DNA of 64,000 bases, taken from the NCBI GenBank assembly GCA_025594325.1, contig JANHCV010000014.1, positions 434,001-498,000 on the forward strand. Direction: 5' to 3'. Below, in pieces: positions 1 to 64,000 of the stretch; within the stretch, counting starts at the first letter, position 1, and each line of letters begins with the position of its first letter. The notes beneath the pieces are model-generated. The model did not search any database. It saw only the letters and a program-made list of their open reading frames with translations, and was not told where the DNA came from. The translations under genes were made by a program, and so were the position numbers. Source of the stretch: Blastocladiella emersonii ATCC 22665 (Eukaryota > Fungi > Blastocladiomycota).

Positions 1-29
1 CCGCTCTCTCCTCCCTCGTACCAGCAACC

Positions 30-3000
30 ATGGAACACCCGAAAGACCACCCGCAACCGGCCACTGGCCCCGGCTACCGCGTGCTCGCCGACCACGACGC
101 GATCCGGCGGCCCGAGCTCGACCGGTGCCAGTACCGGCGCATCGCCCTCGCCGCCAACGGGCTCGAGGTGCTGCTCGTGTCGGACCCGGCCGGCGAGATG
201 GCGGCCGCCGCGCTCGACGTGAACGTCGGCCACTACCAGGACCCGGCCGACCTGCCGGGGCTCGCGCACTTTCTCGAGCACCTGCTGTTCCTTGGGACCG
301 AAAAGTACCCCAAGGAGAACAGCTACGCCGAGTACCTGGCGGCGCATGGCGGGTCGTCCAACGCGTACACGGGCAACTCCAACACCAACTACTACTTCGA
401 GTGCCAGGCGGCGCACCTCGAGGGCGCGCTCGACCGGTTCGCGCAGTTCTTCATCGCCCCGCTCTTCACGCCCTCGTGCACCGACCGCGAGCTCAACGCC
501 GTCGACTCGGAGCACTCCAAGAACCGCCTCAGCGACATGTGGCGCGTGCACCAGCTGCACGCCACCGTGTGCGGCGCCGGGTCGCACCCGTACGCCAAGT
601 TTGGCACGGGCAATCGCGAGACCCTCGGCACGCTGCCCGCGGCGCGCGGCGTCGACGCCCGCGACGAGCTCATCCAGTTCCACGCCCGGTACTACTCGGC
701 CAACATCATGCGCCTCGTCATCACGGGCCGCGAGCCGCTCGACGTCCTCGCCCAGTGGGCCGTCGAATACTTCTCGCCCATCGCCAACCGCAGCGTGCCC
801 GTGCCCGGCGACGCGATCCGCGACCACCCGTGGGCCGTCTCCCCCACCCCAACCCCGCGCTCGATCATCCGCATGAAGACCGTCAAGGACAGCAAGGCGC
901 TCGTCCTCCGCTGGGCCTTCCCGCCCACTGAGATGCACTGGCGCGCCAACCCCGCGTCGTACCTGTCGCACCTCATCGGCCACGAGGGCCACGGGTCGAT
1001 TCTGTCGGAGCTCAAGCAGCGCGGCTGGGTGACCTCGCTGTCGGCCGGCCCGCAGTTCTCGGGGCTACACTTTGATTTCTTCAAGGTGTCGATGCAGCTG
1101 ACCGATGCGGGGCTCGCGCACGTCGACGACATCCTCCTCGCCGTGTTCCAGTACCTCGCGCGCCTGCGGAGCTACCTGCCCGACCTCCCGAAATGGATCT
1201 TCGACGAGATCAAGGCCATGGCCGACCTGACGTTCCGGTTCCAGGAAATGGCGCGGGCCTCGTCGCGCGCGTCGTGGCTCGCCCGGTGCATGCACGAGCC
1301 GTACACGCCCGAGTGGACGCTCGGCGGGTCCGCCGTGTTCCTCGAGTGGCGCCCCGACCTCATCGCCGCGTGTCTCGCCGCCCTGACGACGGACGTCGAG
1401 GTGACCCTGACCGCGCCCGCGTTCCCGGACAACCCGGACCTCGACCAGCGCGACCCGTGGTACGGCACCGAGTACCGCGTCGACGCGCTCCCCGCGCCGC
1501 TGCTCACGCAGCTCGCGGAGTGCGCGCCGCACCCGGCGCTGACGCTGCCCGAGCCCAACCCGTTCATCCCGACACGCGAGCTGACCGTTGAGCGGCACGA
1601 CCGCATGCAGGCGGTCCCACGCGTCGCGCGGGCGTCGCAGCACGCGCGGCACTGGGTCCAGCTCGACGACGAGTTCTGGGTGCCGCGCGCGTCGCTGCTA
1701 GTGCGGTTCAAGAACCCCGTGACGCGGACCTCGCCGCGCGCGGGCGTGATGACGGAGCTGCTCGCCGACTACATCCTCGACGAGCTGCTCGAGTTCGGGT
1801 ACGCGGCGTCGCTCGCGGGGCTGCAGTACTCGGTCACGACGTCCGGCGCGAACGGGCTCGCCCTGTTCATCTCCGGGTTCTGGGACAAGATGCCCGTCCT
1901 GCTCGACCGGATCCTCGTCGCGTGGGTCGACCACGCGCGGCTCGACGACCCGACGTTTGACCGCCTTCACCGCGACCGCATCCGCAAGTACAACAACATG
2001 AAGCACGACCAGCCGTACATGCACGCGCTGTTCGACATGCAGACCGCGCTCGAGGTGCCCGTGTGGTCGCCCGCCGAGCGGCTCGCGGCGCTGCGCGATG
2101 TCTCGCGCGCCGACCTCGCCGAGTTTGCGGGCGAGATCCGGCGGCAGATGTTTGTCGAGTCGTTCCTGTACGGCAACGTTGACGAAGACGTGTACCTCGG
2201 CTGGATGGACGCCCTCGTTGCGCGCGTCGCGACCGCGACCGGCTCCGCCGCCGACCCGTGGCTCCCGCTGTCCCCGCAGCAGCGCGAGGCGCGGCGCGCG
2301 GTCCAGATCCGCCCGGGCAACTGGACCCGCGTTCTCCCCGGCCCCGACCCGGAGAACGCCAACAGCGCCGTGATCTGGTACGCGCAGCTGGGTCCCGCGA
2401 CCGACGCCCGGACCCGCGCGCTCGCCGAGATTTTGGTGCACGCGACGCGCGAGCCCGCCTTCAACACGCTCCGCACGCAGCGCCAGCTCGGGTACATTGT
2501 GTCGGCCGACGCGACCCAGCAGGCGGGCGTGCTCGGGTACCGCGTCCTGGTGCAGTCGGAGCGCGCGCCGGCGTTCGTCGACGCGTGCGTCGAGCAGTTT
2601 TTGGCGGATGTGGTCGCGCCGATCGTGGACAGGCTCGATGACGCGCAGCTCGCCAAGTTTGTGGGCATTGTCGAGAGCGACCTCCTCGAGCGGCCCAAGA
2701 CCCTCGCCCGCAAGGCGTACCGCGTGTGGGCGGCGATCAACCGCGAGACGCTCGATTTCGACCGCGACGCCGAGACGGTCGCGGCCGCCAAGGGGTTGAC
2801 GGTCGACGACGTCCGCGCCTTCTACCGCACCGCCATCGCGCCCGAGTCCGAGACGCGGCGCAAGCTCGCGATGCACGTCATCGGCGCGACGGCCGCCAAG
2901 GGCGGCGAGGAAAAGTTCAAGGACGGCGAGGCCATGCCCACGGTCGTCCCGGCGCTGCCCGCGACGCCCGTCGACGATCTCCCCGCGTGGCGCGCCGCGC

Positions 3001-3035
3001 AGGCCGTGTACCCGCCGCTCGTGCTCAAGCTTTAA
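30..3035 (+). CDS. IDE: Insulysin / insulin-degrading enzyme (M16A zinc metallopeptidase; yeast Ste23-like)
   Basis: Intronless 1001-aa ORF. Inverted zincin motif HFLEHLLF, GGSSNAYT, FAQFFIAPLF, ELNAVDSEH and C-terminal LRTQRQLGYIV are all typical of M16A. Confidence 0.95.
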   Translation: MEHPKDHPQPATGPGYRVLADHDAIRRPELDRCQYRRIALAANGLEVLLVSDPAGEMAAAALDVNVGHYQDPADLPGLAHFLEHLLFLGTEKYPKENSYAEYLAAHGGSSNAYTGNSNTNYYFECQAAHLEGALDRFAQFFIAPLFTPSCTDRELNAVDSEHSKNRLSDMWRVHQLHATVCGAGSHPYAKFGTGNRETLGTLPAARGVDARDELIQFHARYYSANIMRLVITGREPLDVLAQWAVEYFSPIANRSVPVPGDAIRDHPWAVSPTPTPRSIIRMKTVKDSKALVLRWAFPPTEMHWRANPASYLSHLIGHEGHGSILSELKQRGWVTSLSAGPQFSGLHFDFFKVSMQLTDAGLAHVDDILLAVFQYLARLRSYLPDLPKWIFDEIKAMADLTFRFQEMARASSRASWLARCMHEPYTPEWTLGGSAVFLEWRPDLIAACLAALTTDVEVTLTAPAFPDNPDLDQRDPWYGTEYRVDALPAPLLTQLAECAPHPALTLPEPNPFIPTRELTVERHDRMQAVPRVARASQHARHWVQLDDEFWVPRASLLVRFKNPVTRTSPRAGVMTELLADYILDELLEFGYAASLAGLQYSVTTSGANGLALFISGFWDKMPVLLDRILVAWVDHARLDDPTFDRLHRDRIRKYNNMKHDQPYMHALFDMQTALEVPVWSPAERLAALRDVSRADLAEFAGEIRRQMFVESFLYGNVDEDVYLGWMDALVARVATATGSAADPWLPLSPQQREARRAVQIRPGNWTRVLPGPDPENANSAVIWYAQLGPATDARTRALAEILVHATREPAFNTLRTQRQLGYIVSADATQQAGVLGYRVLVQSERAPAFVDACVEQFLADVVAPIVDRLDDAQLAKFVGIVESDLLERPKTLARKAYRVWAAINRETLDFDRDAETVAAAKGLTVDDVRAFYRTAIAPESETRRKLAMHVIGATAAKGGEEKFKDGEAMPTVVPALPATPVDDLPAWRAAQAVYPPLVLKL

Positions 3036-3356
3036 GAGTTGTATTGCATCGGATAAATGATTTTTGTTTGTGGCGCAACGCGTGGCCGGTCACGTTGAGA
3101 TGTCTCCCGCGACGCGACGCGTCTCGCGCATGCTTGTTCTCCACGGCTCTCAGCCCTGTTTGTTCCTCGCGCGCGTGCGTGCGTGCGGCCGGCGCGGGTA
3201 ACAAGCGGCGGTTCTGGAAGCGCTACTTCCTCAAGTACGCGAGCCGCCCCGCATCCCCCCTTCTCCGCTTGCCTCGATCGCACATTCATAGAATACACTC
3301 CCTCGCGCACACCAGCGCCGCGCGCGCAAACTATACCTCAATCGCGCTAGACCACC

Positions 3357-6114
3357 ATGCATCAACACCCACTTTTACTCGCGGTTCTCGCGGCCCTCGT
3401 GCTCGCGACGTCGAGCGTGCAAGCCGCGGCCATCTCTTTCCGCCCCGTCACGTCGTCGACGACGCGTGCAGCGACCACGACGACGGCGGGTCCGCGCGTC
3501 ACGGTCTCCCCGCCGCTGCCCGCGTCTTCGGCGACGGTGGTGCGCGGGACGCTCGGGTCGGTCCGGCTCGCGTCCGCGACCGAGACGACGGCGGCGGCGG
3601 ATGAGGTGCGCCGGCTGTGGCCGCGGTCGACGCCCGGCGTCAACATGTGCTCGACTTCGGCGTGTCCGCTCGGGTATAAGTGTACGGCTTACACGCGCGC
3701 TCCCGTCTCGACGTGCACTGACGCCGCCGTGGCTGTAGGCGTGACAATGTCCGGGACCCCGGCGCTCAAGTGCGTGCCGATCGACAGCACGCTGTGCAGC
3801 GCGGGGCAGTGCGGGCTGAACCTGCCGCGCAACGAGGCGTTGTGTCCCGCAATGTCCGGGTCGCTGCCGTTCGCCGCGGCCAACGCGTGTGCCAAGACGC
3901 CGTCCGGGTGCTCGTGGCGTACGTCGGACGAGAGAGAGGGAGAGTGGGCGATGCTGACAGCTCGCGAACGTGTAGAGCGCATCGACTGCCCGCTGCGCAC
4001 CTGCCCCGCAGGCTCGTGCGGCCCGGCGCCGGCGCTCCGCGCGTGCACCGACGGCTCATTCCCCGCGTACCGGTGCGAATGGGACCGGTCGGCCAAGGTG
4101 TGCATGTGGCGTACGTCAACGACCGCTCTTTCGCGTGTTTGGGCAGAAATTGACGCGAAGCGCGTGTGTAGACAAGACCCGGTCGTGCCCGATCACGTCG
4201 CCGCCGACCAACACCATCTACATTGTCACGCTCGCGCCCAAGGTCACGGTCGTCGAGGGGACCACGGTCACGCTGAGTCCCGCTGCAGCGACGAGCACGG
4301 CGGTCGTGTCGGGCGGCAGCGTGGGCGTGGGGATCGGGATCAGCGTCGGGACCGTGTCGGGCGGGAGCGGCGGCGTGCTGCCGTTCGAGGACGAGGTGTT
4401 CCCCGAGCCCACGGTGGCGAATACAGCGGCGGTCTCAAGCGCATCGCCGGTGGCGGCGACGGCGACGGCTACCCTCGCGCCGGTGACCGAGGTCGCGGTC
4501 GAGACCACGACGGCGTCGCGGGCAGCTTCGTCAAGCACGGCGACGGCGAGCGCTACGGCTACCTCAACTTCTAGCGCGACTGAGCCCGCGTCGACGACGA
4601 CGGTCCAGGTCGACGTCGAGACCAAGACGGCGCGGACCACGTCGGCGAGCACGGCTACGGCTTCAAGCACGGTGTCGGCGACAAGCGCAACTTCTACTTC
4701 ATCGGCGACGACGGACCCCGCTCAAGCGGTTACCACGTTCGCCGTCGTCTCGACGACATCTGCCGCGGACCCCACGTCCACGGCTTCGTCGACGGTCGCC
4801 AGCTCATCTACTTTCGACTCGAACTCGACTCGTTCCTCATCAACCGCGACGACGCGCTCCACCTCGACGTCGGATACCGCGGTCCTTGCGACCACCACGG
4901 CGACGGACCCCGCCACCGACTCGCCCGCCACCACTCCAACTACCACTCGCGCGTCCTCAACCACCGCATCTACTACGACCTCAGACGCCGCTGCCGCGGA
5001 CGCGACGCCCGGGTGGGCGTTCGCCGAGAGCGCGGTCACGTCGCCGCCCGCGTCGGCCGCCTCGTCCTCGTCGGCGCCCGAGAACGCCACCGCGGCGCCT
5101 GCGTCGACGACCGAGACTTCCACCACGTCCTCGTCCGAGACCGCGACAGCGACGTTGGCGGGTTCATCTGACGCGGACGCGGCAGCGACTGTGTCGGTGT
5201 CGGTCGCGGCGGTCACCGAGCCGCTGGCGCCGGTCGAGACGGAGACCAAGTCGGCGAGCGTTCACGCCACCGAGTCGAGTACCACCACCTCAGCGGCAGC
5301 TACGGCGACCGAGGAGCCGACGACCACGCGGCAGCAGATCGACGTGACGGCTACGACGGTCACGGAAACCTCGCCTGCAACGGCTACCGCGACGTCGGTG
5401 ACTGAGCTCAACGCGACGACGACGGGCATCCACCACGCGTCGGCGACCGTGTCGGAGTCCGAGACCGCGTCGCCTGCGGTTGCGACAGTCAGCTCGCCAG
5501 CCAGCATCAGCCCCGAGGAGACGGCCACGGTGACGCTGACGATCGAGCCCACCAACACGCAAGGCGAGGCGATCTCGACCGCCGAGCCGACTACTACAAC
5601 CACGACAAGCACTCGCAGCGACGCGGCCGCGAGCGACACCACCACAATGACGGCGACGGCGGATCAGCACGAGGCGACGCCGACGTTCGTGTTCTCGACG
5701 CCCGACGCGTCGGCCGCATCGAACAGCGGCGGCGGCGACGCGATAGAGGAGCCCACGCCGACCATCAAGTTCACGTCCATCACCACCCTCCCCGCCGCTG
5801 CAGCCGAAGCGACGCCCGATACCGACGCTGACAGCACCCACTCGACCGAAACCGCCGATTCGCCGTGCTACCGCCCGCCGTGCGACCCGCTGCGGTGCCT
5901 CGACGCGCGGGCGGCGGACCAGGTGCTGGTGCAGATGTGCCGCGACCCGGTGACGCCGCACGAGCAGTGTCTGGCGCGGCACGGCGTGTGCGGGGCGCAG
6001 GCGGCGCAGGGCGGGCAGTGCGGGTTCGCGCTGCCCGCCGCGTACTGGGACTGTCTCGCGGCGGCGACCGAGGGGCAGGACGTGGTCAAGGCGCAGCGCG
6101 TGGTCGCGGTTTAG
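3357..6114 (+). CDS. Secreted Ser/Thr/Ala-rich mucin-like protein with N- and C-terminal Cys-rich modules
   Basis: Signal peptide MHQHPLLLAVLAALVLATSSVQA. Predicted introns 3919-3975 (GTACGT..TGTAG, 57 nt) and 4111-4171 (GTACGT..TGTAG, 61 nt); the second joins ORFs 3357 and 4135 in frame. Long S/T stalk, then an 8-Cys C-terminal module. Confidence 0.85.
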
Positions 6115-6439
6115 GGGTTCATGGCACTTTCATTCAGCATCATTCATTCGCATTCAAATTCAACGAACATTGCACGCATCATCTGTGAGAGGGGGAGGGG
6201 AGGGGGTGAAAGAGCCAGAGGCGCGTGGCACCGAGACTAGCGTGGCCGTGGTCGAGAAAGGCGATCGCGACGGGGTCATGCGCGCTCACGTGCAGTCGAG
6301 CCGAACGTGCGAGAGGCTTTTCGCATGCGCCCCGTCCGCCGTCGGCCGCGGAGCCCATCGCAGCGCCCGTCCCTCGCTCCCTCCCCTCATCGGTAGTGTG
6401 ACGACCCATCCCTGTCTTCCCAACCAAACCGCCACCACC

Positions 6440-7534
6440 ATGTCGTTCGGTACGACAATGCCATGGATCGACGACACATGCATGCACGCACCGATGGACG
6501 ACCCGCTAACCCACGCGCCCCGCTCGTCCAGGTGCCGCCTCCTCTGACCGCGAGTTCGACATCACGCTGCTGTCGGCGGACGCCAAGCGCCGCCTGAACG
6601 CGCTCAAGAAGCTCGAGCTGCAGGGCAACGTGATCCACCGCCAGTTCCTGGCCGAGCTGACGGAGCTCGAGAAGAAGTACCACGTGCAGTACCAGCCCAT
6701 CTACGAGAAGCGCGCCGCGATCGTGACGGGCGAGCACGAGCCGACCGATGCCGAGACCGAGGTGCCCGAGACGGTGCAGGACTTTACCGCGCTCGAGGCC
6801 GAGGAGGGCGAGGCCGTCGAGGAGGGCCCCGTCACGGGCGTCCCCAAGTTCTGGATGCGCTCGCTGCTCAACCACCCGCAGATTGCCGAGCTCATCACCG
6901 AGGCCGACGAGGCGGCTCTGGCCAGCCTCAAGGACATCAAGCTGCACTACCTCGACGACAACCCGGGCTTCTCGCTCGAGTTTGTGTTTGGCGAGAACGA
7001 CTTTTTCGCCAACGAGTCGCTCACCAAGACCTACTTCCTGTCGGAGCCCGAGGCCGACACCGACTCGGACGAGGAGTACGTGTTCGAGCGCACCGAGGCG
7101 ACGCCCATCAACTGGAAGGACGGCAAGGACCTGACGGTCAAGGTCGAGGTGCGCAAGCAGCGCCACAAGGACACCAACAAGACGCGCGTCGTCAAGCGCA
7201 CCGTGCCCGCCGACTCCTTCTTCAACTTCTTCAAGTCGCAGAAGGTGCCCGGCCCCGAGGACGAGGGCGAGGAGGAGGAGCTCGACGAGCTCGAGGCCAT
7301 GCTCGAGATGGACTACCAGATGGGCGAGGAGATCAAGGACAAGATCATCCCGCAGGCCCTCAAGTGGTTCACGGGCGAGGCCGCCATGGACTACGAGGGC
7401 TACGGCGACGAGTTTGACGGCGAGGGCTTCGACTCGGACGATTTCGGCAGCGATGAGGACGACGAGGTGCGTTTCTTTCTTCTCGGGCTCGTGTCGTGTA
7501 CGATGACTAACCTGGACGTTGCGCGACGTAGTAA
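6440..7534 (+). CDS. NAP1: Nucleosome assembly protein 1 family histone chaperone
   Basis: ATG 6440 and intron 6450-6531 (GTACGA..GCTAAC..CCAG) join in frame to ORF 6630. Motifs RLNALKKL, ELEKKY..YQPIYEKRAAIVTG, GVPKFW, INWKDGK, SFFNFF, IIPQALKWFTG, acidic tail. Second intron 7467-7531 is followed directly by TAA. Confidence 0.93.
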
Positions 7535-8018
7535 ACTAGCAGCACCTCGCGCGTCGACGGCGACGGCGTCAACGACGACGACAAGCTCAAGCGCACACTC
7601 TCCCTCCCCCTCATGTTCTCCTCCCTCCCATTTCCACGCTTCAAACATGCTGTAATTCCTTGTCATCCGCCGTGTTCGCTGACCGACCATGACGTGGCTC
7701 GCGCCTGAACCCTGAACGAGCAGAGGCACCCACCGAGTGAGCCGAAGCCGAAGCGCCGGCAGCTGCGGCCAAACTTTAGTGCTAGCCAATCAAAAGCGAG
7801 GTGGCTCGACCTGGCCGCTCGGAGGATTCGCTCGCCACACAACACGCTCACGCTTGGCGGGCGGCGCGGCGCGTATAAGAACAGCTCGGCCCCCCGCGCT
7901 CTCTCCCCTCTCTCTCCCGATCCTCTCGAACGTATCGACTCTGTGTGAAGTATCAAGTGCTTCACCACCCACCACCCCCGACTTCCCCCTCCCTCACCCC
8001 CAACACCATCTCGCAACC

Positions 8019-9032
8019 ATGGGCGCCATGGCCAACGCCAACTTCCCGACGGACGCCGAGGGCCACGTGTACCACGTCGGCGTGAAGCGCGGCGAGGTGG
8101 CGAACCGCATCATCACGGTCGGCGACCCGGCGCGCGCCATCCTGATCGCCACCTTCCTGGACGGCGGTGACCAGATCGACGCCTCGCAGCACAAGAAGTA
8201 CCTCAACTACGTGTCGCCGCAGATCTTCATCAAGACGTCGCCGCGCCTCTTCACCACGGTCACCGGCCGGTACAAGGGCGTCCCCGTGTCCATCATCGCC
8301 ATCGGCATGGGCGTGCCCATGATGGACTTTTTCGTGCGCGAGATCCGCGCCGTCGTGACCGGCCCGATCCACATTGTCCGGTTCGGGTCGTGCGGGTCCC
8401 TCGGCACCGCGCGCGCCGGCGACCTGATCGTCGCCAACGAGTCGCTCGCGTGCTCGCGCAACTTCGACTACTTCCTGGACGGCGAAGATGCCGCGGCGCC
8501 CATCGACGAGGCCGCGCTCGCCGCCGCCATGAACGCGGGCGCCGGGCCCTACACGCTGTCGAAGCCGGTTCCCGCGGACGCGGAGCTGACGTCGGCGCTC
8601 GCCAAGGCGCTGGCCGCGCACGTCCCCGAGTCGGTCAACGTGGTGACGGGTCTCGACATCACGGCCGACTCGTTCTACTCGTCGCAGGCGCGCCAGGACC
8701 CGTCGTTCCGCGACGAGAACGCGCACCTGTTCTCGTACCTCACCCACCGGTACCCCGCCGCCGAGTGCCTGCAGATGGAGACGTTCGGCCTGTTCCACCT
8801 CGCCAAGTCGGCCCGCGCTACCAACCCCGTCACGGGCAAGGACGCGCGGATCCGCGCTGCCGCGTGCGCCATGGTGTTCGCCCACCGCATCACCAACGGG
8901 TGGATCGACCCCGCGATCGTCGATCTGCTCCAGGAGAAGTGCTCCCGCGCCGTCCTCGACACCCTCGTCGAGGTGCCCATGGAGAAGAGCGAGCTGCACC
9001 CCGAGGAGGGCTCGGTCTGGGCCAACCAGTAA
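8019..9032 (+). CDS. Uridine / purine nucleoside phosphorylase (PNP_UDP_1 family)
   Basis: HVYHVG..GEVANRIITVGDPARA, SIIAIGMGVPMMD, RFGSCGS, DSFYSSQAR, QMETFGLF motifs. First ATG in good context at 8019; TATAAGA about 145 nt upstream. Confidence 0.9.
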   Translation: MGAMANANFPTDAEGHVYHVGVKRGEVANRIITVGDPARAILIATFLDGGDQIDASQHKKYLNYVSPQIFIKTSPRLFTTVTGRYKGVPVSIIAIGMGVPMMDFFVREIRAVVTGPIHIVRFGSCGSLGTARAGDLIVANESLACSRNFDYFLDGEDAAAPIDEAALAAAMNAGAGPYTLSKPVPADAELTSALAKALAAHVPESVNVVTGLDITADSFYSSQARQDPSFRDENAHLFSYLTHRYPAAECLQMETFGLFHLAKSARATNPVTGKDARIRAAACAMVFAHRITNGWIDPAIVDLLQEKCSRAVLDTLVEVPMEKSELHPEEGSVWANQ

Positions 9033-9239
9033 GAAGTTTGAGAAGCGCGCGCGGGCGCGTCGGTCTGTCGTAGGCCGTGACTTTGATTATATATATACAT
9101 GTCTCTTTGCACATCTACTCTATCGACTACGCCGTGTACGCGGGCGGCGGGCGCGACACGCCCACGACCGCGGCCTCGCTTCCCGCGAAGGCCGGCGGGG
9201 CCGGACCGCGACGCACGCCCATGATCTCCACACACTCTC

Positions 9240-9640
9240 TCACGCGTCAGCTCGCGAACCACTCCCCCACCGCCGCGCGAGGAAACGCACCCAATCCGCC
9301 GTCCCACCTCGCCCGCCCTCCTCCATCCCGCCCGCCGTAAACCCCCTGCGCGCGCACACGCACACGACGCAGTACAGCGTGCACCAGAACGCACCGCGCA
9401 CGACCCCCACCTCCACCCCCAGTTTGGCGGAAGCCGGCCACTGGAAGTACCACACGATCCCAGCCGCGACCGCCGCGGGCCGCCTTGACAGCGCCGCGGC
9501 CACGCGGTCGACGACGAACGCGGTGCGCTGGTCCAGGTACGCCGCCGCGACGATGCCCGCGGCGCCGCACGTCGCGAGGCCGAGGGAGATGAACTCGCGG
9601 CGCGGCCTGTGCGCCCAATTTTCCCATCATCCTTCGTGGA
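9240..9640 (-). CDS. Possible small membrane protein or gene fragment (start not defined)
   Basis: The minus frame of ORF 9240-9503 extends upstream as ...EFISLGLATCGAAGIVAAAYLDQRTAFVVDRVAAALS...AGIVWYFQWP...GAFWCTLYCVVC. It is hydrophobic with GC3 bias; no family recognised. Confidence 0.25.
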
Positions 9641-10416
9641 GCGTCAAAGCTAGGCAAGGGACTCGAGGTTTTGGCGGGGCGCGTTCACGCACAGCGAGGT
9701 CTGATGTTGGCCGTGACGAGGGCTACGAAGACAGTCGCGTCGCGGAACGAGCCCAGGAAGTCGTACGCGGAGCTAGTCGCGACAGCTGACGAGAAGCGAA
9801 TGGTTTGATGACACGAGGCCCGGAAGCTGCGACCCATTTGCGAATGAACACGACACGAGTCCCAGGATCAGCCCGGTTTATGAACGCAAGATCGGGAGGA
9901 GACTCAAGACGGGGAGAGGGACAACGGCCCTTCCAAGCGACTAACAGGTGTAACGAGGCGCGGTTGGCTTGCAGCATCTCAACGTTTTTGCACCAGCGAT
10001 GGCGGGGCACGCAAGGTGGGCTCGAGAAGCGATGTGAAGGAAAGCGATCCTTGCGCAAGGTCCTCAGGCCTTACGTCGTTGAGAACAAACCGGATGGCGC
10101 GAGCTGAGTTCATCGCGGAGGCTTCAAACTCGGTACGTCAAACGTCGCGAACGTCTCTGCAACGAGGGTAACGATGCCGAGGAGGGTTGACAGACGGTTC
10201 GCTGCCGGGCGACAGAACGCGGACAGAACCATCGTTACTTGACTTGAGCTTTCCGTTGCGGGTACTTCCATTAGATTTCTACTTCATGGTGGGGTTGTAT
10301 GTCGCAGCTCGGGGAGGGGAAGCGAGATGATGGGTCTGGCAGGCGCCACGCTGAGCCGCACGCTCGCCAAGGAAATCGTCGGCACCGCAACCTCCTCCTG
10401 CTCTTCGTGATGAACC

Positions 10417-12361
10417 ATGGCAGGAAAGAAGAATACGAAAGGTAATGGAACTTCCGGCAAGCACCGCGGCGCTGCTGTGCAACCGACTTCCGCGGGTCCC
10501 GCGGCCGATGCCCCGTCGCCGCCGCCCTTGACCTGCCGCTCGCGCATCTGCACCGAGGAGTCGGACGCCTTTCGACCCTACTCCGTTGCTCATCCGCGGG
10601 ACCTATTGATGCTCTTTGAAATCCCTACCACGGAGAACAAGACGGCCAACGACTCCCCCTTCCACGTCCTCGCAGTCGGATGCGGCGACCTCAGCGACGT
10701 CGCCCGCACGATTGACGACGCTTTCGAAAAGCACGTCGGGTCCGAGATTCACTTCTTGCTTAACGATATCCGCCCCGAGGTGCTTGCGCGCAACTTGCTC
10801 ATCCTACATGCGGTCACAGAGCGCGAATCGGTCGACGACAACACGATTACGCGCCTCGTCGCACAACTTTGGGACTCGCGCCTTATCGAACCCGACACCC
10901 GTGCATTCTGGGAGGACCAGATGCGTGCCTGCCTCAACCGCGACTGGACCGCTTCTTCCACGACCTCGCTCTCCGTTTTCGACACGGATACGTTGCGCGC
11001 CGTGCGCCATTGCTGGCAGTCGTGGCTCGACGTCGACTGGTCCGTCGAGACGCTTCTCGAGCACCGAGCTTGACCGCTCGCCGCTGCTCCACACGGCGCT
11101 AGCCGCATGCGCGACACGCTTGAGCTCGTCCTCGCTCAATACGTTAGCCTCGCACTTGGAGATCATGCTTGGTCCTCGGGACACTAACAATACCGCTCTC
11201 GTAGATCCACACATCACGTGTGCGATTGTGCCCAAACTCTTCTCGGCTTCCTTTGCAGCAGGCCGGCTCACTTGGTCTGGCGCCAAGCAGACTACGTCGC
11301 CGTCCGTTTCCATCCCGTCCGAGTTTTGGTCGAAACTGTTTCGTGCGATTCCCGGCAACTACATCGAGCTCGAAAATATGCTAATGCTTCACGGGTTGAT
11401 TGAAAGCCAAACCAGCGAGCAACATCTTTGCTTCGAGCTAAGCTTACCCCTTGGCAGTAGCGGCACCTCGTTGCCGCCCTCCGTTCTCAGCGCAGTGGTC
11501 GTACTTCAGGACGAGCAGTTTGAGTTCCGCTCCCTCGCGGTTGATTCGCCGCCATCAGACCCGCAATCCGTGCGCATCAGGCTGTTCTTGACCCAAGACA
11601 TTGCCCAACAGTTCGCTGCCGCTCCCGTCAGCGTCTACCGCCACTTTGTGACAATTCCTGGCGCTGCTTGCCCGCCCACCGAGCTGCTTGGTGGTCAGCC
11701 TTTTCCCCTGTCGACCGCGGCCGTGACGCGGGTCTCCACCGATTCTTTCCAGGCAACGGCCCGTGGCATCCTGGCGCGTCGCGAGCCACCGCCTGGAATG
11801 CCAACTGAATGGACACTTCCTGTCGCGCATGCTGTCGATTTTCCTGACTGGATTGAGCTTACGCTCACCATTCCGTTGCGCGAACGGAACACGATTATCA
11901 ACCAGTCAACGCCTCAATTTGAGCTACTAGAGCTTGGAGCGGCTGTGATCTCCGTTGGGAGCGATGGCTCCGTGCCTTATTGTCTTCCGTCACACGTTCT
12001 CGTTTCCGAGCTAATTGTGTTGCGCCAGCAACGCTCTGTGCGGCTTGTTCTCAAGCGAATTCTTGGCGCTTCTCATGTTGCATGCAGTCTTGCGCGAGGC
12101 ATTGATACTTTTGCTGGACCCGACCCCAATCGACTGGCTTTATATGCATCAGCTCGCAGCCACATCTCTAGCTCGGCCAGACGAGCTATCGCATTCCCCT
12201 CGACTGATCGGCACTTGAATGAGTTTATCCTCTTTATTTCGCTTGCTTCCTCGATCCATAAGGTCCCTCTCTCCGATGATCGCTTTCCACCCGAGTTTTA
12301 TGCACAGCTGCGACCGCAACTCCTCGAGAAAGTGATTCTCCCGCTTGCACCAGTCCTGTGA
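10417..12361 (+). pseudogene. DUF4470-domain protein, internally deleted and frameshifted copy (A)
   Basis: LAVGCGDLSDV..IHFLLNDIRPEVLARNLLILH is DUF4470-like. Relative to paralog B, about 0.8 kb is missing at ~11070, giving TGA at 11071; the rest continues in ORF 10616-12361. Confidence 0.75.
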
Positions 12362-12715
12362 ATACGGCTTTGGTGCAATGTCCCTGCTCCCTGCTCTTCT
12401 GCTTTCGCTAGTTCCTATAATACATGCAAATGTTGTCATCACATCACCGCGTCCCGCGTCGACCAGTGCGGCCGCCAGTCAATCCTTGCAATGCGCACGT
12501 GGAACTCGAAGCGCCCCAGACGACGCCTCAGACGGGCAAAGTACCAACAGTTGGAGCACCACAGTGCCTTGCTCGACTTGCGAGTCGGGCTGCCGTTGGC
12601 GAGCACCTTGATTGGACCCGTAATCGGTTGAAAATCATCAACGATGAGGCTTCGCAGGTGCGCTAGGCCGAAAGAAGAAGGTTCATCCGAGCGTTCATGG
12701 CGAGCGCGCGATTGA

Positions 12716-12774
12716 CGCGTCAGTGGTGGCGACCTGTCAAACGTGTCAACTTGTCTCTCACGGCCCGACGCGTC
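12716..12774 (+). repeat. Direct repeat, copy 1 (~60 bp; 28-bp identical core 12731-12758)
   Basis: The core gacctgtcaaacgtgtcaacttgtctct recurs identically at 18525-18552, with similar flanks (cgcgtc..gtggcgac; cacgg..gacgcgtc). Confidence 0.9.
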
Positions 12775-12959
12775 GTCTCTAAAGCATCCATGAAGCAAAC
12801 GCGCAAGTACCTTGTATTTGCAAGGTACCCGTCACGACTCCGCCGTCGTCCAAGGTGCTTGGTAGGCGCAGTAGCGTGGCACTATCATTGTGCAGAGTGA
12901 AGGGGCAAGAGTCAGCGAGTTGGTGAGGGTTGGGTGCTGACGCGCTCTCGCCGCGCTGC

Positions 12960-13495
12960 CGCCGCCAGGCAGGTACTCCGACGGCCGTGACCAGCTTTGC
13001 GGCTATGACGGCCACAATCCCGCCGCGGCTGCGGCCGAGTCCACCGACCATCTTGTTCTCGCTCAGCAGCAGCCTGTCGCGCCTCCCGCAGAAGCGCAGC
13101 CCGCCGAGCCGCGTGTCTCGCGCGATCCGCCGCGCCCGTCCCTACCCCCGCGGGACGACGACGGCCACGATCTCGCCGCTGCTGCGGCGAACCTGTCGGC
13201 GTCCTCCTCATCTTCATCTTCATTGGCATCGGGACCGGCGGGCGGTCCCGGGCCTGCTTCGCGCCCGTCTCGCGCTGCTGCTGGCCTCGGATCGCGGCCC
13301 GAGTGGGCCCGAGGTCCGGGCGTGATCCTCGCGCGACGGCAGCCCACGCGAGCCGCGATATGGGCGCGAATGACTGCCGAAGCGAGAGCAAACTTGCCCG
13401 ATGTGTACATGCGCGGGGAGAGCCGCGTACCAGTACGACCGAGGCAAGCTCAAGGGGAGCTGCATCGGGCATTCGAGTGCGCTGCTCGTAGCTAG
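12960..13495 (+). other. GC-rich coding-like gene fragment of unknown origin
   Basis: Core-gene-like composition; one frame reads ...AQQQPVAPPAEAQPAEPRVSRDPPRPSLPPRDDDGHDLAAAAANLSASSSSSSS... No clear start or family. Confidence 0.3.
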
Positions 13496-14288
13496 CGTCG
13501 AGTACGGCGGCGTCAGGGTCGGCGGGGCGGGCCAAAGTGGCGGTGAAGGCGCGAGCATAAGAACAGGAGGGACCGGGTTGAGATAACGGCGCGAGAGGCA
13601 GGGCAAGGTTACGGTGTCGAGAGAGCGGGTTGAAGGGCTCAGCAAGGCGGACAGCGCGCGGCAGTCGGATGGAGTGGTCGCCCGCGGCCGCTGTGCGAAG
13701 GGAGGGGAGGGGTGGGCGCGGGGCCGCCGGCGCTAAGTAGGCGGGCGGCGCCGTGCGCAGAAAATAGCCGCCAACGATGGGATTGGTGGCTGGGCACCAG
13801 TATGGCCCGGATCGGGCCACGATCTGGCCGCGAGCGCGAAGAAGCGACGCGAGCATGTGACGGTCAACATGAACGACGCGTCAACATCGCCGCCTCGCCG
13901 CCCGAGTTGGGCGCCCCATGCGCCCCTCCCATGAATTATTCGAAGCACATAACTTGCTGCAACATGCATACCGTCACTTCTTATATGCATCGATCTGCCC
14001 TCCGCGCGCATAACTTGAGGTCGACCGGCTGCCGTCCCGGCCCAGCGCGCTCAAAGAGAACGCCACGTACTTGACACTCGCAGCGAGCGAGACTCGCTTC
14101 CTCAATCGAATCGTACGTTATTCATGACCATCGCACTCGATCCTGCCCTTGGTGGACCCCACGATACTGCTCGAAGCGGCGTCAAGGTTTCCCAGCTCGG
14201 ACACCACTGCTTTTGTGCATGCTCACCAACCTCCTGCATCGTTTTTCGAACCGTCTAGGGCGTCGTTTTTTGTCCCTTCGGCAGCGCT

Positions 14289-17200
14289 GTGTACATCCGT
14301 ATGGTCGATCACTTCATCCCGGTCCCGGGCGACTTCACAACACCAACAGCAACTACGCCAACGTCGATCCGATCGTCGAGCTCGTCGAGTCGGCCGGCGT
14401 CGACGCCGTGCGGGCCGGCTGGGGCCACGCCTCCGAGAACCCGTGCCTGCCCAACTGCCTCGCCGAGAAGGGCATCGTCTTCATCGGCCCGCTTGGCAAC
14501 ACCATGCGCGCCCTCGGCAACAAGATTTCTTCCAACGTCCCCACCATGGGCTGGTCCGGCGACGGTCCCATCACCGACGCTTGCAACGCCAACGGCAAGA
14601 TTGACGTCCCCGAGGACCTTTACCTCGAGGCGTGCGTCACCGACGTCGAGCAGGCCATCGAGGTCGCTGATCGCGTGGGCTACCCGCTCATGGTACGCTG
14701 ATTCTGTATCTATCTGACGCGCAACTGACCAGCTCGCTCACACCACGGTTCCCTTACGACGTGACCAGCAACAAGTACTGCTTCCCCAAGCACAACCCGC
14801 GCCTGCAGGTCGAGTACCCGACCACCGAAATGGTGTCGGCCGCCAGCGTCCCCGCGGCGCAGCTGCAGGTCGCCATGGGCATCCCGCTGCACCGGATCCC
14901 GCGCATTCGTTCGCATGCTGTACGGGCTGCAGCCGCACACCACGTCCGAGATCGACCTCCACTTCGACCACCCGCAGTCGCTGACGATCCAGAGCGCAAG
15001 CCGACGCCAACGGGCCACGTCATCGCGTGCCGCACCACTGCCGAGAACCCGGACGCCGGGTTCAAGCCGTCGGCCGGGCACCTCGTCGAGCTCAACTTCT
15101 GGTTGCCAACGGCCGTGTGAGGCTGCTTCTCTGTGTCGGCCAACGGCGGGCTGCACGACTTTGCCGACTCGGAGTTTGGCCGTACGTGTTTTCACGTACG
15201 GCCACGACCGCCACTCGTCGCGCCGCAACATGATCATGACGCCCAAGGAGCTGCGCATCCGCGGCGACTTCCGCACGACCGTCGAGTACCTGATCACGCT
15301 GCTCGAGACGGACGAGTTCGCCAGCGACCACTTCTCGACCGAGTGGCTCGACGCACGCATCCAGCAGAAACTCACCAACACCGCCACCGCCAAACGGCCC
15401 GACCGCTGGGTCTTGGTCGTTACGGGCGCCGCCACCACGACCTACCTCGCCGCCGAGGACCAGAAGACCCAGTTCCTCAAGTCGCTCGGCAAGGGCCAGG
15501 TCCCAATGCATCAAGGACCAGTTCTCGACCTCGTTCATCCTCGACGGCGTGCGCTACGACATTGCCGTGACCCTCGCCGCCCGCGACCTGCTCGTCCTGC
15601 GCCTCAACGACTCGCACGTCGTGGTCCGCGCCCGCGCGCTCCCCGACGGAAGCGTCCTCGTCACCTACACGCAAAAGTCGTACGTCACTTACGCGTCCGA
15701 CGACTAGGCCGGTGACCGCCTATCCATCAATGGCCGCACCGCGGTCCTCGACCAGAAGACGGAACCAACGCAGCTGCGGTCGCCGTCGCCCGGCAAGCTC
15801 GTGCGCTGGCTCATCCCCGACGCCGGCCACGTCGACGCGGGCCAGGCGTTCGCCAAGATCGAGGTCATGAGGATGATCATGCTGCTCGTCGCCACCAACG
15901 CCGGCACCCTCGCGCCCGGCCGCAAGCAGCCTGGCTCGCCCATCGCCGCCGGCGAGATCCTCGTTGTCCTCGAGCTCGACGACGTGTCGCAGGTCAAGCC
16001 CGCCGAGGTCTGCGCCGAACCGTTCCTGTTTTTGATCGCCCGCTCGACGTCGTCGGTCTCGTTCCTCTTGGCCGCCACCGCCGCGTCCGCGGCCTCGGCC
16101 GTCGTCGTCGGTAAGGCCAACAAGGCGCACCAAGGGCACCTTGACCTGCAGCAGGTGCTCGACCAGGCCGTTGACGGGTTCGAGAAGGTATAGCCCATCG
16201 CGTCGCTCCTGGCCGCGTGCCTCGACGTGATCCACCGCCCCGAGCTGCCGTTTCTCCACACGGCGCAGGTCCTCGGCAGCTACCACGGACGGTTGCCCAA
16301 CGGGCTCGAGGACAAGCTGCTGGACCTCGTGTCGCCCGCGTCGCCCGCGTCGACCGACACGCCGCTCCCCGCCGCCGAGCTGCTCGCGCTCCTCGCCACG
16401 ATCTTCGACCAGGCGGCCATCGCGCCGATCCTCGAGGTCGTCCGCAAGTACGAGGCGGGCGCCGACGCGCACGCCATCGCCAAGCTGAACCGCCTGGTCC
16501 GCTAGTTCCACGCGTCCGAGTCGCCGTTCATGTTGGGCGGCGACGCCGTGCACACCGAGAAGACGGTGCTCGAGCTCCGCACCCGCATGGAGCCCGAGGC
16601 GCTCTACTGGACGTGCTTCTCGCGGTCGCGCGCCGCGTGGAATGGTAAGGCGATCGGGGCCGTCCTCAACCTCGTCGCCGCCCAGCGCTCGGTCCTCGCT
16701 CGCTCGCCCAACGTCCAGAAGCTGTGCACGGCGCTCCACCAGCTCGCCGAGCTCGGCAGTGCCCCCGCTGTTTCGGTCGCGGCCAAGACCAAGGGCGCGC
16801 AGTCGGTCCAGCTCCGCGCTCGCGCCGTGCTCATTGCGCGATGCAGCTGCCCGGGTTCGACGAGCGGTACCGCCAGTTCTGTGACGTGACGCGCGCCGTC
16901 GCGGGGCTGCTTGAGGCGTCGCCCGCCGCGCACGAGGAGGCCATGAACCTGATCAACTCGCCCTTCTTGATCTTCGGCGTGCTGCCCTCGCTCTTCTACG
17001 AGAACGACGTGCCCACCGTCGACCGCCTCATCGCCCTCGACATGTACGTGCGCCGCGCCTGCAACACGTGCCGCGTCCACGCCGTCAATATGCACGACGC
17101 GTCCCCGTCCCGCTCGTCGAGTGGCACCTCCAGTTCTCCGCTTACGACCTCGGGATCGGCAACGCGTCGGCCGCCGCCGCCGGCGGGTCCGCCTACGACA

Positions 17201-18479
17201 ACCCGCGCACGGCGTCGGTCTCGGACATGACGCTCATGATCAAGCGCGGCGACCTCGGGCCCGTCCGCGTCGGCGTCATGGCCGCCGTCCGCGACGCCGC
17301 CGAGCTCCAGCAGCACCTGCCCGCGATCCTCGCGCTGTTCCCGCAGGTCGTGGCCAAGAAGCTCGGCCGCACCGAGCCGTGGCACGCGCTCAACGTCGCG
17401 GTCGAGGTGCCCGCGGCCAACGCCGAGGACGACGAGGCTCACGGCGCCGACGCCGGCGCACCGCTGTCGTTGCTGTTCGGGTCGCTGCTCGCGTCGTCGA
17501 CGGCGGTGCTCCGGTCGCGCGGGATTCGCCACGTCACTATGATCGTGTACCGCAAGGGTCAGTATCCGCGGTACTTCACGTTCCGCGAGCGGCTCGCGTT
17601 CGGCGAGGACGCGACAATCCGCAACATCGAGCCGTCGCACGCGTTCCAGCTCGAGCTGTACCGCCTCGCGCGCTTCAACGTCGTGTCCTTCGCCACGCCC
17701 ACCAACCGCAGGATCCATGCCTACCACGCCGTCGGCAAGGACAACGCGCTCGACTCGCGCTTTTTCGTGCGCGCCCTCGTCCGCCCCGGCCGCCTCACGC
17801 CCGGCGCCGGGCAGCGGTCGACGGTCGAGTACCTCACGGCCGAGACCGACGAGATCTTCGCCGACGGGCTCAACGCGCACGAGATCGCGCTCGAGCTCGT
17901 AACCAAGCAGTTTACGCGGGGTAACCGCACCTCGTGCGGCCCGCCGGCAACCTCGTCGACGCCGTCGAGCTCGTCTTCGGAGAGGACGGCGCCCTGCGCA
18001 AGGCCACCCGCCCCTATCGGCTCCAACACGTGCGGCATGGTCGCGTGGCCCATCGAGATGAAGACGCCCGAGTGCCCGCGCGGCCGGTCCATGGTTCTGA
18101 TCGCCAACGATATCACCTTCGTCATCGGCTCGTTCGCTCCGCAGGGGGAGGACGTGGTAGCTGCCGCGTCCAAGCTCTCCCGCGAGCTCGGCGTCCCGCA
18201 CATCTACGTGTCCGCCAGCTCGGGCGCCTGCATCGGCCTCGCCAACAAGGTTCTCGCCGCGTACCGCATCGCGTGGATCGACCCGTGCTACCCCGCCCTC
18301 GGGTTCAAGTACCTGTACCTCATGCCTGAGGACCGCAAGCGGCTGCGCGACTCGGTCACCATCGAGCGCGTCGTTGACAACATGACGGGCGAGACGCACA
18401 TGCGCATCGTCAACATGATCGGCACCAAGAATGGGCTCGGCGTCAAGCACCTCATGCGCTCGGGCCTGATTGCCAGCAG
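14289..18479 (+). pseudogene. ACC1: Acetyl-CoA carboxylase (ACC1) partial pseudogene
   Basis: Collinear ACC motifs across shifting frames: YIRMVDHFIPVPG, NYANVD, AGWGHASENP, FIGP, NPRLQVE, HVIACR.TAENPDAGFKPS, LRSPSPGKL, EVMRM (biotin motif), RNIEPSHAFQLEL, IANDITF.IGSF, SGACIGLA. In-frame stops at ~15118, 15704, 16188 and 16502; truncated early in the CT domain. Confidence 0.92.
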
Positions 18480-18508
18480 TACGTTTTCTTCAGGCGTTCG
18501 TGGCAGGG

Positions 18509-18568
18509 CGCGTCGGGTGGCGACGACCTGTCAAACGTGTCAACTTGTCTCTCCACGGTCGACGCGTC
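18509..18568 (+). repeat. Direct repeat, copy 2
   Basis: Same-orientation copy of 12716-12774, about 30 nt after the last ACC-homologous codon. Confidence 0.9.
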
Positions 18569-18678
18569 AACTCCACCGCACGAATTGCACGAAAATGAAG
18601 CGAGTGCACAATAAAAATGGATAAAAAACTACTAGCAACAACAAGAAAAGGAAAGGAAGAATTCAATGAGATAGGGCA

Positions 18679-21600
18679 TTAGTGGCGCACTGGGTGGAGG
18701 GGCAGAAGCAACGAGTCCATGAGGTTTGGGCGGAGCCGCGCGTAGAAATCGGCTGGAAAGCGAGAGTCCGATGCCGGAACGACCAAGCCCGGAGAAGTGA
18801 GGGCATTAACCAGACAAAGATCACGAAAGAAACTATCGCTAGATGCCATCGTGACCGTCCGCATCGCCGAGGCAGGGATTTGGTCCCGCGCGGTCGCAAG
18901 CAGATTCAAGATATCGGGGGTGGCCCTATCATAGTTGTTCAAGCCAAAATCGGGCACGAAAGGAAGAGCGCATTTGAGGGCCGGCGTCGGTGCGAGTCCA
19001 GGGCCCGCTGGGGAAACTAGCATCAGCCCGTGTGGAATCAAGACAGAGAGCACGTTTCCGTTTTCGCCTGAGCGGAATTCAATCAGCTGCGTGGCCGGGT
19101 CCGCCGCAAACGCAAAGATGGCCTGGTTTGTTTCGATGGCAAGCTTCGCAAGAGCATGGGCCTCGGATCCCGCAAAGGCATCGCCGATCTCGGTCGCGGC
19201 GACCTGGTCAAGTGCGAGCTGCATAGGGAGCGCCCCCGCGAGGTATGGCTTGCCGTACCCATATCTCGGAGGCGCACGAAAGACGGCGCTGGAAAATAGC
19301 GCGGCACCAGAGATCCGTTTCAGAACAAGTAGTACTGAACGTTTTTCGCGCGAAACAATGACGTCGGTGATCTTGACGTTCGACGCAAGAAAGTAATAGT
19401 CGTCCAAAAGCTTTTTGCCAACCGAAATGGTCGCCGCGCCATAAGCAGGCTGGTTGCCCGGCTTGGGACTCGAGAGTTTCTCGCGCTTTGGAAGAGCGAG
19501 AGTAAGCTCGATGCGGTCACCAAGGTCGGCAGCATGCGTGGCAGGCAATGCCACTTCCAGCGATCGCGCGCCGTGCGGTGGCTCGCGGCGTGACAGAATG
19601 CCACGGGCCATCGCATGGAAAGTGTCAGTGGGGATCCGCGTCATGGTCGCCGATGAGAGCGGAACAGGCCCACAGCCAAGAAGCTCGCTAGGCGGGCAAG
19701 CGATACGGGGTTCCGCCGCAAAGTCGCGGTAGAAGCTGACCGATGCGCTGGCGAAGCGGTCGGCGAGATGCTGCGCCAAGTAAAGCTTGACGCGCACAGA
19801 TCGAAGCTCAGTTGGCAACGGGTCGACCAGGAGCGACCGAAACCAGGTTGGCTTCTCGCGAAGCATGAGTTGAGCCGCCAAGAATGACGGGGGCTTTGCG
19901 GTGCCGTCTCTGGCAAGCGGCAAGACGAACTCGAAGCAGTAGTGTTGCTTTGTCGTTCCGCCCTCAGAAAGCCCGTAAAGCGAAGCCGTATTCGTCGCTT
20001 CGATGCGGTTGCGAGGCGCAGAGTCAAGAAGTTTCGGCCACAAGTCGGATGGGAAGGCTGTGGAGAGGGACGTGGGCTGCTTGGCGCCCGACCAAGTGAT
20101 CCGGCCTGCTGCAAGCGCGCCCAGAATAAGCTTTGGAACTATTGCGCCGGTGCTGTGCGGAGCGACTACATTGGTTGAACCGCGATGTCAACAACGCGAG
20201 CATGGCTTCGTGGTACGAGACCGACGTACCGAGCGGGAACGAGTCAAAATGAGCACCACAGCTGGCCAACGCATCGACAAGAAAGGTCGACTTTTCCAGC
20301 GAGATGGGAACCGTCGGGGGCATCAGACGGTAAAAGGTCAAGTACTCGATAGGCCGATGGATGGACTCGTCCAACGGGAGAAAATTTGTCAACAGGTTGT
20401 ACCAGTGCTCGTCCGCGGGCAGCTCGAGAAGCCCTACCCCAAGAAATGTAGTCAACGCTTCAGTGGGAAGCCCAACAACGGAAGTCAAGTATTCCACAGC
20501 CGAGGAAGCAATTTGCGCGACCCGAGCCGAATAGGTTAAGATCAGCGGTTTTTCAATCGAATAGCGATAGGGATGCTTAAGTAGCGGAGAATCGTGGATG
20601 AGCAAATTGAGGAGGCCAACCGAGTCCTGGAGATTGTTCGTGTCCACGATGTCAAAGCGCTGTCGTTGGTCAGCAGCAAGTACCTCCATGAACTGAAGAG
20701 AATGACCGACTGCAACCAAGAGTCGGTGGCGGGGGTTCGCATCGTGACAAAAACCAGCTCGAAGCGCCGTGGCCCAATCCCAAATTTCGCCAAACAAGCC
20801 CGAGTCAGGCGATTCGGTTGTGACATAAATGTCGAGCGACTCGAACGGGAGCGTGAGATTAGGCACGGCGTAGTACACAGTACCGTCAGCGCGAGCTAGA
20901 AGGAAGGTTGGGTTGACGACAGCCGTGGGGATGGAGGTGGGATCGACGGTAAAAGTTTGGTCGGCGGCGTGACGTTCCGCCGTGCACGCAATCCGGCTCG
21001 CGCGCGCTCGCGTCAGGTGCTTGCCGAAGCGGGCCTGGTTGCGCTCCACATAAGCCTGCGCAAGCTGCCTTGCGGTCGATTCGCGAATGGCCGGGTCCCG
21101 GTGCGACTTGAGGTACCGCGCCCGGTGCTCGTGGAGCGTCTCGACGGACCAGTCGACGTTGAGCCAAGACTGCCAGCAGTGGCTCACGTCACGGATAGTA
21201 GCCGCGTCGAACATGGAGAGCGAGGTCGTGAACGAGGCGGACCAGTCGCGGTTGAGGCAGGCGCGCATCTGGTCTTCCCAGAAAGCGCGGGTGCCAGGAT
21301 CGAGCAGAAGCGAGAACCAAAGCTGCGCGACGTGGCGTGCGAGAGTCTCGTCGACAAAGGCGCTCGTGGAGACGGCGTGAAGGATAAGCAGGTTGCGCGC
21401 GAGCACCTCGGGACGAATATCGTTTAGCAAGAAGAAAAACTCGGAGATGCCTTCATTGGCTTGGGCCTCCTTCAGAGAAAGGTCGCGGAGGTCGCTGCAT
21501 CCAAGCATCAACACGCTCTGGCCGATGTTCGGGCCGTCCGGTTTCCGATTTTTTCGAGGTCAACTTGGTGATACATCAAAAGGTCACGCGGGTGGGCGGT

Positions 21601-21774
21601 GCTGTAGGGACGAAAAACATCCGACTGCTCGTCGCAGATCCGCGACGGGCAGGTCAAGGCGGGCGGGGCGAACTGACTGACGCCGAGCTCAGGACCCACG
21701 GGCGAGTCCTGCCTAGCCGTTACACGGCCGTTGCCGGAAGTTCCATTAGTTTTCGTTTTCCTTTTCGTGCCCAT
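18679..21774 (-). pseudogene. DUF4470-domain protein, near full-length copy (B) with two frameshifts
   Basis: ORFs 21508-21774, 20024-21514 and 18679-20043 are successive frames of one protein homologous to copy A (e.g. CPSRICDEQSDVFRPYSTAHPRDLLM; FLLNDIRPEVLARNLLILHAV). Shifts at a T6 run (21549-21554) and at ~20180. Confidence 0.75.
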
Positions 21775-22514
21775 GATTCATCGCAAGGAACGGGGATACG
21801 GTGCGGGCGGTGGCGAAGTGAGGCGTCTCGGGCGTCTCGGGCTGTGGCGCCTGCCTGCCAAACCCATCATCATGTCTCGCGTGGCGCATCGCGTCGCGAT
21901 GCCGGGCGGTTCGCCACGTCCGGCCTTGCGACCTGCAGCAGTGGGTATGCGATAAGCTCTAAATGTGGCACAATACACTAACCACGCGTATTAGACGTGG
22001 CACGGTGCGTCGGAGCTCGAAGCACGCAACGCGACGCGACTGAACGTGTAAATGTCACCATGCAGTAGACCGCAACGAGCTTTCAAATGGCCCTGATTTT
22101 TCACGAAGGCTTGAACTTCACCGTGTGGCTGGGACGTGCCCGTTGCGACTACAGCGCGTCCATTCACGCGAACTTCAACATCTTAACACTGCCGTTGAGC
22201 GCAAACCCCGTCAGCCGACCGCCTCACGGCGCAGATTTGGGCCGCGCCAAGACCTGATACCGAGCTGGACAAGTTTTACTAACCATATGCTCGTTCTTGA
22301 GCAGCGCTCTAGAACACGTTCATCGATATAGTCGCTCGCTCGCTCGCACAAACATGGCATCAAGTCCCCTCCGACTATGTCAAACGAGAAATTTTTTAAA
22401 AACGAAGGAAGCGAGGTCGCAAGAAATCAAGAAAATATGGCGAGATCCGTGCGCGTTACCAGCGACAACCGCGAGCTCACGTAACAACGTAACAACGTAA
22501 CAAGGCGATCACAT

Positions 22515-24881
22515 TCACTGATCAAGCTTGACATCGCGCGAAGCTTCAGGAGCGACGCGTGCAAGTTCGAGAGCGGCCCAATCCGAGCCGGTATTCGCAA
22601 AGGGTCCTGCGACTAGGTTGCGAACGAGCGCGGCCAGCACATTGGGCTCGCCATGACCGTCAAGCGAACCGTCGGGAAGCAAGCGCAGGACGGCGAGGGG
22701 AACGCTGCCCGCGCTGACCTCGCTCTGCAGGGAGTCGAAGGTTCGTCTCGAGTCAGCTACAAAGAGGAGGCGCGCAACCAGTTGAGCAGAAGCAAGCTGA
22801 TCGCAGGGACAATCCTTCCCAAGGTTAGGCATCCCAGTGGTGTCAAGCCCTGCGCTATCACACAGCCGCGACCAAAAATTGTCGACAAGCGCCAGGAGAG
22901 CGGAAACGTCCGTCAAGTTACACTTGCCATGCAGTGTGTTGACAAGATGACGCCATTGTCGCTGTGAAGTGAAGTGAAGGGGCACGCGCTGCAGCCGCAA
23001 GACCAGGAGCGATCGAGTCCGTGAGGCGGTTGAGCGCGCCCTCGCCACTGTCTGGTCGGAAAAGTGCCCGAATCGCGACGTTAAGAAAGAAGTGCGCGGA
23101 CTGCGAATGCTCAATCAAGCTCATGAGGCGTAGCTTGCTTTGAGGAGTGGTCAAGGCGGAGGCGAGCAGGTGTGAAGTCACCACGCACGAGGGCCAAACC
23201 GTCTCAAAGTCGCCTTGCAGAGGAGCATCGCGAACTGTGAGAAGCTCGACGGGGATGACAAGGGTGTCACCGTCAAAGAGAAAATCTAAGATTGTTGCGG
23301 TGTGTCCATTGCGATCCATGTGTGCACGATACGCGGCGTAAAAGTCGGCCAAGGACAGCTGTTTGTTGCTGCCGATACTGCCGCGCGAGTCCGTTACGAG
23401 AGCAAAGCGGAGGACGGCCTGACATATACTCGCTTCCATCCGGTAGCGATCGTGTCCTAGGCAAAACGCTGGATTCATCGAAACGAAAGTTAGCGATCGC
23501 AACAGGAGAAGAAAGAAACGAGCATACCGTCGAGAAGTAGCTCGCTCCTTTGCTCGGCCGCGTGCCGTTCGCGCAACTGCGAAACAAAGTCGAGCTCGCC
23601 GCGGGCAACGGCTGCTCCGAGGATGGCACTCCAACGTTTGGGAGCAACCAACCCGTGGGAATGCAGAAGTTCGAGGTCGTGTACGGACAAATTTTCGTCG
23701 AACCACTGGACGACGATGACACCCAACTGGTCGGCTGCTGTTCCGTCGAATTCTTCGTCGTCGCCAAGACCCAATTCAAATTCAGGCGGAGGGTACCAGT
23801 TCGCAACCGGGATGTCCTGGATCTCGGAATCAAAGACGAGAGCAGGCAGGATTTGGTCCGTGAAGCGCACGAGAAGCGGAAGGAAAGCCTTGTGCCCCAT
23901 GTTTACAAGGGCGTGTACGTAGCGGTTGCGCATTTCCACGGGCATTTGCGAGCCACGATCAAGCAGCCATACAAAGAAGGGCGTGAATCTCTCGAGATTG
24001 GTGATCGTTCCAGCGTAATCGCCCAAGACCCCCAGCGCGAATTCCGCCGGGCCATTTGAAAAGAGCAGTGTTGTGAGCGTTGACTCGTCGACTAAGTGGG
24101 AGGGGCACTCGAGCATCACATCAAAGACCGAGTAGCTCCACGAAACAACAGAGAGATAGCAGAGTGCATCAGCAAAGCGGAGCGCAGGCGAGTCCGGAAT
24201 GACAGGAGGGTTGTGCAACAAGTCCGAGATTGAAAAGTAATCCTTGAAAATTGTGAACCACTCGGCGAGCTCAAGCTGAACGTGAAGCAGCTGCGGCAAC
24301 TCGGCGGCAGTAACGCGCAGGAGCTCGCGGAGCGGGTCCGCCCAGTCAAGCATTACAGCAGCGACAAGGATCCGGACGAGCGCGGAGAGTGAGCATGTTA
24401 GAAGGGTGCTGCCATTGGTAGAAAGGACGTTGTGTAAGCGCTGACGCAACGACTCGGAATTGACTTCGTTTGGCCGGATGCGTCTGTGCAGGAGTTTTGC
24501 CAGGTTGGTGAAAACCGTGGTCGGCACAGGCGCGACAGCATGAACCAATTCGTTTGAGGCTGCATCTTCGTCATTTTCGTCGTGATTGCGCTTGATCTCG
24601 ATGAGGCGGGCGACGGCATCGCGAGGTGGTGCGTAAGTTCGACCGGCGGAACGCTTGCCGAGCTGTTCCACAACGGCAAGGGTCCAAGCGAACAGGACAC
24701 GTTCGTCAAGAATCAGCGAACGAAGCGAGGCCGAAGCAGCGGCGAAGACCCCGCGCGGGCTGGCGAGCTGCAGCACGACGCTCACCAGCTCCGTTGGAAG
24801 CCGAGCGAGCGTCTGGTTGTCCGGGACCTCGCCAGGTTGTTGCGGTAAGTCCTCCATTAGTTTCATCAGTGTAGGGCTCAT
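22515..24881 (-). CDS. F-box-like accessory protein, paralog of the 62264 gene; frameshift near the 3' end
   Basis: N-terminal LARLPTELVSVVLQLASP. Intron 23469-23527 (GTATGC..GCTAAC..CCAG) joins ORF 23490-24881 to the 22918-23706 frame. A (CTTCA)3 microrepeat at ~22964-22979 shifts into the 22515-23114 frame. Confidence 0.7.
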
Positions 24882-24968
24882 TCCGAGGATGTTCGAGGAG
24901 AGCGAAGTGACCGACGAGAGGTGGCTTCAACGCGACGACGACGCCACATTCCCGCGCGCTCCAAGCCG

Positions 24969-25001
24969 CACGTGGCCTGGTGTGATAAATCGACGCGTCT
25001 C
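24969..25001 (-). promoter_or_regulatory. Composite element ACGCGT-N18-CACGTG (copy 1)
   Basis: Plus strand cacgtg(24969-74)-gcctggtg-tgataaatcg-acgcgtctc; 88 nt upstream of ATG 24881. Confidence 0.6.
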
Positions 25002-25393
25002 ACATCTCCGCTCGCCTTGAAGCGGAGCACCACTCAGCACGCTTCTTTACTTGCAACGCGTTACAACGGCAGTTTTATTGTGAGCACAGTGGTTGTTCAG
25101 CAGCGAGACAGTCAAATCGCGTTCACACGGCTTGGTGTCTTGGACTCGTCCACGCGACAGCTTCTGGCCTTGGGCCGCGGTAATCCGTCCCACAATAAGC
25201 TTCATGAGCAGCTCAGTTTGAGAGATCATCGTGCATCAGCCGCGGTACGGACCAAGTCGCGTACCTTGGTCTCAAACTTGGACTCGTGTGCTGTTCCGTG
25301 CGCGTAACAGGTCTGCGCCAATACGGATAGTGAGATGGAATCGCGTGCTCACAAAAGGTACTGCAGCTTGACGTCACTAACTGATGCGTTCAA

Positions 25394-25491
25394 GTTGTGG
25401 TGGGGTGGCGATCCGGGTGTGCAAGAGTCGGGCGAATTTCATGTTGTGGTGGGGTGGCGATCCGGGTGTGCAAGAGTCGGGCGAATTTCAT
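25394..25491. repeat. Perfect 49-bp tandem duplication
   Basis: gttgtggtggggtggcgatccgggtgtgcaagagtcgggcgaatttcat x2 (25394-25442, 25443-25491). Confidence 0.95.
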
Positions 25492-25689
25492 GTCGCTTGC
25501 GGGCATGCGAGTCAGGAGCCGGCCTCGCACCGAGTCCGGCGACAACCTCACCGCTGCAATTTTTTGCTGAGAAATAGTTCCTCAGGATAGCTAGGGCCGA
25601 GGCCGCTTGAAACGACTGCCACGCAACAATAGTATTTGAACCAATTGATATATTGAGTTGGTCACCAGTGATCAGACATCCTTGCAGCT

Positions 25690-26229
25690 TTAAATGCCGA
25701 GCTGGACTTGCTTCTGCGCGTTTGGGTTTCGCAGGAACAGGAAATAACGCAGGAGCTCGAGCGAGAGGAGAGCCGTGGCAAAGCACAGTGGGGTGACAGC
25801 GATCCGGTACGACTCGGGGAACCCGTTCAGCGTGGCAGTGAGGATGCTGCACACGGCGTCAGCAAGCAGGGAGGCCGAGGCCCCGCCAACGCCGAACTTG
25901 ATATTGATTTTGAATTTGCTCACGACCATGCTGAGCACCACGAGCAGCCCACACAGTGCCTGGATCCCCGCGATGACGGACAGGACAACCACGGTATCCC
26001 GCTCCAGACTCTGGGTGGTAGTGGTGGTGATGGAGCGCCCCGAGGCGTTGCGGGTCGTGGTGGTGATAGTGGTCGCGGGGTTGGCGCCAGGCTGGATCGA
26101 GTAGAGGAGGACACCCGACTTGGCCGCGTTCAGGAGGAGGTAGACGCCAGCACCGCCCAGTGGGCTGAGACAGCTGAGCCAGTTGGGAGCAGGGTTTGTC
26201 TTTGTGGTCGCTTGCGGCTTGATTGACAT
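25690..26229 (-). CDS. Small multi-pass membrane protein (~180 aa), unknown family
   Basis: ATG 26229. About four hydrophobic segments (e.g. VVVLSVIAGIQALCGLLVVLSMVV) and a Thr-rich loop. Confidence 0.65.
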   Translation of the reverse strand: MSIKPQATTKTNPAPNWLSCLSPLGGAGVYLLLNAAKSGVLLYSIQPGANPATTITTTTRNASGRSITTTTTQSLERDTVVVLSVIAGIQALCGLLVVLSMVVSKFKINIKFGVGGASASLLADAVCSILTATLNGFPESYRIAVTPLCFATALLSLELLRYFLFLRNPNAQKQVQLGI

Positions 26230-26433
26230 GGAGAGAAGCAGCTGCTCGGCGTGAGCGAGCGCAGGCGTGGGAGCGAGGATGCGGGAGCGAGGATTCGGGG
26301 CGGATCCAGACGCTGGAACGCCACAGCGCCCAGGTGGCGAGCCGCAAAAAAAAGAAGACGAACAGCGTTCGAGAACGCCACAACGCACAGATGCCGGGGC
26401 GCCTAAGAGCCGCAACTGGTGATCGAGGGCACT

Positions 26434-26466
26434 CACGTGCCGTCCCATGATAAATCGACGCGTCTC
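26434..26466 (-). promoter_or_regulatory. Composite element ACGCGT-N18-CACGTG (copy 2)
   Basis: cacgtg(26434-39)-ccgtccca-tgataaatcgacgcgtctc; the last 19 bp are identical to copy 1. About 205 nt upstream of ATG 26229. Confidence 0.6.
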
Positions 26467-27861
26467 CGCGCGAGACAGGCCGTCCTGTTTTTACCAGGAT
26501 CGCATCGGGCCAATGACGTTTTCCAACACGCTTGCTTGTTCAGGGCAGGTTTGGACGCCCGAACCTATGGTGCGGTAGTTTGTGGGGAAACACGGGGAAT
26601 ACGGGTGGGCGGGCGAGGTTGCGGATCAGATTGGCAAGCTGGGATTCTGAATAGTGTAGTGATCGCTGGTGTGATGGCCCGGGGTGGGCTCTTGAAATGG
26701 TCGAATATACCATTGTTTTCGCCCAAGAGCTTGCTTTGGCTTCATTTGCCTGCAGTTCTCTCGTTCAGAATCTAGTTGCCAACGATTGAACCGTCTGGGT
26801 GACGGCGGGCGTGATGTTCACGACGGCCTGCGTTTCACCTTCAGCCGCCGCCACCGCCACCCAAGGCGACCGGCGAGCCTACAAAAGCCGCCTCACCTCC
26901 CTCCTCTCAGTCTGCTCTCCAGCTGCCCCTCGTCCCTCCCCTACACTCTCACTCAACGCATCAACCACTTGCTGCACCGCGGCCTCGTCCCGCGATCCTC
27001 GCAGCTGACGTGCGGGGCGAGGCCGCGAACGTTTGACGACGTTGCCTCACCGGACCTGCCGCGGTGCCTCGAGTGCCCCGATCGCCGTGCTCTCACAAGA
27101 TGCACGAGCTGATTGCTCAGTGCTGGCTCTCATGCGACGTGGATGGCTGCACGCAGCGCTCCCGTGGCTCACCAAGGTACGGCGAGCTTCGCTTGCGCAA
27201 ATTGGTTTGGCTGACGGTTCACCGGTGTCGTTCGATCACACCATGTACATGAACTACGCTCGGTCTCCATGACGTTCACATGCATCAGCTGCTCCGCCAG
27301 CGCTCGCGCGGGCGTAGCCGTCGTGGTGCAGCCCGAGTCGTGATCGTTACGGCGGTTTCCGTCGCTGTATCTGGCATTCTCCAGTTCCTGAAAGCGTCAT
27401 CGAGTGACTCGCATACACCTCGACCCAAAATCCCTCTCCTCTTCTCCCCGCAAACCGCGGCACGCGGACCCGACTCGCGGGCTCGCCCACCCGCCAGCCG
27501 CACAGCGCGCCGTCCCCGCCGCCACGCTCAGCACGGGCCCCTGATCGCGTTCAGGATGCTTTGAGGACTGGATCGCTTTCCTTTCCGTTCGGTGCTGGGT
27601 GTGGCAGCGAGGATACGTGCGCGTCGGTTCTGGCGAAGGGGGTCGCGAGTCGGATTGGCGAGTTGGGGCGGCTGCTGAGAGAGAAGAGCGCGGGATCGTT
27701 GCCGTGTGTGTTGTTCGACTCGTGTGTGTGTGGATTGTATAATCAAATTCGTGTTCTTGTCGCGCTCGCGATCGTCCCTCAAGCGAGTGTCAGAGTGGCT
27801 TAGTTCAGCGACGCGTCGTTCATCTCACTCGATCCAATGTTTTTGTTTCTTCTCTCTGCCC

Positions 27862-30545
27862 TCACGACAGATCCTGCAACACCGCCTCTGCAAACGGCAT
27901 CCGCACCGCGAGCCTGCGCACCGCGGCCGCAGCGCTCGCGAGCCCTTCCTCCTCCTCCTCATCGTCCCCCTCCTCCCCAGTCCCCTCCTCACCCACCCCA
28001 TCACGCACTCTCACATCCGCCATCCACTGCGCCATAACGCTCGCGAGCGAGAGCACGAGCGCGCACGCGAGCTGCATCTGGAACCCAGCGACCCCATTCG
28101 CCCCACCCCCACCACCGCGCGCATCCCCCGCAGCGCCACCCGCGCCCGACGGCGGGAGCAGCCGGCGGACCTGCGCGTGGACGACGTTGCACAGGCGGAG
28201 CCCGACGTCGAGCGCGGCCTCGACCGCGGCGTTCGCGCCCGCGGGATCCGCGGTCCACGGCGGCTGCGGGTGCGGCGCCGCGGTGGCGGTGCCCGGGGTG
28301 GAAGAAGCGGTAGCGACGACGCGCGCCGTGTTGAGGACCTTGATGTACACGAGGAAGGTGCGGAGGACGGACGCGAGCGAGCGGGACGCCGTGAGGTGCG
28401 ACGACGGCGTGGCGGTGGATGCGGCGCGCGAAGCGTCAAGTGCGGCGACGGTGCTCGCCGTGTGCAGAGCGAGGAGGCGGAGCGTCACGGCGTGCATGGC
28501 GGCGAGGACCGCGGGGAGCGGAAGGACGGGCGAGGCGGGTGCGTTGCCGCCGGGCGACGGGGTCGTTGTCGCTGTCGCGGTGGTCGGGCTGACGGCGGGC
28601 GTAACCGCCGCTCCGCTCGCCGACGTGTCGCCGTCGAGCCACAGCGGGCCGGTCCACTGCGCGAGCTCGAGGAGGAGCTTCATGGCAGCGACGGGCGACG
28701 CGTCGTCGTTACCATGCGCGGTGCCAGCGGCAGCGGGACGAGCCTCGAGGACCGTCAGCGTGATATGCTCCAGAACGCGCCACGTAGCCCAGCGCGCGAC
28801 GGCAGCGACCGCGGGCGCCGCGTCAGGTAACCGGATCCCGGCTCGCGCGGCGAGCGAGCGGAGCCGCGTGCGGACGAGGTCGGGCGCGAGCTGTGCGTGG
28901 CGCGCGCGGACCCACTCACGCCAGTGGCGGATCGAGCGGGGCCAAGTGCCGGGTTGTGTCGAGAGCGGGTCGAAGGGGGTACCCGTTCCCTCGGATGGTG
29001 TCGGCGGGCCGCGCGACAGCCACGCCTCGATCTTGGCGATTTCGTCGACCGCAGCGACGTGGGCGACGACGGCGGCGGCGCGCGTCGACTCGAACAGGCC
29101 GGCGCGCCAGACGGGCGGGAGGTACGGTACCAGGTCGGCGAGCGGGCGCGGCGCCGCTGCCGTGTGTGGCGGGAGCGGGGTGGTGACCCAGTGCACGACC
29201 TCCATGAGCGAGCGGACCCAGTCGCGGGCCTGCGCGGGGTCGTCGATCGCGGGCGCGGCGTGCAGGGCGTTGAGGAGCGAGGTCAGGGCGGCGGTGGCGT
29301 CGTGCAGCGAGTGCGAGGCCTCGGCGACGGACAGGCCGCGGGCGCGCGCGAGGGCGGCGAGCCACTGCTGCGCGTCGCGGCTCGAGCCCTCGACGAGGTC
29401 CTCTTCGAGATTGAGCGCGGGCGGGTCGGCGAGGTCGGCGGCGGCGGCTGCGGAGGAGGTGGATGCGAGGAGCAGCGGGTGCCGCGCCGAGACGAGCGGG
29501 TAGCCGACGGGGTGCACGACCGTAGCGCGGGCCGCGGCGGCGAGGGTCGGCGAGTGGGGCGGGTCCATGGCGGGTATGACGGGCGGGTTGCGGTGGTCGG
29601 ACGGCGGCAGGGTCGGCGACTGCGAGAGCAGCAGGCCAAACGTGATGGGCGGCGCGCACCGCGACACACCAAGCGATCGCCGGCGTGGGCGAGATCCGGC
29701 GCCGCCGTGGTGATGATGGTGGTGGTGATGATGGTGGTGCGAGGACGACGCGGGCGAGCGCGGGAACGGGTTGGCGTAGGCACCGTGCCAGTTGTGCGAG
29801 CGGGCCGTCTTGGGGCGGTCGGGCGAGAGCAGCGGCTGCGCGGCAGGCGCGATGTGCGGCGGCGGCGCGTCGCCCGTCATGTGTACCCGCTCAAGGTCCT
29901 CGCTCAGGCGCAGGACCTTGCGCTCGTGGAAGTGGCGGCCCTTGGCGTCGACGGGCGAGTCGGACACGAAGCGCGCAGTGCGGTAGTTACTATCGTCGTC
30001 ATCATCCTCGTCGTCGTGGTAGCCGCGTTTCCGCTTGAGCGGCGCGTGCAGCTCGGCGGCAGCGGGCGCCTCGTCGACCGACATGCCGTCGGCGTTGCTG
30101 CCGGGCGAGAAGCCGGGCGACGGCAGGTGCGACAGGCTCGCGGCGGCGCGCGAGAGCATGGGCATCAGGCCGACGGACAGGTTGGGCGGGCCGCTCCCGG
30201 GGCGGTGCGAGGGCGGGGTTGCGCTGCGCGACGAGGACTGCGAGAGCGGCACGAGTGGTGGTGGCGGGGGTGGTGACGCGAGCAGTGTGCCCTCGCCCAC
30301 GGCGTTCTCTGTGGATCCACGGTGTCGCGTCAGTCACCATCGCGCATCAGTCGCACGAAAGTGCACGAACCAAAGGCGGCGCACAGGTCGACAACGGATC
30401 GCGCCCACTTGTGGCTCCACGCGCCGTGGCGGTCGGTGCGCGCGGTCGCGGGCGTGGGGGTTGGCGACGACAGGTCCATGGCCGTGTCGCCGTCGCCGTC
30501 ACCGTGGCGGTGGTGGAGGTGGTGTTGTTGCATCGTGTGCATCAT
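27862..30545 (-). CDS. Hypothetical low-complexity protein (Pro/Ser/Ala-rich, poly-His, helical C-terminal region)
   Basis: 812-aa ORF 27862-30300 with strong GC3 bias. A probable first exon starts at ATG 30545 (MMHTMQQHHLHHRH...), but its splice phase is unresolved. Confidence 0.65.
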
Positions 30546-31206
30546 GTGTGCGGGTCCGAGTCGGAGCGATCCATGGGCGGTCGGTGCAGATGCATCAGCC
30601 CAGCCAACGCGCGCCGACGTGTCTCGCAGCCACGACGCCCGGGTGGGAGCGAGGGGAGTCACAGCCGCGGCGCGCAGCGCGACGCACGGCAAGAGCAGCA
30701 TCAGCTGGCGGCACGTGACGTCGAATCCACCGCCTCCCGCGGCCTTCGGGGTGCCCGCGGCCGCGGCCGAGTCTCACGGCCATCCGCACCACCGCGTTGC
30801 ACCGGCACCCCGCCGTACACTCGCACCCGCAACGAATCACTGCATCCATCCCGACGCACTGCAACGCATCGCACTGCACCGCGCCGTCGCCGTCGTCACC
30901 ATCGCCGCCGTCGGCCGCCGCCCCCGCTCCGCGCCACGCGCTTCCCCGTCGCGCGCGCCGCCCCGTCACCGCTGCAACTGCCGCGAGGCCCATCGCGTCC
31001 GCACCGGCACTCGCTGAACCCGCCGACGCCCATCGCGGCGCTGAACGGGCCCATCGAGCGCCGAGGAGCGCCGAGAATCGCTCCATCGGCGGCCACCTAG
31101 TCGCGCGTGTCTCGCGCACCGAGTACGATCTCCTCCTTGACTCCCCCCACTCTGTGCGGTTTCTGACCGCCCTCCGCCTCCGTCTAGCCTGCAACCCGCC
31201 GGCGCC

Positions 31207-34200
31207 ATGCACCCGAGCAGCCGGGGCCACCTGCCGCCGCGGCCGCACACGTCGGCCGACGGATCGCGCTCCGACCCGCGCCCGCCACCACCACCGCCAC
31301 CGCTCGCTGGGTCTCACCCGTCGCGCGACCGGGACCGTGATCGCGACCGTGACCGCGAGCGGGAGCGCGAACGCATGAGGGACCGGGATCGCGAGATGCG
31401 CGACCGCGACCGCGAACGTGAGCGCGAGCGGGATCGTGAACGCGACAGAGACCGTGACCGGGACCGTGACCGCGAGCGCGGGCACATCATCCGCGACCGG
31501 GAGCGCGAGCGGGACCGGGATCGTGACCGCGACCGCCCGCCGCTACCGCCGCCGCAGCTACCGGCACCGGCCGCCCCGGCCTCGCTGCCGCCACTGCCCG
31601 TCCCGCGCGAGACCACCCGCCCTGCGGCACCCGCACCCGTGCCCGTGCCGGCCGCGCCGTCGACGGTCGCCGACCAGTCGGACCTCAGCGACGTCGAGAG
31701 CATGTCGTCGCGCGCTGCTGCTGCCGCGGCCGCCGCCGCCCACGCCCCGCGCCGCCCGAGCCCACGGCCTCAAACTCAGTCGGTTACCGCCACCCAGGAG
31801 ACGCCGCGCGGCCGCCCCGCTGCTCCGGCGCCGACCGCGGCGACGCCCTCGTCGTCGCAGCAGCCGCTGCCCGGCTCCTCGCGCCGCGGCCCGTCCGCTG
31901 CCCGGTCGCCGTCCCTGTCCGAGGTCTCGACCGTCCCGCCCTCGTCGCCCCTACCCTCATCCCCTACGCGCGACGGCCGCCGCACCGAGGACTCGACCTT
32001 GGTCGACATCCTCGACGACAACGACGATGACGACGATGACGCATCCAGCGACGACGCCTCGAGCGACGCGTCGAGCGGCGGCGGCGGCGGGAGCTCCGAC
32101 TCGGAGCGCGAGTTCCACGCCCGCAACCGCCGCAACCGCCACCGCCCGCACCGCCGGCGCCCGATGCGCGACCTCGCCGGCTCGGACGACGATTCGGATC
32201 TCGACGACGAGCAGTACGCGCGCGGCCGGCCTCGGATTCGCCGCGCTCCCTCGACTACGCCCTCGCTCTCGTCGTCCGCGTCGTCGTCGGTCCGCCTCTC
32301 GTCGCTGTCCACGTCGCCCGCCGCCCCCGCCAAGCGCGCCGAGCAGATCAAGCAGCAGGAGCGGCGCCGCGCCTCGCCGAACGGGGGTAGCGGGAACCGC
32401 GCGTTGCGCCACGAGCCCGGAAGCGGCAACGGCCGCACGCAGCAGCAGCGCGACGCGTCCGTCAGCTCCATCTCGTCGTCCGACTTTTCGCCGCCGCCCG
32501 CGCGCCGCACAAACCCGCACTCGTCGTCCTCGGATCGTCCCGCCAACCGGCCCGCCGCCAAACCCGCGCCGTCGCTCCCCTCCTCCCGCTCCTCGGGCAA
32601 CCCGGCACCTCCACGCCCGAACCCGCGCCAGATTGACTCGGACTCGTCGTCCTCCGACGACCCGGGCAACTCGTCCCGCCCGTCGTCGCGCGCCAGCACC
32701 TCGCGCCGCGCACCCACCGCCGCCGCCCGCGTCCGCCGCGTCCGGTCCTCGTCCGACGACGACGACCCGCTCCCTGCGTCCCCGCGCGTCCGCGACGTCG
32801 AGGACGATGATGATGATTCGCCGCCGCCCAGCAAGAACCGCAAGATCCGGCCGACTACGGCGGCTGGCGGTGCCACGGCGTCGCCGAGGGGCGCGGGCCA
32901 GCGTGCATCACCGTTTTCCAGCGCGGCGGCAAGGCAGCCGCAGTCCCCGCGATCGCCGCAGTCGGTTGCTGCGCGGCCCAAGGTCGAGCAGCGGAGCCCG
33001 CACGGCGGCAAGGCGACCGCGGCGGGCGGTGCGCCGTCGCGGCCGTCGCTGCTCAACCCGGGCGGTAAGCCGGCGAACGGGCACGCCGAGCGTCCGCCCG
33101 CGGCCCGCCCTGCACCAGCACCACCATCGCGCAACGACCGTCCGCCATCGCCACCACCACGGCCCGCCGCGCCCGCCGCGAAACGCCCGCCGGCCGCACC
33201 CGCACCCGCACGTCCCGCCGCTGCCGCAGCACCCGCGAGCGGGGGCGACTTTGCGCAGCCGGCGCCGCGCGCGCCCGACTCGCGTCGCGGGTCGACCAAC
33301 GCGATCGTCCCCGGGCGCAACGTGGACGCGCGCAAGGACACGTCGGGCCGGACACGCCTGTTCCGCGCGGTCCGCCGCGGCGACCTCGAGCAGGTGCGCG
33401 CGCTGCTGGACGCGGGCGCCAACGTGAACCATAAGGACCACGCCGGGTGGACGCCCCTGCACGAGGCGGTGCTCGCGCGGCACACGGCGGTCGTTGAGCT
33501 GCTCCTCGAGCGCGGCGCCAACCCGAACGCGCAGGGGCTGCACGGGAACACGCCGTTGCATGACGCCGATACCGAGGAGTACTACGACGTCGCCCGGCTG
33601 CTCCTCCGGTATGGCGCGTCGGTCGCGGTCCGCAACGAGGATGGCGTGTGCCCGCTCAATAACCCCGACGCCGTCGACGAGGTGCGCGACCTCCTCCAGC
33701 ACTACGCGCAGCTCGAGGACGCGCTGCTCCGGCGGGATGCGCTCGGGATGTCGCTCCTCCACCGCTGCTGCTGGGAGTGTCTCCGCGCGCCGCCAGCCGG
33801 TGACAAGCCCGCCGCTGCGGCGACCGCGTCTGCGTCCGCATCATCGCGCGCCCCGCTCCCGCCGTGGACGCCGTCGACCGACATGATCCACGAGCTCGTG
33901 GCGTGCCGGCGCGTCGACGTGAGCGTGTCGGACAACGCCGGGTGGACGCCGCTGCACGAGGTGGTCGCGCACGCGCGCACGGACCTCGTCACGCTGTTCC
34001 TGCGCCACGGCGCCGACGTCAACGCGCGCGGGTACCGCGGGAACACCCCGCTGCACGAGGCCGTTGCCGTCGCGCACCGCGACCCGCTCCTCGTCGACGT
34101 CCTCCTCGACCACGGCGCCGACCCGCGCACCCTCAACGACGCCGGCGTGTCGCCCATCGCCCTCGCGCGCGACACCGCGGTGGATCCCGAGGTCGCGAAA

Positions 34201-36696
34201 ACGCTCGCCGAGTTCAAGTACGTCCCCGAGCGCGCCGACGCCATGCGCCGCCAGATGCTCGAGGAGACCACGCGCATTCACGCCGCCGCCGACCCCGTCG
34301 CGGCGGGCGACGCGTGGAGCCACCCGGCAACCTCGGCCAGCGCGTCCGCCGCGGCTGCGGCCGCCAGCGGCGCAGCGGGCGCTGGACCTATCGACTCGGC
34401 CATGTCCGACTACGCCCAGGACGAGTCCAAGTCGGAGCGCTCCCGCGACGACGCGTCGTCGTCGACGCACCCGCCGCGCGGCAGCAGTACGGCCGCCGGC
34501 CCGGGGTCGGGTGGCGAGCGTAAGCTCACGCGCGAGGAGCGGCTCATGATGACGTACATTGCGCGGATCCAGCGCGAGCAGGAGCGCGGCAATGGTGGGG
34601 GAAGCGGCGCGACGTCGAGTAAGCGGCGCAAGGCGTCGACCGCCGCTGCGGCTGCTGCGAGCTCGGAGCCATCTACTGCCGCCGCGACGCCGAAACCCGA
34701 ACCCACCGCCGCCGCCACTGTCCCCGCGGCTGACGATATCCGCGTCGCCGAGCTGCCCGAGTACTGCATCTCGGGCGACGCGTCACGCGTGACGCGCGCG
34801 CTCGCGCTCCCCGGCGCCTCGGACTTCATGCCGCGCGCGGTCCTCGCCGCGGCGCGCGCCGGGCACGTCGAGCTCGTCCGCGTCGTCCTCGAGCGCATCG
34901 GGCCCGGGTCCCACGCGCACCAGCTCGCGACCGCCGCCATGCACCACGCCGTCAAGAACAACCACGTCGACGTCGCGTCGTACCTCCTCGCCAAGGGCGC
35001 GTCGCTCCGCGCGCGCAACCGTGCCGGGCGCACGCCGATTCAGCAGGCCCGCGCCACGGGGAATCCCGCGATGGTGTTGTTGCTCGAGCAGGCGGTCGCC
35101 GCGGCGGCGAACCCCGCGGCGGCGGTGGCGGGGAACGCGGTCAAGCGCGAGGCGGCGGATGGTGGCGGCAGCGAGTCGCCTGCGTCGTCCACGAGTACGC
35201 CGACCGAGTCCAAGCGCGACGCGGACGGCGATGTCGTCATGGACGATAACACGCCCGCGACGACCATCACCATCACGCCCAACGCCGTGGTCGTCCTCGA
35301 GGGCGGCGATGCTGCCGCCGCCGATCCCGCCGCGCCCGCCCCGAGCTCGCTCAAGCGCAAGGCCGCCCCGCCCGCGCCCGCCGGCGACCTGTCCGAGACC
35401 GACGTCGACTCGGAGAACGAGATGGTCGCGTCCGTGGCCACCGCGGTGTCGGCAGCTGCTGCCGCGCCCGCACCGGCACCGGCGCCCGCGCGGCGGCGCC
35501 AGACCACGCAGCCGCCGCCCGCAAAGAAGCAGGCGGTCGCTGCCCCCGTAGCGGCGGCACCGCCGGGCGAGAAGGAGAAGCCGGGTAGTCGCCGCGGGAG
35601 CGTCTCGGGCGACGGCGTAGTGCCTGCGCGCCCCGCCAAGCCGGCGAGCAGCAACAGCAAGCCGGGCAGCGGCAACCGGTCCGCGGTCACGTCGCCCAAG
35701 AAGGAGGTCAAGTCGGTCCCGCCGCCCGCCACCAGTGCGCCCGCAAGTAAGTCGAGTGGGAATAACGGCGCGCCGGGCGGCAGCAGCAGTCGGCCGCCCG
35801 CTTCGCGCAAGTCGAACCCGACGGTCGCCGCCGAAACTCCCGCCGCGGCGCCACTGCCCGCACCGCTGCCGTCCAAGGCGGCCGACCGCCGGCTCCCCGC
35901 ACCCGGCGCAGTCGACTCGCGCGCCGTGTCACCGGACCTGTCGGTCGCCGACCTCGACATCAACCCGCCGCCACCACCACCCCCGGCGCCGTCCGCGAAA
36001 CCCGCGCGGCCGTCCACTGCCGACTCGGCGACCTCCTCCTCGGCCGCCGCCGCGCCGTCGGGCGGGATCACGCGGTACCGGCGCGACGTCGACGGCACGC
36101 GCGTGTCCGCCTCGGGGTCCGCGCGATCGTCGCAGCCGTCGTCGCCGCAGCTCGCGTCGCCGAACCTGCCCGCGCTCCCCTCCTCCTCCTCCTCTTCCGC
36201 CAAGCCCATCGTCGCGGTGCAGTGCGGCGCGCGGTTCTGCGTGCTCGAGACGGACGTGCGCGCATCCCTCCCGCCGCCGTGCCACGCGTTCGCGCACTTC
36301 CGCGCGCCGTCCGACGCCGAGCTCGCGGCCATCGCCGCATCCCCCGCGGCCCCCGCGCCGGGGCACCGCAACGCCAAGGACATGCGCGTCGCGCACCTCG
36401 ACGAGCTCCTCGCGTTCCTCCACGCGGCGTGCCCGCGCAGCGTGCTCCGCGCCGTCCAGTTCTCGCACTGGCGCCCGCGCGGCGCGGCAGCCGCCGTCGC
36501 GCGCCCACCACCGCCAAGAAAGGTGCTTGTGCGTGGGCGGCTTGTCCCGCCGCCGCCTCGGTTCCGCGCGGGAGCCGCGGGCGCGGGCGCAGGTGTTGTC
36601 CCGCCCAAGGTCCAGTTCAAGCTGCAGATGCGCAGTAGCAGGAGTAGCGGTGGTGCGGGAGCGGCGCCAGCAGGAGGCAAGGCTAAGGTGGCGTGA
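31207..36696 (+). CDS. Large ankyrin-repeat nuclear protein (ANKRD11/12- or Hos4-like ankyrins)
   Basis: 1829-aa ORF. Ankyrin clusters GRTRLFRAVRRGD..DHAGWTPLHEA..GNTPLHDA and DNAGWTPLHE..GNTPLHEA, plus a third near GHVELVRVVL..GRTPIQQA; otherwise S/P/A-rich disorder. Confidence 0.85.
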   Translation: MHPSSRGHLPPRPHTSADGSRSDPRPPPPPPPLAGSHPSRDRDRDRDRDRERERERMRDRDREMRDRDRERERERDRERDRDRDRDRDRERGHIIRDRERERDRDRDRDRPPLPPPQLPAPAAPASLPPLPVPRETTRPAAPAPVPVPAAPSTVADQSDLSDVESMSSRAAAAAAAAAHAPRRPSPRPQTQSVTATQETPRGRPAAPAPTAATPSSSQQPLPGSSRRGPSAARSPSLSEVSTVPPSSPLPSSPTRDGRRTEDSTLVDILDDNDDDDDDASSDDASSDASSGGGGGSSDSEREFHARNRRNRHRPHRRRPMRDLAGSDDDSDLDDEQYARGRPRIRRAPSTTPSLSSSASSSVRLSSLSTSPAAPAKRAEQIKQQERRRASPNGGSGNRALRHEPGSGNGRTQQQRDASVSSISSSDFSPPPARRTNPHSSSSDRPANRPAAKPAPSLPSSRSSGNPAPPRPNPRQIDSDSSSSDDPGNSSRPSSRASTSRRAPTAAARVRRVRSSSDDDDPLPASPRVRDVEDDDDDSPPPSKNRKIRPTTAAGGATASPRGAGQRASPFSSAAARQPQSPRSPQSVAARPKVEQRSPHGGKATAAGGAPSRPSLLNPGGKPANGHAERPPAARPAPAPPSRNDRPPSPPPRPAAPAAKRPPAAPAPARPAAAAAPASGGDFAQPAPRAPDSRRGSTNAIVPGRNVDARKDTSGRTRLFRAVRRGDLEQVRALLDAGANVNHKDHAGWTPLHEAVLARHTAVVELLLERGANPNAQGLHGNTPLHDADTEEYYDVARLLLRYGASVAVRNEDGVCPLNNPDAVDEVRDLLQHYAQLEDALLRRDALGMSLLHRCCWECLRAPPAGDKPAAAATASASASSRAPLPPWTPSTDMIHELVACRRVDVSVSDNAGWTPLHEVVAHARTDLVTLFLRHGADVNARGYRGNTPLHEAVAVAHRDPLLVDVLLDHGADPRTLNDAGVSPIALARDTAVDPEVAKTLAEFKYVPERADAMRRQMLEETTRIHAAADPVAAGDAWSHPATSASASAAAAAASGAAGAGPIDSAMSDYAQDESKSERSRDDASSSTHPPRGSSTAAGPGSGGERKLTREERLMMTYIARIQREQERGNGGGSGATSSKRRKASTAAAAAASSEPSTAAATPKPEPTAAATVPAADDIRVAELPEYCISGDASRVTRALALPGASDFMPRAVLAAARAGHVELVRVVLERIGPGSHAHQLATAAMHHAVKNNHVDVASYLLAKGASLRARNRAGRTPIQQARATGNPAMVLLLEQAVAAAANPAAAVAGNAVKREAADGGGSESPASSTSTPTESKRDADGDVVMDDNTPATTITITPNAVVVLEGGDAAAADPAAPAPSSLKRKAAPPAPAGDLSETDVDSENEMVASVATAVSAAAAAPAPAPAPARRRQTTQPPPAKKQAVAAPVAAAPPGEKEKPGSRRGSVSGDGVVPARPAKPASSNSKPGSGNRSAVTSPKKEVKSVPPPATSAPASKSSGNNGAPGGSSSRPPASRKSNPTVAAETPAAAPLPAPLPSKAADRRLPAPGAVDSRAVSPDLSVADLDINPPPPPPPAPSAKPARPSTADSATSSSAAAAPSGGITRYRRDVDGTRVSASGSARSSQPSSPQLASPNLPALPSSSSSSAKPIVAVQCGARFCVLETDVRASLPPPCHAFAHFRAPSDAELAAIAASPAAPAPGHRNAKDMRVAHLDELLAFLHAACPRSVLRAVQFSHWRPRGAAAAVARPPPPRKVLVRGRLVPPPPRFRAGAAGAGAGVVPPKVQFKLQMRSSRSSGGAGAAPAGGKAKVA
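31324..31536 (+). repeat. Coding Arg-Asp/Arg-Glu dipeptide repeat (~70 aa)
   Basis: RDRDRDRDRDRERERERMRDRDREMRDRDRERERERDRERDRDRDRDRDRERGHIIRDRERERDRDRDRDR; synonymously varied codons. Confidence 0.9.
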
Positions 36697-36822
36697 GAGG
36701 CTGGCCGCGGCGGTATTCATTCATTTTGGTATTGACACACATGGATTTTTTTTCACTCATTCTTCTCCATCTACGCATTCTTCACGAGTTGGACTTGAGG
36801 GTACTCCGCCGAAAGTGGTCGC

Positions 36823-37416
36823 TTACGTGGCCGCGGTCGCGTCGTCGCTCTCCAGCTCGTCGACCTCCACCGCCGCCGCGCGCTCCGCCGCCGCGACGCG
36901 CTGCTGCACCCGTTGCCCGACGACGCGAAACAGCTCAAGACTCGTCTCATTGAGCGGTCCGTCGAGCTCGTCAAGGTACGCGATCGCGCGCTCCAGCAAC
37001 CGGTGCAGCGCCGCGGGTTTCAGCGGCGGCGGCGGCGACCGCGGCACCAGTGTCGGTGGCCGTAGCGGCTCCGAGTATACACGACGGCTGGTGTACGCCA
37101 GCTTGCGTTGCGCGGCCACGAGCTGGGCCATCTTGGCGCCGCGGTTCAGACGCGTGAACTCGCGCGGCGGGAGCGGCGGTGGCGCGGGGGTCGTGGTACG
37201 GTGCGGCGGCGCGGGCGAGGCGTGGTTGGTGGCAGTGGAGGCGGGTGACGGAAGAGCGACTGGCGAGGGGGTCGCGGGGATCGCTGCGGGTTGGGAAGGT
37301 GTGGAGAAGGCCGAGGTCGGCGACGGCGGCGAGCCGTGCCCGGTGAGCGCGACGTCGGCGAGCTGCTCCATGATAACTACGCGTATTTCCTCGATCGGAC
37401 GTATGATGCGCCGCAT
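36823..37416 (-). CDS. Hypothetical Pro-rich protein (~180-197 aa)
   Basis: ORF with coding-like GC3 and a helical C-terminus (LHRLLERAIAYLDELDGPLNETSLELFRVVGQRVQQR). Confidence 0.55.
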   Translation of the reverse strand: MRRIIRPIEEIRVVIMEQLADVALTGHGSPPSPTSAFSTPSQPAAIPATPSPVALPSPASTATNHASPAPPHRTTTPAPPPLPPREFTRLNRGAKMAQLVAAQRKLAYTSRRVYSEPLRPPTLVPRSPPPPLKPAALHRLLERAIAYLDELDGPLNETSLELFRVVGQRVQQRVAAAERAAAVEVDELESDDATAAT

Positions 37417-37461
37417 CGATCACAGCAACAGCGCGCTCACGTCGCGTCGCGAGAGACAGAA

Positions 37462-38050
37462 ATGTCCCTCGCGCTCCACGTGATTGGCGTGGTGGACGCG
37501 TCGCGACGCGTCTCCTTTTGCGGTGATCCCACGGCCCGTACCCAGACTCCCCACGCGCCGCCCGAAATCATGATGAACGGTAATGATGTATCCTCTGCCA
37601 CTGGCAGCAAACTGAGCGCGCGGGACTCGCTGATCCAGACCGTGGGATTCGTGCCAAAAGGTGACCTTCGCCCTCGCACCGCGCATCCCTCGACCCAGCG
37701 CTGATCCGCGCCCTGCTCTCGTTAGACCCACTCGGCTGGCTATACTGCGCGCGCGGCTTCTACAAGCTGCGGCAGTACCACGCGGTGATCGAGTGCGTGA
37801 CGCCCGCGCTGCGCAACGACCGCACGAAAAAGGAGGCCCAGCACCTGCTCGCCTTCTCGTTCCTCCACACGTCCCAGGCTGAGGCCGCGCTCGGCGCCTT
37901 CTTCAAGTCGGTCGTGCTCGGGAACGACACGGACTGGCAGTGTCTCGTCGAGCTGCTCCTCGACAACCCGGTATGGCTGCACACGCGCGTTGTGTGGGAA
38001 ATTGGGCTCACGGGTGTGTGGCGCGCGTGTAGAAACTCAAGCTGACATGA
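37462..38050 (+). CDS. Small TPR-like helical protein, three exons
   Basis: Introns 37661-37725 and 37971-38032 give MSLALHVIG...DPLGWLYCARGFYKLRQYHAVIECVTPALRNDRTKKEAQHLLAFSFLHTSQAEAALGAFFKSVVLGNDTDWQCLVELLLDNPKLKLT*. Confidence 0.65.
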
Positions 38051-38159
38051 CGACCGACCGCGTTCGAGGGAAGCTAAGTGAATGATATGAGCTACTATTC
38101 TATGCACAAAACTTGGGAGCGACGGCGGTCGCAGGTGCGAAAACCCTCGCACTTCGAGC

Positions 38160-38988
38160 TCAGGTCATCGCAACAAAGGCGATGCCCGCCACGAGCAGAC
38201 CGGCCGCAAGGACCGCGGGCGCGACGACCCAGAACCACGTCATGAGCACCATCGTCGGCACCGCCGTGCACGTCGCCGTGAGGAACAGTGTGCGGATGGC
38301 GAAAATGATGAGCACGACGAGCGCGACGCGGCCGAGGGTGTTGGCGCTGAACGAGCGAGCGAGGAGAGAACGTTAGACGGGGTCTCGATGCAGAGTTTGA
38401 TGGAGAAAGGTATGTACACGTAGAGCAGCGAGTAGACCTTAGCCATGACCGGGGTCGGGGGAACCGCCGCGTTCTTGGAGATGAACGTGCGGTACACGCC
38501 AATGAAACCCGTGGCGAACAGCACGAGGCCGACGATGAGGGTGCCGAGGTTCAGCGTGCGCAGGGTGCCGCACACGCCCGAGTTGAACTCGTCCTCGCTC
38601 GCCGACGACCCGGCCGCCGCGATCAGCGCGATCAGCGGGAACAGGACCGGGATGAAGTTGAACAGCATGCTCGTGGCGGCGATGCCCAGGCCGATGTTGC
38701 GACCCTGGCGCTTCAGCGACGCTAGAGAGACAGGGCGGCGGCGGTGATGAGCGAGAGGGACTCGGTGCGAGGCGGCGAGAGCGAGGAGGGCGTACCATCG
38801 CTGGGCGAGATGGACTGCGTCTCCACGTCGGCCTGGTCGTCTGCTGAGGCCTCCTCCTCGACGGCTGCCGTCGCCGACTGGGCGGCGTCCGCGGTAGCAT
38901 GGGCCACGGGCTTGTTGGGCACGAGGTGCTCGCCGGAGTTGGTCGGAGCGCTGGCGGCGGCAGGGGCTGATGCGGACGACTGATTCAT
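38160..38988 (-). CDS. Multi-pass membrane protein with acidic disordered N-terminus
   Basis: Introns 38722-38795 (GTACGC..CTAG) and 38347-38417 (GTACAT..TCAG) give a continuous frame with 4-5 hydrophobic helices ending ...GIAFVAMT*. Confidence 0.7.
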
Positions 38989-40456
38989 GGCAAAAGGAGT
39001 ATCAGACAGGTTGTGTATGGGGAGAGGAAGCCCTCATGGCGGAGAAAGCGACCCTCAAGTACTCGCCCTCGCTCAAAGGGACGCCCCGCTGTGCGGTCAA
39101 CAGAAATCGTGCAAACGGGGCCGAGAGTGAAGGGCTTCATCTGGCCTCTCATTTCTGGGCGGCAAGGTGTGGCGTTGCTTGCGCCACCGCGAACGAAGGC
39201 CCTTGTTCGGGCAAGGGAACTGGTTCGGGAAACCCCTGTCCGAGTCGCTTCTGGATCCGTGTCCGCAGCTGGGCTGGTGGCTTAGCTCGCGCACGCACGC
39301 GAGGAACACTTGATCTGAGCCGTGATCTGAACTTTCAAGTCGGATGGACGTTTGACCCATGTGCGATGCAATCGAGATATATTCAGGACGCTTGTGATGC
39401 GAGGTGCGCGACGCGTTTCTACGCCTTCAGAAACCCGAGAACGCCGCCAACGCGCAGATGCACCTGTTTGCGTGCCCCGCTTCGCGCGCGTGGTCGACCC
39501 CGCGGCGGGCGACGACGCCGCTGGCCGCATTGGCAACGCCTTAGCGGCGGTCGCCGAGGTTGAGATCTGGGGCAGCCTCCGCGCCGGCATCGCCTGCCCG
39601 CTCGCAGGGCAGCTCAGTGGCTCAAACCGTATCAAATGCACCGCGGCCTCCGTCGTGGGCGCGCCGCTCACAGCATGGGTTCAAGCGGATGTACAACCAC
39701 CTCTGCAAGCTCCCCGCGCTTCCTCCTGCGACGTCCATCGCCTCGGACGCCGTGCGGGGGCATGCTTGGCGCCCGCGCTGCAACGAGATCGCCGATGCTG
39801 CGCAGGTGACTGACTCATGACGGTGCCCTCGACGCGAGTGACCAGCCGCACCGCACCGCCCACTGTTGAAGCGCGCGCACCGCGCAGCAGGGCCATGCGC
39901 TGTGCTACGGCGCGCTGTGCTGCGTCACACCACTCTCCGACCCCAGCGACAAGTGCTGCAGCAGCAGTGATGCAATGGGCTCGTTCGACGGGCGCCTCAA
40001 GCGGAAGCGCACCCGCACGGAGCAAGCGCCCAACGTGGTGCGGGCTTTAGCCCTCAATTGGAAACCGAGCGCGAAGCGTTTTGGTGGTTCAAGCATATTT
40101 CCGTCATTCGAGCACCTTGCGGGGCGGGCGTGGTGAGCTCAGACGGGCGGAAATGGTCAAGTCACGTGCTGATGAACGACGCGACCTGCAGCTTGCGCTC
40201 GCGGCGTGAGCGAGTGCCACGTTCGGCACCCAAGCTCAAGCTTAAAACTCACGAGCCGGAGCGAGATTGGAATTGAAACCCAACGGTTTGAGAAGCCAGT
40301 CGCAAAGAACGCGCTTCCAACTTCAGGGCTGCGAACTCACAGCGTAGAATGCAGGCGATCTTTGGGCTGCGATGAAGAGCTTGTGCAAGGAGCTTCTACG
40401 GTGTCCAACCTGCTGGGTGAGAAAAAAAAATATTGTGACGGTGCAGTGAAATAAAG

Positions 40457-40528
40457 TGAGGCGTGAGTGAGTCGAACACCCAACCTTTTGATCTGGAGTC
40501 AAACGCGCTACCATTGCGCCAACGCCCC
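40457..40528 (-). tRNA. trnW-CCA: tRNA-Trp (CCA)
   Basis: GGGGCGT TG GCGCAATGGTAGCGC G TTTGA CTCCAGA TCAAA AGGTT GGGTG TTCGACT CACTC ACGCCTC A: all cloverleaf stems pair. Oligo-T Pol III terminator downstream. Confidence 0.95.
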
Positions 40529-40791
40529 TAGATAATGGACGTAATACTGGAGGTCATATACATTGGGCTTTGCTGGTAAACGCGAGGCCCCTGTCAACGG
40601 GTCAGCAAGTCGAACTTCACGTTGATGCGCATCAGATTCTTCTAGCCACGCAAATCAAAGCTTGAGCTGGGAGTGACGAATCGGGCCCCTCGTCGCGTCA
40701 GCTGTGGGCGGCCAATTTCCCAGCGTGATCAGAAAGCGACAGCATCCTGCGACGCGTCCGCTGTTCCCAGCTGCCTTCTTTTCTCGCTACC

Positions 40792-41917
40792 ATGAAGCAA
40801 ACGGATGAACACTGGCCGCAACGGACTCTGCCGCGCTTGCCCCTCGAAATTATCGATACAATCGTACTGATCGTGCGACCAAGCGTGGAGCTTGCTCCGC
40901 GTGCTTCCGGCCCCAAGCACACGCTTGCGTAAGTTTATCATATACGACCCGCAAGCCGAATCGCTGCGACATGCGGCGCTGCGTCCCCCAAACCTGCGTC
41001 CCTCGAACAGGGAGCTCCGTGATGCCATGCTTGCGCATTTCCCCAAATCGTCGGCTGCCCCGGTCGGCCGGCATAAACGCGCTTTTTTCGTCAAGCTCGC
41101 CTCGGCCGCTGGCCGCATCGACCTGCTTGAAGCGGCGCACAAAGCCGTGGGCCTTGTTCGCAACACCAAGCTCGCGTCCGAGGCCTTTGAGCTTGCAACC
41201 GGCGCGGGCCAGTTGGACGCGCTTCAATGGTGGTACGACACACGAGTTGACCTCGACTACCACAAGGCATTCAATGCGGCAGTCAAAAGCGACCGAGGCA
41301 GCTTACCTTTGTGGATCTTCGACCGCTATCGCGTTCCTCGCCGTCCTCGCAAGAAGCAAAACGACTATGACGAGGTCATCGAGGACAATTCTGAAAGCAG
41401 CGACAATTCCGGTAGCAGCGACTTATCCAACAGCGGTGACGATTACGACAGCGATGAGGAGCACGACATGAACATGGAAGCTCGATACGATTTTCATTGC
41501 CAAGTTACCTCCAACCTGGCCAGGCGCACCCTAGCCTGCGGCCTCGTTTACGTGCTCAATCATCTCCCGATCCCGCTTTATGAGGAAGGGCCATACGATG
41601 ACTGGGTTGCCGAAATCGATGACTGGGACCGAGTGATTGTGTACTGTATCAAGCGCGACCGCCCGCACATGCTCAAGTACATGGCCGATCCGCCTGATGC
41701 TTTCTACGTGAAGCATGTCTATGACCGTAACCACAGTTTTCATAACATACTTGCGCCCGAGCCCCGAGCCCCGAGCCCCGCTCCCCGTTTGACGCGCTTG
41801 TCAGCGAGTCCATTTCTTTCCTCGACGAGGCCACCAAGGCGGGTGCCATCGGTTGCCTTGAATAGCTCGACGAGGCGATGGCGCGACCGAGGATCCCTAC
41901 GCCAATCCACTCCCTGA
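40792..41917 (+). pseudogene. F-box-like / degenerate ankyrin-like repeat protein pseudogene
   Basis: ATG 40792 (LPRLPLEIIDTIV), frameshift at ~40885 into ORF 40892. Repeats such as LASAAGRIDLLE and LATGAGQLDALQWWY. A (GAGCCCC)n slip at ~41760 and a TAG at ~41864 follow. Confidence 0.65.
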
Positions 41918-42697
41918 CATGACCAAGTTTACGTTTCGCCACGTCCTCAAGGCCGCGCGGCTCGGCCATCGCGATGTTACCAACTGGAGGCTCAGGTCAG
42001 GTCGCCTTGACAAGGACCAGGAGGCCGAGTTGCTTAATTTCGTTGGCGCTGCATCTGCTTATTCCAGCTCCTCAAATTGAATAGTGACGAGTGATGTACT
42101 CATCATTCGACCTTTATGTATATAAATATGTTTTCTCCGCGCCCGCCAACGATCGCCGCGCCTCGGCTGGGCGCGTCAGTTTCGAGCGCGTAGCAGGTTT
42201 CCAGTGGAGACTAAACGTATGCGGAGAGTGGGCGAGGTACATTCCGTAGCGGGAAACGATCTTGTTCGATTTCAAGGGCGGCACCCGCGAGCGTCACATT
42301 CGCGCGACGGCCACCTGCTCGATGATAAGACTATTTCCCGACAGAACATTGCTTTGACGGATCCCTCACCTTGGCGGCTCGGGCGCTCTTCGCAACTTCG
42401 CAAGTTGCGACGCGCCGCGCCACTCACGTGATCTCGTTGCCATGGTGCGCGCCGCTGGGCGGTGAGTGGTGTCCCAGCACCGGCTAAAGTGTGATGTTGG
42501 AAACCGTCGACGTTGCTCGCTCACGCCCTTCAAGGGCCATGCGGCCAGCGACGCGCGCTCCCGAACCAAGTCACAGGTTAGCCATCAAAAAAACAGTGAA
42601 AACCAAGCTCGATTCGTGCATTCGAATCATCCAGCGAGCGAGAGGGAGAACACACCTCAGAGCCCGACGCGAATCACAAAACGGCGCGACGCAAGCG

Positions 42698-43573
42698 TTA
42701 CGGGTTGTCGCCCCAGCCCGCGTCGAGGCCGGGCGTGTCGCTCAGGAGCGCAGCGACGAGCCCGCGGTGCACCAGACTCGAGCGGCGCCAATTCTTGTCG
42801 AGGTCGAGGCGCGGGCTGCGGAGCTCCTCGAGGTCCGGCATTTTCCACTGGAGCTCGCCGTGCATGCCAAGGAACACGCCAAAGCGGACTTTCTTCTTGA
42901 GCCACTGGTCGCGCGCACGATCGTACTTGATGACCAGCTTCACCAGCGCGGCCCACTGTCCGAGCGTGAGCGTGACGTGGAAGATACGCGGGAACCGCCG
43001 CTTGGCCTGCTGGAAGATGGCGTCCATGGCGGGCGAGTCGAGCGCGTTGCCAAGCAGCTGCATGATGGCGAGAACCGGCTCGGCGCGGGCGCTGCGCGAG
43101 CGATTCTCGCGCGGATTGCCGTCGATGCGCTCGGCGAGCGACTTGGCGAGCTGCGCGAGGTCGCAGCCGCCGGCGAAAGTGGGTTCAGCAAGATCAAAGA
43201 GATAGTCAGCGAGGACCGGGTACAGCGACTCCAAAGGGCGCTTGTCTCTGCGGAAGATGGCAATAACACTCATCAGGCTGAATGGCTCGAACGTGTGGCC
43301 GCCCGCACATTCGATGAGAGCGCCCACTTCGCCGGGGTACCCGCGTTAGGCCGCGTACTGGTCCTTCCACGCGGCGGGCACGCGGTGCGCGAGGAGCGAC
43401 GCGACCCACGCGTGCTTCATAGGCTTGGCGGCCAGCGCGTCCGCGAAGGCGCGCGTCGCCGCGGGAACGAGCGAACGCGGCTCGGCGAAGCGCAGGACGG
43501 CAGCGAGCAGCTCGGCCGACAGGTCGGGATGCGTGGTGTGGACTGGATCCATGGTGTTGGTCTTCTGCTTCAT
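42698..43573 (-). pseudogene. F-box-like protein with one in-frame nonsense codon
   Basis: DLSAELLAAVLRFAEPRSLVPAA..AF resembles the N-termini of the 24881 and 62264 genes. TAA at 43346-43348 is in frame with downstream ORF 42698-43327. Confidence 0.65.
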
Positions 43574-43704
43574 GGTTGCTTGTAGCTCAAGGAGGAGTTG
43601 CCGGTCAAAGTGCGGGAGAGGGAGTCAGCTCAGCGCGGGGGCGCGACGGACGCGGCGGCGAACGGTGAGTCGCGGTGTGAGTCAGTCGTTTCGCCTGCGC
43701 GCCA

Positions 43705-43739
43705 CACGTGCGCGATCACCTGTTTTCGAGACGCGTCTC
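43705..43739 (-). promoter_or_regulatory. Composite element variant ACGCGT-N20-CACGTG
   Basis: cacgtg(43705-10), 20 nt, acgcgtctc(43731-39); about 130 nt upstream of ATG 43573. Confidence 0.45.
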
Positions 43740-44304
43740 GCAGCCCTTGCCACTCTGACGGAGGCAGGAATGTGAGGAGCGCCACTCGCGCGCAGGAAAT
43801 ACGAGGCCCGGATCTGAGTTGTTCTAGCTCACCCCCTTCAACATCGAAACGGGTTTCCTGTCAACGCAGTCGCGGTCAATTTGGTGGTCCTGGGACTCTT
43901 GCCCGACTTCCATCGCAACGCGGCCGGATGGGTAACGCTCACGTGCGGCTCGGTCTAACGCCAGATTCCGTTCCCCTCTGCACAGGGCATGAATCCCGAA
44001 GAAGCCCGAACGCAATCGTCAGCGAGAACGCGCGAGGCGAAGAGTGGCGTTACGAAAACGTGCGATGCAAACGAAGAGGCCGCAAGCGCTCGGGGTTGCT
44101 GGTCGATCTCGGCACCCAGTCGTCGCGTCGTCACCTCGCATCAACACCGCGTAACGAGCTCGTCACGAAGGAACGAGGTGAAGTCAAGTTTCGTCCACAC
44201 AACGCTAGAGAGCGTCGAAATTATTCGCCTCAAGTGCAACACGCATAGTTCACAAAAACAGCGAGCCATGTATACTTACAATCGACTCGCGCCACGAACA
44301 CCGC

Positions 44305-45194
44305 TTAGCAGCAGCCGCCAAAGTCATCCGTGGCGGGCTCGTCAACATGAACTTCCTCGACATGAACCTCCTCGACATGAACCTCGACGCCCTCGGTCTC
44401 CTCATGGACGGGCTCCTCGTCGACAACCTCCTCGGTCACCTCGGTCTCGTCAATGACGGCCGCGCCGCCGTTGGCCTCGACATCGACGGCGGTCTCGTCA
44501 ACGGGGACCGCGGACTCGTACAGGGCTAGAAGCGAATGCGGCGTGTCAGCTCGGCGAGCTAGACCAGCGTTTAGCATTGCGTTCGCGTACCCTCGGGGTG
44601 GTTAGAGTCGAGAGCGATTGTGGGCGCGCCGGGACCCATCTGCTCCTGGACCTGCTGGGCGGCGTCGGCCCACGAGATGCCGGCGTTGTCGGGGTTGGTC
44701 ATGACCTCCATGACGGCGGCCGAGAACGGCGACATGCTGTCGGGGGCGCCGGCGAAGGAGAAGTCGCCCTCGTTGGCGGCGGACATCGAGATGATGTTGC
44801 CGACGCCCTCGGGCATGCCCGAGAAGTCGAACTCGACGGGCGAGTCCATGACGAGCGCGCAGTTGGCGCCCTGGGGCAGGTCCGCGAGCACCGTCTGCAG
44901 GTCCGCGTCCGAGATGACCGAGCCGTCGGGCAGCGCGATGCCGTTGCCCTCGCCGGGCATGCCCGAGAACGAGAACAGCACCGTGTCGCCGGGCGCGGCG
45001 TTGACGACCATCTCGTGCAGCGACTCGAGCACGGACTCGCGCGTGATCGGGACCTCCGAGTCGACGTCGGTCATGAGGACCGGCTCCTCGACGCCGAGCG
45101 CGCCCGCGACGTTGAGCATGCCGCTCGCGTCGTTGAGCGAGCTGGGCAGAGCGCCGTTGTTGGTGATACCGAGGCAGAGAGCGGACGAGGGCAT
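44305..45194 (-). CDS. Metacaspase-fold (peptidase C14) pseudoprotease with acidic tail and terminal GGCC
   Basis: ALCLGI..LND..LMTD..PITRESV..AAPGDTVLFSFSG aligns to the metacaspase p20 pattern. Catalytic SGHG reads SGMP and DSC reads DSP. Intron 44526-44590 (GTACGC..GCTGAC..CTAG) gives an uninterrupted 274 aa. Confidence 0.8.
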
Positions 45195-45284
45195 GGTGAT
45201 GTGTTGAGTGTTTGGTGGTCGGAGCGCGGTGGGGGAGGCGAGCAGTCGATGGAGAGCAGATGTTGGGGCGGGGAGGCGCGGGGA

Positions 45285-45291
45285 TTATATA
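45285..45291 (-). promoter_or_regulatory. TATA-like box of the pseudo-metacaspase gene
   Basis: TATATAA on the minus strand about 90 nt upstream of ATG 45194, in otherwise GC-rich DNA. Confidence 0.5.
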
Positions 45292-45780
45292 GTCAGACGC
45301 GTTGGCCAAGGACACCGCATGTCTATTCTCGCGGTGCACATCCTTGACAGTAAGAGCGAAGTGTTGCGCGCACCGCGCGGTGGACCGGCGCTCGAAAGCC
45401 ACCGCAAGATCGGCACGACCACCGCGTTGCGCCACTCTGCTCACACGCATCCTCCCGTTCTCGAAGTTGAACGGCCTTGTTCGACGCCCAGCGTTCATGG
45501 CGGTAAATCGAAGGCTTGCGACGCTGTACTGTCGAGCCAGGGGTTCTGGTCGAACACTTCAGCTCGTGGCATTGCGCCAGGTGGACGCGCACCGCGACGA
45601 CGCCAGGATTCTTTGGCTTCGATGGAAGCTCTCAAACTGCCTCTCGGACAGTACGCGACACGAACGAGCAAGCTCGGAGCTGTCTCGGTCCTCAACTGTT
45701 GCGCCGTCGCATGGAAAGCCTTCTTCTATGTATTACACTGTCTCCGTCACGGCCAGCGGTCAAAGCCACGACCACCGCGC

Positions 45781-48700
45781 TCACCCGTCGCGGTCCACGG
45801 TCATAGCCGCGACCGTCCCGAGCGTGACCGTCGCCGCGGGCGGCCCCGCCGCCGCCTTCCGTTTTCGGATCGACGCGCGTCGGTGCCGACTACTGCTCGT
45901 CTCGTCCTGCTGCGCGCCAATGACGAGGAGGTTCTCGACCCACCTCGTACGCTCCGCCTCGCTCTGGAACTGGATCAGGATCGAGCTCGCGCCCGGGTGC
46001 GACACGGCGATGCACAGCGGGTTGTCCTCGGGCTTCGGGTCGAGCAGCACGCGCTTGATGAAGTAGCAGGTCCCCGCGCGCATCCGGTCCGCGTGCGAGA
46101 CGAGCAGCACGCCTTCGAGCGGGAGGATGCTCACGTCGAGTTGTTCCCACCGAGACCAGTAGCCTGAGACGGGTTTCACGGGGAACTTGCCGTTCATGTT
46201 CTACGTGCGCACACGCGTTGGTGAGTGAGGATGAAATGTGATGGCGGGGTTGATGAACGTACCCGGTTCGCCCAGATGGCACTCCCCGAATTGTCCGTGC
46301 CGGACGTGACGCGCGAGTGGCCGCTCGTCGAGTCGTTGAACTGCGACTCGAGGTGCTCGCCGTTGGCCTGGTTCGCATCGCTGCGCAGCGCGAGGACGTG
46401 GCGGAACACTACACGGTCGTCACGGCGTGAGTTGGCCTTCACAAGGCGCCTCAGCGAAGGCATACCATTGAAGAGGAGGATGGCCGCGTTCGAGTACAGG
46501 ATGGCAATCGACTTGGCGTAATACGCTGTCACGGTCTGGTACTGGAACAGGATCGAAATGGGCACCGTGACGACTGCTGCGACCTACGCGCGGTGCGCCA
46601 TGCGCTGTCAGCCGAATCGCCTCGGCAACGGGACTCGAGAAAGATGAACGGACCACGAGCGCATGCATCGCGTACCCGATAAACACCGTGTCTCGGTACG
46701 ACGAGTGGACGTGGCGGATCTTGACGCCGACCACGGCCAGCATGATCAACAGGACGCCGTCAATGGACGAGGCCGCGTAGATGAGGGCCTCGCCGAGGAC
46801 CGGGTTCGTGCTGCTCGCGCAGATGAACTGCTCGGTGCTGAACGAGAGGACCGGCGTCGGACCCAGCGGTGCTAGCGCCTGTGCGACGTAGAGCAGGATG
46901 ATCTGCGCGGCAGGCAGGGCCAGCATGCGCGCGAACAGGGCCGAGGTGCGGAGCGAGCTGGACTTGGCCAGGATGCGGCTACACGAGATGAGGTTAGCTC
47001 GCAGCGTCGGCGATCAGGGTCGAGAAAGGAGTCGCAGCGTACTTGCTACACGTGAGTGGCATGTCAGATATCGAAGCCGAGGCGATCGCGGGGAAGAACC
47101 GTACTCAAAGACGCGCCAGAGCGTAAACGAGCGGATCCACAGCGACGAAATGGACAGGGAGAACCCGAGCACGAGCGTCGCGTACTGCGCGATACACTTG
47201 GCCGGCGTCGGGATCCCAGCCATGAGGAACGGCGTCGTGAGCGAGATGGCCATGCCGACGCACAGAACGAGGAGGAACGGCAGCCCGAGGTGCCGCACGC
47301 GCCGCGCCTTGCGGAACCGGATCAGGATGCCCGCGGACACGACGACCGCGAACAGCGCGACGCCGCAGGCGGTCAGCACCGCAGTCACGCCCGAGTCGGC
47401 GTACTGCGGCGCAACCAGCTCGTACCGCGGGCGCCACGGCGGCGCCGAGTTGGTGCCGTCGGGGAACACGGGCGGCGCGAGCGACCGGAACGTGCCCGTG
47501 TTGTCCATCGAGTAGATGGGGACGAGCCGGCCGTCCTGGAGGTTCTGGACCTGGAACAGGCTATCGGGTGGTGTCAGTCACCCTCGGTCACGGTCAGTGC
47601 GCGCGGGAAACGTACCCGAGCCGATCGCCGTTGCTGTTGTACGACACTGGGCCCGACATGGACTCGAACGGGACGAGGAACTCGGCGAGGCTCGCCGAAG
47701 TGTTCCGCACCGCGACGGTCGCGTAGCCGTACTGCTGCACGAGCTTGAGGAACCCGCGGGCCTGCGCCTCGAGGCACGACGCGAAGAAGAGTGAAAAGCT
47801 CGACAGGATATCCTCGTTACCGAATGTCGCCCGCCACCGCGCGACCATGGCCTCGTACCGCGGGTACCCCGGCGCGGTCTCTGTCGGCCACGAGAACAGG
47901 AACCCGTTGAAGAAGGCGGCCTGGTTCGGCGTGAGCGAGACGGCCCCCGTCTTGATCGCGGCCGCGAGCGGGACCGTGGCTTCGGACCCGAGCCACACCC
48001 ACTCGCGCCCGAACCCGCGCTCGTACGCGGCGAGACCCAGGCTCACGATCTCGTCGACGTGCACGATCAGGATCGTCACGCGCGTCGGGCTATCGGCGAT
48101 GCCCGCGATCGCGCGCGCGTAGTCCTCGGGCGCGCCGCCGACGGGGACCTGGAACACGCGCGGCACTTTGACGCCGACGACGGCGGCCTCGGCCTGCATC
48201 GTCTGCGCGACTAGTGAGACGCGAGCGGGGGTTAGTGTCTGGGCGAAGGAGTGCGATCGAAGGACGTACGAGAGACGCCGTACGTGTCGGACGAGTAGAT
48301 CAGATTGACCTGCTCGAACCCAAAGTACTGCGCCGCATCGGCAATGAACTTGCCCTGGTATCTACACGGCCACGGTCAGCTCCGCGGCGGCCAAGTCCGT
48401 ATCGGCGAAGGGTAACGCACGAGTCGGGCGCGACGGTTCGGAAAAAGGTCGGAAACGCCTTCTTGTTGCTAAGCACGTCCGAGGTCGCGGACCCCGAGCA
48501 CTGGAACACGCCGTAGCTCGACACTACGCGAGAGAGCTGCGTCAGTCGGGGCGGCAGCGTGTTGAGCACGCGTGACACGTACTCGCCGAAGCCGCGGGCT
48601 GCGTGTAGCTCGAGTACCACTCGCCGATGAGCCCGACAGCGCCCCGCGAGTAGAGATCGAGCGCACCCTTGGTGGTCCCGAGCTGCGTGAACTTGGAGTC

Positions 48701-49113
48701 GACCCAGTCGAGCGCAAAGTGGATCCCGCGCGGGTGCGCAAGGTTCGTGTTGATGTCGTCGAGTGTCCAATTGAGCAGGCGGCGCGCGTTGCCGACTGTC
48801 GACAGGTGCGAGGGGTCTACGCTAGCGTGCCCTCGATCAGCATTGGCGGACGCGAGCCGTGGCCGAGAGGCGAACCATTTGCAGCAACGAACGCTGAGTC
48901 GCTGCCGAGCGCGAGGCCGATCGTCAGGTTCTGGTAGACGACCTGCGCTGCGCCGAGGTGCGCGAGCCACAGAACGAGAACGAATATGGCAATGATTCTC
49001 GCATCCCAGCGATCGAACACACTCGCTCGCCGCGGCGGCCGCCTCGCAACTCGACCGCAACAGCACCAGCACGCGTCGTCGATCGCCTTGCGCGGAGTTC
49101 CATGCGTGTTCAT
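45781..49113 (-). CDS. Class C (GABA-B/mGluR-like) GPCR: Venus-flytrap domain, 7TM and C-terminal PH-like region; multi-exon
   Basis: Hydrophobic leader, GLIGEWYSS, QCSGSATSDVLSNKKAFPTFFRTVAPD, IYSSDTYG, WVWLGSE, TM helices including CIAQYATLVLGFSLSISSLWIRSFTLWRVF and KIRHV.SSYRDT.FI. Several GT..AG introns restore the frame. Confidence 0.88.
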
Positions 49114-49376
49114 AGTTGCATGACGGATGTTTTAGTTGGCAGCGCCTGGCTCGGGGGTATAGTCGCGGGCAGCATCGAGAGACGCGTCGGTCGCTGGGCC
49201 ACAAGCGCGTGTCGCCCGATGTCTCGCGGCTGTCACGTGCGCGCGCGATGCGTCTCACAAAAGAAACGCGGCGCGGTGTGTGCCCCGGTCCGGATGCCAG
49301 TTCCCTGCCGCCTCCCAGCAGGGGTGCTCCCAGCGCGTGTCCGCCAAGCGCGCGCTGGCGCGTGTCTCTTATACGC

Positions 49377-49406
49377 CACGTGTGCGAGGCAAATCCTGAA
49401 ACGCGA
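49377..49406 (-). promoter_or_regulatory. Composite element variant TCGCGT-N18-CACGTG
   Basis: cacgtg(49377-82), exactly 18 nt, acgcga(49401-06); about 265 nt upstream of the GPCR ATG. Confidence 0.45.
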
Positions 49407-49472
49407 CGCGACGCGACATCCAAACGACCAATACCACCTTGTCCGCGATGCGACCATACGTCGTGTGATCTA

Positions 49473-51665
49473 TTATATCCTCGGCGCCCAAAACAACGCC
49501 TTGGACACGTTGAAGCTCAGCCCGGTCCCCCATCTGCGCACTTCGCTTGCACCGTGCGCCCTGGCCCAGTCGTGCAACCGCTGCACTCGCGCTTCGCCGC
49601 CCGGTTCGCCTCGCGCAGCAGCAACCTGAAGCGCACCGTCAATGAGCTTGAGAAGCTCCACCACGCGTTCGGGCCGGTCGTGTTTCGCGAGCTCGGCAAG
49701 GTCCGCGTCCGTGAGGTCAAGCGGCACGCCCGGCCGGATGAAGGCGGCGCTGGCGGCGGCGCGTATTTCGCCCGGCAATTTGCTGTCAGTGAACGGGAGA
49801 GGTTCCCGGCACGCGAGATCGAGGAGATGGAAGACCGTGAGCCCAAGCCCGTTGACCCCGCCGCGGATCCACGCGTCGGGGCCGAGTCCGCCGCGGATCG
49901 CACCAGTACTTGGCGGGAGCGAGATGTGGGGCGAGCGATGTCCGAGGAGGTATTCAAGCATGGGCCCGCGCGACGCATCGAGCAGCTTGCACCAACCGTC
50001 CTCGATCGCTTTGCCCATTAGCTCGCTGTTGCTGGTCATAAGCTGGTGCTGGTGCTCGATCAGCCGCGCCGCGTTCGCTGCGAGCTCCGCGTCCGTGTAC
50101 GGCTCAACGCGGAAGACACGGTCGCCAAGGAAAGGCCAGTCCCATGCCGTCTTGAAACTCACATCATTCATGTGCTGAGCGCACGCGCCGCAGTCCTCGA
50201 ACTGGATCGGACGCCCCGTGGCGACGCGTTCGAAGCTGTGGTACGGCACGATGGGGACCGCGTCTTGGGTCGCCTGAACCGCGGGCAAAGCGTTGGCCGC
50301 GACGTACGCGTGTCGAAGAGCGTCAAGCGTGTGGACGTGGGCCCGGGTCGGAACCCAGTGGCGGCACATCCAGGAAGCGAACGGCGACCCGGAGTCACTG
50401 GAAGTGATCCGAAACGACCACAGCTCATCCAAGTCTATGTTAGCGAGCGCCAAACAGTCGAGAAACGTGATCAAGTGAAAGCCGCGGGGTACCTGGCGGC
50501 AGTGCGGGAGGACGCGGCGAAGTAGAGTATGTACAGTGCCGCCCCCAGCCTCGACCTGAAGACCTGGTGCACCGTGCCATTCGACAAAACGCCAACGAGA
50601 GATTGGGCAATCAGACGGCCGGTGAACGAGATACGTCGTGGCGAGGACCAGCAGATCGACGAGCACAGTAAAGGAAGCAAATCCGCGAGAGTCCTGCTCA
50701 CGCGCGGTTCGTAGAATGGCCCGAATGAATGGACGGACCTGGAGAGGATGTGCCGCCAAAAGCGCGCGCGTCACCGCTCCAACGACGGCGGGCGGACCAA
50801 GTGCCAAGAGCGCCTTGACCGGCGGCGCGAGGTAATCAGGATTGTTGCGTCGAGCAGTCGCCGTCATGACTGGATCGGTCGCGCAGAAAGTGCACGCGAG
50901 AGATGCGGCTTCAAGGATGAGAGTGGCGTAAACTGGGTCGTCCGGGTCGGTCCGCGCTTCGAGTAGACACTCGACGATACTCCACAAGTTTGGCAGCTGG
51001 TGGTCGAGTCCGGTGGAGTGGAATCGGTTAGACGAGGACGTCGCGCGGAGGTATCGAAGCGACGCGATTGAGAGACCCGTCGCCCGGTCTCGCCAGGTTG
51101 ACAAAATGTGCGCGAGCGCGTGCGGCGATCCCGTCGGAAGGTGTCCCGTGAGCATCCGGTCAGCTGGGAGCGCCATTGTCCCAAGCTTGGACCGCGCGGA
51201 CGGCGGGAGCGCAGCAAAGAGCAGGTCGCGGAACTCGCGCGTCGTCGCGACGGGCACCTGGCCGTGGGTCCACGCGCGGAGCCAGGACCACGGGCGCGGG
51301 TCGCCTACGTCGCTGAGCACGAGTCGACGAGCGACGTCGAGGAAGACGGCGCGCATTTGGGTGTTGGAGATCGATGGGCGCGCGGAAGCTTTTCCGCGGT
51401 GCCGCCCGCGTTTCCAGCCGTGGTACACGGGCGCGACGGCAAAGAACGCAGCGCGGTCGGTTCCACGGAGCGCAAGCGTCATTTCGAGAGCGGGCGGAGC
51501 GTGTGCGCGCCAGAGCGGGCTGGCAAGGGCAGTGCGGCACGTCGCGCGAAGGGCGAGCCGGTCGGCGTTCGAGAGCCCCCACGACGCGATTGCGTCGAAC
51601 AGCTCGGGTGGTAGGTTCAACAGTCTCGAGCTAGTTTCATTAGGTTCCATGGTTTGCGAGTGCAT
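49473..51665 (-). CDS. F-box protein with uncharacterised C-terminal region
   Basis: Intact intronless ORF with LLNLPPELFDAIASWGLSNADRLALRATCR (F-box consensus). First ATG at 51665; the track start at 51758 is GTG. Confidence 0.75.
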   Translation of the reverse strand: MHSQTMEPNETSSRLLNLPPELFDAIASWGLSNADRLALRATCRTALASPLWRAHAPPALEMTLALRGTDRAAFFAVAPVYHGWKRGRHRGKASARPSISNTQMRAVFLDVARRLVLSDVGDPRPWSWLRAWTHGQVPVATTREFRDLLFAALPPSARSKLGTMALPADRMLTGHLPTGSPHALAHILSTWRDRATGLSIASLRYLRATSSSNRFHSTGLDHQLPNLWSIVECLLEARTDPDDPVYATLILEAASLACTFCATDPVMTATARRNNPDYLAPPVKALLALGPPAVVGAVTRALLAAHPLQVRPFIRAILRTAREQDSRGFASFTVLVDLLVLATTYLVHRPSDCPISRWRFVEWHGAPGLQVEAGGGTVHTLLRRVLPHCRQVPRGFHLITFLDCLALANIDLDELWSFRITSSDSGSPFASWMCRHWVPTRAHVHTLDALRHAYVAANALPAVQATQDAVPIVPYHSFERVATGRPIQFEDCGACAQHMNDVSFKTAWDWPFLGDRVFRVEPYTDAELAANAARLIEHQHQLMTSNSELMGKAIEDGWCKLLDASRGPMLEYLLGHRSPHISLPPSTGAIRGGLGPDAWIRGGVNGLGLTVFHLLDLACREPLPFTDSKLPGEIRAAASAAFIRPGVPLDLTDADLAELAKHDRPERVVELLKLIDGALQVAAARGEPGGEARVQRLHDWARAHGASEVRRWGTGLSFNVSKALFWAPRI

Positions 51666-51835
51666 GTGCCGGAGCGTGAGGGGAGAAGCGTTCCGGCCGG
51701 GCGAGCTTGAGCTCTCCGTGGCGGACCGCGACGCTGCCGGCCTCGCACGGTTGCTCACTCACTCCCGGCCCTCCACCACGAACCCAGCAAACGAGTGGCG
51801 ACTGACTTATTAATTAATTACATGTGTGTGCGTGC

Positions 51836-53176
51836 TCATAGCGTGGTGACCTCGGCGTCCACGTCGACCTCGGGCGGCGGCGCGACAGGGTCCACCGCCG
51901 CCACCTGCTCCGGCCCGCCCTCGCCCTCAGCGGCAGCGGGGCGGCGCGAGATAGTGACAAACGTCGGGTCCGTAGACGCGAACCCGGTGCCAGCCGTATC
52001 ATCGGCAGCCGCCGCGGTGACAGGCGCGTCCTCGAGCGGCGGGACCTGGACGGGCGGGATGGCGGGTTCGGGCGCAGGCTCTGCAGCGGCTGGTGGCGGA
52101 GGCGAGACGGGCGAGGTCGGCGAGGAAGCGATCCGCTCGAGCGTGACGGGCATCGCGTTCGCAGCGGGCGGCGCGTCGAGCGCATTCGCGTCAGCAACCG
52201 CGGCGTCGCGGTGCTGGAGAAGCAGCTGCTCGCGGTCGGTACCGAGTGCGGAGCGGAGGGTGGCGAGCTCGGCGTCGTAGGTGGAGATGGACTGGAGCAG
52301 GCTGGCGTGTTCCTCGGCCGAGAGGCGGAGGGACTCGCGCATCACGGCCTGGGCGGTCTCGAGGTGCGAGAGCGCCGAGACCTTTTCCTCGGCGAGGGTC
52401 TCGCTGCGGCGCTTCTCGGCGTCGAGCTGCGCCTGGCACTCGGCGTAGATGCGTTTCTTTTCCTGCTGGGCGAGTTGCTATTGGACAAGGCGGTGTGAGG
52501 ACGGGTGTTGGTGATGAGGAAAGATTACCGAGAAGGCGTACGACTTGGGCGCGGAACTTGCCCATGATGAGCTCGAGCGTCGACTCGTACTCCTTGAGCG
52601 TGCCCATGAGGTGCGCGTTGTCGCGCTGCAGCTCGACGATGCGTGGGTCCGTGTACTCGCCTGTTCCCAGGGCAAGTCAGAGTCCGAATCCACCAAAGAC
52701 GCGTCAATTCGCGTACCAGTCTGGACGGCGTGATCGACAGCAGGCACCGGCTCCGGCGCCGGCACACTCGCGGCGGGTACTGGCACCGGCGGCGTTGGTG
52801 GGGTGGGCGGGCGCGACGGCGTCTGGGTGCCGGCCTCGGGCAGCGGGTCGGCGGGCACGGGCGACGTCTGGGTCGACGTGTGCTCGGGTGCGGGTTCCGA
52901 CGGCGGCGCCGTCTCGACGTCGATCTCGAGCTCGCGGGCGACCGCCGTCGCGTCGTCAAAAGTCTCGGGCGGCGGGGCAAAGCCCGACAGGTCGCGCGGC
53001 TCGGTCGGCGGCAGGTCCGAGCGGGCGGCGAGCGACTCCTTGACCGAGTGGACCTCGCGGCTCAGCGCGGCGAGCGCGGCCTCGTTGTCGCGGTTGATGG
53101 CCTCGAGCTGCAGGAACAGGTCGTGCACCTGCGCCGCGGTGATGGCGAGGTCGGGGACGCCGGCGGCGGGCGGCAT
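51836..53176 (-). CDS. SIKE/FGFR1OP2-like coiled-coil protein (STRIPAK subunit candidate)
   Basis: Introns 52661-52716 and 52478-52541 give ...RIVELQRDNAHLMGTLKEYESTLELIMGKFRAQV..., matching the family motif (LELIMxK[YF]R). Confidence 0.7.
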
Positions 53177-53524
53177 GGTTGTAACTTGATGCGTTGCAGT
53201 ATGAGTGGGAAACGGGGGGAAGGGGGAGAGGGGGCGAGCGGCGGCGAACCTTGGCGACTCGGCGAGGCGGTCGAGGCGGTCACGCCGCCAACGCGCAAAC
53301 ACGTGCGCGTGTTCGCCACGTCGCTCCGTTCGGCCCACCCCCTGACCGCGCCCTCCGCGCTCGTCCGCTCTTTGGGCCTCCGACGCCGCTCTCTTTGACG
53401 GCAACCACTACTCGACCATGCAACCCCATGGACACTCGCCGCAGCACCGGCAACCCGACCATGGTGGGAGAAGCCCGCAGCCCGCGCATGCGGCTGTGGC
53501 GCTCCCCCCACCGCAGCCACCGCC

Positions 53525-56284
53525 ATGGACCCACTCGAGGAGGACTACTTTTCCAAGGTCGCGCACGACGGGCACCTGGACAGCAGCAGCGACGACGATG
53601 ATGAGTGCACCACCACCGCGAGCACCTCCCGCGCCACCACACCGACGCCCGCCAACCCCAACCTCCTGCGCACGGGCAAGTCGGTCCGGTTCGCGCTCGA
53701 GCAGGCCGAGTCGGCCGATACGAGTCTGAGCTCGACCGCCGTTAACCGCGACACCGATGTGCTGCCAAAAAAGCTCGCCGACGATGGTGAACCCGACCCG
53801 CCGCCGCCGGTCCGCCTCGACGCGTCGTCCGCGTTCGACAAGCGGCTCGCGTCGCTGCGCCTCGCGATGCAGAGCGACACGGACCTCGAAGAGAGCGGCG
53901 ACCGCGAGCGCGCGACCATCGACCTGTTCCAGCGCCGCATCGACGCCATGACGCGCGACGCGCGGGACGCGGCCGCGCGCGCGGTGGCGACCGCCAAGAA
54001 GCCGAGTATCTCCGTCTCGCCCGCTACCCCTACCACCGCCGACAACGGTCCCGCAAAGCCGCCGTACCACGCGCCCCTGCGCGACGTGTTCCTGCGGTCC
54101 GTGTCGCTGTACCCGCTGTGGGTGCTGGCGTGGCTCGCGATGCGGCTCGTGTGGGCGAAAGCCGACCTGCTCGCCGCGCTCGCGCAGACGGCCGCGTCCG
54201 CGCAGTCCGGGTGCCAGACGCTGCTCGTCGTGCTCGAGATGCTGCCGACGGTCCCGCAGCGCGCCGTCGCCGCGACGGCGTCGGCCACGACGCAGGCCGC
54301 GCGGTCCGCCGTCACCGTCATGGCGGGCACGCTGATCCTGGGCGTGCAGCTCGGCAAGGCCGTGATCGTGCAGTTCGCGGCCTCGCAGACGCACGTGTGG
54401 CGGTGTCTCGTGGACATGGTCCTGCGCGCGACGTTCGGCGTGCTGAGCGATACCGTCGGCGAGGTGCAGGGCGTGTGGAACACGGCGGTCGCGCAGCTGA
54501 CGGGCGAGATCAACAAGATCATCGACGCGCTCAACGGGCAGCTGCTCGACTCGCTCGGAACGCAGTTCCAGGCCATTTTCGGCGGGCCGTCCATCACCAC
54601 GTCCGCCGTCCGGATCCCGCAGATCCCCGCCTCGCTCGCCGGCCAGTTCGTGATCCCGGACACGGTCGCGCAGTCGTTCACCGCGGCCCTCGGCAGCGTG
54701 CCGTCCGCCGGCGCGCTGTTCGACCAGCTCGAGACGGTTCTCGCGCAGCCCTTTGCAAAAGCCATGTCCGATATCGCGACCAACATGGCCGGGATCCTCG
54801 ACCAGATCCAGATCCCGACCCCCGAAGTCCCGCCCGCCACCGTCGCCATGTGGCGGTCCACGCCCGAGTGGCAGGCCCTGCAGCGGTGCGCGTGCGGGTC
54901 CGGGCTCGCCGACGCCATGGAGCCCGCGAAACTCGCCGTCGAGGCCGCCCTCGGGTGGTGGTGCCGCGCCGCCGCGTTCGCCGCGGGCACACTGTGGATC
55001 ACGCACCTCGTTTCTTTGGTGCTTGAGCGGTGGTGGACCCAGCGCCGCGGCGCGCGCCTGTCGCGGCTCTCCGCCGACGATCTCGTGTGGCGGACCGTCG
55101 CGCCGATGCAGTTCCGCCTCGTCGGCCTCGCCGCGAGCCTGATCGCCCTCGCGCGCCGCGTCACGCAGTCCGCCGACCACGCGACGGCCGCGTCGCTGCG
55201 CCGGCGGCACCGCCGCGCGGTCGTCTCCCCCGCCCTCGAGCGCCGCCTCGCGCGCGCCGCGGCGTTCCTCCTGCACCGGCCCATGTGGCTCCTGGTGCTC
55301 CCCGCGGCCGGCGCGCTCGCGGTGATCTGGATCCAGCGCCGCCTGTTCGCCGAGCTCGCCGCCGCGTGGGGCACGGATGTCGGGGTCGAGCGGCTCGTCG
55401 CGTCGACGGTCGCGAGCGTGATCGCGCGGGAACGCGGGCACCTCACGTCGCTGTTCGAGACGGGCGTGCACGAGGTCGAGCGGTCCATGACGGTCCTCCG
55501 CGAAGACCTGATCGTCCCCGTGGCCTCGCCCGTTCTCGCCGCGCTCACGGATATCAACGCGACGCTGACGCTGACCAGCGACATGATGACGTCGACGGTC
55601 CGCTCGCTCCTCGCACCCGTCCCCGCGATTCAGACACCGATGCTGACGCTCGTCCAGTGCATGGTCGGCGGCCAGATCGACGCCGTCAACGCGCTCTCGG
55701 CGGCGGTCCTCGACGCTACCGCGATCCCGCTCGCCGCCAACTGGACCCAGCCCGCGCTCGCCGTCCAGGACGCGATCGCCCTCGCACAGCGGACCGGCGA
55801 CGCCGTCGTCGCGTCCGTTGGGCCGGGCGCAGTGACCGCGGCCCGCGCGGCGCTCGCCAAGTATAACGCGCAGCTCGACCGCGAGCAGGACCTGGCCCTC
55901 GCCGCTCTGGGGGTTGCGCTCGCACCCCTGGCGGCCGGGTGGGCGATGATCGTGTTCGAGGTCGCGTGGCAACGCGCAAAGGAGGCGTACGCCGCGAGCT
56001 CCGGCGCGAAAGCGCGCAGCGCGTGGCAGGTGCACGCAGCCGTGGCGAGGCTCCGGCTCGCGCGCGGCGCGGGCGCGGCGAACGACGTGTGCGTGTGGTA
56101 CGCGCGGACACACGGCGGACGGGTTCTGTGCCGTGTGACGCCGGACGAGTCGGCGGTGCGCGCGGTCGTGGCGTGGTTCGCGTCGCTGGCCGTCGTCGCG
56201 ACGTGCTGGCCCGCGTACGCCGCGGCGCTGGGCGTGCGGGTGGTACTGCGCTCGCTTGTTGCGGTGCTCGATGTGGTACACTAG
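53525..56284 (+). CDS. PRM1: Plasma membrane fusion protein Prm1 homolog
   Basis: 919-aa multi-TM ORF. SAQSGC followed by an amphipathic helix, WRCLVDMVLRAT, and a distal VQCMVGGQI region with flanking TMs follow the Prm1 layout. Confidence 0.72.
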   Translation: MDPLEEDYFSKVAHDGHLDSSSDDDDECTTTASTSRATTPTPANPNLLRTGKSVRFALEQAESADTSLSSTAVNRDTDVLPKKLADDGEPDPPPPVRLDASSAFDKRLASLRLAMQSDTDLEESGDRERATIDLFQRRIDAMTRDARDAAARAVATAKKPSISVSPATPTTADNGPAKPPYHAPLRDVFLRSVSLYPLWVLAWLAMRLVWAKADLLAALAQTAASAQSGCQTLLVVLEMLPTVPQRAVAATASATTQAARSAVTVMAGTLILGVQLGKAVIVQFAASQTHVWRCLVDMVLRATFGVLSDTVGEVQGVWNTAVAQLTGEINKIIDALNGQLLDSLGTQFQAIFGGPSITTSAVRIPQIPASLAGQFVIPDTVAQSFTAALGSVPSAGALFDQLETVLAQPFAKAMSDIATNMAGILDQIQIPTPEVPPATVAMWRSTPEWQALQRCACGSGLADAMEPAKLAVEAALGWWCRAAAFAAGTLWITHLVSLVLERWWTQRRGARLSRLSADDLVWRTVAPMQFRLVGLAASLIALARRVTQSADHATAASLRRRHRRAVVSPALERRLARAAAFLLHRPMWLLVLPAAGALAVIWIQRRLFAELAAAWGTDVGVERLVASTVASVIARERGHLTSLFETGVHEVERSMTVLREDLIVPVASPVLAALTDINATLTLTSDMMTSTVRSLLAPVPAIQTPMLTLVQCMVGGQIDAVNALSAAVLDATAIPLAANWTQPALAVQDAIALAQRTGDAVVASVGPGAVTAARAALAKYNAQLDREQDLALAALGVALAPLAAGWAMIVFEVAWQRAKEAYAASSGAKARSAWQVHAAVARLRLARGAGAANDVCVWYARTHGGRVLCRVTPDESAVRAVVAWFASLAVVATCWPAYAAALGVRVVLRSLVAVLDVVH

Positions 56285-56311
56285 AGGACTCTCGAATATA
56301 TCTACCAAAAC

Positions 56312-59300
56312 TCAATCGCGGCCGCCCTTGCCACCCTTCTTCTTGCCGCCCTTGGCGCCCTTCTGGACGTCCGCGAGCTGCGGGGCAAACACCTTGACCT
56401 GAGCGCGCATCGTCGTGGTCCACTCGGGCTCGGGGATCCCGCGGATCAGGTTGGCCTCGTGCTCGGCGGCGGCCTTGGCGGCGGCGATGGCCGCGGGGCC
56501 GGACGTGCCAGCGGGCAGAGTTTGCGCGGCCTTTTGGAAAATCTGCACGCAGAGCTTGCTGGCTTTTCCCTTCTTCATGGTGCCCGGCGTGAGCTTGACC
56601 TTGTACTTGAACGAGGCGAGGGACGAGTACGGCGCGCACATGCACACGGCGTACTGCAGGCCGTCGCCGACGCGCGGCGCGCCCGTGAGCGAGTCGAGCA
56701 GCTCCGTGATCTGGTCGGCCGTGGTCTCGGTGCTGGCCGCGGCCGCGGCGTCGTCCTCCTCCTCGTCCTCCTCGGCCACGGGCGCAGCGGGCGTGTCGGG
56801 CTCGTCGTCGCCTTGCTCCGCAGCCGCGGCGGCGGCAGCAGCAGCCTGGGCGGCCTTCTCCTCGCGGCGCTGACGCGCGGCTTCGAGCTCGGCGTTGCGC
56901 TGCTCCTCGCGGAGCCGGGCCACCTCCTCGGCCTGCGCCTTGGCGGCGGCCTTCTTCTTCTCCTTCTTGCCCTTGGGCTGCGGGCCCTGGTTGGGCTTGA
57001 GCAGCGCCATGGCCAGCTCGCGCTCCTCGTCCGACTGGTCCGCGTACTTGGCCTTGGCCTTCTTGAGCTTGGCCTTCTTGCCGCGCACCTGCGACGGCGG
57101 CGGCGTGGCGGGCTGCGCGGGCGTGGGCGCCGGCTTGCCCTTACCGCCGGCCGCGGCCTTCTTGCCGCCCTTGCCCTTGCCGCCCTTGGCAGCGGGCTTG
57201 CCGCCGTCCTCGTCGTCCGAGTCGAAAGCGGCGCGCTTGGCCGCGGGCGGCGCGGGCGCGGGTGCCGCGTCGTCGCCGTCCTGATCCGCGGGAACGACGG
57301 CAGCCGAGCTGCCGCCCCTCTTGAGCTTGCGCCGCTCGGCGCGCGAGATGCGGGCGCCGGGGCCGCGCGACGATGGCGTTGAGCTGCGCGAGTCCTCGTC
57401 GGCGTCCTCGTTGTCGTCGTCGGCGTGGCCGTTGGTCGACGCGGCGGCGGGCGCAGCGGGTGCAGCGGGAGCGGGCGCGGCGGCGGCGGCCACTGCGGGT
57501 TCGTCGTCCGAGTCCGAGTCGGACTCGTCATCGTCGTCGGCTTCGTCGAGCATGAGCTGCTGGAGCTGCGCGATGAGCGAGGGGGCAGCGGGAGCGGCGG
57601 GGGCGGGGGCGGGGGTCGACTCGGCCACCTCGTCGTCGTCAGCGGCGGCAGCAGCAGGCGCGGCGTCTTCCTCCTGCTGCTCGACCTCGCCCTGCTCCTC
57701 GTCCTCGTCCTCGACAGCAGCGGGCGCCGCAGCACCGGCCTGGACGTGGCGCGACGCGCGCTCGCCGCGGTGTCCGTCGACCGACTCCTCGTCGAGGCGG
57801 AACACGATGCCCAACCCATAAACGAGCTGGGACGGCGGGAGCACGTTCTTCTTACCGCGGATCATGAACGAGCCGGTGGTGAGGTACTCGCCCGAGGGCG
57901 CGGACTTGGACACCTGGTTCCACCACACCCACCACGCGGATGTGACGATCTTGGAGTCCCACGCGCGCGACAGGCAGAGCGCCATGTTCCCGGCCTGGGC
58001 GAGCGTCGAGGGCGGGATCTCCGGGAAGCTGCCGTCGGGTCCCGCGCGCATGTTCTTGATGATGATGGACGGCGCGCCGTGCAGGTCGGCGTGCACGTAC
58101 ACGTCGCCGGGGCGCAGGTACCGCTTGACGAGGATCTCGTTCTGGTGCATGTCGCGGCCGCCGACGACCAGGTAGTTCTCGGACGAGATGAACCAGTGGA
58201 ACTTTTCGAACCACATGGGCTTGCGCAGCTTCGACAGGCCCGACGCGTTGGCCGTCTGCTTGGCCGCGGCCTCGAGGTCCTGCTTGATCTTGGACGCGGC
58301 CGACTTAAGCGCCTGCTCGGCCACCGCCAGCGTCTTCTGCTGCTTGAGCGCCGACTGCTTCTTGGTCGTGTACAGCCGCGCCGCGTTCTTCATCGCCGAC
58401 ACGTCGAGGTCGATGGGCACCAGGACCGACGCGTCGCGCGCCGGCTGCTGCGGCTGCGCGGGCTTGTCGCCGCCGTTGCGGTTCTTCTTCTTGCGCCGCG
58501 AGGAACCCGCACCGTCCTCCTCGTCGTCGTCGTCGGACCCGAACAGCCCCTCGCCATCCTCGTCGTCCGACTCGTCGGCGTGCGCGTCGGCCTCGTCCTC
58601 GTCGTCGTCGGCCGCCCACGGGTCGACGAGGCGCATATGGATGCGCGACACGTTGAGCTCGAGCTTCTCGATCGCGCTCGCGACGGGGTTCGCGCGGGCC
58701 TTTTCGTCGCGGACGAGCTCGTCGAGCTCCACCCAGTCCATGCCCGTAGCGAGGGCCGAGTTGATGACGGCAATTGCGGCGTCGACGAGCTCGGCGTGGT
58801 GCTCGACGATCTGGGCGCGGCGCACGGCGGCGCGCTGGGCCTCGGCGAGCGACTCGACGCGCGCGTCCTGCTCGGCCTCGATCGCGGCGAGCTTGCGGTG
58901 CGCGGCGGCCTCCTGGGCGCGCGCGCGCTGGATCGCGCGCTGCGACTCGAGCGCCGAAAAGTACGCGTCGGCCGCCGCGTTGAAGGTGGCGAACTCGGCG
59001 ACCATGGGCGTCCCCACGCGGTCCGCGTACTGCGCGAGGAGGACCGGGTGCACGTCCTCGTACATGGCGGCGACCGAGCCGTCGGCGGATCCGCCGTCCG
59101 TGATGATGTAACCCGCGAGGCGCGGCGCGTCGGGCGTCGGGTTGGCGACCGACTGCACGACCGACTCGGCGACGGCGAGCGCGGAAAGGACCGCGTCGGC
59201 GTCGGCCTCGGTCAGGCGTTGGTTGCCCTTGAGCCCCGCGGCGAGCAGACCGTGCTCGATGAGCGGGGTCGGGTACTCGGAGGCGGCGGCGAGGCACCGC

Positions 59301-59920
59301 TTGGCCTGGTCCTTGGGGTGCGCCGCGATCAGGTCGACGACGCGCTCGCGGGTCCAGGGCGCGGGCAGGTTGCCGCCGGCGGCGACGGACGCGAGCTTGG
59401 ACCCGACGCGGTACTGGTCCGTGTCGTTGAGCTTGACGACGCGCAGGACGGCGAGGATGGTCCAGTCGCCGTCGGTCAGCACGACGTTGCCCGAGGCGTA
59501 GAACTCGCACACGAGGTTGAAGTTGGACGACGCGAGCGGGTGGCCGCCGAACTCGAAGATGGCGACGCGGTCGCGCGCGAGCTGGCGCACCGCCGTCAGC
59601 CGGCGCTGGCGCAGGTGCTTGCGCAGCTTCATGGCGAACGGTGAGGGCAGCGGCGGCTTCTCGCGCTCAAACTCGGTCGAGTGCATCCGGATCCCCGACT
59701 CGATCAGCACCAGCTCCTTCTCCTCGGTCCGCGCAAACTTGAACAGGTACGTCTTGGCGTTGATGTCGTACACGTTCTGCAGCCGCATGCCGACCGTGCT
59801 GTAGGCGGTTTACGGCGGTTAGGGATCAGGTGGAGGGGCGAGTGGGGCAGGGGGCAGCACGCACCGCTGCAGATCCTGTACGACGGCGGCAATGTCGAGG
59901 GCCGAGAAGCGGGACTTCAT
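56312..59920 (-). CDS. RQC2: Ribosome quality control subunit Rqc2/NEMF (Tae2)
   Basis: Exon 1 MKSRFSALDIAAVVQDLQR and intron 59799-59864, then RLQNVYDINAKTYLFKF, FAMKLRKHL, WFEKFHWFISSENYLVVGGRD, APSGEYLTTGSFMIRGKKN, KYKVKLTPGTMKKGK. Confidence 0.95.
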
Positions 59921-60437
59921 GGTGTGGTGTGGTTGATGCGTAGCAGGTAGGCGAGAGCAGCCCGGTGCACCAAGTCGTGCGGGCGGGTGCTGTATATGAT
60001 CGCCGCGGTGAGGAGGAGGAGAAGAGCGCTTCGCCACCGTTCGACTCGAACGAAATTGACGCGCTCGTGCATCACCTGACCCGGCCGGATGAACTCGCGC
60101 CCGAAAATTGTCTCGCGGCGTGTCTCACACCCGCTCGTTTCGCGTCACTGCGTGGACTCTCTCGGATGATCTTGCACGCTGTTCCGGCTGATCATGTACC
60201 TGATGCTCTCGGAAGTCCCTGCGCTCGGGACATCTCGCGAATGATTCAATTGCGGCGCAGAACGCGTTTCACTCCCCGCAGGCATGCCCTGCGTCCGCAG
60301 GTTCACGCCGCGACGATTGCGGGCGAAGGAGGTTGAGTCGTAACCATGGCCTTGCCTGGGCGAGCTCTAAAGCCGATCGACCCCGAGTTAACATCAAAGC
60401 GATACTGCGATCCTACTCAGCAACCAAGACCGCGAAA

Positions 60438-61958
60438 ATGAAGCACGACGTCGTGGTCCCGAGTCTGCCCGAGGCCATCACCGAGGCCAAGATCATGGCG
60501 CGGCTCGCCGTACCCTGTATTACGGGATCCGTCCTGTCGTTCGCGAACCGCATGGTTCCAACGCTGCTCGTCGGCCATCTCGGCGCAACTGAGCTCGCGG
60601 CCGCATCACTCGCTGTCATGGTCCGTTGGTCGAGTGTCCTCGAGCGTGCCAAAATCTCAGTTTGAACACGCATCCGTTACGCTAGTTCTTGAACGTTCTG
60701 GGCTTCTCTATCTGTTTTGGTATCACGACGGCGCTCGACACGCTCGCATCGCAGGCCGTGACCGGGTCCAAAAACCCGCGCCAGGCCAGCATCTTCTTGC
60801 AGCGCGCCATCCTGATCAACCTCGCACTGATTGTTCCGCTGACCGCAGTGTGGTTCTGCACCCGAGCCGCTGCTTCTTCTGGTCGGGCAAGACGCGCAGC
60901 TCTCGCGCATGGCCGGCTACTACATTCGTGTCCTCTGGATCGGCCTATTCCCCATGGTCAGCAGCAACTGCCTCTCCAAGTACCTCATCGCGCAGGGCAT
61001 TATGCAGGTCCAGTTCCTCGTGTCGCTCATCACGGTCCCCATCAACGTTGGGCTCGGCTACGTACTCACCTTTGTCGACTGGCCGCTCAACCTTGGTTTC
61101 TACGGCACCGCAACGGCCAGCGCGGTCACCGAGATGCTCGCCTTGCTGCTCACGATTCTCTACACCTGGCGCGTCGACGGGTACCAGTGCTGGGCACCGT
61201 GGTCGCGCGAGGCCTTGCGCGACTGGAAGGGCTTCATCAAGCTCGGGTTCCCGGGTATGCTCATGATCTGCTCGTCGTGGTGGGTCTACGAGCTCATGGC
61301 GCTTCTCGCTGGCCTCCTTAGCCCGCTCCAGCTCGCGGCGCAAGCCGTTCTCATCAACACGGTCGCCACCCTCTTCATGGTGCTCGTGGGCCTCTCTATT
61401 GTCGCGGGCGCACGTTTTGGCAACTACCTCGGCGCGGGCGACGCGGCGGGAGCAAGCCGCGCGACCGTGGTCTCGGTGGCGCTGGGCGTCGTCACCAGCG
61501 TCGTCATGGCCGCGCTCGTGTTCGCGTTCCGGTCTTTCATCGCGTACGCTTTTACTAGCGACCAGGACATCGTAGCGCTCGTCGCTTCGGTCCTTCCTAT
61601 CATCCCGTTGTTCCAGCACCCCGACACGGCCGTGTGCGTCATCAACGGCATCTTCCGCGGCTGTGGCAAGCAAAAGGTTGGCGCGGGCTTCATCGCGGCG
61701 GCCTACTACGCGGTCGCTGTCCCGCTCGGAGTGCTCCTCACTTTCGTCGGCAAGCTCGGGATTGGTGGGATGTGGATCGGTCTTGCTTGTGCGCTCCTGA
61801 TCTGTGCGATCGCGCAGGTCGTGTACATGCTGCGAATCATCGACTGGCGCACCGAGGTCGAAGTGGCGATCGCGCGCGTCAATGGTGGGAGCGTGGGAGC
61901 GCTCGCGGCGGATGATGGAGATGGCGACACCGAGACGTTGGTGAATAAACTGGTTTAA
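60438..61958 (+). pseudogene. MATE family efflux transporter with one +1 frameshift (pseudogene or sequencing error)
   Basis: VGHLGATELAAASLA, GITTALDTLASQA, LGFPGMLMICSSWW.YE, GIFRGCGKQKVGA. Intron 60621-60685. Removing one C at 60861-60863 restores CTEPLLLLVGQD. Confidence 0.85.
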
Positions 61959-62128
61959 ATATAGCTTTCTCGTCGGCATTAAATACAGCACAAAGGACTT
62001 GCGTGGGTAGGGGGCATGAGGTTACAAGGGGTGCTGCTCGACCTCGGCCCAGGGCCCTCGGCTAAAAACAATCGCAAACCAACGTTTATACGCGGTGGTT
62101 TTGCATTGCGCGAACCGTCGTGCGATTA

Positions 62129-62164
62129 GCGGTGCTGGTGCGAGACGCGGTGCTGGTGCGAGAC
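62129..62164. repeat. 18-bp tandem duplication
   Basis: gcggtgctggtgcgagac x2, abutting the ACGCGT half-site. Confidence 0.9.
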
Positions 62165-62192
62165 GCGTTGAAAAACCAGGCGACAACACGTG
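62163..62192 (+). promoter_or_regulatory. Composite element ACGCGT-N18-CACGTG (copy 3)
   Basis: acgcgt(62163-68), 18 nt, cacgtg(62187-92); about 70 nt upstream of ATG 62264. Confidence 0.6.
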
Positions 62193-62263
62193 ATGGTCCC
62201 AAGCGCCAAATTTGCGGTCGGCTTTTCGTCGCCTCGCCGCTCCCAATCGATGAACCGGACACC

Positions 62264-64000
62264 ATGAATCAAATGAAAGACTTGATGCAATCACTCGAAG
62301 ACTCCTTGGACGAGCATGGCCTGCGGTCCCTACCCGCGGAACTGGCGTGCGCTGTGCTTCAGCTCGCCGAACCGCGTGCCGCCGTGGCTGCCGCGTCAGC
62401 TTACTTTCGCGACCTTGCACTCGACAATCGCGTTCGCTTTTCTTGGTCATTTTTGATTGCACAGCGGCTTAGCGCAACAGCCGTTCGCGAGACCCCAGCG
62501 CCTCGCGACCCTATAACTCGGTTGCTGTTGATTGACCTCTCGCCGCCGTGGTTGGAAGAAGAATGTTTCGTTTACGAGGATTTATACTTACGTTCCCCAG
62601 CGCCCACTGCCGTGCTCGTCAACCTGGCGTCCCTTTTCATTCGCCGAATCCGGGCGAGCTGCATCGACTCCAACTCGCTGCGCCGTCTCCTGGAGGCGTC
62701 CTTTGCCGAGCCGCACGGGTCAATCTTGGCTATCCCGCTTGCCTCGCTTGTCCGGCTTGTGGCTGCTGCGGCCGTGCAGGGCTGGAACGAGACTTTGACG
62801 CAAGTCCTCGAGCTCTTGCTTACCCAAGCCCCGTCGCTGCTCGACATTGGGCTCAAGCTTACCGAGTGGGCTTCGCTTGTCAAGGACTCGTATGCGACCG
62901 AATACCACGCCGACGATTTTGACATGCCCGCTGAACCGCTGCGAATGGCCGATGCGCTCACGTACCTTTCCGTCCTGGCTTGGGAACACAAAAACTTTGA
63001 ACTTCTGATTCTCAATCCTCGGTACGGTGTGAACAAGGCAACCGTTGCATCCTTGCTTGCCACCGAGGGACCTGCAATCTTTGCCCTTCACGCGGCGACG
63101 CCCGAAGGTGTGACTCTCCAATATTTCGAGCGCTACGAAAGCATCTACTTTTGGATTTTCAAGTACATCCCCGAGCTACCGGCAAATGTGCTCCGATTCT
63201 ACGTTCATACGGCTGTCGCGATTGGCCACCCGATTTTTGTCATGCTTCTCGAGTGGTTCCCGGAGCAAACGCTTTCTGCACTTGTACACAATCCCGAGCT
63301 CGAGGACATCCCGATTTGGCGGCTGCCGCCCCATCCCCAGGACGTACTTGACAATGCTATTACGCTTGGCGTTTACATTATGCGTTGGTTTGAACGAGAC
63401 CTTTCTGTACGCGACCTCGGGCTGCTTGGGACGCATGGGTTTATCCATTCCAGTCGATTCTGCCAGATGGTTGCCATCGCCATCGCCCGCGGAGAGTTCG
63501 GCTACGTGCAATCGCTCTGCGATATCTGCACCGTCGAGCAGTGGCAGGAGGTTCTTCTGAGTGGTGCGTTGCGCTCACCCTTTTTTTCCGCTGCGAGTAA
63601 CGGTATTTACTGACACGTTCGTCACCCGGCCGCAGGGTTTTGCGTATTCAAATGCGTCCGCCGAGCCCGCAGCGTCATCTGCCAGGCCGTGCTTCGATAC
63701 GCGCTCGTCCCAGGCCCTAACAGCAACACCAAGGGCCAGTTGACGCTCGCTGACTTTGTCACGGCCTTTCGCTCCTATTCGGCCGAGCGTTTGGAACCAA
63801 TCGTGCCGCTTTCGGAGTTTCTTTTCGAGGGCGGTGACTCTCTTACACTGCCCGTGGAACTCCTCCAATTGCTGGTCTCACCTGCTCCCCCGCCATCTTA
63901 CAATGAAGAGCTGATCTGGTCGACTTGCGCGATTATTTCACAGCTACTTGCATCCGGCGCCTTGCAGTTTACGACGAGCAACCATCTCCATCACCTCATT
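62264..64000 (+). CDS. F-box-like accessory protein, paralog of the 24881 gene; runs off the window end
   Basis: LRSLPAELACAVLQLAEPR. Intron 63564-63635 (GTGCGT..TACTGAC..GCAG) continues into SVICQAVLRYAL...LTLADF..., homologous to the paralog's second exon. Confidence 0.8.

What the first reader, a model, noticed from the sequence alone, without database searches (positions are those of the whole stretch)
44305..45194. Intact pseudo-metacaspase with both catalytic residues replaced: candidate decoy or regulator
Seen: a clean two-exon 274-aa gene with strong codon bias and a TATA box. It keeps the metacaspase scaffold motifs (AL.LGI, ND, LMTD, P.TR, PGD.LF.FSG), but His becomes Met (codon 44958-60, SGMP) and Cys becomes Pro (codon 44838-40, DSP). 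There is no N-terminal prodomain. Established: C14 proteases need the His-Cys dyad; inactive homologs such as c-FLIP and trypanosome MCA4 act as regulators; fungal metacaspases function in cell death and proteostasis. Inference: a selected pseudoenzyme that scaffolds or inhibits active metacaspases. I know of no described equivalent in fungi.
Basis: partly seen in the sequence, partly recalled or inferred. Interest (0 to 1): 0.8.

Follow-up and report, generated by a model that had tools for sequence, protein, structure and literature searches.

The report
Dead metacaspase with acidic Cys-tipped tail
The water fungus Blastocladiella emersonii keeps an intact, selected gene for a protease-shaped protein that has lost both cutting residues and almost all Arg/Lys. 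It is one of many such dead copies in a private gene family, so it probably binds rather than cuts, but its role is untested.

Summary
Window 45194..44305 (minus strand) is a two-exon, 274-aa gene, identical to NCBI hypothetical protein H9P43_009318 of Blastocladiella emersonii ATCC 22665.

- **Fold:** residues 1-205 model confidently as a metacaspase fold (VIA-align Z 21-25 to AtMC4, AtMC9 and Yca1). Pfam's C14 model does not detect this protein itself.
- **Catalytic residues:** the His position is Met79 and the Cys position is Pro119. The loops after both positions are shortened.
- **Paralogue:** a 72%-identical paralogue has the same replacements and the same intron. Its dN/dS is below 1 and equal to that of a dyad-intact paralogue pair measured the same way.
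- **Family:** the gene is not a one-off. It belongs to a Blastocladiomycota-only family with no prodomain (at least 16 B. emersonii and 6 Catenaria members). About half have lost the dyad, in at least two independent events.
- **Extra features:** 1 Arg and 0 Lys in 274 residues, and a disordered acidic tail ending in Cys-Cys, a plausible S-acylation anchor.

That it is a pseudoprotease is well supported. That it acts as a decoy or regulator of active metacaspases is untested inference. No transcript data could be reached. The scan had already noted dead metacaspases elsewhere in this genome. I file it as a new variant of a known kind (pseudo-metacaspase, as T. brucei MCA4).

The parts
45285..45291 (-). 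TATA-like element (TATATAA), 97 nt upstream of the ATG
   Evidence: Read. The paralogue has CTATAAAA at a similar distance. The 300-nt upstream regions keep weak similarity (z 4.1 against shuffles), centred on this element.
44591..45194 (-). Exon 1: codons 1-201 plus the first base of codon 202; it holds nearly all of the metacaspase-like domain
   Evidence: Product identical to P0001. AF2 pLDDT above 90 over most of it.
44526..44590 (-). Intron, 65 nt, GT..AG, phase 1
   Evidence: Same alignment column (A1 col 289) and phase as the introns of P0002, P0003, P0008, P0016 and P0020.
44305..44525 (-). Exon 2: end of the domain (ALYESAVPV), the acidic tail, Cys-Cys and the stop codon
   Evidence: The PEALYE..A(V/F) motif across the junction is conserved in paralogues.
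44958..44960 (-). Met79 codon at the catalytic His position
   Evidence: Pairwise phmmer alignments to 7qp0 and 4afr place SGM on SGH. Family column table.
44838..44840 (-). Pro119 codon at the catalytic Cys position; the following H-S-G-x-M segment is deleted
   Evidence: Alignment A1, profile against Yca1, column table.
45129..45131 (-). Asp22, equivalent of the TbMCA2 S1-pocket residue Asp95 (retained)
   Evidence: The alignment has a constant 20-residue offset to TbMCA2 numbering. Pocket residues taken from PMC4357240.
44844..44846 (-). Asp117, equivalent of the TbMCA2 S1-pocket residue Asp211 (retained; nearly invariant in the family)
45039..45041 (-). Arg52, the only Arg or Lys in the protein, within the family-conserved (V/I)TR motif
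44314..44514 (-). Acidic Glu/Val/Asp-rich tail (residues about 206-272), predicted disordered
   Evidence: pLDDT 49-65. 31 Glu and 22 Asp in the whole protein.
44345..44385 (-). 15-nt tandem repeat, 2.7 copies, coding the EVHVE repeats of the tail
44308..44313 (-). C-terminal Cys-Cys, a candidate S-acylation site
   Evidence: Paralogues P0002 (CCC), P0004 and P0006 (CC) end the same way. Yeast Yck2 is the precedent (PMC3145546).

Best explanation
Shown. The gene encodes a catalytically dead member of the metacaspase family (peptidase C14B) that selection maintains. It has a compact domain with no prodomain. Met replaces the catalytic His and Pro replaces the catalytic Cys. The loop after the His position, which carries a Ca2+ ligand in active metacaspases, and the segment after the Cys position are both cut short. 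The acidic residues that line the Arg/Lys-binding S1 pocket are kept.

Inferred. The domain works by binding, not cutting. It would hold an Arg/Lys-bearing partner or an active paralogue. Having only one Arg and no Lys, it would itself be nearly immune to Arg/Lys-specific cleavage and to Lys ubiquitination. A 70-residue disordered acidic linker ends in Cys-Cys, which I propose is S-acylated. That would tether the domain to the cytoplasmic face of a membrane, as in yeast Yck2 and, by another route, in the lipidated pseudopeptidase TbMCA4.
For: - **Fold:** AF2 mean pLDDT 85, above 90 over the domain. Foldseek's top hit is Yca1 at E 2e-11. VIA-align gives Z 24.9 to AtMC4, 24.1 to AtMC9 and 21 to Yca1, over about 208 residues at 2.1-2.3 A.
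- **Homology:** phmmer E 2.9e-27 to paralogue P0003, which passes Pfam C14 at 53.9 bits against a cutoff of 21.4. The family profile hits Yca1 at E 8.6e-37.
- **Dyad loss and loop deletions:**
- **Selection:** the paralogue P0002 is 72% identical, with the same replacements and the same intron. NG86 omega is 0.53 (bootstrap 95% interval 0.36-0.80) and ML omega is 0.09. The dyad-intact pair P0016/P0020 gives the same values, 0.56 and 0.13. GC3 is 0.92.
- **S1 pocket:** Asp22, Ser77 and Asp117 are kept.
- **Arg/Lys depletion:** K+R is 0.4%, against about 8-14% in neighbouring long ORFs and 2-6% in the other family members apart from P0002 (1.1%).
- **Cys-Cys end:** shared by P0002, P0004 and P0006. 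Precedents are PMC3145546 and PMC3220528.
Against: - No expression data: no RNA run was listed, and only the genome assembly carries the protein. The genome paper's text mentions no RNA-seq, transcriptome or caspases.
- No test of binding, lipidation or localisation.
- The retained Asp residues may be structural rather than a working pocket. With the loops shortened, the pocket may not exist.
- NG86 omega of about 0.5 is only moderate constraint.
- The long stem (0.98 substitutions per site) leading to the P0001/P0002 pair shows a burst of change that may have created an unrelated function.
- Pfam does not recognise the protein itself.
Confidence: 0.55

Rival explanations
1. It is an acidic calcium-binding or calcium-buffering protein. 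The dead domain is only a stable scaffold, and the function lies in the very acidic surface and tail (net charge about -50), perhaps held at a membrane by the Cys-Cys end. This would match the dead paralogues that carry DxDxDG calcium loops.
For: 53 Asp+Glu against 1 Arg+Lys, and a calculated pI at the bottom of the scale. In B. emersonii, DxDxDG loops (3-12 per protein, one in P0003) occur in six of the eight dyad-less paralogues and in none of the dyad-intact ones. There are weak EF-hand Pfam matches. An earlier scan note describes the same architecture elsewhere in the genome.
Against: P0001 and P0002 have no DxDxDG loop. The loop holding a Ca2+ ligand of active metacaspases is shortened. 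If only the tail mattered, the 72% conservation of the domain would be unexpected.
Confidence: 0.2
2. It is a c-FLIP-like direct inhibitor. It pairs with an active paralogue through a caspase-type sheet-edge interface and blocks its activation.
For: The domain model shows only six long strands by DSSP. It aligns about as well with six-stranded caspases and legumains (Z about 20) as with some metacaspases. A caspase-8:c-FLIP complex is among the matches (3h11). Active and dead paralogues coexist in the genome.
Against: Metacaspases studied so far act as monomers, and their sheet blocks the caspase dimer interface (PMC4357240). No complex was modelled or measured. Strand counts from a DSSP listing cannot settle the topology.
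Confidence: 0.12
3. It is a decaying or neutrally drifting gene copy with no function.
For: Catalytic residues lost, loops deleted, below Pfam detection. No expression evidence.
Against: - Both exons are open and the splice signals are intact.
- GC3 is 0.92, like working genes in the window.
- The paralogue has the same state, omega is below 1, and omega equals that of a dyad-intact pair.
- The intron keeps only marginal similarity to the paralogue's and the 3' flank none above shuffles, while the domain keeps 72% amino-acid identity.
- A TATA element is conserved.
Confidence: 0.05
4. It is still a protease that uses other residues.
For: The fold and part of the pocket are retained.
Against: Both dyad positions are non-nucleophilic (Met, Pro) and the C-H-S-G segment is deleted. 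The remaining domain Cys residues (7, 111) lie in core strands and the domain His residues (59, 199) lie in or beside helices, according to the model's secondary structure.
Confidence: 0.03

Closest known systems
Trypanosoma brucei metacaspase 4 (MCA4), a lipidated pseudopeptidase (PMC3220528)
   Same: A metacaspase fold without a working dyad, encoded beside active paralogues. MCA4 is membrane-associated through acylation; here acylation is only proposed.
   Different: - MCA4 changes only Cys to Ser and keeps His and its loops. Here both residues are replaced and the flanking loops are shortened.
- MCA4 is acylated at the N-terminus (myristate and palmitate). Here the candidate site is a C-terminal Cys-Cys.
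- MCA4 is cleaved by MCA3. This protein has a single Arg and no Lys, so it offers almost no metacaspase cleavage site.
- The two arose independently in different lineages.
Bacterial pseudo-orthocaspases (Tyr-Ser in place of His-Cys; PMC6426788, PMC7889975)
   Same: Both dyad residues are replaced, and dead and active forms are both widespread within one family.
   Different: They are prokaryotic and have a different replacement pair. Here the replacements vary among paralogues (Met-Pro, Met-Gly, Met-Ser, Arg-Thr, Lys-Ser, Ala-Ser, Gln-Ser).
Yeast Yca1 and C. glabrata MCA1 (type I metacaspases; 4f6o, 7qp0)
   Same: The same fold and recognisable motifs. They are the best sequence matches among solved structures.
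   Different: They have an N-terminal prodomain, the His-Cys dyad, a full Ca2+ loop and about 60 more residues between the Cys strand and the C-terminal part.
Plant type II metacaspases AtMC4 and AtMC9 (6w8r, 8a53)
   Same: They give the highest structural Z (24-25) and also start at strand beta1 without a prodomain.
   Different: They have a long linker between the two halves, are active enzymes and are not acid-tailed.
c-FLIP (dead caspase-8 homologue)
   Same: A dead homologue of a clan CD protease that could regulate its active relatives.
   Different: c-FLIP works through death-effector domains and caspase-type heterodimers. No such domains occur here, and no dimer evidence exists.
Yck2 palmitoylation signal (PMC3145546)
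   Same: A globular domain, then a long disordered low-complexity linker, then a C-terminal Cys-Cys with an aromatic residue a few positions upstream (Phe269 here).
   Different: The linker is Gln-rich in Yck2 and Glu/Val-rich here. Yck2 has Phe-Phe where this protein has a single Phe. Recognition by an Akr1-type transferase is untested.

Membership tests
Peptidase C14B (metacaspase) superfamily: homology and fold | Caspase/haemoglobinase fold with metacaspase-type sequence motifs | tested here: met
   VIA-align Z 21-25 over about 208 residues. Foldseek Yca1 E 2e-11. Family profile against Yca1 E 8.6e-37. E 2.9e-27 to P0003, which passes Pfam C14.
Peptidase C14B (metacaspase): active enzyme | Catalytic His-Cys dyad | tested here: not met
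   Met79 and Pro119 occupy the dyad columns.
Peptidase C14B (metacaspase): active enzyme | Score above the Pfam PF00656 gathering threshold | tested here: not met
   No Pfam match even at E up to 10. 18 of the 23 family members do match.
Peptidase C14B (metacaspase): active enzyme | Acidic S1 pocket for Arg/Lys (TbMCA2 Cys92, Asp95, Ser156, Asp211) | tested here: inconclusive
   The equivalents are Ser19, Asp22, Ser77 and Asp117, so three of four are kept. Whether a pocket forms with the shortened loops could not be checked.
Peptidase C14B (metacaspase): active enzyme | Four-Asp Ca2+ site (TbMCA2 Asp173, 189, 190, 220) | tested here: inconclusive
   The loop after the His position is about 12-17 residues shorter than in most paralogues. 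My residue mapping across the gaps (Asn84, Asp96, Glu121) is uncertain.
Type I metacaspase | N-terminal prodomain before strand beta1 | tested here: not met
   The protein starts MPSSALCLGI, which is strand beta1.
Pseudopeptidase (TbMCA4-like) | Protease fold, catalytic residue(s) lost, gene kept under selection | tested here: met
Pseudopeptidase (TbMCA4-like) | No peptidase activity in an assay | not testable with these tools
   Needs recombinant protein.
Pseudopeptidase (TbMCA4-like) | Lipid anchoring, and processing by an active paralogue | not testable with these tools
   The Cys-Cys end is only a candidate site. One Arg and no Lys argue against processing.
c-FLIP-like inhibitor | Heterodimer with the active homologue | not tested
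   No complex modelling was available. Known metacaspases are monomers.
Yck2-type C-terminal palmitoylation substrate | Cys-Cys at the very C-terminus after a disordered linker | tested here: met
   Residues 273-274 follow a tail with pLDDT 49-65.
Yck2-type C-terminal palmitoylation substrate | Acylation shown by acyl-biotin exchange or click labelling | not testable with these tools
   Experimental.

The most novel reading that the evidence does not exclude
Early-diverging zoosporic fungi have built a private system of prodomain-less metacaspases in which dead copies work with the live ones. The dead copies would be uncleavable (free of Arg and Lys), membrane-tethered and calcium-binding. They would act as substrate traps or calcium gates that set when and where the live paralogues fire, for example during zoospore formation or germination. 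This gene would be the most stripped-down dead member.
Probability: 0.15. Interest if true: 0.8.

Novelty: new variant of a known kind. Interest (0 to 1): 0.55.

Why it matters
Pseudo-metacaspases are known from trypanosomes and pseudo-orthocaspases from bacteria. My paper searches found none described in fungi. The reviews I looked at treat fungal metacaspases as active, Ca2+-dependent enzymes.

Here a fungus carries a whole family in which about half the members have lost the dyad, in at least two independent events, and still look selected. This gene pairs that loss with a near-total purge of Arg/Lys and a likely lipid anchor. That gives a natural set of matched live and dead paralogues for asking what the metacaspase fold does apart from cutting.

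The practical limit is that B. emersonii genetics are weak and I could reach no expression data.

Tried and rejected
- **Pfam on the protein itself:** nothing, even at E up to 10. Family membership had to be shown through paralogues, a profile and the fold.
- **RNA evidence:** no RNA run was listed. A search of any kind listed only three DNA-type runs from one sample, possibly the assembly's own source. The exact-protein look-up found only the genome assembly. The genome paper's text mentions no RNA-seq, transcriptome or caspases.
- **Profile search in the word-indexed database:** it added only unnamed metagenomic C14 proteins and did not widen the taxonomic picture.
- **dN/dS estimators:** NG86 (0.53) and ML (0.09) disagree, because third positions are almost only C or G. 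I did not pick one. I ran a dyad-intact paralogue pair as a control with both estimators.
- **Deep comparison:** omega for P0001 against P0003 by NG86 is about 1, with dS saturated. I treat it as uninformative.
- **P0010:** its CDS could not be rebuilt with GT..AG introns, so the dead pair P0007/P0010 was not analysed.
- **Antisense ORFs over the gene:** 44577-45347 (256 aa) and 44620-45207 (195 aa) on the + strand. I take them as the usual long open frames of GC-rich DNA. They had no support and were not pursued.
- **Rab-type geranylgeranylation of the Cys-Cys end:** considered and set aside. From general knowledge, it needs a Rab fold to be presented by REP.

Full report
**What is in the sequence**

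On the minus strand an ATG at 45194 opens a frame that runs to 44591. A 65-nt GT..AG intron (44590-44526) with a CTGAC branch-like site follows. A second exon runs from 44525 to the TAA at 44307-44305. The spliced CDS is 825 nt and gives 274 residues. This product is 100% identical to NCBI hypothetical protein H9P43_009318 of Blastocladiella emersonii ATCC 22665, on a 1.25-Mb contig of GCA_025594325.1.

The two codons it named are exactly as stated: ATG at 44960-44958 (Met79) and CCC at 44840-44838 (Pro119).

GC3 is 0.92. That is normal for long GC3-rich (likely coding) ORFs in this window, which range from 0.83 to 0.97. It argues for a maintained reading frame rather than for special codon bias.

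**Is it a metacaspase fold?**

Pfam does not see the protein at all. A plain phmmer search against PDB sequences gives only E 0.011 to C. glabrata metacaspase. The link is nevertheless firm.

- An exhaustive phmmer search finds 25 relatives.
- 18 of the 23 aligned family members match Pfam Peptidase_C14 at E up to 0.01. The six members checked one by one that match all score above the curated cutoff.
- The nearest paralogue outside the P0001/P0002 pair, P0003, is hit at E 2.9e-27 and scores 53.9 bits against the cutoff of 21.4.
- A profile of the family hits yeast Yca1 at E 8.6e-37.
- An AlphaFold2 model built on that alignment has mean pLDDT 85, with the domain (1-205) mostly above 90.
- Foldseek ranks Yca1 first at E 2e-11.
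- VIA-align gives Z 24.9 to AtMC4, 24.1 to AtMC9, 22.7 to Geobacter GSU0716 and about 21 to Yca1 and C. glabrata MCA1. About 208 of 210 domain residues align at 2.1-2.5 A.

**The active site**

The pairwise alignments put SGM on SGH of 7qp0 and 4afr. The constant 20-residue offset to TbMCA2 numbering (His158, Ser156, Asp95, Cys92) confirms the register. In the family alignment Pro119 falls in the column of the Cys of D-x-C-H-S-G.

Two deletions are specific to this protein and its close paralogue. The loop after the His position is about 12-17 residues shorter than in most paralogues. The H-S-G-x-M segment after the Cys position is missing.

Of the four residues reported to line the TbMCA2 S1 pocket (PMC4357240), the equivalents of Asp95, Ser156 and Asp211 are kept as Asp22, Ser77 and Asp117. 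Cys92 is Ser19. Whether a pocket still forms could not be tested.

**Is it selected?**

A paralogue on another contig (P0002, H9P43_003055) is 72% identical over the domain, without gaps. It has SGM and MD-A-P at the same places, an acidic tail and a CCC end. Its single intron is at the same codon and phase.

- For the domain, NG86 gives omega 0.53 with a bootstrap 95% interval of 0.36-0.80. ML gives 0.09.
- The two differ because third positions are almost only C or G. As a control I ran both estimators on a dyad-intact pair of similar divergence, P0016/P0020. They gave 0.56 and 0.13. The dead pair therefore appears as constrained as a live-looking pair.
- The introns are at most marginally alignable (z 2.8) and the 3' flanks are not (z 1.4). 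The upstream regions keep weak similarity (z 4.1) centred on the TATA element.
- The intron of this gene sits at alignment column 289, phase 1, exactly as in P0002, P0003, P0008, P0016 and P0020. A second family intron (column 63) is absent from P0001-P0004. This both supports the gene model and agrees with the tree below.

**It is not alone**

The relatives are 16 proteins of B. emersonii, 6 of Catenaria anguillulae and one unnamed MetaClust entry. A few long multi-domain proteins from elsewhere make up the weak hits.

- Of the 23 aligned, 11 keep His and Cys. Another 11 have lost both, with varied replacements. P0012 keeps His but has no Cys at the aligned position.
- A maximum-likelihood tree puts this gene and P0002 together (100/100) on a long stem (0.98). 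They lie inside a dead-only group with P0003, P0004 and P0011 (87/84). P0001-P0004 share Met at the His position.
- The dyad state needs five changes on the best tree, and at least two are forced by well-supported branches.
- Fifteen of the 23 start with Met-Pro directly before strand beta1, so the lack of a prodomain is a family trait.
- In B. emersonii, DxDxDG calcium-type loops occur in the tails of six of the eight dyad-less members and in none of the dyad-intact ones. Weak EF-hand matches go with them. This gene and P0002 lack such loops and have a Glu/Val/Asp-rich tail instead.
- An earlier scan note, with a follow-up, described the loop-bearing dead copies elsewhere in this genome. I reached the same picture from my own alignment.

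**Two further features**

First, the protein has no Lys and one Arg. The single Arg is in the family-conserved (V/I)TR motif. K+R is 0.4%, against about 8-14% in neighbouring long ORFs and 2-6% in the other family members apart from P0002, which has 1.1%. Since metacaspases cut after Arg or Lys (PMC4357240), the protein offers them almost nothing to cut. It also has no Lys for ubiquitin. That this is the reason for the purge is my inference.

Second, the tail (about residues 206-272) is predicted disordered and contains a 15-nt tandem repeat coding EVHVE units. It ends in Cys-Cys. P0002 ends in CCC, and P0004 and P0006 end in CC. Yeast Yck2 has the same layout: a globular domain, a long disordered linker and a C-terminal Cys-Cys palmitoylated by Akr1 (PMC3145546). 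The trypanosome pseudopeptidase MCA4 is also membrane-bound through acylation (PMC3220528). Lipidation here is a proposal, not a result.

**How it most likely works**

Shown: a dead, compact metacaspase-fold protein maintained by selection. Inferred: a membrane-tethered binding module that cannot cut and can hardly be cut. It would act on Arg/Lys-bearing partners or on the live paralogues.

- The main rival is a calcium-buffer or calcium-sensor role carried by the acidic surface and tail.
- A c-FLIP-style heterodimer is possible but unsupported, because known metacaspases are monomers.
- Decay, or residual catalysis by other residues, is unlikely for the reasons above.

**Limits**

No transcript evidence could be reached. 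The model's coordinates could not be inspected, so statements about pocket shape and strand topology rest on alignments and a DSSP string. The family census uses representatives clustered at 50% identity, so paralogue counts are minimum figures.

**Novelty**

Searches for pseudo-metacaspases returned the trypanosome and bacterial cases, and nothing for fungi or Blastocladiomycota. A 2025 review of fungal and protozoan metacaspases mentions a pseudopeptidase only in its citation of TbMCA4. I rate this a new variant of a known kind.

Noticed in passing
Paralogues P0003, P0004, P0006, P0007, P0010, P0011 (loci L005, L006, L009, L010): DxDxDG calcium-type loops (3-12 per protein, one in P0003), often about 24 residues apart, occur only in the tails of dyad-less B. 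emersonii family members. None occurs in dyad-intact members.
   Followed up: partly
Family alignment A1, N-termini: 15 of 23 family members begin Met-Pro immediately before strand beta1, so a mature N-terminal Pro may be a conserved feature. Its meaning is unknown (an N-degron or a structural cap are guesses).
   Followed up: no
P0009 (locus L004): A 217-aa dyad-intact paralogue has Gln-Ala-Cys at the Cys motif, where the family has Asp-x-Cys. This is a caspase-like QAC. An earlier scan note says the same.
   Followed up: no
Family introns: There are two phase-1 family introns, at A1 columns 63 and 289. The first is missing from P0001-P0004 and both are missing from P0004. This intron loss marks the Met-at-His clade.
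   Followed up: yes
window 40456-40528 (-): A tRNA-Trp (CCA) gene lies about 3.8 kb downstream of the gene.
   Followed up: no
window about 45781 upward (-), = L002 1-914: The upstream neighbour on the same strand is a 1031-aa class C GPCR-like protein (ANF_receptor, Peripla_BP_6, 7tm_3) according to precomputed Pfam hits.
   Followed up: no
window 44345-44385: The three His residues of the EVHVE repeats, and a fourth nearby, are absent from the paralogue's tail (which has no His at all). The repeat is therefore recent and probably not the conserved part of the tail.
   Followed up: partly
P0019 (Phlebia brevispora), P0022, P0024 (Diplonema papillatum): Proteins of 1500-1670 aa with three or four matched stretches to this domain, which suggests tandem metacaspase-like domains in one chain.
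   Followed up: no
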